A DNA stretch of 64,000 nucleotides. Origin: Octopus vulgaris. Taxonomy: Eukaryota. Location of the stretch: contig OX597828.1 in assembly GCA_951406725.2 (NCBI GenBank), forward strand, positions 31,868,001 through 31,932,000, in the 5' to 3' direction. Under the pieces are notes generated by a model. It ran no database searches, was not told the DNA's origin, and worked only from the letters and a program-made list of their open reading frames with translations. A program made the translations under genes and the position numbers. Below, in pieces: positions 1-64,000 of this stretch. Each line of letters starts with the position of its first letter. The first letter of the stretch is position 1.

Positions 1-29
1 CCGTATGAGATTTTGTAATTGAAATATAT

Positions 30-425
30 TCTTTTAGTCTTTTACGTATTTCTGTCATTTTGACAGTGGCGACGCAGGAACACGGCCTGAAATTGTCTTA
101 ATCGAACAAGTCGACACCAGGATCTATTTTTGAAGCTTAGTACCAACTCTATGGGCCACTTTTATCGAACCACTGCCTTACGGGGACGTAAACACACGGA
201 TACCTGCTTACATGGTGACAGTGACAAACACACACACACCCACACACATACAATATTTGTGGGGGTCGGGCTTCTTTCAGTTTCCGTCAACCAAATCAAG
301 TCACAAGAATTTGGTCGGCCCAAGATTATGATATAAAGCCTTTGCCCAATGTGCCTCACAGCGGGACTGAACCCGGAGTCATGTGGTTGGGAGGCACGCT
401 TCTCGACATGCAGCCACTTTCGCAA
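30..425 (-). mobile_element. tRNA-derived SINE, family A (older, diverged copy)
   Basis: Aligns with 9188-9658 and 30013-30420: ctttcagtttccgtcaaccaaatc...tttggtcggccc...ttgcccaatgtgcc...gggactgaacccgg; internal (CA)n. Confidence 0.85.
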
Positions 426-1715
426 TAAATTTGCAATCTACAATAAATTTGTTATACAAATACAATACACAATATATTTTAATAATAATTTGTATCATAT
501 AATCCCTAATACATGTTTTAAAATAAATAATAGGACTTTTTTAAAACATCGAAAGACTAGAAGAGTTCATACGAATTAATATATTGTTGAGAATCATACA
601 CACGAACATCCTTTTAGTAACCACCGACACCCGCCTGGGAACATCACAGCAGAAGATGAACAAATTTCTATGCTAAAAGCACATGCCCGAGTAATATCTC
701 CCACTCCCCCCCAAAAACACGAACTACTCTGAATAACAGCCGTAACTAGTAAAGATGACCAGCTTAAACAAACCACCTGAATTCATTCATTTGTGAACTC
801 CTAAAAAATTGGATTACAAAAAAGTTGACACACTTAATTTCTAAGATTTTAAGTAATTGACTAAACTTTCAACCTTACATTGCCAAAGCAAAGGTTTAAA
901 TCCGAAAGAAAAATAATAAGAAACAAACAATAACTATAACTACTAACACTTCGCCTACCTACCGGCAAACAGAGAAACACGACTAAATATTTACATTTGT
1001 TTTCAAATTTCTACACATGCAAATAAATTCTAAACAATAAAATAATCCCCAAATTTAATGAAGATAAATTACTTCAAAACACTCCTCCATAACAATCCAC
1101 TTAGTTAACATTCTACTCGAAATCTGACACCCAAGAGAGGATTTAAAATAAAGGTTACCTCTAATACATTGCAGTCCAACGATGACTTCATTGCCAGAAC
1201 TTCGAGGTCACTAACAATGCATGTATTAATTCATATTTATTACATTTATACGTTTTGTTTTTACGCTGTATTCCTCGAAGTGTCTTATAAGAACGAAACT
1301 AGATCATGTGGTTTATGCAATTCTATGTCATATGCGCATGATATTGGTGTAAAAACACAAGGAGTTTATGTAACGTGAAATTACCAATTTAAAACTACAC
1401 AGGAATATGTTGAATTATACAAATTGATGTTTTAAATAATAACTATATTTCAAGAAGAATTTGAGTGAAAGAGAATATCATCATTTTCTCTGTGAAGTAA
1501 AATTTAAATGCATATTGCCATTAAAATTTAGATGTTCAATAATATATGGAAATAAGAATATAAAAACAGATACGCATAACAGTAGCAAAGTGTTTCCATG
1601 AGAGGGTATGTGTTCAACAGCTAAAGAAATGCTAATTATGCGTCTACAAATATCAAAATGACAAAAAATGTGTGTGTCAGAGGAATACAGATAAAAAAAT
1701 CACGCCTGCATAATG

Positions 1716-2043
<328 letters not shown>

Positions 2044-3026
2044 CCGCATACATATTTAAAACTCATACATACATATGGGTGTTCACGTGCGCGCCCACAC
2101 GCACGCACACACGCACACACGCGCACACGTATATACAATTGACTGCGTATATAATTTTTGTAGCTGAGTATGTAATGGTGTATATATACATGGCTGAACA
2201 TATGTGAAAGGCATCGATATTTTACATTTGAAGAAACAATTTATAAAACCGTAAATTGCGCCTGATATAGTTTTAGTTTTTGTTCATACTTCTTACAAAT
2301 CATGTAAACTATACCTGATGCGAACAAAGCAAATTTCGTTTATAATAATTATTTATGATGTGAATCGTGCCTTGCATCGTACCTATTTTATTTTTACGTC
2401 ATGCCTTTACTGACGTTTAAAGCAAGATATTTCAATACAATCTATGATGATTGCAACGAGAATATTGAAGTTTGAGAATTAATAGCACACTTTTCAGGAT
2501 TTCAGTTTGTATCTCTTTACTTTTTTTTATATTTTATTTCCTTTCAACATATAATAAAATTTAATACAATATATTTCTACGCAATATTTTCTTAATGTAT
2601 GATTGATTACTCCAAAATATATTCCGATATAATGACGACAATTGATTACATTCGTGCGCTATAAAATAACTTCAGTTGAAATGTAAATATAACGGTGGAA
2701 AAAAAAATCAATTCTGTTTAACCTATAGTGCTAATAAAGACACAAATTTATTGCATCCACATTTAATACGAAAATAATTATCATTGTCCAAACTGTTTCA
2801 CACATTCCAATCAAAGAGAATATATTTAAATTCTTGATTTTGACATATATAAAAGTACACGTGCGTTGGCAGATATGATGGAGCACTCACACAAATACAC
2901 ACACATACACATACACACAAACACACACATACTGGAATGTGTCTTTCATTTTCCCTCACACAAACACTCTCCATTACATATATACATGCATACATACGTA
3001 TTTCGAATGCGCATAGTGTTGTTTAT

Positions 3027-3096
<70 letters not shown>

Positions 3097-3819
3097 CATA
3101 TTCGAATGTACATTTATGAGTGTGTGTGTGTGAGTATATATATATGTATACATATATTAGGTGTGTGTGTGTGTGTATTTATATATATGTATATAATTTG
3201 TTCCGAGTTCTGGAAGTCGGGGCGGAAACCCACGCCGGCATCTCTTCAGTTATCGGGCCATCGAAAAAGATGGTATTAAAACACACGGAGTTTATCATGG
3301 CTACCGACGAATTGTAACATATATTTGCAGATAAATTCCTCTATTTACATATTATCGAGTTCTCTTTCATTCTTTTGTTGACTTGACATTTCTATCAATA
3401 TATATATTTACATACATATGGGGCCGGCCAATTTGGAGCACTCTCGAGTGTAACCGGCCAAAACTACTAAGATGATCTGGGAAACGACTGACGATAGGAA
3501 GCTCCAAATAACCTGTTCTTGTTTTTGCATGTTTGTGTCTGTCCGGATGCTTTGTTGTCACCTGTTACGTTTTTGTTCCATTACATATATATGTAATAAT
3601 AGAATATTTGTTGGAGTTTCGATCTACTAAACTATCAACAGATGATGACGTAGCCTGCCGGAACTCCGAACTCTCTGTCAACATGTCAACATCTCTCTGT
3701 GTAAGAATAAGAAATTTCTACTCTGCAGAAGTATAGACCAATCGATCAGATTAATGTGTAAATGTCTTTCGTATAACGGAACATATCAGCCAACATTACT
3801 ATAGACAGACAGTCAGATA

Positions 3820-3968
3820 TATGTATATATATATATATATATAGATAGATAGATAGATAGATAGATACATACATACATAGATAGACAGACAAACAGATAC
3901 ATACATGCATACATACATACATACATACATACATACATACATACATACATACATACATACATAGACAG
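3820..3968. repeat. Compound (TA)n-(TAGA)n-(TACA)n microsatellite
   Basis: Directly visible. Confidence 0.95.
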
Positions 3969-4179
3969 ATATTCAAGTTTGCAGGTACATACTGAGATCT
4001 CACAAATCCATGTTCTCAAAATAAGGGTTGTTGTCTGAATCGAATCGATCTTGTAAATGCAACGATCCAAGAATTTTGTGAAGACCTGCACTATGAATAG
4101 GTAATAGTTCCACATGAAGAAATATACAACAATATTTATACATATAGACATATACATGTTTAGATACACACACGTCAAT

Positions 4180-4196
4180 AAATATATATAAATATA

Positions 4197-4271
<75 letters not shown>

Positions 4272-4275
4272 ATGT

Positions 4276-4335
<60 letters not shown>
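4180..4335. repeat. Compound (TA)n/(TG)n microsatellite
   Basis: Directly visible. Confidence 0.95.
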
Positions 4336-4338
<3 letters not shown>

Positions 4339-5576
4339 GATGTATGCATGTACGTATACGTCCATGAATTTGTGCTGCAAGATTCCTGATGTGAAACCGT
4401 GTGTTGAAACAGGTATTGTTATATTTCGGGACGGTCATTTTTATTTTGGTTTTTGCCAAATAAACATATGAACTATATATTCGTTCTTTTCTCCCTTTAT
4501 TACTGTTTTTATTTTATTTCATATTCATTGTCCGGAAATCTTTCGTCACACATTCGTACACTCCTCATTGATCGCTCCCGTCCATGTGTATGCTCCCGTT
4601 CCACTTAGTCTATTCTGTCCTTTGACGATATGTACCCTCATCTGCGCATCCGTTTTTGTCTGTATCTGTGAGTGTCACCGTTTGTGTGCGTACGCGTGTT
4701 TCCTTGAGTTCCGCATTTGTTTTTGTGTGTACGTGGGCTTACCCACTAGATTGTTTGTATCCGGTGGTAACAATGTAAAGGGCATGGATACACTGTTGTG
4801 GACAAGCCCATATAGACGTACACAAGCACATAGATAGGCGGACAAACACGCACGCCCCCCTACACACACAAACTCGCACATACACTCACTCACGCGCGCG
4901 TGAGAGTATGTTTGTGCTTAAGCACACATATACACAACTGTATGTATGTATCCATACGAACTTGTTTGTATACTTGCCTCCATATATGCCAATAACGCCG
5001 TTACACAGATTGTATACATAATTTTTTCCTAATTCGTTTTTTTCCCCACTCCTCCTTCGTTCCTTTTTCTCTCTCTTCCTTTCTTTCGTTCCCCCCCTTA
5101 CTCAGTATATGAGAATCGCTACATACATGATTTTTAACTTGCGTGCGAGATGGTTTTGCGTGAATATATGTACACATGCATTTATGTGTATATTTAGATT
5201 TATATTCATACGTCTGTATATGTATGGCGTTGGCGCGCATCCTTTTTGTGTATGTTGATATATATATGCACATTTTAATAAAAATATGTATTGCAGTGTA
5301 ATATTTATAACCGGTTTAATTCCTATGAATTAATTTATACTTTCTTCATTAATGTCAATATGTATTTTATTCAATGTAAGGTTTTTCCTCGGATTTTATA
5401 ATTTTTATAAGTTTTTTTATATATATATACATATATTTTTGACCTTTTTGTTTATCGCTCGAAGATTGACCGTTTTTTTTCTAAAGGGCCAATCAAACAA
5501 GTCCATTTCTTTTTAAAGGTGTAGCGTTTGTAAGAGTCTAGATTGAATTGATATATCAGTTCCATTCTAGCAAAAA

Positions 5577-5614
5577 CTGTCTGATGAACGGCAACGAGAA
5601 ACTCAGAGTAACAG
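5577..5614 (+). ncRNA. Minimal type I hammerhead ribozyme motif
   Basis: ctgt-CTGATGA-a-cg(gcaa)cg-a-GAA-ACTC-a-GAGT-A-acag: stem I ctgt/acag, intact core, GNRA-capped stem II, near-palindromic stem III, GUA cleavage triplet; followed by AATAAA and a (TA)n tract. Confidence 0.75.
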
Positions 5615-5647
5615 ATTTTGTTGAATTTTCTGCTGCTTAAAATAAAG

Positions 5648-5664
5648 TATATATATATATATAT

Positions 5665-5740
<76 letters not shown>

Positions 5741-5775
5741 GTAGATAGAGAGAGAGAAAGAGAGACAGATAGAGA
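5648..5775. repeat. (TA)n-(TAGA)n-(GA)n microsatellite
   Basis: Directly visible. Confidence 0.95.
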
Positions 5776-6348
5776 CAAATACACGCATATAAATTTACTT
5801 TCACACGATGCAAAGGGAATGAATTCGAGTAACTATTAAGTTACTCAAAAAACTGTTAACTTGCTTTTTTGTTAAGGTATGGATGAACTGAGTTCAGTTT
5901 TAGCCTCCCAATTCTTATAAATACCAAGTAGCCAGCTATTTAACTCGCTTTGTGATCGTGAGAGCACCAAACCACAGGTCTTCGTGACCTTACGTTTTCG
6001 TGGATGATTCTATGAGCGAGTGTACACGCGACATGCTGATTGCGCGAGGGCGTTTATACATCCATATTTGCTTACGGTTATTTTTAATACTTTCTTCGCT
6101 GTGTAGCGTATTCGTTAGATTTTTTTTTTGTTTTTTTTTTTGCATCTAGATTTTATTTCTGACCTTCTATGTAAATGAAGATATTTCCTTCTCTTCGCTG
6201 CTTTTCTTTCTACTAAATGAGAACATGCATTACAGAGGAATTATTTTAACGAGTTCTGGTCCTACTCGTGGGGGTGGAGGCTAGATATAGCAAACCAATT
6301 GTGATTAATAACGAATTCTCGTATATTCCATCTTCCGTATTTAATTTA

Positions 6349-6389
<41 letters not shown>

Positions 6390-7000
6390 CTTTCAACTTT
6401 TACCGGTTTCAGCCCAGGGCAGAAGAGGACATGCTGGTGCTCCACTTGTAGTTACTGTGTGTTGCTTCTAGTATTGCTTTTGGTGAAGTAGCGAGTTGGA
6501 CGGAGCAACTTATCTTTGTGTCTCCGGCTGCGATGTGGGTTCACCTGGTATCTTAGATAGAAACCGGCCCAGACATTCCTTGGAAACTTCCACATCAACA
6601 CCATGTAGATCTCCAATGTTTCCTGGCAGGATATTGAACAATTGCGGGCCCTTGAAACCTAGACTATTGCAGTACTGTGTCATTATTTTAGATGTGGAAG
6701 ACGGGATCTTTAATATGATGCAATATATTGTAGTTCGAGGACTGGTATAGCAGTCAATTTCAAAATTGGGGGCTAAATCGTCCAAGATTTCCAAATATAT
6801 ATCACCACATATCTGTCTCGTCTTCTCTCCAGGGAATAGAAACTCGGCTCCTTTAGCCTCACCCAGTAGCCCATCTCTAGCATGTAGTCAAACTTCTTTG
6901 AATATTGGCGCTGGATTGCTTTGAATTCCACAGTTTGTTTCATATTTTCTGGGGAACATAGTTTGGACCAGCAGTCCAAGCGGCTCAGATGAAAGGAGTC
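6390..7000 (-). mobile_element. 5'-truncated CR1/Jockey-group LINE, 3' end (RT C-terminal region + 3' UTR), frameshifted
   Basis: ORFs 6773-6979 and 6510-6794 join to IQRQYSKK...YWVRLKE.SFYSLERRRDRYVVIYIWK/ILDDLAPNF...SLGFKGPQLFNILP...FLSKIPGEP, the typical CR1-like ORF2 C-terminus. Confidence 0.85.
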
Positions 7001-7057
7001 GACAATGGAGTGCTTGAAATGTCATAGCATTGAACTGCATGTTATGTTTGTTAGCCC

Positions 7058-7126
<69 letters not shown>

Positions 7127-7833
7127 TATGTACAAACGCATATATTTATAGAAATGTTTCTGTGTATTTGCGCGTGTGCTTGTGTGTGCATGTGTATGCA
7201 AGGTATATATTTTCCCGCCTACAGTGTGACCTGTTATAATTCACAGATAGGTATGTGTTTTCGCCTCAGAGTGTACACGCGCCAAGAGTTATTTATACAT
7301 TGCATAAGATTTAATGGACACATCGGAAAAGTTGAGAAATTAAAGGATAATCTAGGGTAGAGCTTAGTGCTAACATTCAACATGCAAAACAATGCTAATG
7401 CAACTTCATTTCCAGACGTAAACATTAGGATTAAAGAAGAGATATGTTGAAGGCGATATATTATATCCATCTACACAAAAGCGAGTTACAAATGCCTGTA
7501 CCTACATGGAGAAAGCAACCGTCCTTATAAAGATAAGAATTTTAGCGTCTCTTCTACAAAGGAATCAACGTGTGAATAAATACTTATAGTAAGAGCAACA
7601 CTAAATATCAACGATTCAAATAGATTAGTAGATAAAAGCTAGAGATCGATATTGGCAAAAGTACAAAACAAATACATTCGAAAGTATTTCTACTAAAGTT
7701 ATACAATGTACTGAGAAATTATACTGTAGGAAACAAATGTATGCCAAGTGTAAATGGAGATACAGTTAATCAAATATTTCATAAAACAAAACATTTATTA
7801 CTTCATAAAAAACTATAAACTGCCCGTAATATT

Positions 7834-8046
7834 CTTTTCTGTTCTAGGAACAAGGCCCGACATTTTGGGGGAGAGGGCCAGTCGATTAGATCGATATCAG
7901 TACGTAACTGGTACTTAATTTATCGGTCTCGAAAGGATGAATGGCAAAGTCGACCTCGGCGGAATTTGAACTTAGAACGTAAATACAGGGGAAATACCGG
8001 TGAGCGTTTTGCCCAGCGTGCTAACGTCTCTGCCAGCTCGGCTCCC
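7834..8046 (-). mobile_element. SINE family B with 18-bp TSD
   Basis: Core gaaaggatga.ggcaaagtcgacctcggcggaatttgaac; TSD taaactgcccgtaatatt (7816-7833) / taaacttcctgtaatatt (8047-8064). Confidence 0.9.
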
Positions 8047-8069
8047 TAAACTTCCTGTAATATTATACT

Positions 8070-8410
8070 ACAAGTATTTCGTCTGTCTACACGTTCTGAG
8101 TTTCCGTCGATGCCTACTTTACGTTTCATTCATTCGGGGTCGACAAATTAAGTACCAGCTGCATACCTAGGTGGATATAATTGACTGTCCCCTCTACAAA
8201 ATTTCGGGCCTTCTACCCAGAATACTGTGGGTAATTTATGATTGCATGAAGTAATAAATGTTCTGCTTCATGTAATGTTTGATTACCTGTATTTCCGTTT
8301 AAACATGGCATTTATTCGGGGTCGACAAAATAAGCACCAGTTAAGCACTAGTGTCTATATAATCGACGAACACCCTGCCTCGAAATTTCTGGCCCTGTGC
8401 CAAAATTATA
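8070..8410 (+). mobile_element. Two degenerate partial SINE family B copies
   Basis: ttcggggtcgacaaattaagtaccag (~8132) and ttcggggtcgacaaaataagcaccag (~8315), each followed by an aaatttc.ggcc tail. Confidence 0.75.
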
Positions 8411-8677
8411 AATCAGTATTGTACGACAAGAAAAATAAGATCAAACCATATTAACAACGCGTCACAAGAATATTAACCTGAAAGCAAGCTAGCATTAACA
8501 CATGCAAATTATAAATATGATTGTAGAAAGTTGAATATTTCATGATTTCAGTGTTATATTGTACAGAAAATTGCAACGTTCATTTGAACGCACATGATAC
8601 ATTTGTAAGCAGGTGCTATTGTAACATGCTGTGCCGCACAATCACAAAATAGCGCCAAGCTGAGAAAATGCTAATAA

Positions 8678-8715
<38 letters not shown>

Positions 8716-9121
8716 AAATATCGAGAGAGAGAGAAAGAAAGACAGACAGGGAGTGAGAGAGGTATTGATTATGAGAGCAACACTCGTAATTCTACCTAAG
8801 TCATAAATTAACGGAAAAATAACACATCTGCATTGCACACACCAGGAGGAGCCACCTATAAATTGTAGCTCGAACACCCAAAACAAGAATTTGATGAAGT
8901 GTATCTCCAATGCTATAAAGTGTAAATGCTATCTGTCATTTTCCATTAATAAATCAAATTTTGGAAGAACAAAACTCATTATGTGTAAATCAACGGCAGT
9001 ACCCTATAGACTGAAAACGAGGATAATCTTTCCCGGGCGTAGTTAAGAAGAGGTTAATGTGAGAAATCTGTTGTTCTTATTACAAGATGCCGCCATAGAG
9101 ATGCGAAAATCCTTAATATAA

Positions 9122-9187
9122 CACTAAGGTACATTACAAAATACAACACTGATGTATATTACAAAATGTAGCACTAAGGTATATTAC
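9122..9187. repeat. Short ~25-bp tandem repeat (about 2.5 units) abutting a SINE
   Basis: cactaaggtacattacaaaatacaa / cactgatgtatattacaaaatgtag / cactaaggtatattac. Confidence 0.65.
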
Positions 9188-9407
9188 TCTTTACTCTTTA
9201 CTCTTTTACTTGTTTCTGTCATTTGACTGTGGCCATGCTGGAGCACCGGCTTTAATCGAGCAACTCGACCCCGGGACTTCTTCTTTTGTAAGCCCGGTAC
9301 TTATTCTATCGGTCTGTCTTGCCGAACCGCTAAGTAACGGGGACATAAACGCACCAGCATCGATTGTCAAGCAATGCTAGGGGGACAAACACAGACACAC
9401 AAACACG

Positions 9408-9496
<89 letters not shown>

Positions 9497-9658
9497 CATA
9501 TATACGACGGGCTTCTTTCAGTTTCCGTCTACCAAATCCACTCACAAGGTTTTGGTCGGCCCGAGGCTATAGTAGAAGACACTCGCCCAAGATGCCACGC
9601 AGTGGGACTGAACCCGGAACCATGTGGTTGGTAAACAAGCTACTTACCACACAGCTAC
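9188..9658 (-). mobile_element. SINE family A, near full length, internal (TA)n, 9-bp TSD
   Basis: tRNA-like head with B-box ggttcagtccc, then cttgggcgagtgtctt; 3' tail gctccagcatggccacagtcaaatgacagaaac + (GAGTAAA)n; TSD gtatattac at 9179-9187 and 9659-9667. Confidence 0.92.
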
Positions 9659-9779
9659 GTATATTACAAAGTTTTGTAGTCATTTTTCTCGTTATTGGGG
9701 CTATATGATTCTTTATATAGATTGTAATCTTATGCTGACGATCTGGCAAAATCAATAACACTCCGAACAAAATGCTTAT

Positions 9780-9915
9780 CGACATTTCGTCCGCTTTTAC
9801 ACTCTGTGTTCAAATGCCACCGAGGTCGTGTTTGCCATTCATCCTTTCAGGTTTCATAAAATAACTACGGCTCGAGTACTGACGTCGATGTAATCCACGT
9901 ACTCTCTCCAACTTT
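9780..9915 (+). mobile_element. Degenerate SINE family B fragment
   Basis: gttcaaatgccaccgaggtcgtgtttgccattcatcctttc matches the family B core. Confidence 0.7.
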
Positions 9916-10801
9916 GAGACTAATATTCTTCTCGGCTCTCCATAAAATAATTCCTTATCTATTTGTATCTTTCCTGAAACAGATGCAATCGTGTATCCAC
10001 CTTTAGTTTGTGAAATATTTTTAACTGTGCTTAGCAAATGAGTCTTCATTTGAAAATTTCTTTTAGAAGAGTGAACACCAGATGTTTCATTAGCACAACT
10101 ACTCTTTGTGATTGGTGTATACAATTTAACATACTTTATAAATTTCTCATACCGGCTTTGCATCGCTCCTAATCAAGAAAACATTATTTAGAAAGAAAAC
10201 TGCCACAAATATATAATTAGCAACAACATTACATGAATAAATTTCAAGTTCGCTAGCTTGTCATAACTCTGTTTCTTCGAATGCTTAATTAGTGATAGCT
10301 GTAAATGAGTTACATTCAAGATTTCAAACAAACATTTAAATAACTGCTTCGTTAGATGAATGCGCGCCTTTGTTTCAAATTAAACAGGGAATATGTTATT
10401 AATATTTTATTGACAAATATAGTGAAAGGAGCTTACATAACTCAGTAATCGAATGATAATAAAAAATGAGTTTAAATTCCTTATGTAGTCACCTAAATAT
10501 CAATAATGGTTACAGGCATATATGCACAATTGCAAATAGGCACACACGTGTTCACATACTGAAATAACGAAATGTTTGTTAATGCGAGTTTGTGAAAGAA
10601 GGTACATATTTATTTTTAATCCAGCTAGAAGCCGTATCATATTGAATCTCTCTCCTTCCATTCTTATGCCTAATTAAATTAATGCTGAAGTACTCGTCAA
10701 ACAATGCGTGTGTTTTATTGGCAAAATGATCGTCCCTAAATATAACATCTGTTTCAAAACCCGATTTTACTTGACGTATGTTGCAAACCAGTCTTGATGC
10801 A

Positions 10802-10878
<77 letters not shown>

Positions 10879-11156
10879 ATACAATTGACAAGCCAATGAT
10901 TCATTTATATTATAATATAATATACTGAAATTTTTTTATATAATATAACATAAACTATTATTAAAAAAAAAACAAAAGCCAACAAATTGTTTCGCCCTAT
11001 ATACATTTTGGGATATATAGACAATTCAATTCTCTTATATATGCCTCACCAGTGCCAATAGTTTGAACATGAACGAACTTCCGTGTGGGACGGCTAGATA
11101 AAAAAATAATAGTAATTCAAATGCCTTTGAAATAATTTGTTTTCCTTAGTTTGTTA

Positions 11157-11205
<49 letters not shown>

Positions 11206-11209
11206 TCTC

Positions 11210-11264
<55 letters not shown>

Positions 11265-11699
11265 CATATATGCATATGTGGAGAGCTTAGACAGTTTAAC
11301 AAGCAAGACGCCAGAAATGTCTTGTTACGATAACATGGAGTTCAAAGCGAGGTAAGCAATTATGAAGTTATCACGTTTGGTTTCGACACTGCAGATATGT
11401 TTGTTCCCAATTCAATTGAAGCCGTGATAACCTTTGTAGTCAATTTATTTCCTATTGTTCTTGTTTGCTGTCAGCGCCAAAATAAGTCATGAATTAATTT
11501 AGGTAAGGGAATTTCAATAATAATCGTTTGATCTCTTTGTTTCTCGCATGCTCACTCATACCATCCCTTATAATCCTATAATCGTGAAGTTATATTTGTA
11601 AAATAATACTTACACAACTACGTTGGCTTCATCCATCGACTGCAGAGTCTCGAACATCATGTGATGCACTTAGTACATGTCGCTCACTCACCTTCTTCA

Positions 11700-11850
11700 C
11701 CGGGGAAATGGATGGCATTTTCATACTTCCCTAACCCGATGAAACCTTTTCTATACTAGATAGAGAATTCTAATAACCCTGATCGGTATATCGAGTTCAG
11801 TATAGAAAGACCTGACAACTTTGGTAACCTGTCCCTATACGTATTTCGAA
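11700..11850 (+). pseudogene. Possible highly decayed Penelope-like RT fragment
   Basis: Reads MDGIFILP*PDETFSIL... then, after a frameshift, NNPDRYIEFSIERPDNFGNLSL; resembles PLE RT 'YxDDIF...N...I.F.IE....G.L.FLD'. Confidence 0.4.
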
Positions 11851-12361
11851 TTACCATTACGGATATGAGAAAATTGACACAGGGCTCTACTGGAAGCAGT
11901 CAGACGAGAAGCCTTAGTTTGTTAAAAGTCGGCCTTCGTCAGTGCTTAGACCAGTTGCATGCAGAACGCACTCACAATATCGATAACAAATGTACTGAGT
12001 GTCAGCTGGGTCTTCCGCCTGCCAAGTTTCATTCGATTTCATTCGATACATCTCAAATAAACGTAGCAAAAGGAATTTCTTTAGCTATTGCTTCCTGAAG
12101 AATCCTCATTTCAAAAGTTGACCACCATAGTCATCAGTTTCGATATGCTACTTGCCCATTCGAGACTGTCAATGCCAGTCAATGAAGTGATCTGGTGCGG
12201 AAGAACACCTGCATTTTAGTGAACGGTCTTACCCGTGACGCTAGTAAGTGTTAGCACACATAAGTAATTTACCAACAACGGGGTTCCAAATGCTGTAACT
12301 ATTACATCAGTGACTATTACATAGAATTCAACCGTTCCACATCCGATTGAAATAATACCTA

Positions 12362-12568
12362 TTTCTTTACTACCCACAAGGGGCTAAACACAGACAGGGC
12401 AAACAAGGACAGACAAGCAGATTAATTCGGTTATATCGACCCCAGTGTGTAACTGGTACTTATTTAATCGACCCCGAAAGGATGAAAGGCAAAGTCGACC
12501 TCGGCGGAATTTGAACTCAGAACGGCAACCCATTTCGCCCGGCATGCTATCATTTCTGCCAGCTCGAC
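12362..12568 (-). mobile_element. SINE family B (internal deletion) with TSD
   Basis: Near-identical to 49767-50000; flanking direct repeat cgattgaaataatacct at 12344-12360 and 12568-12584. Confidence 0.92.
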
Positions 12569-12900
12569 GATTGAAATAATACCTAACTACAAAAGTGGCT
12601 TCCTTCTGCAAGCACGTACTGATATATATTAATACCACCAACAGAATAGACATTTGCTGCACCGGTCACGGAGAGAATTATAGGCTACCTGCATATCAAA
12701 GAATCCTTGGTGGTCCACAGTCTTAAATCTAAGCACAATGATTGATCAGAGTTAGGCCGGTATGAATATACTCCACTTTCGCTGCCGCTACAACTGATAT
12801 CAACACTACGATGGCGTTGATGCTGTTGCCTAGTAACACCATGTTTTCCGCACCAACGACCAATGCCAGCACAACAGTGATGATAACTGTTGCTGTTGCT

Positions 12901-13251
12901 GATGAGCAAACGGTCTTCGTCCCAGAGCTCGCAAGATGGGGGAAATCCGAAACGTGGTCCTTTGCTATTCGTAAGACCCGTAGAAGAGAAAGCAAGTCAT
13001 CGACGTGTGGATGAATTCACATCCAGGCTCAGCGGTTCTGTAGGAAATCGGGGACAAGAAACAGGAAAAAAGATTGAGAGAAAGGTGAGGCGAAAGAGTA
13101 CAGCAGGGGTCGCCACCACCCCCTGCCCGAGCATCGTGGAGCTTTCTAGGTGTTTTCTCTCAATAAACAGACACACCGCCCGGTCTGGGAATCGAAACCG
13201 CGATCCTCCGACCGCGTGTCCGCTGCCCTAACCACTGGGTCATTGCGCCCC
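12901..13251 (-). mobile_element. tRNA-derived SINE family C, tail variant 1, perfect 14-bp TSD
   Basis: Head ggcgcaatgacccagtggttagggcagcggac...ggtttcgattcccagacc (A/B boxes); TSD ctgttgctgttgct at 12887-12900 and 13252-13265. Confidence 0.92.
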
Positions 13252-13679
13252 CTGTTGCTGTTGCTTGTCACATCTTGTCACCGACTACTAGCAGAATATG
13301 AACTGCTAACGCCACCACCGACTACTTTCATGGTATATACCACCACCACCACCGACACCACCGGCACCACCGGCACCACTAACATAGACAACGGTCTCCT
13401 GCCATCCAACACAACCCTCACTCTGATATCTACGAGCAAAAACACCAGCATTTTGGTGAAACTGCTGCTGCTGAAATCACAGTCGCCGCACAAAGCGGTA
13501 TCATTGCTCGTTCGGTGATCTGAATTGATGACCTAACTTAAAATCCAATTCGTTAACTGTATTATTCCATTGATGGGTCATCGTGTCTACGCTGATTCAG
13601 CTTATCTCTTTGCTTGTAAGCAGCACTCCTCCTTCCTTTGTTATTATGTGTGCGTATGGTGTGTAAGTGTGTGTGTGTG

Positions 13680-13805
13680 TACAACAGGGGTCGCCACCAA
13701 CCCTGCCGGAGCCTCTTGGAGCTTTTAGGTGTTATCGCTCAATAAACACACACAACGCCCGGTCTGAGAATCGAAACTGCGAGTCCGCTGCCCTAACCGC
13801 TTGGC
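13680..13805 (-). mobile_element. Partial SINE family C (5' head)
   Basis: caggggtcgccacca...gagcttttaggtgtt...ctcaataaacacacacaacgcccggtctg...gtccgctgccctaacc matches the copies at 13.1 and 18.6 kb. Confidence 0.85.
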
Positions 13806-15023
13806 AAGCGTGTGTATGCATACGTGAGCGTGTGCACATATGCATTGTAGAATCGCTGAATTGCATTTGTGGATTTAATATTTCGTGTTTAGAATCCCTT
13901 TGATACTTACAAATATTCTAAACGTAATTCCTTTTTCCATCACATTTTATTCTCAGTCTTTCATTTGAATTAACAAAATCATTTGCCGCGAGTGAATTCT
14001 TATTTGGATACGCAGTGAGAAATGGATTTTGTTCAAGAAAGAATTTAGTTACGTGCTATTGCTTCTTGAATCTAACTTATTCGTAGCTAAAATTGAATAT
14101 CAAATGACCATTACTACTATAACTCTCACAGGTATTTAGACTGATATCATGTTTCTAAAAAATGTTCTATCGTCATGAAATCTCTATAAGAGAATTTTCT
14201 AGAAAATGTTTGCTTACGTTTTTCTTACACAAGCGAACTATATATATTTTTTTCATTTTGTAATCGTAATAAATACTTATCGTCCTGTCTGTGACCTTTA
14301 GACTTAAATGGAGGGAAACCAAATCAAGTATAACCTCGATTATGACGGAAAGGAACGGATATATTTTCTTTCCTCACAGTAACTAAAGTTAAACAAACGT
14401 CTCCGCGAAATTTCCGTTTCACAAGTCACTACCGACACAACTTTATTCGTTTACTTCGATTCCGCATTTTACACTCAATTTTGAACGATGTTGCACATTG
14501 ATAGACATTATTGATATCAGCATTCAATCTATACCCCAGTTTTGCCCTCTTACTTTACAGAAGCTCTAATGAATGTGCATCGCAGTTTAAACATGTAAAG
14601 AAAATGCTTCAACGTTTGCTATAAATCGGAGCAATGGAGACAGTGAGTTTCCGTTCGATCGTTCAACCAGGCGGAAGTGGCGGCCACATTTCTTATGAAA
14701 GCACCTTAAGACTAAGATAGGACTCGTTCGGTAATACCGTTCAGGGTATATACTTATAAGTTTCAGATAATTTTTATTGTATTCTGAGATTGATACCAAG
14801 ACCACTAACGTAAAACAATTATTAGTATCAAGATATGCAGCATAATTATGAGAAATAAAGAGAAGCTCTGAGTCTTAGAAGCGTCTCCTCGTCATGTTCT
14901 TATGCGGAACCCTAGCAAAGAATTATAAAAAGCGCAATGCGAAAAAAAAATAAACACTTATTTTCACTATGCACCTCCGTCGAATAAGCATTTATACACA
15001 TGCACTATAACTGGAAATTTCAT

Positions 15024-15345
15024 AGGCACAGGAGTGGCTGTGTGGTAAGTAGCTTGTTTTACAAACACATGGTTGCGGGTTCAGTCGCCACTGCGTGGCA
15101 CCTTGGGTAAGAGTCTGATTCGCACACGCGTTTCTGCCCTTTAACACTGGACAGACTTAAAGCCGTAGCTTCAATTTAATCTCTGCTATTAAATGGCTAG
15201 GTTGAAAAAATTTCAGCTGTATCTGCGCCACGTAGTGTTTCGGCTTAATGAAGAATAATTCCTGGGGTCCATTTGTTCGATTAAAGGTAGTGTTCCAGCA
15301 TGGCCACAGTCAAATGACTGAAACAAATAAAAAGAAAAAAAGAAA
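15024..15345 (+). mobile_element. SINE family A with its centre replaced by an inverted copy of nearby DNA
   Basis: 5' head 15024-15116 and 3' tail 15243-15345 match family A in the correct order; 15118-15248 is the reverse complement of 16365-16517. Confidence 0.85.
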
Positions 15346-15404
15346 AAAAGAATAAAAGAATGTATAATATATAATGTAAGTGCATAGCAATAAAATTATC
15401 CAGG

Positions 15405-15450
15405 TGGATATAGATAGATAAGTAGCTAGTTAGTTAGATAGATAGATATT

Positions 15451-15490
<40 letters not shown>

Positions 15491-15524
15491 TAGATTGATA
15501 GATAGATAGATAGATAGAGATAGC

Positions 15525-15599
<75 letters not shown>

Positions 15600-15792
15600 G
15601 TCGGTCGGTAGGTAGGTAGGAAGGTAGATACGTAGATAGATAGATTGAGTGAGTGAATAATCGACCGGTAGGTGGGTAGGTACGTAGGTAAGTAGGTAGG
15701 TGGGTTGAAAGATAGATTGATTGATTGATAATTAGGTACATAGATAGGTTGATAGATATGTCGGTAGGTAGATTGACAGACAGCCTGAGAGG

Positions 15793-15826
<34 letters not shown>

Positions 15827-15852
15827 TATAGATAGATAGATTTATAGATAGA
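15405..15852. repeat. (TAGA)n / (TAGG)n tetranucleotide array
   Basis: Directly visible. Confidence 0.95.
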
Positions 15853-16148
15853 CTAGCAGTATCGCCCGGCGTTGCTCGGGTTTGTAAGGGAAATAACTAT
15901 ATAAGCATTTTTAGAGAGTTACGTCCCTTATATAATAACGAAAAAATGCATTAAAATGGAAAAAAATTATGGTAATTTTTTTTTTAAATCGTAAACTCAT
16001 CGTAGACGCGCTAATACCCAGAAGGGCTCGATATGAATCACGACTATAAGATACCCGGTTTTGGTTAAACTGCACCGCAAAATGTGGGAGTAGTTAGGAA
16101 TCTAAATCGTAGGAGACAGACACACAACCTTATTTTTATATATAAAGA
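15853..16148 (-). mobile_element. Non-autonomous Helitron (~296 bp)
   Basis: On the minus strand: A|TCTTTATATATAAAAA...CCCGAGCAACGCCGGG (GC hairpin) cgatactg CTAG|T. It has 5' TC, a subterminal hairpin and 3' CTAG, is inserted between A and T, and has no TSD. Confidence 0.9.
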
Positions 16149-16767
16149 TATACATACCACTTTGGGTATTGCCTATTGATAACGGCTAAGGAGCCAGAAA
16201 CACATCTGTGAGTCGGACAGGGGATAGTTCTGAACAGATGTAGTGTTTTTACATCGTTTTAGCAAAAGAAAGTTTGTATTCTTTTTTGCTCCTCGTTAAC
16301 TGCAGCGAAGTTGCCTTTAGGAGTTGAAATATGTCAAGCATATTTTAAGTAACCTAAAGTTTTCTTAAGCCTAAACACTACTTGGCGCAGATACAGCTGA
16401 AGTTTTTCGACCTGGCGGTTTAATAGCACAGATCAGTCAATGCCGTTAAATGTCATTTAATTAAAGCTACGGCTTTAAGTCTGTCCAGTGTTAAAGGGCA
16501 GAAACGCGTGTGCGAATTCGAGAGGGAACGACCCTGGACGGATATAAACATTTCTTTTGGCCAAATTCTATTCCTCTCTCAGCTGAAATGTTATCAATTT
16601 TAGCTGTTTTTGGCATAATATGCATGTATGTATATATGCATGTGCATACGTATATATATATATATATATATATATATACGTGTGTGTGTGTGTGTACCAG
16701 GTATATATGTGTGAGTAAGAATTTGTATGCATGTATGTGTAAGTACGTATATATATATATATTTGCA

Positions 16768-16798
<31 letters not shown>

Positions 16799-17698
16799 GT
16801 GTGTGTGAGTGTGTGTGTGTGTATGTATATATATTTATATATATATGTATGTTTATAATGTACGTGTGTGCATACATATCATATAAATATGTATGTATGT
16901 GTGTATGTAATATGTGTGCATGCATGTATGAATATACACTTATATTCATACGCATATCTTTTAACCTCAGCCAAAGAAAATATTAAAATATTTGCCATCT
17001 TTTATTCATTTATTGCATATAATGAAACAAAACCAGATATTTAAGTAGAAAACCTATGACAGCAAACCTTAATGTTAATCACAGAAAACTCATCTAAATA
17101 AGAATAATCAAATCTACTTTAGCGTGTATGTGTTTTATTTATGCATCTGGAACTGGATTTCAATTAGCGCGATAAATTATTTGAAGTTCCGTCAGCAGCT
17201 TTCTCAAACAATAAGTGAGTAGTCATATCAAGAGACGGACAATGCGGGACCCACAATGCATTGTATAAAGATGAATCTCATCCATACAAAATAATGATTT
17301 AAGTATTTTGATTAATTCCCTGATGTAAAATATGGAAATATAAAATGTCACTTCCTACACAAATACAACAATTGATTATATTAAAATTCCCAGGTGAAAA
17401 ATAACAACAATTTTATTAGCATAATAACATATAATCAAAGTAGAAACATCAATGAAATTTTAAGGACGAAAGCTATTAAAGCAGACTTGATATATCTGGG
17501 CAAAATAGTACACAGAGCAAAATTGACACTTAATTCTAAGTGAGTGTGTGTGCGTGGATGTGTGTGTATGCGTGTGTGAGCGCGCATGCGCGTTTGCTTT
17601 GTTCCGGTATGTATGTGAGTCTTTTGTGTCTGTTATTTTCTTCTTTCAGAATTGTATATGAAAGTTATATAGAAGTACGCACACCATACACCACACAT

Positions 17699-17769
<71 letters not shown>

Positions 17770-18317
17770 TGCGTGTGTGTGTGCATGTATGTATGCATAT
17801 ATAATATATGATATTTAATCAATCAATTTAGATGAAAAGATATGTAAAGCAGAACGAAGCAGACTCTTATTTATTTGCATGTATGTATATGTGTATGTAT
17901 GTATGTATGTATGTATGTTTGCATGTACACATACATAGCTTCATATGCCAATGCATGTATACATATGCGCGTTTATGCGTCAGTATATCTACTATGGTTA
18001 TACACGTGTGTCTTTGCTCATATATCAAAGAACGTTTGAAGCTATGAATGTGATATGGTTTATGAATAAAGCCAAAGATGCAAGAGAAGAAATTCACTTC
18101 AGGTTAGTGAGGTTTCAGTTTTAAAGCTATGCATTGCATACTCAGGTGGAGGGAGACTTTGGGCAATGAATTATTTATTATAAATCAAATAGGTTAAACG
18201 AGAGACAGGCAAAATTAGAGAATGCCATTGGCGACATTCTAAACTTAAATAAAAATAAATTTTAAAACATACAACCTATTTATACTTTTGTTGAGGTGGA
18301 CGAACTTGGTACAGTAT

Positions 18318-18699
18318 GTGGAAGCACTCCGTCGGTTACGACGACGAGGGTTCCGGTTGATCCGAATCAACGGAACAGCCTGCTCGTGAAATTAATGTGT
18401 AAGTGGCTGAGCACTCCACAGACACGTGTACCCTTAACGTAATTCTCGGGGATATTCAGCGTGACACAGAGAGTGACAAAGCCGGCCCTTTGAAATACAG
18501 GTACAACAGAAACAGGAAGAGTGAGAGAAAGTTGTGGTGAAAGAGTACAGCAGGGATCACCACCATCCCCTGCCGGAGACTTGTGGAGCTTTAGGTGTAT
18601 TCGCTCAATAAACACTCACAACGCCCGGACTGGGGATCGAAACCGCGATCCTATGACCGCGAGTCCGCTGCCCTAACCACTGGGCCATTGCGACTCCAC
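18318..18699 (-). mobile_element. tRNA-derived SINE family C, tail variant 2, 12-bp TSD
   Basis: Head gtggagtcgcaatggcccagtggttagggcagcggactcgcggtc...ggtttcgatcccc; TSD ttggtacagtat (18306-18317) / tttgtacagtat (18700-18711). Confidence 0.93.
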
Positions 18700-19321
18700 T
18701 TTGTACAGTATAATACGAAATTGACGATTGAGTCGAGTCCCTTCTCAGGATACCTAAGTAAATAGTGCAGCCCTAACTACGAAATTCCAGTGTTTTCAGT
18801 GTTTACCCCGAGGTTCAATTACACCCGGAGTAGAAGCATAGGGTATTGGTTACCTAGTGTATTGGTAAGTGAGAGCGATAGGCCCTTAATTGTTGTCTTT
18901 GAAACATGCTTCGAGAGGAGAAGGTAACCCTAAATTTTTGCTGAATTGTCTCTCTGACCCTCTCAAAATCTATTGTGATGCTGGTGTTAGAGGTTTGGGC
19001 TCTGCGCAAAATGATACCCACTCCAAACAAATTCACGATTAGGAGTCTTTGATACTCGATTCTAAGAACTGTTCATCAGTTGAACGCCCCAATATATATA
19101 TCTGTGTGTGCGTGTGTGTGTGGGTGCGTGTGTGTGTGCATAGGTTAGAACGTATGCATGAATATTTGCTGTCTTTGTCGCTTACTCCTTTCATTCATTG
19201 CACTACGACTATGCTTCGATCAACTTGAAGAATTTTAGCTGAATGAATCGATCCCAGAACTTATTTTTTAAAGATTGGTACGTTTTTCTCTTGACACATA
19301 CACACACACAGATTGTGTGTT

Positions 19322-19363
<42 letters not shown>

Positions 19364-19493
19364 AGAGAGAGACAGTGAGAGAGAGATCGCGAAAGAGAGA
19401 GAAAGAAAATGTATGAGTGAATGTATATATATGCACACACACACAGCGTATGAAAGTTGATCCTACGTCATATATATAGACGTGATATATTTT

Positions 19494-19711
19494 ATTTCTT
19501 TACTGTCCACAAGGGGCTAGATACAGAGGGGACAAACGGATTAAGTCGATTATATCGAGCCCAGTGCGTAACTGGTACTCATTTAATCTACCCCGAAAGG
19601 ATGAAAGGCAAAGTCGACCTCGGCGGAATTTGAACTCAGAATGTAGCGGCAGACGAAATGCCGCTAAGTATTTTGCCCGGCGCGCTAACGTTTCTGCCAG
19701 CTCGCCGCCTT
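19494..19711 (-). mobile_element. SINE family B
   Basis: Full head-to-tail match to 49767-50000; flanking gacgtgatatat/gatgtgatatat is a probable TSD. Confidence 0.92.
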
Positions 19712-20249
19712 GATGTGATATATCTAATATATTATCATTTGCGCATTGTATTTTGCTAATGCCCAAAAATGCATACTCTAGAGGTGAACTTTTATTGACA
19801 TGGCTCATCATAAGTGGAAAGTAATAATTTTTTTAAAACGAAAATGAATCTTATTAAGTAACGCGATTACACATACTATGCATCAACTTAAATTTCCTGG
19901 GTCTATATCATCACCGTTATATTACTTATAAGTTATGCCAATATATTATTTTTTATTTCTTTGAAAACGTGAGTATTTGAAATGAACCTATTTAATCACA
20001 ATGGACTACTAACAGTTTCATATGTCACGACAACGAGGAGCTATGACGAATAGGTAAGGTCTTTATATAGATATCATAATGAAATTCGAGTACACTTTTA
20101 AATAATTCGTATCTGTGTGTGCGTGCGAGCGTATAGTATAAATATATTTTTGTGTGTATGTCTATGTATATATACATGACTATTTGTGTGTGTGTAGCTA
20201 TATGCAAATAGCTGTCATAGCTGTGTGTGTATATATACATGTGTGCAAG

Positions 20250-20303
<54 letters not shown>

Positions 20304-22050
20304 GTCTATGCATGCTGTTATATGATGTAAAAAATTATATCTCATCCACTTAATAATTTTAAATAGCAAAATATAATATTCCTGGATTGTTATCTAAAGC
20401 AATATTCTGTTTAATCGATCGTAGTGAAATATGAACTTATTTTAATATTTTACTTCGCTTAACACTTTCTAACACGTTTTCTTCGCGTTTCGAGTGGAAA
20501 ATATCGAATAAGGTATTTGAAAAAATATCATTATAAATTATTAGTGAAACATTTCAACGGTATATATCAAATGTAATATTTATTGTTGTTTTTTTACATT
20601 AAAAGATAAATGAGGTGCAAATGTAAAGATCCTTAAAATAAGTATACATCTTGTATATTTAATTTTACTGATATTTTTGTAACGTATTATTTCATTCGGA
20701 TATTTTTTGCTTCAAAAATTGCCATTTATCAAAAATATCGACATGGCGTTTGATTCTCATGGAAACTATTTTTATAGGATAGATATTTATATACTATCAC
20801 AATAAGCATGTAGTTTATATTTCCCATATATGAAAGAAATTCTTTATACATTATAGAGAACATATACGATGTATTAAGAGCATGGCTGTGTATGATATTA
20901 CGTCATACATATTTTTCGATTTTAGATGAATTGTTGAAATAGTTAACAAAGAGAAATTATATATATAAATATATATATATATATACACACGCACACACAT
21001 CTATATATATTTTGTGTGTATGTGTGTGTATGTGTGTGTGTTTGTGAGTGTGTGCATGTGAATGTATGCATGTTTTTGTTTGCGTATGGTTGAGAAATGT
21101 GTAGTGAGAGCGTTGTAAAAGCAATCATTTCCTAATGTTCATTCTGATCAAAATGCTTAAGTCAATTTCCTCATCGGATTTAGATTATTCAGAGGTAGTA
21201 GTATCAGCAAGAAAGCTATAGTAATTGAGTGAGAATTGAAGTAGAAGAGACATACAATATATAACAGGAATAAAGCGTACACAACTCGGTATTTCAGAAC
21301 AGCTGTTAACGTAAGTCATGATTAGATAATGTAAATTGTATTTGCAAATTTTTCGATAAATATTTTTGCCAGTGAGAATGCATTCTATATCAATTTCCGT
21401 TTCCACGTGAAGCACACACTGTCCAGCGTTCCTTATCAGCTGAAGTTTATCTGTATTCGAAGAGGTAAAATTATGATGGCACTGGTTATTTACCTTTCAC
21501 TCAAATTTTCTGTGGAGAAGGACTCCCTCCAGAAACTAGGATTTTATCCTACCCACTCCCTGTTCACAGTACACATATAATAGATTATTTTAAATATTTA
21601 AATACAATTCTTACCGACATGAGACGATCTGCTGTATTTTGAAGACTGATCACAAACACACACAAATATGCGGGAGTGGGTGTTGTGTTTATACAGATAT
21701 ACATATATATCAATATGCATATAAGTAAATATATGTATGTTTGTGTGTACGTATGAAAAGATTTATTTCCAACGTGACGTAGTCGTTGTATCAGAAGAAA
21801 GAATACTGCGCTTTTATCCTTCAGAGGACCTCTCTTAAGAACTCGAGTTGTTATAGTGTCGACAGATGAAAAACCCTCTCCTACGACCTCCGAGATGCAT
21901 ATGTTCCAGAAGAGCACGATGTCATATGCGGCTCCACACGAAGTCAATATTCTACGCTAACACGTGCACATTACGTTGGTGTCATATATTGCTTTTTGAT
22001 ATTAGTACGGCTACCTTCGTTATCAATCAGTTATAGTATGCCCACTATAA

Positions 22051-22115
<65 letters not shown>

Positions 22116-22200
22116 CACTTATATACATATGTACGTATATATACATATATATATACATACATATTTATATATATATATATATATATGCATGTATATATAT

Positions 22201-22415
22201 AAATTTAATCCAAACATGAAAACAAAGAGAAAACAACAACGCGAGGACGTGTAACAAATATAGTATTATTGGACGCTAAGGAAGGAAGGGAAGAAGGAGG
22301 GTTAAACGTTTCGAGCGGAGCTCTTCGTCGGAAACATAGGAGAAGGAAAGATCCAGAGAAGAGAAGACAGAGGGAAAAAAAATCGCGAACGGTACACACG
22401 CCGTCACATTTTGAA
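22201..22415 (-). mobile_element. Penelope pLTR-like short repeat (family P1) with hammerhead-like motif at 22301-22335
   Basis: Reverse complement of 58829-59040; gttt-CCGACGA-a-gagc(tcc)gctc-GAAAC-GTT-taac; abuts (TA)n. Confidence 0.75.
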
Positions 22416-22754
22416 TGAAGGGAAGGAAATGGGTGAAGAAAAGTTCTTTCAAAGACAGTGGAGTGCAGAAGGACGTATGTGTGTGTAAGTGTGGATATGT
22501 GCGTGCACGAAGGTCTGCCTGTGCGTGTGTGTGTATGTGTGTATGTGTGCAATGATAACACATGTGTGTGTGTGCGTGTTTGTGTGTATGTGTGTGTGGT
22601 TGTGGCTGTTAATCTTTGCGTGTTGTAGAGCTTAGTATTGTTTAAGATCAAGGAAGAAGGAATTGGGAGTGGCTCTTTTTGTCTCTACCCAAGTCAGTAG
22701 TAGGTACTGCTAGTTTGGAGTATGTGTGTGTGTGTGCGTGTATGTATATGTATC

Positions 22755-22821
<67 letters not shown>

Positions 22822-22903
22822 GGTCCACGGTTGAGTCGGGGTTAACCACAGTAAATAAGGTACTCAATACATAGCAGAGTAAATTAATTTATTTTATAGA
22901 AGG

Positions 22904-22954
22904 AGCTTCTACAGGACTAGAACTGTTTCATTCAAATGAAATCATCAGGAAGCT
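22904..22954 (-). ncRNA. Type I hammerhead ribozyme motif, intact core
   Basis: agcttc-CTGATGA-t-ttc(attt)gaa-t-GAA-ACAG(ttctagtc)CTGT-A-gaagct: 6-bp stem I, 4-bp stem III, GUA triplet. Confidence 0.8.
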
Positions 22955-22985
22955 TGCTGTCAAAATAAGTTTTATTTTGACAGCA

Positions 22986-23036
22986 AGCTTCCTAATGATT
23001 TCATTTGAATGAAACAGTTCTAGTCCTGTAGAAGCT
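22986..23036 (+). ncRNA. Hammerhead copy with G5->A core substitution (probably inactive)
   Basis: Identical to the minus-strand copy except CTAATGA replaces CTGATGA. Confidence 0.7.
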
Positions 23037-23074
23037 CCTTCTATAAAATAAAATAAAATATATATATATAGTAT

Positions 23075-23470
23075 TTCAATCGACAAACCATTCGTTGAGC
23101 AGAACTAGACCAACCGATCGCCGTTACCGCAAGTGTCACCGCCCTGTCATTTGAGCGAGTTATATGCTCGTAACTTTGTTGGTTTCTCACGATTTTGGCG
23201 TTGAAGCCGCCAATTAGTGGGATCAAATGGTAACGAGGGGCGTCACCCAAGGCACCCGGTAGTTGTTCGTAGAAAGCGTCTTTATTGGTTTCGTCTGCGT
23301 CTTCGATGGTCTGGATGACGATGATCCTGGACAAATGCGTTTGGAATCGAGCGGTGATGATCGGGCGTAAACGCTCTGTAGTAGGACCAAATTCGTTGCT
23401 CGAGTACTCTTCCCTTTGGAGAGGCATTTAACTCTGCAAGGGTTTCTGACGAAATGACTCCCATGAATCA
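23075..23470 (-). mobile_element. RTE-clade LINE AP-endonuclease fragment, decayed
   Basis: IITARFQTHLSRIIVIQTIEDADETNKDAFYEQL..AL...PRYHLIPLIGGFNAKI matches the APE motifs (K..FY..L; GDFNAK). Confidence 0.85.
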
Positions 23471-24307
23471 CTGTAGCAACAACAAAACATCAATTCTGAT
23501 AGAGTAATGGCATATCGATGAACGACAAGAGAATCTCAAAACTTTCTGTTTACTCAAGATATTCCTTGTGCCAAAATTTATGAAGAAACTGCAAAAGTTT
23601 AGGCATGTCATTATTGTGTAGGCCGGGGTACTCCGACTACAGCACCAGCCTTCTGATTTCCGTTCTTTATTCGAAGTTTACAATTCGTACAAAGTACATA
23701 AAAACGAGTATAAAATTTCAATGCGTATCGCATTTTGTAATGATACAGATTTATGATATAAAATTTACGTGTGAGTGTGTGTATATATGTATGTGTGTGT
23801 TTGTTCACGCGAGCGAGTGTCTACATAGATATAATTGAAATATATGTTATACCTGCATATATATACATGTATTTATGTTTGAGAGCGTTTCTAAATTATT
23901 TTTCTCAAGTTCGTAGTTATTAATATGTTTAAGTTTGTAAACTTCTCGGGATTCTCGAATATTTTCATATAATTACAAAACATTAAAAGCATTAATATTT
24001 TAGTATGTCGATAGATTTTCCGTTAAATATATGTTTTATACAGTTTAATTTTAAATATCTTGGAAACTTTGACAGTATCAACAATATCTGTCATCTGTAT
24101 GTACATTTCCTTACGGTAATTTAGATTTCAAACTATACCCAAATAGCAAAGCTAATAATATTTATAGCAAGTAACATGAGTTATTCCTGCTGATTGAAAT
24201 CTTTATAATGACAGTTAAGCAAAGATGGTCCATATAATATAATGCATTAAAAGCAATAAATTTACGCACAATACACACGCACACATATTTATACACGTGT
24301 GTGTGCG

Positions 24308-24340
<33 letters not shown>

Positions 24341-24914
24341 ATATATATATATATATATATATGCATATATATGTATACGTACGTGTGTATGTATGCATGC
24401 ATGTATGTATGTATGTGTATGGATGTAAAGAAATAATTGTCAACGCCAAAAATGCCTTTGAATGTTGACGTTTTGAATGTGGCTCATATCATAAGAAGAA
24501 ATATATTAAATTTCATACTCAGTGTAACCGGTTATACTTTCAAACAAAAGTTTGTAACATATAATAATGAATCAACATTATTATCTCCACTTTAATTAAA
24601 TAATTGTTATCCTGTAGTAATAAAATAAATATTATATTCTATCAAATTTGATTGTGTAAAAGGAGCTCTTAAATTATAGTCTTTTGTCTGTCGCAGTCCC
24701 GAATGTATTGAAATCAGAAATTAATGATTTCAAAGTTAGGAAATTGGTCCGCAATTTACGGAGGAAAAACAAAATTATAAAAAAATGAGTAAGAAAAGTT
24801 ATAATTGCAAAGTGAATCAAAGAGAAGATGTAATATTTATCCTGACTTGCAGCATTATTTTACGCATACATGTTTGTGTTTGCGTACATGTATATAAAAC
24901 ACGAGGATATAATT

Positions 24915-25055
24915 TTTATCTTGTTTCATGACTTTGGCCATCCTGAAGCACTGTCTTGAAGTATCTTGTCAAACAAATCAACAGTGTTAAATTATTCTAT
25001 CGTCGACTTTAGCGGACCAACCGCAGTAAAGTGACGTCATGAAGCGAACACCGGT
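24915..25055 (-). mobile_element. Very degenerate SINE family A-like 3' fragment
   Basis: cttgtttca...ggccatcctgaagcactg...aacaaatcaac...ttattctatcg resembles the family A tail. Confidence 0.5.
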
Positions 25056-25073
25056 TTCCGGGTGTAACCAAAG

Positions 25074-25118
25074 CACCCAATGGGTAAAACCTTCATTCCA
25101 GGTTTTACCCATTGGGTG
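25074..25118. repeat. Perfect hairpin, 19-bp arms, 7-nt loop
   Basis: cacccaatgggtaaaacct-tcattcc-aggttttacccattgggtg. Confidence 0.95.
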
Positions 25119-25190
25119 AAGCGAAGTGAGGAATGAAGTGTTAGATGTTTCCGTTAAAATATATATTCTAAAAGAATTATGATATATTAG

Positions 25191-25380
25191 GGTACACTTT
25201 ATTTAAAATTATGACGGTCATACACTTTGTTTAAAAATAGTGAAAGTCACACACTTTATTTTACAATAATGACGGGCATAAACATTTTTTTTTAAATGAC
25301 GGCCATACACTTTATTTTAAGATAATGAAGATCAAATACTTTATTTAAAAATAATGAAGGTCTTACACTTTATTTAACAA
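25191..25380. repeat. ~29-bp minisatellite, about 6.5 units
   Basis: Consensus tacactttatttaaaaataatgacggtca. Confidence 0.85.
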
Positions 25381-25785
25381 GTTAAGCCAAAAGCTAAAAT
25401 CATGCAAGTTCATTGAAATTGCACGCAAATAATGATTTTGATCGTAACCTCCGACAATGCATAGTATGCGCTCATATAATAGTGTACGGCATCGTAAGGG
25501 TTTATGTTTCAAGATAAATAATGTAAATGATGTAAACGGTCGAGATAACCTCTCAAAACAAACTCCTTCCCTTTGAAGTTTTCAGATAAGCTGGTTATTT
25601 TTCAATAAATGTTAACGGCCTTTCTGCTTTTAAATTCTCATTTCAGCAATTAACGATGCAGTTTCAAATTTAAACGACCTTTCTGTTTTTAAATTAACAT
25701 TTGCGCAATTAACGAAAATGACTGCAGTTATACTATTCTTTTATCTACCTCATTTATCTAACGAAGCTATTTCAAGTATCTATGC

Positions 25786-25903
25786 TTTACGGCAAAATGT
25801 CCTTGCAGCGAAATATCCGCACGACGAATTGTCATATGGCCAATAATCCTACGGCCTATTGTCCTACGGCGAATATGTTTACGGAAAAAATAGTCCTGTC
25901 ACC
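25786..25903. repeat. ~15-bp tandem repeats (tacggcnaantgtcc) ending in gtcctgtcacc; probable DNA-transposon subterminal array
   Basis: About 7 degenerate units; this architecture resembles Mutator/Phantom-type complex termini (inference). Confidence 0.55.
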
Positions 25904-27289
25904 GATAAACGGGAATATTTCAAAGGAATAGAAAGAACGGGGAAATAAAAGCGCATGAAAATAAGGAGATATGGAGATTATCGTGTGGTTGCTAATATCT
26001 AACTAGATTAAATCTGCGAATATTTTAACTCGTGTGCGTTTCTATCTTCTTGATATCTTATTAAATATTCTTATTTGGAATGCATTTAAGCAGTTTTCTA
26101 AAAAAAATGCGCGTTTTTCAGAGTTAATTCGTTTCCATGATTTAATAATCTGTAATTAGAGGTAAAGGTATGGAAAATATCTTCGAAGGAGAAATTTTAC
26201 TTCGAGTTCCGATTATTAAATGGTGAAGCTCTAATAACACATGTCCATTTAACATCTCATTCAGTGTCCTTATCTTTTCAAGACGGGATGATCACACTGA
26301 AACTTGTACAATTCATCTTTCTTCAATTTATGAACGAAGAAATATGCTTGTGCAAACTCTGCTTAGATCCAGTAGAAGACGGCTCTATGTAATTATTAGA
26401 AATGCCATTAGCCGTTACTATACATGTATGCCCTTCAATCGGAGATAATTTGCTTTTATAGCTACAATAATGCTTCTTGATATTAATTTTATTCTTTCTA
26501 CTAGCAAGAAATATGAAGTATTCCGTCGATACTTCACGTATTACCCTTTGGGTTTTATTAGTTGCGTGATATCTTAAATTAGGGGTGTTATCAAAATCAT
26601 TGCTCGCTTCATTTAATTGAAATGAGTGTGATTTGGCCCTAGTCATATCGCTTACACTATCTTCCGAACGCTCTCTTCTCTTTTAATTTCGACTGTTAGC
26701 TAAACAGGTGTTTATTATTCAGCTACAGTCATGAATATTCGTTCATGAATTTTTAGGAATATAGAAATTTTCATGCCTATATCCAACGCCAGCTAGGGCA
26801 TTATTGTAGTACTTTCATATTTTCTACGTTACTAGATAGTGGAGATATACAACGAGAAATATTTTAATGAAAGAACCTGTAATATTTTATGGGTGATTTG
26901 AATTTCTTTCTTACGTATTCATTGGATTTGTGTTTTGAGTAAAATTTGTTACGTTCTCGAACCCAAAACCAAATTAACCTAGCGAAATTTCATTTTACAA
27001 TGTTCATTATCAATGGAAATAGACAAACCTTGACGATTAAATAATTCAAGGTGATTCTTACCAGGGATATTCGAGATTTATATTACTAGATTCATTAGAT
27101 GAAAAGTTTTCTAGCACCTAGTATAAAATAGCACAATCAGTCACTGAACGATCACAGTGGTATCATAAGAGGAAGGAACCTCTATCTTATGTCAGTTCGC
27201 TGCGTTTTCCTTTCCTGTCTCTGTAACTGGGACGAGATAACCACTCCGAAGCACATACACAAAACAGTCTCAAAGAGATACTGCATACC

Positions 27290-27585
27290 TTCCGTCCAGG
27301 GCGAAGTTGCTTCTCGCAACTACCACAGCATTATGGCTGAATAGTCAAACAGCTCAAACACTGAAACGTGAATATGACATATCTGACCTTTGCCAAGATC
27401 TTCGACAATGTTGTACATGGGATATTATGTCACCACCTGCGTGACCTTGGTACGAATGGAAGATTCGGAGTTGCAGCATGACCTTTTAAAACGAAAAGTG
27501 AGACAGCTGAAGCCAATGGTGTTCCTTTGGTAATATACTGGTTCTGAGTGGAGACAAGGAACAGATTCTGAGATTATTCAGAATC
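27290..27585 (+). mobile_element. Decayed CR1-like LINE reverse-transcriptase fragment
   Basis: QGRSCFSQLPQHY...TYLTFAKIFDNVVHGILCHHLRDLGTNGRFG...ANG resembles GRSCLSQL..H...YLDFAKAFDKVDHG.L..KL..LGI.G; stops and frameshifts. Confidence 0.8.
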
Positions 27586-27803
27586 AACAAAAAGTATATC
27601 GTGCTAACCCCATGAAGAACTTCCGTTTCCATTCTTCTGGAATACTATATATATATATATATATATAAGGGAAATACATTGTATTACGCAATTCAATTGA
27701 TAGTGAAAGGTATTATATACATTAAATCATATAGAAAAAATTAAATATATTATAATAAATATTCTAAAATCACTAAATTAAATAAATAAATAAACATTAA
27801 ATT

Positions 27804-27916
27804 CACTGCCGCGTTTCGTGACTATATCTTTAAATCGATAATAATAAAATCGATACTATAAATGATAATTCAATTTAAAATTAATTCGATTTAAAAATAT
27901 ACCCACTCTTCGGGTC
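27804..27916 (-). ncRNA. Degenerate hammerhead-like motif with very long stem II in the PLE pLTR
   Basis: gac-CCGAAGA-gtg ggtatat ttttaaatcga...tcgatttaaa gatatagt cac-GAAAC-gcg; the second pLTR copy preserves gcgTA-gtc. Confidence 0.55.
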
Positions 27917-30012
27917 TGAAATAATAAAATAAATGTATGTATCTTAAAGTATAATAATTAACAAATAGATATAGAAGTATACGTATCGTCACAATAAATA
28001 ATCGAATAAAATGTAACAATATTAATGAAAAAATACTGAAAACATGACGTAAATAATAAATATAGAATGAAAAAAAATATGTATTTTACCTGCGAAAATA
28101 ACAATATATGTTTTCGCTGTGAAAATAACAAATAAACTAGATGTAATATACTTTTTACTGGAAAAAATTCTAAATTCTCAATAATTTAAACTACAATGCG
28201 TGAAATACATAAAATAAACTAAATTTCGATAAATTAATCTATATACATCAATTTATTTATTTATTTTAGAAACACCTTGGTTTAATCTTATTCTAGTTAT
28301 ATACTGCATAATCTGCGGCTAATTTATACTCATTATACTACTACAAATTATAGCTATATAAATTAGTAACATAAATCAGGGTTTATATATATATACACAA
28401 ATTAGCTAAACTTACTATATAACTAATTTAACCTATGTCTACATCTAAGTATTCTCTCATCTTGTTTTTAAACAATTTTTTTATTATTAGATTGTAATAT
28501 CACCATATATTCATTTGTACATAGTAAAACAATTATCACCTATTCGATAAGATTTACTTTTTGCAAACTATCTCCCAATTTAAATTAAACCAATTTCCCT
28601 TAGACTTCAATTCCCATATATTTTGCGAAGGCCAGTGGAATTAATCACTGTTTTATTTTATGGATGCATGTTCTGAGCCACCCCTGATTTAATTTTATTA
28701 GAAGTCGACCCCACGTAAATCGTATTTAACTTATAACTATCCCTATTAGTAGTATCATCAATCAAATTCACAACTCATTTATATGCTACGTCATGCAAAT
28801 TTCATTTATTTTTAAATTTACCTTTTGTCTTATCTTTGTATGTACAATTAATAATATTCTGGTCATTATTATTATAGTAATAATTATTTAATTTGTTAAT
28901 GTACAACTTATTCAGCTTAAATCTATTAAAAGAAGAAGTTATGTTACCAACACTATTATTAGTCGAATAACCAACTCCAAAATTATTACTAAGAAAAATG
29001 TTATTTCATTTTTTTTATTGTGTATAACGAATATTTCAATTAGTTTTAATATCTCTTTAATAATGTTTGTTTTAACATGAGCTTCATGAGGTATAATTAA
29101 CGAAATTTTGTTCATATTAACATTATTTTTATTTATTATATTATATTTATTATTATCATTAAAACGAATTAGATTTATTCTTATCTTTTAGTCTATTATT
29201 ATATTTATTATTTTACTATAAAAATACCTATTATTAAAATCATAATTAACTAAATAAAATTATAATTCTTAATATTAGATTTATTATTATATATATCATA
29301 GGAACCATTTATATTATAATCTTTTACATTATGAATTTTTTACAATTATTAAAGAATTTAATACTACTATTATATCCCGTCTTATAATAAGGTGCATGGT
29401 TTTGGAAAAAAACTCATAATTAGAAGAAAGCATCGATATTCTTTTACCTGTATTATCTATCGACGATTTCTTAATTGAGGGCGGGTGATTATTATTAGCA
29501 TTAATATATGTAAGGTTTTCATTAATATTATGGAATGGTTGGGTTTTACCTGTTATTAAATTAAAATTACCATCTAAAAATTTACATTATAGTTATCTTT
29601 ATATAGAGTAATACCAAATCCATATCTTAAAAACCCCACATAGTTTCTTTTTTATATAATTCTAGTGTTCTATTGGTGCAATTCTTAGTAATGAAAGGTC
29701 ATCCCTATGTAATACACCCTCCAACTTTAATTTTTCTAATTGAAGTTCCAACAATAATTACCTACTAAATCAGGCACCTGGACAGAGTCGCGTGCCCCGA
29801 TAGGTATATCAAAATAGTATCTAGCCCCAAAATATCAAGTTCCTTGCCCCAAATTTTTATTGTATCTAATCAACGATTTCCTAGCCGCTTTAACTACATT
29901 AAATTCATCATAAATCTTTCTAACCGTATTCATTGCAAAAATTAGGACGTTTCTGAGTACAACCTTTTTTATAGAATAATAATAATCATCTATATCTATT
30001 TAAATGAATATA

Positions 30013-30420
30013 GGTGCGGGAATGGCTGCGTGGTAAGTAGCTTGCTTACCAACCACATGGTTCCGGGTTCAGTCCCACTGCCTGGCATCTTGGGCAAGTG
30101 TCTTCTACTATAGCCTCGGGCCAACCAAAGCCTTGTGAGTGGATTTGGTAGACGGAAACTGAAAGAAGTCCGTCGTATATATGTATACGTATATGTATGT
30201 ACGCGTGTATGTTAGTGTTTCTGTGTCTGTCCCACTAGCATTGCTTGACATCCGATGCTGGTGTATATATCTCCCCATCACTTAGCGGTTCGGAAAAAAG
30301 GAACCGATAGAATAAGTACTGGGCTTAGAAAGAATAAGTCCCGGGGTCAATTTGCTCGACTAAAGGATGTTGCTCCAGCATAGCCGCAGTCAAATGACTG
30401 AAAAAGTAACGAGTAAAGGG
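30013..30420 (+). mobile_element. SINE family A, full length, nested in the Penelope RT region
   Basis: ggtgcgggaatggctgcgtggtaagtagcttgcttacc...ggttcagtccc...gctccagcatagccgcagtcaaatgactgaaa. Confidence 0.93.
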
Positions 30421-31712
30421 TATATCTATTTTTATCTTAAATATTATCAAACCATATTAAAGTATTATTAGTACTACTCCAAAGTTTTAGATAATTAAGT
30501 TCATTCTATCTATTAATATATTTATCTAAAATGATCTTACTTAAGTTACCTAGATCTGATTTACATGGACAAATAAGTCTAACTTTTGGGTCAGAATAAA
30601 AATTATTTTTGTGGTCTTTTAAAGTAATTCTAGTGTGCATAGGTACATATTCAGTTTTATTGTCTAATTCATAAGTCATCATGATTTATGTAGAGACCTT
30701 ATCTATATTATAAAGAGTATTTTCAGGAACAATTTTATATTTCTTATTTATTTCTTACTCTAATAGATTATCGTATAATCTAGTGTTCCTAGTTTTATCT
30801 GATCGTACTATAATTCCTTCCATATTTCGCATTTCTTTTACTCTAATAGCTACATTTGTTAAATATTCAATAGTCTATTTGGGTATCTATAAAATTTAAA
30901 ATTATTCACCACCACCTAAATATTATCCTCTAAAACATGTATTTCCCCATTAAACGGGGGTTACTTTCTAGATTTAAATATTGTATTAATATAATTAGTA
31001 TTCTCTACATATTTAATATTAGACGTTTTATAATTATTGTAATAGGATTTCCATTTAATACTATGAATAAATGTTTTTACATTATTAATAATTTCCAAAT
31101 ATATTCTTTTCTACATGGTATAGGAACATCTTTCAAAGAGGAATTCCAAAATATCGGTTCTATCTTATTTGTAAGTTCCATAACTAACGAAATTGAGAGT
31201 AAAATACAATCGACAAACGTGAGTTATAAATATAAATAGTAATATTATTATTAATAATTTTAGGGAATATAAAATTCCAAACTTACAGGGAAAACTTCAA
31301 TTTAGCAATGATAAATCAGATTTTACAATATATAATATATGTATATAATGAAGAGAAATATCCTCTATTAAGTATTTCAGTTGATAGTGAAAGAAATTAT
31401 ATAAATAAAATCATATAGAGAAAAGTTTTAGATATTATCATAAATATTATTCTAGAAACCACTAAATTAAATAAAAACAAAAAATTGACTACGCGCTTTT
31501 TGTGACTAAATCTTTAAATCGATAATAATAAAATCGTGTGCATGCGCGTGTATGTGTGTGTGAATGAATAATTATGTATGTGTGTTTGGGTTACTCTGTG
31601 TGTATATACGTGTAAGGTCCCATATTTGTATCTGTTTGAAGAGAGAAACGCTGGTCAGAGTCACTTTTTGTAAACATCTATTTGTGAAAGCGTAAAAATT
31701 ATCATAAAAGCC

Positions 31713-31749
<37 letters not shown>

Positions 31750-31859
31750 GACATATATATTTGTTTTTCCATAAATTTGAACTATATATATATATATATC
31801 AATCAACTTACTACTGTGGTTAATGTAGACAAGGATGCGTAACGTTCTTTCGTAAATAA

Positions 31860-32072
<213 letters not shown>

Positions 32073-32306
32073 ATCCGCGAACAGCCATATTCCCACATAT
32101 CTACAAATGTGGAATAGTCTCTCGCATATTGACTTTAAATGTCAGCAATGAATGTGGCATTTTACGTTAAATTAATTTGTTTTTCTTTCTCTTTATACAT
32201 TTTGCATTCAATATAACTGTTTCAAAAAAATACAGAAACTATATATATCAACATATTTATATTTTCGATAATTCTCCACGATCACATTTGGAAATCCTAT
32301 GAATAA

Positions 32307-32329
32307 ATGATGATGATGATGATGATGAC

Positions 32330-32389
<60 letters not shown>

Positions 32390-32390
32390 A
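32307..32390. repeat. (ATG)n trinucleotide repeat
   Basis: Directly visible; gives the poly-His artefact ORF. Confidence 0.95.
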
Positions 32391-33299
32391 TTTACCTTGT
32401 AATTTGTACTGTGGCAATGATGTTATTGTATCGTATTACTATACCAAAATACACTTAGAGATTTCCTTCAAGTATTTCGTGTACAAATGCATCTCAGTTC
32501 AAATATATAATTACTTAAAAGCATTGAGTATGCCCTGGGGTCACTCAGATCAAAGCATGTTTTCAATGCGCCAATGTAGACATAGTTTATAAACCCAGAC
32601 AGCAATTATATCAGATATAATTAGAGTTAATTCCTCAGATATTCATTCACTGATTTTGTTCATAATTTTAGTGAATTATTTGACTGAGAAATTAGCAATG
32701 ATTAGACATATTGATTGGGTGTTGAAGTTCATAGAAGTGTCATATGTAACTCTTTAGTATATCAGCGTGTGGTGATTAGAAATTTTCATTTAGACGCCAT
32801 CGTAAACATAATTATTATGATCCTTCGGCGTAATGAGTATAAAACAAAACTCCGATCTTATAATAAATATAATTGCTTTTAAATTTCAATTTACGTTACT
32901 AGCTGAAATGGATTACAAATAAATCCAAAAACCTAATCATTTTTCATGGAACACAGATTTCAGAAATTAGAAGAAAATGTTGTTATTAGTTGTTTACGCA
33001 ATGACTTCGATCATGTCAACATGCACAATACATTACCGTGCAGTTAATGTAATTTCTCGATCGTTTGGAAGAGCGAAATCTGTCTAGTTATTAAACAAAT
33101 AATAGCTTTATTATTTGGTATTACGCATCTTTTGCATGGATAGAACATTATAATGAATTAAAGCTACGCAGAATTTTTTATGGTATATTATCGACTTGAA
33201 CAGTAATTCTAGTTCTATTCTTATTTTAATTAAAACACTCATACGTTAATTATCTAGAGTGTGACACATTAAAAATACGTTAATGTATTATATCGCTAG

Positions 33300-33483
33300 A
33301 ATCATCCTAATAATGCTAAGAACTTGATATTTCAAGAAAATATTGTAAAATACTATTAACAGGATCAAATTAATATAGAGTATAATTAATATAAAATCAT
33401 ATTCTATATTAATCTGATCCTGTTAATAGTATTTTCCAATATTTTCTTTACATATTAAACTCTTAACACTATTAGGATTGATT
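33300..33483. repeat. AT-rich foldback / MITE-like imperfect palindrome (~80-bp arms)
   Basis: aagaaaatattgtaaaatactattaacaggatcaaattaatataga ... tctatattaatctgatcctgttaatagtattttccaatattttctt; outer ends aatcatcctaata / tattaggattgatt. Confidence 0.85.
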
Positions 33484-33752
33484 TCCATGCGAAATACTTT
33501 CTTAGATTATATATTGAATGGTTTATTTAAAACAAGGAAGAGTAAATTTGATAACACATTTGAAGAGCCGCGAATGGTGACTTAATTCTAATTCCTCTAA
33601 TTTAATGCCTTATACAAATTTCAAATACATTACGATATTGAATTGTGATTAGTATACATTATGATGGTACAAGAGAAAGGATGCTCCACAAATATAAATG
33701 GAGGTGGTGTTCTTGTACCTGACTCATTAAAACCCAATTTTGAATACTGAAT

Positions 33753-33965
33753 ATTGGTTTCAAATTATTGCAGAGGCCAGCAAATTTGTGCGTGGGGTAA
33801 ATATATTACTTCGACTCCATTGCGCAACTGGTACTTATTTTATCGACCCCGAAATGTAGACGGGCAAAGTTGACGTCATTGTAATTTGAAATCAGGACGT
33901 GAATCGGACGAAATGCTGCTAAGCATTTAGACCGGCTTCATAACTAGTTTGTAGCTTTCCGCCTT
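33753..33965 (-). mobile_element. Old SINE family B copy
   Basis: aactggtacttattttatcgaccccgaaa...ggcaaagttgac...gacgaaatgctgctaagcattt. Confidence 0.8.
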
Positions 33966-34282
33966 ACGGAACATTATAGTCATTCAAGAATAATCTAGAG
34001 TAATCTGTATGTATATTGTAAACGTAAAATAAACAGTCATGTTTTAAAAGATATATTGATCTGCACTGTTATAGCAAAATAATCTTACACCGCTTTAGAA
34101 ATAGTTGAAAATCTTCCAACATGTAAGTCAGTTTATACGCGCCAGCGTAGAATAGAGAAATACTAGCCAGTGGAGGCTGGAGAATTTCTGATGCCATAAA
34201 TCTGCAGTGTGTCTGTTATTTAACATTATTTTGAGAGCTTTTAATTCTATAATTTTTTTGTTTTGATAATTGTTACAATAAT

Positions 34283-34340
<58 letters not shown>

Positions 34341-34829
34341 TTTTCTATTCCTTGTAGGCTGTCTGAAAATTCAGAAACAGACTGATTTTTTAGGCTTCAT
34401 GCCACCAAACTTCACTAGCGTTTCAAAGCTCTCTATCAACTGAATTAAATAGTTAGAAACATTTTCAGTATTGACCCAACTGATGTAATTCCTTCAGCTT
34501 CCGATTGGCATTAAATTTCTCATTTATAAATATTTATTTCACATATTCTTAGATATATACGCACAGTTTCGAAATATATTCCATGAATTAATCGTACCAT
34601 TAGATAACTAGCTCCTTCCGCACCACATGTTGCAGAGAATTTTCGCAATAAATGTTTTTCGAAAATTTGTAATCAAAATATACAAGTGCAATCACCCCCC
34701 CACACACACATACAAATATACACAAACACACACACGCACACATATACATATATGCACACATAGGCATATGTGTGCGTGTGCCTCTCTCTCTCTCTGTATA
34801 TATATGTATGTATGTATATACATATATAT

Positions 34830-35020
34830 CTGTCGCCATGATAGATCGGTAGACACTATACACATTTTTTCTCTCCTTCTTTTTATCTGTGTCCCTTTCT
34901 GTAGAAGAGTGTAGGCTATAAACGTAAAAGATTATTTCTATTCCTGAGCGTTATACTAATACATCTGTTTGTTTTGTACGCCACCTGTTTCGTCTTTTGT
35001 TTTTTCGTGAACTCTCCCTA
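34830..35020 (+). mobile_element. pLTR-like short repeat (family P2) ending at (TA)n
   Basis: Its 3' part matches the reverse complement of 59053-59140; carries a decayed hammerhead-like segment cttt-ctgtaga-agagtgtaggctataaacgta-aaag. Confidence 0.6.
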
Positions 35021-35516
35021 TATATATATATATTTACTCGTATTACAATGCATACAGAATAAATGCAATTTCTTTGAATATCAAAATTAAGACATTTCTA
35101 AGATTGTAAATATTCGATATGGAAGGAAAAGGATGAAGTGAAATAATTACATTTCCCCGCAGTCAACTACAACGGGATTCAGTACGCTGTTGTTTCATAC
35201 TGATAAACATTACCTATATATATATATACTCACTGGGATAGACAGCTTATTGCAGACAATTATTACTACAAAGAATAAAACTACACACATACTAACTTCA
35301 TGATCGTGCAATGACATTGGACTTTTTCATATGCAATTTATCTTAGATTTCTTTTTTCTCGGTTCAAATCTCGCCGTGTTCACATTTACATTACATCCCG
35401 CCTGAATGAAATGCGAATACTAAGGAGAACGTGCTTGACAGAGAACGTTCCCTTAAATATTCAAGGCTAGGTATAGTCCCTTTATTAGAAAGCATACATC
35501 GGTGCATCCACAAAAT

Positions 35517-35576
<60 letters not shown>

Positions 35577-36946
35577 TACATACACACACATTCATATACA
35601 TTTATATGTGAGTGTATATGTGTGTGCGTGCCTTTGTATTCAACATATTACGCCTGATACATATGGGGAAATTTTATGAAATATATGATGTACAGTAAGA
35701 CGAATAATTGTAGTAGGCATTTTCAAGTCGTTTAATCATAAATCACAAACCTTTCTTTTTAGGTGAGGGTGGGAGGGTTGAAACTGACGGCATAACAGTA
35801 ATTATTTTATGCTGTTCAATAATGTGACGCTTAAAATCATTTGCTGTTCCAGTCAAGAAAATAAGTTCGTTTCCGTTTGATTTTCACTCAAAAGCTTTCA
35901 TTGTTACTATTTTCCATCGTTCAGAGTTGGGGAAGTAGCATTGCTCATTGATTGTTTAAAAGTGAGTTTTTCCGAATCTGTCTTAGAAGTGAACCAACTA
36001 AAAATGGAATACAATACACTTTCTTGCTATTTGAAATGCATGGCAGCTGTCAAATTTTATCAATGTTGCTAATCAAAACTAACTCCATTTTTATATCCAA
36101 TTCCTTTAATATGTCACTTGGTGTACCAATATTTATTCTATATTGTCTGCTTCTTTCCTTTTATATATTCACTTCACTAACATAACATGATTGAAACGAC
36201 TTTTCTGGCTTCATATAGGAATCCAATTTTATGATGTAACTCCATACATCCATGGCTCCAGTTACGAGCCTCTCTTTACCAACAATAGCATATTATTTAT
36301 CTACATTAGGTTACACAATACCGGCCACCCGTAGATGATCTCAGCATCAAAATTTAGTTCAATATTATATCGGTATAAATGTTGTTCTTGTTTAACGGCA
36401 CCTGCTGCTCAGTAGAAGTCGGATTATATACACGAAGCGTTTTAATCGTGTCTACCACGTATCTTGTAAAATACATTCGACTTTACTGAATTCAGTTTTC
36501 GCGATTGTAAGATTTCCTTTGACGCAAACATCACCTGGAACATGAACATGCCACTTCCACATTTGCAGTCATTAAGGCGCATACGTTAAGTAGTATTTAT
36601 AATAGCATTAAATAAAAATTCTTCGACATAGTCAACGGATATATCAGCAATTAAGGAGAAATATATTAAATATGTTAAAATCTCTATCATTTCCTCAGTT
36701 ATACCAGTAGAACCTATTTCTTAGAATAGACTGTATTACGACCGCGACACGTGTGGCGTAATGTTTCGAGGGTTCATTTTACGGCATTTTGTCTGTGAGT
36801 TCAGTCTTGGAACGAATGTTAGGAGTTATGATCAAGTATATCATTTTAATCTACTTCAGGTCAAGTGCCTGAAAGGGACTTCATTAGAAACTATTTGGTG
36901 GTTAATCTTGTGACGTACGGGAGCCTTTTTTGAAAATGATTATTTC

Positions 36947-37334
36947 ATAAAGTGATAGCATGTTGTCAATTGAATGTGACAGTTCCATAAAAGGGAAGAG
37001 TGCTACTGTTATTTAGCCCTAGGAAAGACTGTTTTCCTTGACACATTTCCTGTGTCATTATGTTTCCAAGGTAGAGACAACTATCTCCACCCAGAAAACC
37101 AGCAATCAGAGACTAGTTTCAGAGTCATTGCCCATCATCAGTCTGGAGTAGCATGGTTTGCTAGCTGTCGATGTGTATCCGCCTTTGAAAGCATATATAT
37201 TTCAAGTGAAATACATTCTCTGATTTTTTAAAATAGAAATAATATGTTTCTAAATCTCTCAGGGCTAAATAACAGTAGTATTCTTCCATTTTATAGGACT
37301 GTCACATTAAATTGACAACATACTATCCCTTTAT
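36947..37334. mobile_element. ~390-bp element with 74-bp terminal inverted repeats and an internal hammerhead
   Basis: Arms 36947-37020 and 37261-37334 are imperfect reverse complements. Confidence 0.85.
37107..37145 (-). ncRNA. Minimal type I hammerhead ribozyme motif
   Basis: caga-CTGATGA-t-ggg(caatga)ctc-t-GAA-ACTAGT-C-tctg: stem I caga/tctg, palindromic stem III ACUAGU, GUC triplet. Confidence 0.78.
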
Positions 37335-39750
37335 CGTGCTGCTACTGCATAAATGTCTCTGAAATATTTAGAAATATACCATTTCGATTATTGTATAGAT
37401 ATGCGCTTAGATACCACAGAAAACGTATTTCCGTACTTGTTTCTATTTTTAAACCCATGTACACGCTTTTTCCCATTAGATGTAAATTTGCTCAAGCTGC
37501 CTCGTTTCCATCTATGTTTATCATATTATTCATAATTAATGAGAACCGTGTATATTAAGTATCGTTCGAAACCATAATGCCAATAGAGAATATATAATAA
37601 ATGTCAGCAAGGACAGTGTATTTCGTTTCGAAAACATAAAATACGACCGAGTAAAGGTTTACGGGTCAATATTGTGTTTTACCTATTCTTATAGTGAGAT
37701 ATTCTAATGTTTTCATCTTTAAGCGATAAAAATATATATTCGGGGCCAGAACTGTAAGTTGCATAGACATTCGTAAACGAAATGTAACTTACATTGTTGG
37801 TTCTGAATTCTATACAAAATCTAGAGTTTGTCACTTAAAAATAATAATTGCAATCTTTTAATTTACTTTTGTGTTTCATTATACCATTTTTGTTTTTGTA
37901 TTTTCCTCTTATTTGTCTGCTAGATTGTATGGAAACTATTTTGATTATAGAAAATGCTAATTATACTCCCTACCTCTCCCGATTGTACTGTTATAGTATA
38001 TAGTATCACTTAGTAATTTCTAGTCAGAAAAATTAATTCGCAGGTGATAAAACAATAGAATATTCAATTTTATCGGAGATCAGGTAATTGTTTAGTACCT
38101 ATATGAAATTCGTCAAAGAGGCAGCATACGCTATAATTAAGAAACCCTTTGAGGAAAATGGTTTCCGATGTATATATAATTTCAGCGCCATTTAGAATAT
38201 AGAAAAAAGACCATTAAACTTCACATAAGTAGAAGAGGCAAGCTATTTTAAGGCTTTGCATAATCCTAAATTGAAGATCCGTGTGAAATTTAAGTTGCAT
38301 TTAATATTCAAGGATCAATAATACATGTATTTACTGTATGGGTGAAGGAGATATAAGATCGGTGGACAGATTATCAGAAACTGATTCAAATCACTTGTCT
38401 TATTCCAATTACTCGCCTTGCATGCAATTGATCATGGTACAAAGTAGATTGGATAATAATAGGTGGCAGCACATATACATTCTGTTCATACACTAACTAA
38501 AAAAAAAAATAGAAGAGAAAAACGATGGTCTTCATGCTTCTTCTGGAAGAATAGGATCTTAAGTAAAGTTTATTTATCCCAATATACTGTAATTGAAAAT
38601 GCTGTGAACTGACACATTTAAAACAATATATTCAATACAAAAGAAATAATTTTATAGCAGGAAGGCAAATATATAAAATTGGCCTTTAATATTTTACACT
38701 GGAGGTGCTACAATCTAAATAGTTAAATATAAGGCAATTTTATTTTATAATGTTAAGTTTTGACAGATTTACCATTCGTGTTTTAGAATATGCATATCTT
38801 TATCTTTTCCTGGAAACTTAATCGAAAAATTTCTGAATATTTATTGCATGGGAAATTGCAAGGTAATTTAGAAAAGGAAATATATATGAAATGCCCACGA
38901 AAAGAAGAATATATAATGAAAATAAAATGTATCACGTGAAAGGAAGTAAGTGTCAGTAAACATAGATGCGTCATTGGAAACTCCGTGCAACATATAAAAC
39001 CATTTACATTCTACTGAGAAAAGAAATGTGTTATCTATAGAACCCAAAATTGATTGGAGTGTTTTCTACAGTTTTCAAATGAGAGATAAACGGAAAGCTG
39101 TCATCCATGGCATTAAAGATATGCAAAATAACAATAAATTTCATTTTTAATCTAAATATAAACACGTTTAACCACTTTTTTTTCGATCAGGCTCTTTATA
39201 TTTGCCTATGTATGTCAATGGATACATATTCCATTTTGTTGATTTGTTATTCTTTTGAATACAGCCTTCAAGCTAAATATACATATGACTGCAAATCATA
39301 TAACTCCAATTTCAAAACATAACTTTATGATATCCAAACTTCATCTAGAATAAACAAATATTTACATAAGAAAATGATGATTCTTATTTACTAATTGGAA
39401 TATGCTATGCGTTGTCGTTTGTTTCAATGTTTTCAATATTTCAAACTTTCAGCAGTCTGTAAAAATCATGATGACAAAAATAAAAAAAACACTAGTAAAA
39501 TTTTGTTTAAATTCTAACATGATGATAATAATATTCCTATACAACGTATCATCATAGAATTAAAAAAAAAAGCAAACGTATAGCATTCCAAAATCTTTCA
39601 TCGATCACATATTTTTTCTTATTGTTTGTATTATTTACTGTTCATATACTTATGATTTTTCTCTTCACTGTCAATGAAATCATATTATATTCTGGTTTCA
39701 AACAACATATCGTGCTTCTTGGCGATTGAGATCAGTGTAGCCATTCGACA

Positions 39751-39766
39751 TTATTATTATTATTAA

Positions 39767-39827
<61 letters not shown>

Positions 39828-39948
39828 ATCATTATTATTATTTTTATTATTATTATTATTATTATTATTGTTGTTGTTGTTGTTGTTGGTGTTGTTGTTG
39901 TTGTTGTTATTATTATTATTAATAATGATAACGATAACAATGATGATG

Positions 39949-40012
<64 letters not shown>

Positions 40013-40019
40013 CAACAAC

Positions 40020-40092
<73 letters not shown>

Positions 40093-40106
40093 GTATTAGC
40101 AACAAC

Positions 40107-40145
<39 letters not shown>

Positions 40146-40158
40146 AATAACAATAACA
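39751..40158. repeat. (ATT/GTT)n switching to (AAT/AAC)n: self-complementary microsatellite
   Basis: Polarity switch near 39920. Confidence 0.95.
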
Positions 40159-40309
40159 TTACGCCGGGCAACTGCTTAGCACCATTTCGTCCGTTTTTGC
40201 GGTCAGAGTTCAAATTCGACATTGGTCGAATTTGCCTTTCATCCTTTCGGGGTCGATCAGTTATGCACTAGGGTCGATGTGATCGACTTACCGACTTACC
40301 CCAAAATTT

Positions 40310-40310
<1 letters not shown>
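40158..40310 (+). mobile_element. Partial SINE family B
   Basis: gagttcaaattcgac...gcctttcatcctttcggggtcgat...gggtcgatgtgatcgactta. Confidence 0.8.
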
Positions 40311-40349
<39 letters not shown>

Positions 40350-40453
40350 TGTTGTTGTAGTAGTAGTAGTAGTAGTAGTAGTTGTTGTAGTAGTAGTTGT
40401 TGTAATGATAGTTGTAGTAGTAGTAGTAGTAGTTGATGTTGTTGTAGTAGTAA

Positions 40454-40528
<75 letters not shown>

Positions 40529-40540
40529 AAGAAGAAGAAG
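40310..40540. repeat. (GTA)n array
   Basis: Directly visible. Confidence 0.95.
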
Positions 40541-40549
40541 TATTCGTGC

Positions 40550-41030
40550 TTAGCAGCATCTATCTTTTCCCAGTCCTGCTTTCTTATTCGAGGGTCAAAG
40601 AGGCATGCAACTTCAACAATATAACATGTGATGCATCTTGTCCACTAGCACTAGGCCCGGTCTGTTAGACTTTAGTACCTGATCTGTTTGGAGTCGGAAA
40701 TCCCAGAGGATTTTGCTAGTCTCATACCAAGTCTTGCCTCTCTCTTGCGCCCAATTTTCGTACAGTTTTCAATGTAGCAATTTCGCTACCTGGTCATGTC
40801 CCCTCAACTTATACTGGATTGTGGCAAATCTAAGGCAGTTGTTTGTATAATTGGCAATAGTTTCATCCACTCTATTGTAGATGCGGCACAGCAGACACAA
40901 TCGCTCATTCCTAAGGTCACCCCCACCAGTTAAGGACCAAAGCTTGGTCTAGCGCTGCCAGTAATGTGTTCTCGCACTCTTGTTTTAGTTTTCCTTTCAT
41001 CAGCCAATCCCACTAATTTTTTTCCAGCAC
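40550..41030 (-). mobile_element. R4/Dong-like (restriction-like endonuclease) non-LTR retrotransposon fragment, decayed
   Basis: WLMKGKLKQECENTLLAALDQAL...CRI.NRVDETI....C..FA..QYK.RGHDQVAKLLH...KILWDFRLQTDQVLKSNRP.LVLVDK...VAC.FD.RI...EKID; zinc-knuckle + RLE pattern, with frameshifts. Confidence 0.85.
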
Positions 41031-41087
41031 TTTCTGTTGCGGCTACATGGAATTGATTGTGTAGTACCTTCGTGCGTAATTTCCCCG

Positions 41088-41099
41088 TTATTATTATTA

Positions 41100-41163
<64 letters not shown>

Positions 41164-41209
41164 CATTATTATTATTATTATTGTTATTATTATTATTATT
41201 GTTATTATT
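41088..41209. repeat. (ATT)n array
   Basis: Directly visible. Confidence 0.95.
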
Positions 41210-41765
41210 GAGTGAGAGAGCAGCTCATGCCATCAAAGTGACACTGGGGTAAAATATACAAAGCCCAATATACCCATCATGACTACCCGTCTAACAAGGG
41301 TACACCAGGCACATGCATCACAACCATACGTACGCGACATGGTGATCTCATATCAAGATAAACAGCACATGACCTTGCAGGTGGGGCCCAGTTAGAAATT
41401 TCTTCAGGTTGAGTAGCCCATCCCGCTCAAAAGGTCCCTGAATAAGGGTTATTTAAGGATGTTGAAAGAACCACCCATGTTTCCAGAGGTGAATTATTCA
41501 AACCCCAAAGAATCCCTCTCAACACATGGCTATGATGCTCCCCCACTACTTCTGCTCGTGATCAGAGATGCACATATCGTCAGTCACTAAGGGACATGCT
41601 CAACTGGTTAAGGTCAAACAACTGACAAGCAAATCTGTGGTATTGAGCAGAATATTTGCTGTAGCCCATCTTTTATACCAAGACAAAACAATGTACATGA
41701 TAACGCTTCCAATCAGTTAAGATCAGAAGCCATGAGAGCCACTGCCTGGTACTGCATCAGGGCAT
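41210..41765. mobile_element. ~555-bp non-coding interspersed element embedded in (ATT)n
   Basis: Sharp-edged, higher-GC block flanked on both sides by in-phase (ATT)n; no long ORF. Confidence 0.7.
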
Positions 41766-41841
41766 TTATTATTATTATTATTATCATTATTATTATTATT
41801 ATTATTATTTTTACTATTACTATTACTAGTACTATTATTAA

Positions 41842-41922
<81 letters not shown>

Positions 41923-41931
41923 TATTATTAT
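41766..41931. repeat. (ATT)n array
   Basis: Directly visible. Confidence 0.95.
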
Positions 41932-41934
41932 CAA

Positions 41935-42150
41935 GGAGGCTAGCTGACAGAATCTTTAGCATGCCGGGTGAAAACTTAGTGGTATTTCCCCCGTCGTTAC
42001 CCAGTGAGTTAAAATTCCACAAAGGTCGACTTTGCCTTTGTCCTTTCGGGATCGGTAAATTAAGTACCAGTGAAACACTGGGATCGATAGTATCGACTAA
42101 TCCCCTCTCCTAAAATTTAGAGGCCTTGTGACTTCAGTAGAGAGGATTAT
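41935..42150 (+). mobile_element. SINE family B
   Basis: ggaggctagctgacagaatctttagcatgccggg...ggtcgactttgcctttgtcctttcgggatcggtaaattaagtaccag...ggccttgtg. Confidence 0.85.
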
Positions 42151-42418
42151 AATCATCATCATCATCATCGTTATTACTATTACTATTATAGCTATATTGT
42201 ATAGCTTCAATATTGACAGTTATCCTTTCGGGAGGCGAGCAAATAACGTACCAGTCATATAGGTAATTAGATATGAACGACTAAGCCCCTCCCCTTAATA
42301 ATTAGTATCTAGGTGCTAAAGTTTTAATTATAATTCTTTTCATTTTTATTAATATTAATCGTATTAATTCGAACTGAAAATTATTACCGCTGTGTTGAGG
42401 TTTTAGTAATAGTAGTGA

Positions 42419-42584
42419 TTAGCGGCATCTATCTTTTCCCATGCCTTCTTTATTATTCGTGGGTCAAAGATGCATGCAACATCAAAAATATAACATATGA
42501 TGCATCTTGTCCGCCACCACTAGGTCCGGTTTGTTATACTTTAGCACCTGATCTGTTTGTATTGGGAAATCCCAGAGGATTTTC
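42419..42584 (-). mobile_element. Second, shorter copy of the R4/Dong RLE fragment
   Basis: Aligns with 40550-40713 from the same start point (ttagc.gcatctatcttttccca) to ggaaatcccagaggatttt. Confidence 0.85.
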
Positions 42585-42587
42585 CTT

Positions 42588-42619
<32 letters not shown>

Positions 42620-44374
42620 TGCTGAGGAGTAGTCCTTTATCGCCTGCATTTTACCGCGCAGCAGAGCGGCGTTCTGAATGCCTTTTCTGTGGCGAGTCCC
42701 TTTTCAAACCGTTTGCATTTGGTATACTATGGGATGTACTTCACGTTATAAGTATGCTTCACATAACTGTGTTCTTTACATGCATTATAAACATGTACGC
42801 CTTTTGGTTTACGCTTCCCTACATCATCTCAAATTATTGCGATGGCCGATTTCACAAGAATTACTTCTAATTTTAAATTCAATATTCTGATCATCAAATA
42901 TTTTGATTTGGACAATTTCTCCATTTTATAAATATACATTATAAACTGTCATGGTGTATATTGCTATAATATTTTTACTTCCTCAGTTTTCGTTCATAAT
43001 TCTATATAGCCTATCTCACCGTTATATTGATTCTATTTAGCCTATCTCTGTGTTATATGGATTGATACACCTAATTTCTTTCTATATTTCATCATGCTGC
43101 TATATATTTTTTAATGTAGGCAATCACGCAACACTTTTATACCTCCATCACTATCATATATTAAGTTTCATATTAAGCAAGTCGCTTTATTTTTCCTCTC
43201 ACCACTATATTCAATTCTCTTTACATTGATATTTTATCTACAATAATCCAAGTAAAAAATCCAGAAACCGAATTTATTACATTTGAGTTGCTATTTAATC
43301 GTAAAAGGGCTTTCTCCCAAAATCAATAATTACACAAAATATAACTAAAATATATGCATTTAATAGGAGAGCAACTACTGCATAACGTTTATTTACTTCA
43401 CATACAACTGAACTATTTTTGATGGAAAAAAAAACATGATTTTATATTCTAATTACATATACCGAATCAATGTTAAACATCGATCTGGTATCCGTTTTAT
43501 TGAGGCCCAAGCAGAATGTCAACTCTGGGTCAATATTAATTGTGAATTCGACTTCAGTAACTTAAAGAAGCTGAATTGACTGCAAAACTGAGTAATGCCT
43601 TTTGTAGAGATATTTTCAGTTTGTTATTGTTAAATGAATTCAACATCTCTCACTGCTATATCATGATTGTGTTATTTCCTATGCATTCTGTCCATATATT
43701 TGGAAATGAAGGTTAATAATGTATGTCTTTCACCTCTGACCTTCTTTGAAATTTTTATATCAGAAAACGGAATAGTTTATTTGAATTTTCAACATATTTT
43801 CTCTCTCTCTCTCCCCTCTCGCTCTCTCTCTTTCTTTCTCCCTGTCTTTCTCTCTAACTCTTCTTCATGCAAGAATTATTCTGTAAAGAAATGAGTTTAT
43901 GTTTGAAAGTAAGCCGACCCAGTATAATAGAATACTAACAATCACATTTAAAAGATCAATTCCTACCCGAAAATATCATGATAAATCAGGAACAGTAAAC
44001 CGAAAGTACATTTGAATGAGTTTGAGCATCTCGTTGGAACAATTAATGATTTATGAACAAACAAATCTCGCAATTCTAAAGTTCTTACAATTCTATTCAT
44101 ATGTTCTTCTTCACCCAAGAAACTCACAGAAATACACAAGCTACTCTCTTCGTAGTTTGTGTATAACAGCGGGTATAATGTTTTAGTTTACGTATAAAAA
44201 CCGTCTAAATACTGATATATTCTTTAAATTGTGTCTATTTTTTTAAGCTCTTCAAACAAGATTAATGTTGCCTATTATTAACTGTTAATATCAATCAGCT
44301 CATGTCGAAAATTCACGGAATTCATATACAATTTTCTGGGCTACATTTGACTGAATTCAGATAAAAGGAAACCA

Positions 44375-45170
44375 CAAGATGTCATCCAAAATAAATGTAT
44401 TTTAAAAAGTCGAAAATGTAAAGTAGATAAGTGAAATATAATATTTTACTCAAAGTTTCGTCCATCAGTTACAACCACGCTCTCAAGATGGCTCCGGAAC
44501 CCGGCGCATGCTTTCCTCTCTCTATATCTCTCTCTGTCTCTCTCTGTCCCTAAAAATACCTTCAAACATCTTGACATCGGTCACCTTGGTGGAGAAGGCA
44601 GAGTGGCCGCTATCTCTTTCAATCGCGCCCTGCCCATAGTATTCTATAGTATTACAATCGGAGTAATTAGAAGACCAGAAATCGGGCCAGGTTTAGTAGT
44701 AGAAATTGTCCGACAAACATTTCTGAATCTTTTTCGACGTATTGTATGTGTTGAATATTGGTGTCACACATATGGCCTCCCATCAGCAACCATCTCCAGC
44801 CAGGGCTTGGCCACTATCTCCAGCAGTTTTTCATAGCCTCCTGCATAGGGTCTAAGGACATGTTCAAAGATGTGGGGGTTGAATTGCGGTGTGCCGCAGT
44901 CGGAAATCCTGCTACGTCCCATCTAACTGATCACGGCCTCGTGGTATCCGTTGCAGCTGTCCGTGTCACGTCTTACAACTTATAAAAATGTTTACTGACA
45001 TGCTAGCAGGTGTCATGTTGTCGGTTTTTTTGATTACCGGCGCGAATCATCTTGATACACGTAACACTTTTCCAATATTCTCTTGGCCTCCACACCTCCA
45101 ATCTTTATGCAAACAAACGGCTCTGACTGTTCACGAAAATGTGAAGGAATAGATAATAAATATGATTTCT
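44375..45170 (-). mobile_element. Tc1/mariner-superfamily transposase remnant
   Basis: MVADGRPYV*HQYS.H...QKCLSDNF...FWSSNYSDCNTIEYY..GAIERD...FRSHLESVVVTDG resembles GRPYVWQQDSAP.H...WPPNSPDLNPLDY.VWG..E...FRSR.E.V...G. Boundaries are approximate. Confidence 0.8.
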
Positions 45171-46844
45171 ATAGGGGAGAATAATATGTGCTAGGAATTT
45201 TGCGAAGCAGAAGACAGCATTTCTTTAAGATTTCTTCATGGAAATACGAGAGCGGTAGACGTTTACATACTTCTAGAGCACCGGAAATAAAGATACTTTT
45301 GGCTGTTTCCTTTCGCTGTGCTTTCAAATTTAACTTTAGCTGCTGCTCTGAATAACAATGGTGTTGTAATTTCTTTCTTTTCGGGATAATGGCTTTAAAA
45401 AGTGTGAATGGATCGAGTAGAAAATATTAAGATGTCACGAAATTGCCCTTAAACAGGTACCGTAATTTTTGTATATACTCAATAGAATATTCAAAGGCAC
45501 AATTGTTCCACCGTGATTTGCCATCAGATTTACAGCATAGCAAGCATGGGCCTTGCAGTTTCATGTAAACCAGAATCACAAACGTTCGAATAGAATTGTA
45601 TCAAATATGCATAAATGAGTGTGAACGAAAATTAATAAGCATGTATTTTTTACTCATCGGATTTGGAAGAAAGACAACATGCATTATATCACATCGTCAA
45701 AATGTTTATTTCGTACAGCGATGAAAATAAGAGCCTCTTTACCTAGTATGTCCATTGTACATGATTTCTTACCAGAAAAATAGAATTGGAAGCAGAAAGT
45801 CAGGGAACAATAGAATATATCAGCGCCAACAAAATGTTTTCAGTCTTCTAAGTGAGCTATTCGGCGCATAGCTGTTTGTATGTTCCAAACGCTTGCTTTA
45901 TCCCCATTTTCACTAGATTACGGTCAAGAATAGAAAATAATTTTCCTAGTAATACCCATGCATCATTTTGCAACGTAAACAGGAAATGAAAGATTAAAGT
46001 GGATAACAATGCCGCGCAGAAATCAGGAAGAAATATTTTATTACATTTATGATATTGTTTTGTCACTCCCTTTGCATTTGTTTTGTTTAATATCTTAACA
46101 AAGAGTGTATGATGATCATGATGATGTGGCTGAGTGGTGATGGTAATGATGATGAAGATGACGATGGTGATGTGTGTGAGAGTGTTGGCGGTAATGATTA
46201 TGTTCATGATGCAGATGATGACGGTGGTGATGACAGTATTCTAATAAGAAGTGTAAGAAAATGAGGAAAGAGATGGATGAAAAAGAGAAGAAAGAAACTA
46301 ATAGAATATACGTAAAATATTAACTAATATTTGATTTCTATGGGATTTTACAGTGCAGCGACAATACAATAGATTTACAAAGTTTGTTAGTTTACCGAAA
46401 ACATAATATTCTATAGTCCCTCCGGCTGATTCGATGACAGATATTCAAAGAATTCACTGAAGAGATTGATACAATACACAATAGCATAATAGAATTAGAT
46501 CCTTCGCATTTTCTATTTGTAAACAAAAAAATATTTGTTTTAGTGCAAATATTTCTCGGCCAGTGATTACAAAAAAAAACACGAAAAAAACGTATAATCA
46601 TATTATATATTTCTTGTATGAAAGCGATATGTGCAGATCATCAAAGATATTCTAAAATGATTAGAAATAAAAAGAAAACGAATCGACGCAGATTAAAAAT
46701 TAAAATATAACAACGATACGTACATAGGCACTATGAGATTTTTGGTACGTATTCAACATCTCTCGGATCTCCATTGCTTGAAGGTATAACGAAAATTATA
46801 TATTTAGATTCTGTAATCTATTATTATCGTTATTATTATTATTA

Positions 46845-47135
46845 TTATAGACGTCGCAGAGTATACAATGTAGTAAGGCTGTTGATTGAAGATATTGTGT
46901 TTAGCGGAGGTTTGTACAGTCTGTCAAGTCACAACAAGGACCACTGACAGACACTATTTTACTGAATATGCGTGCAGTTCCAAGTACTGCCGACTCTTGC
47001 AATACATCTAGATTGTAGGGTTTTTCAGATGTTATTTTCAGATTGGGTGGTATTGAGCCCAACGCCCCGATTACAATAGGGATAACATTTATGTTCGACT
47101 CTCGTAGCTGCCTCATCTTAGTAATGTCAATTCTC
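46845..47135 (-). mobile_element. 3' end of an R4/Dong-like retrotransposon between (TAA)n tracts
   Basis: RIDITKMRQL..NVIPIVIGALGSIP.NL...LQESAVLGTARIF.K; typical RLE C-terminus. Confidence 0.85.
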
Positions 47136-47375
<240 letters not shown>

Positions 47376-48070
47376 TAGTATTATATTTTTATTTATCTAT
47401 TTATTTCTAAACTTAGGAAAAAATACATTATGCAATAATTATGAAAAATTAGAATACGAATATTTAGATCATGATTATATGCTCGAAAACACTTTTACTG
47501 CTGTAGCGTGGGCTGCAAATCTCTTCACCCATTTGTATACTAGGATTTATATTATAAGCATCCGTGTTTTGACTCGTTTGCAAATAGAAACGGGTATCGC
47601 ACGTTTGATTTAGCTTGATGAGTACCTTTCAAATGATAGATATTAACACAGAGGTGTTAAACATAGAGTGGAAAATCGAACAATGCACAAATAATATTAG
47701 TTTTATATCTCGGTGAAAATAAACTCCAGCACTACCGAATGAACAACATAGACAACGTCCTACATATAACATCTAACCGATTTTCACGTCTTAATGATAC
47801 CTGCTATCATTGAGCTAGAATTGTCAGTTTTATCTAAATTTGACAGGCGGTGCCCCAGTATGGCCACAGCTTGTGAGCTGAAACTAAAAAAAAAAAAATT
47901 AAAATAACAAACATCACTTGCATTTGCTGCCCTTGTTCTTTTAACCACAATGATTAATTGATTACATATTTCCTTATAATCCATTATTCATACTTTAAAA
48001 GCCCATGTAAATTGTCATCCATATCAAATGTCTGCAAAGTTCCAAATATATGCGGACATATTTATAATGC

Positions 48071-48250
48071 TTTCCAATTTTGGTCACAAGGGGAGATTGG
48101 GGGAGGTGGGGATGAGTCAGTTACATCGATACTAGTGCGTAACTGGTACTTTTTTATTCGGTTCCGATAGGATGAAAAGCAACGTAGCAGCAGACGAAAT
48201 ACCGCTATGCATTTCGCCCTTCATGGTAACGATTCTGCCAGCTCGCCGTC
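48071..48250 (-). mobile_element. SINE family B, internally deleted
   Basis: gtgcgtaactggtact...ggatgaaaagcaacgtagcagcagacgaaatacc...ctgccagctcgccg. Confidence 0.85.
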
Positions 48251-49766
48251 TTATGCGAAAATCTTCATAATGAGAGCAACGTTAATTATATTGCAATTGC
48301 AGCGACGATCATACTCTGCTCAATGTTTCCTAACACCATACATACTCAAAACATGCAAATATTTCCTTTAGAATCACTTCGAAGATTCATAATTAATTAT
48401 GTGACGACTTTTCTAAGAGTGCATTTCAAAAGACTTTTAGCAGTACGTTATTTCATACAAAGCTAAATTACAGTTAAAATATCTTAAGGAATGATTCCTC
48501 ATTAAAATCCTACCTTTTCGGTAAAATAGACAATGAAACCGAACCTGCGAGCTCATTCACTCAACTAGATATAGTTGTCTAAACATTCCCTTCAGTTGAG
48601 CTCCTTATATATCTGGTTTTAAAAAAAGAACTCATTGGAGACATTTTAGACATTTTCATAAATAAATAACAATGACGCAATGCAGAATAGCAATGACAAA
48701 TATTTTTACAACAGAGCTTCTAGATCAGAATGGGGCTAGAAAGAATCATATTTCACCGAATATCATTTTGTCACTTTATTGGTAGCTGCAATTCAACCGT
48801 TGAGCGCTGGGTCACTTTCTTACAGCAATCTGCTACAATCGGTTTCCTGACTATTAAGTATTTATACCTTATCCACAGTTCCCTCAATGCCACATTTTCC
48901 ATCTTTAGTAGGGAGTTTTTCTAGTTCAATAACATTAGAATCCCCGTGTAATGTGAATTTTCATTTCAGTTTCAAATAGATATCTCTGAAAAACTTGACC
49001 TGAACATTAAAACTTACTGGAATTATTTAGTATAACACGGTAATCTTACTGAAACCACTATAGTTTCATAGTAAACTCGATAGACAGGTAAATAACTCAG
49101 AGCAGACTAGTAAGCTAACATCCTATTGCCAACATCAATAGATATATCAAGTGTATAGCGATGACAAAATTATATCTAACAACTTGTGGCTTTTAATTAT
49201 ATTTAATAATTATCATGAATTGAAATGTAGTAGAAACATATCAATATTTCCATCGTACCCTTCTTGTAAAAAAACGAAAATACTTTATTATATAGTATGA
49301 GAACATCTTTTCAACAGATCTTGTAAAAATGAACATAAAAAAATTTCGAGATGTTTATTTGCAAACTATTTTTATTAATTACTTGATGAACATCCTTATC
49401 TATTAGTTTTTGACTTCTGCATTTGAAATTGAAATTATTGGCAACATCATTTCATTATAGTTTCATAAAGTAATGAATGGAAAATACTGAGATAAAGTAT
49501 TAGTGAGCAAATGTAAAAGAGACCAAATATTTTATAATATTAACTACTTTTAGTATACTGTTTCATTGGTAAATTTTAATATCAGTTTTGTGCTAGAACG
49601 TGAATAAAAAGGAGAAATAGCAATAACTCAAATATTTAGACCCCCACCCCGCAATACACTTGTCTCTCAACTTCATGTCATCCTCGGTGCATTCAACAGT
49701 CCTTTCTGTCCTCTAAATTCTTATTTAGTAAACAAATTCTTATTCCCAAACAACTTGCCATATGAA

Positions 49767-50000
49767 ATATATTTCTTTACTACCCACAAGGGGCTAAACA
49801 CAGAGGAGACAAACAAGGACAGACAAACGGATTAAGTCGATTACATCGACCCCAGTGCGTAACTGGTACTTAATTTATCGACCCCGGAAGGATGAAAGGC
49901 AAAGTCAACCTCGGCGGAATTTGAACTCGGAACGTAACGGCAGACGAAATACGGCAACGCATTTCGCCCGGCGTGCTAACGTTTCTGCCAGCTCGCCGTT
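49767..50000 (-). mobile_element. SINE family B, young full-length copy, perfect 12-bp TSD
   Basis: TSD ttgccatatgaa at 49755-49766 and 50001-50012. Confidence 0.94.
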
Positions 50001-53000
50001 TTGCCATATGAATTAGTTTACTTAAGCCTGTAGTTCTTGTATTGTTAACCTACAATATTTTTATCACAATATTAACGGGATTGATCTTGCCAGTCTCTAA
50101 GTGTCTTCAAGTCTCAGTGACTCTACACTTCCAACAGACTCTTATGATAAACAGAAACACATACACATATGTATACGACATGCACATGTGATTATTTCCA
50201 TACACACACACTAACACACACATATATATATATATATAAATAGGTACATGTGTATATTTACATATACATTGACCTATTTAAACACATAATATGCATATAT
50301 TCACACATACACGCAAACATATGTATATATACACATACACACTTATTGTTGCAGTCTGTGTGTAAAGCACTGTCGATGCAGCAAAATCGATTTATCGGAT
50401 GCTGATATGTATCCAATTTTCTGAAAGAATATATAACATAAATCATCTTGTTCTATTCTAAACCAATTAATTGCTAGCAAGTCCTTGGACTAATTAAAAA
50501 ATATTTAATTGCAAAATTGATCAAACGAATTACATTTTGGCGTATCGAAACAAAACATTTCATTAAATATCAATTATGCTGTTGCATGTGTCTCCACCTT
50601 ACCTCATACACTATCAGGTTCCTTAAACTTAAAGGCTTAATGTCAATTATTAATTTCAAACGTGTGTGCTTGTTATTAAATGTAGTAACTGCACCGTACA
50701 AAATCCCTGCATAACTTCAGTCATTTATTTTCCAATTTAAAATTTGCTAATGGTTCAAAAATTAACTGAATACAGAAATTAGAAAATTTTAATAACAGTT
50801 TTCGTACATTTAACTTAAGGATTAAAAATATTATGCTGCTCATAACACATGAGGAAATTTCGTAGTTGCAGCTCTATATTCAAAAACACCCCAAAGATTT
50901 ATAACTTTTGTAATATTCTCATAAACAGAATGCTTTGTCTTTTTTATATTCTTCTACTTCTTTGAGTCGTTGGGATGAAGTCATGCTGAGTAACCTCATT
51001 GATGGTTTTGGTTTATCAAATCGTCTCTCATGCTTTATGTCTGGCATATATGTCATCCATCATTTTCCCAGAACTACTACATTAAAGCAATATAAAGGAA
51101 TCGAAGCAGTCTGCGAAAATGTGACATTCAGAATACAATTAGGAAAACACACACCATGTTGTAAATATATGCATACCGTATATACATATATGCAAGAAGA
51201 TGAAACTAAAAAAGACATTTTCTTTAGTCTAATTTAAAGCGGAAAAGGGTAAGTATAGATATGTTAGTATTGTTAGCCCAACTAGACGTGAATGCTGTTC
51301 TTTAAAAAATTGTAACATCATGAAGAGATAGTCACTTCTGTTTCTGCAACTAATTCTCCCCAAACATAACCTAGTTAAAATACCCTATCATACTTACGTT
51401 TACAAAGCAGTTGTTCTTGTCTATAGGAGAGGGATTTAGAAGAGTGAGAAGTAATTTCGAATAACGGTTAAGGGCATTTATAGCTTACTTTTGTCAGACA
51501 AATGATTCATCAGATATATTGTCATATTAGTTTTCATTGTTCATTGGAACAGAAGTCAAGTATGGGTTATACAGAAATACATAAGTTCCTGCGAATTTCT
51601 TTTAGCTGAAATTTCTACTCCACTGATACCTTTCCAAACAATATTACCCAAATTTAATATTATTGGACTAGGAGAAGTAAAACAGCTTTGAGTTTTATGA
51701 GCTTGTGTAACGAAAAAATAATCTCCTAGTGATTCGAATTCTTAATTCGGTATTTAACCGCCGATTAATGTCAATTCATTCTCATTGCTAATGCTATTTA
51801 GATAGGGATTAAATCGCAACATGCTTTATCTTGTTTGATATTTGGTTTTGTATTATATCGACAAACAAAGTGACCATACAATGATTCTCGTTCGTAGACA
51901 TATGATTAATCTGCTTAGGAATATTCTGCATGTTATGTAATCACACTGCTTTTCCGTTATTTTACATTTTCGAAGAAATCAATATTGTGAAATCTGACAT
52001 AAATAGGAAATTTTACATCTTGACAGTACAATGTAGTAAGTGATTCAGTAAGACTTGTCTATAAAATCAAATATTTCTTCGACTACATAAATGGAAAATA
52101 ATATTTATCATTCAAACACACGCCATCTTTCTTTGCTTGAAGATTTTCTCGTCATGTAAACTTGAATTATATAAACAATGCATATTTCCATGAGTTTTAC
52201 AAATCTCTTTTAAATCCAAAATATTTAAAATCCTCTAAAATCTATTTTAAGTGGGTTTTTACCACCATTTGTTTACTTTTCTTCCCATTTGCCAATCAGT
52301 AATTATTATTGCAGTATTTTATCTGGTATAGAGAGATAATGATTCTTTGTTCTATATATATAATTGGTGCATCAGCATGGCCGCAGCTCTGAGTTGAAAC
52401 TACAGGAAAAAAAACCCAACATGCTATACTAAATAGTCCAAAGTTTACAAATTTACCAATAAATGTTTATATAGAATTCAGAAAATTCAGAAAGGAAATG
52501 GAAAATATTTTAACGATCTAATATTGATACTAGTGAGTAAAATGCTTAAATAAGTCTTGGCAAAAATATAATAGATTTTATTCGACGATTAAGATTACGA
52601 TACACATTCATGGTAAAGAGAATGGAAATATTTCGAGAAAACAAATTATTGATAATTTTTAGGCAGACAAATTTGTATGACACACTGTTGAAGGAAATGA
52701 AAATGGGAGTAAGCCAACTGGCATATTCATGGAATGTTTATAAGCATATTTGCATTGAGCACTTTTGTAAAAATGTCTCATATATATATATATATATTAG
52801 CCAATAGTTAATGTTCTTTTAATCGTGCAATTTCAAAAACATCAGAATATTTCTACAGCAAACTTCATGAAATAAAATAGCCAGTAATATTATTGGGAGT
52901 GGAGGATCAGCGTTCAAAATATATGAAAAAAAAAACTACATTTATTACATTACAAATAAAAAATCCACCGTCGGTAACTTTTGCAAAGCACACATATTCA

Positions 53001-54279
53001 TACATATATATATGAAACACACACACACACATACATACACACTCACACATACACACACATACATACATATACATGCACACACACATACATATGTATATAT
53101 GCATACACATGCACACAAATATATAAATATATACATATGACAGAATGCATCTTGAGAACAATAATGTGTGTGTTTGTGCGTGTGTGTATGTGTGTGAGCG
53201 TGTGTGTGAGTGACTGGCTTTCCGTGTGTGTGTAAGTGAGTGAGTGAGTGACTGACTGACTGTGTGTGAGTCACGTTGCAAGCTATTTATTTTATCCAAT
53301 TCTCGGAAACAAAATACCTCACTTTAACTGTATTTTCATAACGGTTGTGGATTGAATAAGATAACCTAAGAAACCGCTGTTGTTAGTCGCCTTTATCTGC
53401 TGTATCATTCATTCTTATTTTTTTATTCCATATTTCTTGCAGTTTTCCCTGTCACACACTCTCTCTCTGTGCCTGTATATATATATATATCGATAACATA
53501 ATTATTAACTGTAAAGTATGTACAGGGATCGATGCAATTTATGATAGCCTAAAATGTGGTGACCCAGCAAAGCCACAATTCAATAAGAACACTGACGAAA
53601 TAAAGGTAACAATACTACATATACCTATACATATGCATATATATATATATATATGCAGAGTGAGGGAGAGAGTGAAAGAAAGAAAGAAAGAGAGTGTGGT
53701 AAAGAGAGAGAGAGAAAAAATGCGTCTTTATGTGCGCATGTGTAAACATATAAGTACATATGTAAACACGTATATGAAAATGCATCTATATTCATATATA
53801 TGTGCGTATGTATGCGTGAGTGTGTGTTTGTGTGACAGTGTGCCTACGCATTATATTTATATGTATACATGCACACACATGTATCGATTTTGCTACATGC
53901 ATATACAGGTTATCTACATTTCATATGCTATCTACGTTCCGTCCTTTAGGTTATCGCTTTTACATTATCAATCCAAATGCCAATGTATGCTGCCGTGTTA
54001 CTGACAGAAAAAAAAAATAATAATAACAGAATGCCGGTGTAATGCATATGTATATTGTCCAGTTTATCTTTGATGTCTTAATTTGTTAGGGTTAAACTCT
54101 GTTATCTTAATGTTCAAGACAAAGAGATATCGTCCTTGGGCGATTGTACCCATCTAGGTAGGAAAACGATGAAATAATGAAATAAGAAACTCAGCAGCTG
54201 CAGAGTTTCCCAGTCAAAGTATTATGAACACGACAACATATACTTATTTTCTACCACAGAAAGAACTGAATACATTATA

Positions 54280-54293
54280 TATGCATCCATATT

Positions 54294-54352
<59 letters not shown>

Positions 54353-54361
54353 ACATATACC

Positions 54362-54411
<50 letters not shown>

Positions 54412-54467
54412 TAGTTGTATACTTATATAGGTAGAATATAAATACATAGATATCCATATATATATTT

Positions 54468-54510
<43 letters not shown>

Positions 54511-54677
54511 CTGTATATATTTCTACGTTTAAATAATATATATATATATGTGTATATATATATATGTATACATTTATGCATATATATGCTTATGTGTACT
54601 TATTTATTGGTTGCATACAAACGCTCATATATACATATGTATGTACGTATGTACGTATATATATATATACATATTTA

Positions 54678-54734
<57 letters not shown>

Positions 54735-54800
54735 TTATATATGTACATATATATATATATATGTGTGTGTGTGTGTACTATGTATGTGTTAGTGTGTGCG
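54280..54800. repeat. Compound (TA)n/(TG)n microsatellite field
   Basis: Directly visible. Confidence 0.93.
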
Positions 54801-55122
54801 TGAATATCTGCGTGTATGTGTATGCCTATAAACATGCATATCTATATTCCATACATAAGTACACACAAACAAAAATCATAATTCTAGATCTTTTTCTCCC
54901 TTTTGTTTTCCTCCACTTTGATCGTTCCCTTCAATTCTCCATATCGGGCTCTTATTACTAACTACATCTCCGTACTCTTTTTTTCATATAATACAACACC
55001 TTCCCCTTTCGAAGGAGTCCAATTTTAGAAACGCTTCAAGAACATATAAAAAAAAACCCTAATACATTTACATATCGCTCACTATTCGTAGTCAATTGTG
55101 CATACTATATCGACCCACATTC

Positions 55123-55165
<43 letters not shown>

Positions 55166-55269
55166 CATGTATGTATAAGAAGGAGAAAAAAGAAGGAATA
55201 TAACTTACACACAAAGACACATAGGCTCACGCACACACACGTGCAAACACACATACAGGTTATGAATAG

Positions 55270-55279
55270 ATAGATATAT

Positions 55280-55316
<37 letters not shown>

Positions 55317-55344
55317 TAGATAGATAGATAGATAGATAGGTAGG

Positions 55345-55437
<93 letters not shown>
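55270..55437. repeat. (TA)n-(TAGA)n array
   Basis: Directly visible. Confidence 0.95.
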
Positions 55438-55438
<1 letters not shown>

Positions 55439-56108
55439 CTTAGTTAGATATGCACACATTCACACACCTGTTGTCAGTGTCAGCGAACTGATTATAACCA
55501 ACTGTTTCTGAAATTCCTTCGTTCCTGAAAGACACACATGCATACGTATTCACCGATGGCATACACTCCTACACTCGTCATAGACATCCATACAAGCCTA
55601 TATACAATGATACAGGCATCCACATACAAAATTCCTCAACTATCATATGCACGCCTACGCGACCAGGCACGCACAGAATAGATTACTGCATCAAACATTA
55701 ACTTCGGTTTTTCCTCTTTCGACATGTTTTCCTTACTCCCCGCTCTTATGTTCACAGAGCATCAATCATACGTTCATTCTTTCTTTATTTTCTTTGTCTT
55801 CTCTTTTATCGCATCAAGTCAAGAACACGTTTTGTAGGAAAATAATCTATTGATTCTTGCCCATTACCATTAATATCTTCTCAGCAGTAACGTAGTTGAT
55901 CGTATGAGTGACATCAAAGCTTAGGCAGACACATTGAAAAAAAAAATGAATGGTTCGCTTGCAGAAAATATATTGCGAATGGGAAGTGTAATACTTTTCA
56001 TTATGTTTCCTACAACTATCATTTAGCTGGCTTCAAAAATAATAGGGAGGAATAATAACAAGCCAGAAGGAGGAAAACAGCATAGAAACAAATACATATA
56101 TGTAAATC

Positions 56109-56163
<55 letters not shown>

Positions 56164-56207
56164 GTGTGTGTAAATTTGTGAATGTATATTAGCGAGTGTG
56201 TTTAATA

Positions 56208-56250
<43 letters not shown>

Positions 56251-56306
56251 CTATCTTTTCCCATATATATATATATGCGTGTGTGTCTGTGTACGTATAT
56301 TTACAT

Positions 56307-56352
<46 letters not shown>

Positions 56353-56947
56353 CTCTATCTGTGTATATATATTTATTCACACATATCTATATATATTTAT
56401 AAATATATATGTGTGTATATATGAGTGTGAGTGTGTGTTGGTGACTCTATGTGTGTGCGTGTGTGTATGTGTGTGTAAACGATGCGAATTTGGGTCAAAC
56501 AGAGTGAGAGATTTTCAAATACAATAACTTCGATGGATGTACAGAAAAAACAAACGGATGTTCTACACCGATACAATACTAAAATGTGAAATATTTCAAT
56601 GAATATTTATATAAAATATTTTCTTCTTGTAGAAATAATATCACCTCTTACAAATAAAGGTTATCGTGACATAAGCGATGTTTACTGAAAAAAAAATATT
56701 AGCGACAGTTTTGCAAAAAGGAATGGATGAAAGGTAAACGACTCTTGTAATTGATTACATGTCTCTGTGAAAAGGCTAAGAAGCATGATTGATTTTTCTT
56801 TGCTTATCTGCAGACATTTTCATCCCTGAAGTACAAAGACAATCTTAGTGAATGCGCATCATTCCGACTAATTGTGTGTATGCATATAATGCAAGAAGCA
56901 CACATACACACATATTCACACACATACACACAAACACACACACACAC

Positions 56948-56991
<44 letters not shown>

Positions 56992-57216
56992 GTATCTAAC
57001 TATGCATACATAGATATGTGTGTGTGTTTATACAGATACATACATATATGTAGCAATATATATATATACGCATACATGTGTATATATTGAGGAGGGGTTA
57101 AAAGAGAGAAACAGAGTGGTATATTGACAGGTAGATTGATACTCATACCAAATATTAAGGTGTTCATATATATATATATATACGTGTGTGTCTGTGTGTG
57201 TGTGTGTCTGTGTGGG

Positions 57217-57398
57217 TATGCTCTTAAGTCTCTGTCTGGTCATAGAGTGACCAATGGTTTCGCATCCATAAAAGGTTCAGGGACATAGACGGTGACTTAG
57301 ACTCTATAAACATATAGCTGTTCGGCTTTAGAGTCTCAGCCCTTTAGGGAATCGAATCCTTTGGTCACTCTATGACCGGACATAGACTCAACTGCATA
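57217..57398. mobile_element. MITE-like element (~180 bp) with ~36-46 bp imperfect TIRs
   Basis: agtctctgtctggtcatagagtgaccaatggtttcg (57227-57262) vs cgaatcctttggtcactctatgaccggacatagact (57353-57388); inner agactcta/tagagtct hairpin. Confidence 0.8.
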
Positions 57399-57452
57399 TA
57401 ATTACATTACTGGTCTATGCTTTAAATGTGCTTCTTTTCGGGTATATAATAC

Positions 57453-57519
<67 letters not shown>

Positions 57520-58212
57520 CTACAGAGTTATTCATACATATGTGTATATGGAGGATGGAAGATTAAAAGGTAAGAAATGTCGAGAGTTGCATAGTTATTT
57601 AATTAATCTCCTCTGTCATGTCTAAAACGCTATCTTCATTATAGAGTTTATGGCAAATGGAGACAATTTCTTTCAAGTGTAAGGCGTAGTCATAATGGAG
57701 TTCGAAATTGAGAAATAGAAAACAAAACATTCTATTCTTGACAGACGTAGTGAACGTCACTTACAAGAATAATATATTAATTGTGCATTACAATAAAGGT
57801 TAAATTTTTAATTCTTCTTCTAGAAATATGCATATCTAATATGAATGATTGAAATATGGCGGCTGTAAAAGCAGAAAACGGCAAGTTAGGAAGTCTGAAT
57901 ATATGTACATTATCATATAGTACTACGATCATTTGGGAAAAGACAAAGAAGTTTGTGTGACGATCAATTTTGTTGGTTTTGAACAGCTTGATTCCAATAA
58001 AATATGAATCTAATTCAGTAAGCATAAAGAATGACGAGTCCGTCAGTTCTGTTCACGCAAAACCGCGCGCGCACCCACAAACTGACACATACACACACAC
58101 ACACGAACACAGACATACACGCACAGGTATATTATAAGTGTATATATGTATATATAATATATTTATGTATGAATGGATATTATATATATAGTTATATTTT
58201 CCTATCTATCCA

Positions 58213-58549
58213 TGAAGGCGCATGGCTCAGTAGTTGGAGCGTCGATCTTACGACCATCAGGCTGTGAGTTCGAATCCTGGACCGGGCTGCGTGTAGTGTT
58301 CTTGAGCAAGACACATTATTTCACGTTTCTGCAGTTCACTCAGTTGTAGAAATGAGTTGCGACGTCACTGATTCCAAGCTGTATCAGCCTTTGCCTTTCC
58401 CGTGGATAACATCGCTGACACGGAGAGGGGAAGCTGGTATGCATGATCGACTGCTGGTCTTCCATAAGTCACCTTACTCAGACTTGTGCCTCGGAGGTTA
58501 ATTTTCAAGGTGCAATCCCATGGTCAGTCAAAACCGAAGGGGGCTCCGA
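58213..58549 (+). mobile_element. tRNA-derived SINE family D with 11-bp TSD
   Basis: A-box tggctcagtagt, B-box gagttcgaatcc, then cttgagcaagacac; TSD ctatctatcca at 58202-58212 and 58550-58560. Confidence 0.9.
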
Positions 58550-58778
58550 CTATCTATCCACCTGTGTATAGATATAAAAAAATTTCGTAATGCGATAAAA
58601 AAAACCCGGTGTGTGTAGATTTTAGAATGTTAACAACGGAAAGTTGAACTATGTACATTTATGCTTCTTTCTTCTTCTTTCCTTACATCTTTTACTCCCT
58701 TCCTTAGGGATAAAACAAATGCGTATGGTTTAATGGTTTAGAAGATCAAATGAACGAAAGTTAAATGTATATATAAAC

Positions 58779-58828
<50 letters not shown>

Positions 58829-58832
<4 letters not shown>

Positions 58833-59040
58833 AATATGACCGCGTGTGTACCGTTGGCGATTCTTTTCATTCTGTCTTCCCTTCACTGGTTCTTTCCTTC
58901 TCCTATGTTTCCGACGAAGAGCTCCGCTCGAAACGTTGAACCCTCCTTCTTTCCTTATTTCATGAGCGTCCAATAATACTATATTTGTTCCACGTCCTCG
59001 CGTTGTTGTGTTTTTTTGTGCTTCCTTGTTTGGATTAACT
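58829..59040 (+). mobile_element. pLTR-like repeat family P1 with hammerhead-like motif at 58907-58941
   Basis: gttt-CCGACGA-a-gagc(tcc)gctc-GAAAC-GTT-gaac; (TA)n on both sides. Confidence 0.78.
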
Positions 59041-59052
59041 ATATATATATAT

Positions 59053-59140
59053 ACGGAGAACTCCCCCAAAAAACAAAAGGCGAAGACAGGTGGTGTAAAC
59101 AACAAATAAATGTATTAGCATAACGCTCGGGAAATAGAGA
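59053..59140 (-). mobile_element. pLTR-like repeat family P2 fragment
   Basis: Reverse complement matches ~34935-35018. Confidence 0.65.
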
Positions 59141-59149
59141 GATATACAA

Positions 59150-59273
<124 letters not shown>

Positions 59274-59342
59274 ATATATATATATAATTATATATGTGTG
59301 TATATATATACATATATATATATATATATTTAATATATTTAG

Positions 59343-59392
<50 letters not shown>

Positions 59393-60330
59393 GGAATATG
59401 TTAACGAGTGTGAGCGCGTAAGAAGCATTCAAATTGATAGGTACCGTGCGCATATGCAATAAGAGAATTTCTAATAATAGAAGTATTAAGATATCTCCAC
59501 AAAAATACCACCAATAGTCCAGTTCTACTATTTTTTTCTGTTTATTTTTTTTTGCGTTTTGTTGACCTATTTCCGAAATTATCAAATACTGCGTCGAGGC
59601 AGAAATTTGTGTTCTGCATATCTCCCTCGAACCGAATGTATATTGATCACAGAGCTCTTTTTCCCATTAATTGTCGATGGAACTAAAGGAACATTATTAC
59701 AATTATACATTACCGCTTAAAGCAAAAAATCACTGGTCATGTGTATGAATATAATAGAGGACGAAATAACTGGAATATGATTTGAATCTATGAAAACAGT
59801 TGGCGAAATTCATAAAAATCATTCCAAGTTTCTTTAAATTCTTGGTAAAATTAGAATAACTCTTTCCGAACATTAGTTGATCATTCAATGTGAAGAATTC
59901 AATAAACCAAAGCCACAAATTAGCGTATCATACTTTCATCGTATACCGTTTTTTAATTCTTTATTCTTAACTACGAAGAGAAGAAATAGTTTAACTTCCA
60001 GCAAAGTCAACCGAAGGAATGTATGAGATTTTTCATAATATCCCACAGTTTCTATACCCAAAGAAATCTATCATGGTTCCAAATTCACCGTTGACCATAT
60101 TCTATTTTATGTATGGATATATAGACTAAAGATATGTAGGAATGGCTATAAAATGTAAGTGGAAATAGCAATTACCATTGTTTATAAGAGAAAAGAAGAA
60201 ATAAACCATATTCAAATATGTTATGTACACAGCCACACCCAGAGAGATATATGTTCATCAATATTATCTGCTTGTTTACACACACACACACACACACTGA
60301 TGTTCACATAAACATAAATACTTTAATGCA

Positions 60331-60382
<52 letters not shown>

Positions 60383-60485
60383 CACATACACACATATATA
60401 TATATATATATATATGCATTAAAGTATAGATAGATAGATAGAAACATGCATATGGAAATATAGATAGAGATACAAATACACCCCC

Positions 60486-60540
<55 letters not shown>

Positions 60541-60552
60541 AGAGAGCTGGAT

Positions 60553-60589
<37 letters not shown>

Positions 60590-60881
60590 CATAGATAGAT
60601 ACATAGATAGATACATAGATAGATACATATATATACATATATACATATAAAATTATATAAATAAGGGTAAGAACGTTAATTAAAATGCCGGTCTTATCAG
60701 GTGGCCAGTGTGGGAATAAAAGCCTCAAGAATAATAATTATTACTAAAACTATAATTAAGGGCATCTAAGAGATACCACCATGCTAGATATAGCAACCAA
60801 TTCTTGACTCTAAATCCACATCAAATGTTCATAGTGCACCGGGAGAGAAGACAAATAAACTAGCAAAAAAATTACCTGCTA

Positions 60882-60940
60882 ATTCCAGATCCCGGATTTC
60901 TGGCTTTGCGTAAGAAATGCTTTACCTTCATCAGTGGAAT
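60882..60940 (-). ncRNA. Type I hammerhead ribozyme motif
   Basis: attcca-CTGATGA-a-gg...cc-a-GAA-ATCC-g-GGAT-C-tggaat: 6-bp stem I, near-palindromic stem III, AUC triplet; stem II is weak. Confidence 0.7.
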
Positions 60941-60961
60941 ATACTCTGATACCACATAAAT

Positions 60962-61081
<120 letters not shown>

Positions 61082-61276
61082 TTGTATATATGTATGCAAC
61101 ATACGAATACTTACATATATGGACGTATTCATACTTATATATGACCGTATGCACACGAACACTTGAATATGCCTGCCTAAATGTCCTCGTACGATATGCT
61201 CAAAATACCGCCGCAGTGAATATAATGACGATCGTATCAGGTGGCCAGGATTGGAATAAAAACCTCACAGGTAATG

Positions 61277-61334
<58 letters not shown>

Positions 61335-61344
61335 CATACATACA

Positions 61345-61376
<32 letters not shown>

Positions 61377-63704
61377 CATACATATTTTATACACACAGAC
61401 ACACACACAGATATCTATATATATATACATACATGCATATATATACATATATATATATGTGTGTGTGTCTGTGTGTGTGTATGTATGCATGTAATGATAT
61501 GGTTACGTTTGTGTATGTATTTTAATGTGTATTGTTCTCAACAGAGGAATATTTCTAATGGATTTGGAGAATTGATCTAATTTAGCCCATCACATTCAAT
61601 GTAAATAAAAGTAGATATCTGAATTGAAATGTTAAATTACCTTCACTTCTGATGTCTATCATTTATGACAATACGCATTGTTGAATGTTACGTGTAATAT
61701 TCTTTTACGTTAGACTCGCAAATATATTACTACAGTAGTATTCACTCAACAGCAGTTTCACCTGCAGCATTTTGACAATTTATCGATGAATTTCTACGAT
61801 ATACTTGATAATATTGGGCACACAATATCATTAAAATATAGTATATGCTATCACTATACTGTGAGTTTTAGTTTTGCATATTTTTATGGACGTATCGAGG
61901 CTAGGTCAACATATATTGTGAAATAAAGATTGATTTGTTTGATTTACGATGAAAATATGCTTCTGAAATTTCTTTCACGATCAATCATGAATTTCACCTA
62001 ACAACTTATTTACTTCTATGCCATGTAACACCGTCACTTATGGAAACCACCAACTGACTAACATACTGTGACATATAAGGGAAATATTACTCCAGCCAAA
62101 ATGTGATGATTTGTACCTAGTCGATAGTATCTATTAGAAATAACGGGAAATAATTTTTCACCGTATCTTACCGATTAAACATGAGTGAGGGGAAACATTA
62201 TTATTTCGAACAATAAGGAAATGATTAAATAATGAAGGGGTTTCATCAAAGACTGAATGTTCATCTTGAAGAGCTTTGATTAGTCAGGGCTGACCTAGGG
62301 ATAGACACCAAATAGAACAAGGCGACATTAGCAACAACAACAAAATCAACATTTATAACACGAACATTTACAACGTTTAATGTCAAAATGTCAGTTGTCA
62401 CTTTGTAAAGACTGTTCAAATAGTTTTCTACAAAGAAGCACAAAGACAATATAATTATTTTTTGCTGATTGACCTTTGAATTTCTTTTATATTGTATCCA
62501 AATTGTTATTTATTTCTCGTATGTTTTTTTTTTCTTTTACTGTAATTAAAAAATAGCAAAATGTTTATTCTGCGAAAAGAAAAAAAAAGAAAGCATTACC
62601 AAAATAACAAATTGATTGATTTGATTCTAATTTATAACTTTTGTCATAGCTACAACCAAACCATAAAATAATTCGGTGTTAATTCTTGTGGGGAATATAA
62701 TTAGTTTCCTCAATTAGATTCCTATTCTAATATACATTATTTTAATTATTACTTTTATGTCCATTAGTCGGTGGAAAATGTGATTCCATCGTATGTTCTT
62801 TCACTAACTTTAAATTAATTAATTGAAAATATTACTAATCGCCAGAGTAGCAGCAACAAAACATTTCAGTAATTGTGTAGTCTACTACTACCGCTACTAC
62901 TATTACTTTTACAACTACCAATACCATCACCTCTACTATTTGAAGTTATATAAGACCTACTAAAATTTCTTGCCACGTATATGGTAATTATTATTTACTT
63001 TCTTTCACTGAGACGAAGGTCAAAATAACAAAACAAGTAAAGACAAACACTAATAATAATGATAAGATTTCCATTAAAAATAATAATGATAATCGTAAGA
63101 AAACAGTATCCATTGTAGACTGTGAATTCATTATCCATATTTATACTTAATTCTTTACGAAACGCAGAAAACTATAGTCTTAAATATATTTTGTTATTAT
63201 GTCTGAATGATTTGTGACACTTTTCCATTATTTCTATTTCATAAATATTTCTCTCAGAAAAAAAGAAATATTCTAAAATCCCATACATTTCTTATTTCTC
63301 ATTCACTTATCTTATTAGTTAAAAATAAGTACATGTAACAGCCACATGTCAAAAGCAAGCGATTTTAGACCTGCTTATGTTAGAGCTATTCAGCTACCAA
63401 CTGAAGCATAATAGTAAAAGTGGTGGAAGGAAGTTAAGCGCTAGAGAGGAAATAGGTGAATGAGCACCAGAAATAAAAGAAATAATTTTCTTGATTTGAT
63501 CTAGATTTTATTTTATAATATTATCGAATTTTTCAAAGAGTTTATTTCTCGTTGCAACAGCTATGGCACCAACAAAATCAGCTGACGTGAAAAGTCATAG
63601 TGAAAGTAATAGCACAAAATACATAAAATATACAGAAAAAAATATGCCGACGATCTTGACGGTGGTTATTTGAACTTTAATATTCTTTCTTTCGGGAAAT
63701 TACA

Positions 63705-63990
<286 letters not shown>

Positions 63991-64000
63991 AAAAGGGTAA

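Follow-up and report, generated by a model that had tools for sequence, protein, structure and literature searches.

Short copies of a Hydra-type Penelope-like element, head to head within a (TA)n run of Octopus vulgaris, with a probably neutral change in one hammerhead core

The palindrome at 22819-23058 of the window (the whole 64,000-nt stretch of Octopus vulgaris DNA that was analysed) is very probably made of short copies, inserted head to head in (TA)n, of one end of a Hydra-type Penelope-like element (PLE), the end that carries the ribozyme. In one copy, hammerhead core position G5 has been changed to A by what is likely a neutral point mutation. The family to which these copies belong weighs somewhat more than the locus itself: about 1,500 junctions in the genome break off at a single base, where an additional G is often present. 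We give an even chance to a model in which these mini-palindromes record the formation of inverted ends, with both target strands priming at two internal sites on a capped, sense, uncleaved RNA that starts at stem I, and the resulting cDNAs running off the cap, adding an extra G and joining head to head.

Anatomy of the palindrome and state of its ribozymes

The palindrome described in the original prediction is real. Its two arms lie at 22888-22968 and 22972-23052, with a 3-nt spacer (22969-22971) between them, and are complementary along 81 bp (a second measurement gave 85 nt at 98%). (TA)n is present on both flanks, and the sole mismatch between the arms, 22946 C against 22994 A, coincides with hammerhead core G5, such that the minus arm reads CUGAUGA, which is intact, and the plus arm reads CUAAUGA. 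For element position p, the window position equals 22969-p in the long arm, which is on the minus strand, and 22971+p in the short arm, on the plus strand (Table 1). The arms are joined via 2 nt of microhomology at 22972-22973, with the long arm reaching position -5 and the short arm starting at position 1. The tail of the long arm carries two private substitutions, a state found in 1 of 116 distinct long arms, and G5A is therefore not the only private change at the locus.

Table 1. Features of the palindrome and its flanks, in window coordinates
Feature	Position	Strand	Remarks
Left (TA)n target microsatellite	22756..22818		last 4 bases equal the letters after the tail in full-length copies (microhomology)
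Long (tailed) arm	22819..22973	-	element positions -5 to 150, pLTR / 5' leader of Hydra-type PLE (by motif assignment)
68-nt tail, long arm only	22819..22886	-	positions 83-150; two private substitutions at 22827-22828
Type I hammerhead, intact core	22904..22954	-	CUGAUGA at 22948-22942; predicted cut after 22910; weak stem II, U·U closure
3-nt spacer	22969..22971		element's own positions -3 to -1; TATA box not included
Short (tail-less) arm	22972..23052	+	element positions 1-81; stops near position 82, where an AT-rich end point recurs in the family
Second hammerhead copy	22986..23036	+	G5A at 22994
AT-rich junction and short right (TA)n	23053..23070		

Each arm has the layout of a type I hammerhead (element positions 15-65), with a 6-bp stem I, a GAA box and a 4-bp stem III bearing an 8-nt loop, and cleavage is predicted after GUA, that is, after element position 59. 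The core set of CUGANGA, GAA, A15.1-U16.1 and H17 is complete in the minus arm and altered by G5A in the plus arm. The G10.1-C11.1 pair, which is highly conserved in type I hammerheads (PMC4209133), is absent; U·U takes its place and was invariant at both positions in 100 of 100 family arms. The "intact" minus copy is predicted to fold poorly, with a pair probability of 0.016-0.025 for stem II and a rival hairpin that occupies the GAA box at 0.71-0.85, and stem I falls to 0.01 when the tail is present. The 6-bp stem I and the 4-bp stem III can form, and inherited variants spare the core and the stems. Recurrent inherited variants were found only at N7, loop II and loop III, consistent with constraint acting on the master copies and not on the stubs. 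Their avoidance of the core suggests that the hammerhead functions in master copies, perhaps with the help of a protein, as in PMC11167929. Stem II and the GAA box together (positions 28-43) make up a palindrome of 16 nt, near-perfect, which in prediction wins over the active fold and might act as an intrinsic restraint or as a point of contact in a dimer.

A read-through transcript of either strand would, as had been proposed, meet the antisense arm first, and it is predicted to fold as a very stable hairpin (-130.6 kcal/mol for the plus strand and -135.1 for the minus strand, against -6.7 for the active hammerhead). Since the TATA box is missing at the locus, only read-through RNA is expected, and this RNA would be a hairpin. 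The further proposal that the hairpin is a built-in off switch is not supported: the trapping of either ribozyme in a long hairpin would be a by-product of how the insertion forms.

Among 150 of the 192 Rfam matches, no hammerhead was present; those to miRNA families reflect generic hairpin similarity, with scores far under the gathering threshold, and were rejected. Fragments starting at the ribozyme cut were considered as signs of in vivo cleavage and likewise rejected, since L070 is a duplication through flank microhomology and L231 joins through stem I complementarity. A 128-aa open frame at 23044-23427 (minus strand) had no Pfam match and single-copy depth in 4 runs; it resembles a decayed piece of a LINE endonuclease.

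The parent element and its sibling palindromes

A DNA search of the genome (2.8 Gb, 227 contigs) returned 484 candidate related copies, and the 40 that were scored had identities of 97-100%. Full-length relatives have the order pLTR-ORF-pLTR, and in three of them (L137, L136 and L148) the same pLTR lies ahead of an ORF of RT plus GIY-YIG type. In L137, which measures 5,480 nt from hammerhead to hammerhead, the enclosed ORF is frameshifted but shows DDG and YIG motifs, thus combining the pLTR-ORF-pLTR arrangement with the RT and C-terminal GIY-YIG-type endonuclease that define EN+ PLEs. Pfam searches with three C-terminal ORF pieces gave no relevant match. Hydra-clade elements are marked by an RWK motif, DKT, a CxCx5C linker, and CxxC plus CxH instead of CCHH (PMC8557442, section 11). 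The octopus ORFs carry RWR and DKT in L137, where the linker is mutated, and the CxCx5C linker, CxxC and CxH in L133 and L134. With this motif set, (TA)n targeting and a hammerhead in the pLTR all present in the family, the parent is, by motif assignment, a Hydra-type PLE, although its 5,480-nt unit departs from the Hydra tendency to be generally under 3 kb. The copies are not organised as a non-LTR retrozyme: such elements consist of head-to-tail tandem non-coding units, and the copies here are head to head and part of a coding element. The octopus family may be present in the supplements of the cited PLE papers.

In full-length copies, the letters following position 150 start like a TA target, so that AT microhomology with the target is present at the end of either arm. 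Penelope-like ORFs of other types lie within a few kb of family insertions (L029, L087, L115 and L064), which suggests shared (TA)n hot spots. A cluster of palindromic arms (L077, L078) is repeated in ~1.26-kb units and duplicated again ~12 kb away. One very young subfamily (L183-L212) comprises 531 tail-less arms, and 99 of the 100 listed lack private changes, which points to recent or current activity.

An exact-pattern search for tight family palindromes found 1,450 whose anchor gap measured 56-86. A further 94 fell in the 87-117 bin, which contains the studied locus (gap 105), and a control search with the reversed pattern found 0. When the 1,450 were taken in contig order, 48 of the first 50 paired a short arm with a long arm and the other 2 had two long arms. 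The locus and the 48 of 50 tight siblings therefore share the mark of EN+ PLEs, an inverted 5'-truncated copy with a tail on one end. The original reading of the locus as a PLE-derived inverted pLTR is thus borne out by the family, by the full-length parent and by the short/long layout, and a one-off chimera can be discounted, as the layout recurs ~1,500 times under a strict short/long rule. An inverted, 5'-truncated pLTR with an optional tail has already been described (PMC3846280, PMC8557442), and hammerhead pairs on opposite strands, 100-700 bp apart, have been noted in Schistosoma (PMC4209133). The head-to-head stub layout is a published form of PLE insertion, and the locus itself is ordinary. 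In three palindromes (L222, L234 and L293) the arms differ at subfamily-diagnostic sites, as if derived from two RNAs. The family leaves many hairpins of 130-170 bp, candidates that could feed editing or small-RNA pathways.

The mismatch at G5

G5 is essential for hammerhead cleavage, and the original prediction had raised the possibility that its loss at this locus was selected. The counts did not support this, as G5 was not hit above control G sites: it was changed in 8 of at least 1,228 arms (0.65%), compared with 7 changes in 800 site-rows (~0.9%) at four non-core G sites (p=0.60). The anchor used for the G5 count does not match the studied locus, which would be a ninth mutant. Six of the eight mutant arms were in rows already seen and two among ~1,028 unseen arms, and the rate in the unseen rows was lower (p=0.048). 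The private rate of 1.1% per site predicts 1.8 arm mismatches and a 21% chance of a core hit. A second palindrome, L220, is otherwise perfect in the hammerhead, its sole mismatch there being G5A, in the tailed arm.

Two samples of arms were used to examine private changes across the core. Sample 1 comprised the first 100 of 126 arms, found with the 39-nt centre left free; five positions with recurrent variants (N7, two in loop II and two in loop III) were dropped, leaving 34 positions, 11 of them core, and shared or duplicated changes were counted once. It contained 15 core and 22 non-core changes, with private core changes in 11 of 56 short arms vs 2 of 44 long arms (p=0.035). Sample 2 comprised the first 100 of 421 short-anchor rows and the first 100 of 807 long-anchor rows, from which the overlap with sample 1 (6 and 5 rows) and 1 rearranged row were taken out, leaving 94 each. 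Counting was done by eye; a second retrieval of all 17 core-mutant rows confirmed them, and the non-core counts (12 and 11) stand as read by eye. Core-mutant rows numbered 8 of 94 for the short anchor vs 9 of 94 for the long anchor, so the excess of core changes in tail-less arms was not replicated and was rejected; moreover, L220, counted among the 8 "short" rows, turned out to have a tail.

A different bias was present. The six CUGANGA sites received 26 of 77 pooled private changes, about twice the per-site expectation (p=0.0005, in a test chosen after the data had been seen), and 13 of 40 in sample 2 alone (p=0.017). All 11 core sites together received 32 of the 77 (p=0.056), with GAA and U16.1 under-hit at 6 of 77. 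Because selection for inactivity should hit both boxes, a reading of the CUGANGA excess as selection is not supported, and we have no explanation for it at hand. A core change was present in 5 of 12 short-loop palindromes of the subfamily of the locus (p=0.09). Proximity to the fold centre was tried as a cause of the CUGANGA changes, as many mutants lie in tight palindromes, yet 50 unselected palindromes gave no support, with 3 core and 5 non-core arm mismatches in positions 21-51 (from the scored list, which leaves aside a few more mismatches at walk breaks).

The mismatch could instead have been born at insertion, through an error of the RT or of a repair polymerase, or through arms copied from different RNAs, one of which already carried G5A. 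A G5A-dead ribozyme would stay uncut and hence be a good template, RNA with a dead ribozyme inserts normally (PMC11167929), and disagreement between the arms at a subfamily-diagnostic site was seen in L234 and L293, among the 50 tight palindromes, and in L222. We nevertheless consider this origin improbable: none of the 5 other listed G5A arms matches the plus arm at all subfamily sites, so that no G5A master is evident, and in the very young subfamily 1 of the 100 short arms listed (of 531) has private changes, indicating that insertion errors are rare and that changes track age.

That host selection fixed G5A, on the ground that the plus-strand ribozyme cut a host transcript, is very improbable. 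The roughly twofold excess of private changes at CUGANGA sites would fit such selection, as would the depletion of hammerhead retrozymes from introns and exons in vertebrates (bioRxiv 10.64898/2026.07.22.740005). However, G5 itself is without enrichment, changes in the GAA box, which would kill cleavage equally, are not enriched, and the arm bias failed to replicate. In addition, with a hairpin predicted at -130.6 kcal/mol against an active fold at -6.7, the ribozyme would already be off; because the hairpin would silence the plus-strand copy with or without G5A, little is left for selection to act on. As for a host exon, the 150 longest of 218 non-repetitive open frames gave no credible Pfam match, a search that short exons would escape. 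Finally, it is hardly credible that the base at 22994 is an assembly error inside the hairpin, for although none of the contigs of 4 public runs (3 samples) covers the junction plus the mismatch, and none in a search of 4 runs spans the palindrome, the number of mismatches fits how far the subfamily has diverged with age, and in the same assembly young copies carry almost no changes.

Formation of the inverted ends and comparison with known systems

The formation of inverted pLTRs in PLEs is described as open (PMC8557442, PMC3846280). Of the 100 arms that make up the 50 tight palindromes, 47 extend to position 15, and almost all the rest begin between 16 and 24; the arm walk stopped at position 15, and one arm (L233) goes further. 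A TATA box lies 29 nt before position 15 in 132 of the 133 arms with upstream TATA, arms that are related copies and not independent, and the sequence of the spacer varies between subfamilies. Among free ends, defined as ends that start at position 15 with no genomic continuation or central overlap, 13 of 21 (from four unselected sets) carry an extra G before position 15, vs 1 of 133 genomic arms in which position 14 is G. The remaining junctions comprise 11 that fit G but are ambiguous, 27 overlaps and 71 arms that continue upstream. At solo (TA)n junctions the letter before position 15 was T in 11, G in 5, C in 3 and A in 1 (n=20), which supports the extra G weakly. In L1, the additional G seen at complete 5' ends is a mark of the cap (PMC11702581). 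Position 15, the first base of stem I, is thus likely to be a capped transcription start, and the footprints point to a template of capped sense RNA, with both ends of the target acting as primers. Templated junction filler could account for some of these G letters, and the 4-nt palindrome at positions 15-18 could itself attract joins. The titles and abstracts of the literature searched, a scope outside which most subscription papers fell, contained no cap-marked PLE inversions. The studied locus lies outside this cap-start class, as its arms pass position 15.

From genomic footprints only, we infer the following dual-priming steps. Once the element's enzyme had cut the TA run, each of the two DNA ends would act as a primer for the copying of uncleaved element RNA, starting at one of two internal AT-rich sites (positions ~82 and 150) that are separated by 68 nt. 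Microhomology would then let the resulting cDNAs be joined head to head. For most siblings, reverse transcription would have run off the capped 5' end at position 15; at the studied locus, which reaches -5 and 1, the template would have been a read-through transcript that came to an early stop. Several of these steps have a precedent in vitro, where RT has been shown to start at two internal sites that set the tail, both strands were extended, and uncleaved RNA served as the source of insertions (PMC11167929).

The palindromes could alternatively arise by self-priming, in which an antisense template or the first cDNA folds back, with no need for two primings; this is compatible with a neutral G5A, and we regard it as unlikely. 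It is the route proposed in the Discussion of PMC3846280, and a private variant is often common to both arms (L236, L268, L279 and L075), although shared variants are equally expected from one source locus or from arm-to-arm conversion. Many palindrome centres are loop-free, with 14 of 50 scored as a 4-nt overlap at positions 15-18, an extra 5' G is possible on both arms (L286, L258 and L310), and the arms at times differ at subfamily sites, all of which argue against a fold-back. If position 15 is a capped start, then the template was sense RNA and the ribozyme was uncut during copying. Dual priming on capped sense RNA would, if true, overturn the proposal of antisense self-priming and make the mechanism of inversion directly testable.

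The octopus family closely resembles the Hydra PLEs described by Craig et al. 2021 (PMC8557442), with which it shares an RWK-like motif (RWR), DKT, CxCx5C, CxxC/CxH, a hammerhead in the pLTR and (TA)n targets, and its layout of an inverted 5'-truncated copy with a tail on one end is the one given there for PLEs in general. It differs in having a 5.5-kb unit with a long microsatellite-rich 3' region, vs generally under 3 kb for Hydra, in a tail of 68 nt vs 30-40, and in a hammerhead without G10.1-C11.1. The minimal type I hammerheads of PLEs (Cervera and de la Pena 2014, PMC4209133) are alike in type I topology, in a palindromic loop III core and in an expected low intrinsic activity, and the octopus version has a 4-bp stem III with an 8-nt loop and a 3-bp stem II closed by U·U, vs G-C in that set.

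With regard to mechanism, the steps put forward here resemble those of Poseidon of Anolis (PMC11167929), in which two RT starts downstream of the hammerhead define the tail, targets are AT-rich, both strands are extended, the template is uncleaved and the ribozyme is inactive without protein, as may hold for the octopus hammerhead. Poseidon belongs to a different clade, and no priming homology is reported for it, whereas both octopus ends show AT microhomology to (TA)n; the octopus hammerhead also lies upstream of the ORF, unlike that of Poseidon. The Penelope elements of Adineta vaga (PMC3846280) have head-to-head palindromic junctions, an optional tail and a TATA-like box in the pLTR, as in octopus, but self-priming on an antisense template is favoured for them, whereas the sibling arms in octopus terminate at a constant base accompanied by an extra G, fitting a capped sense template. 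Finally, twin priming of L1 (PMC11702581) resembles the dual priming put forward here in that the second DNA end primes internally and complete 5' ends gain an extra G from the cap. The inverted pieces of L1 are adjacent and barely overlap, whereas the octopus arms copy the same stretch.
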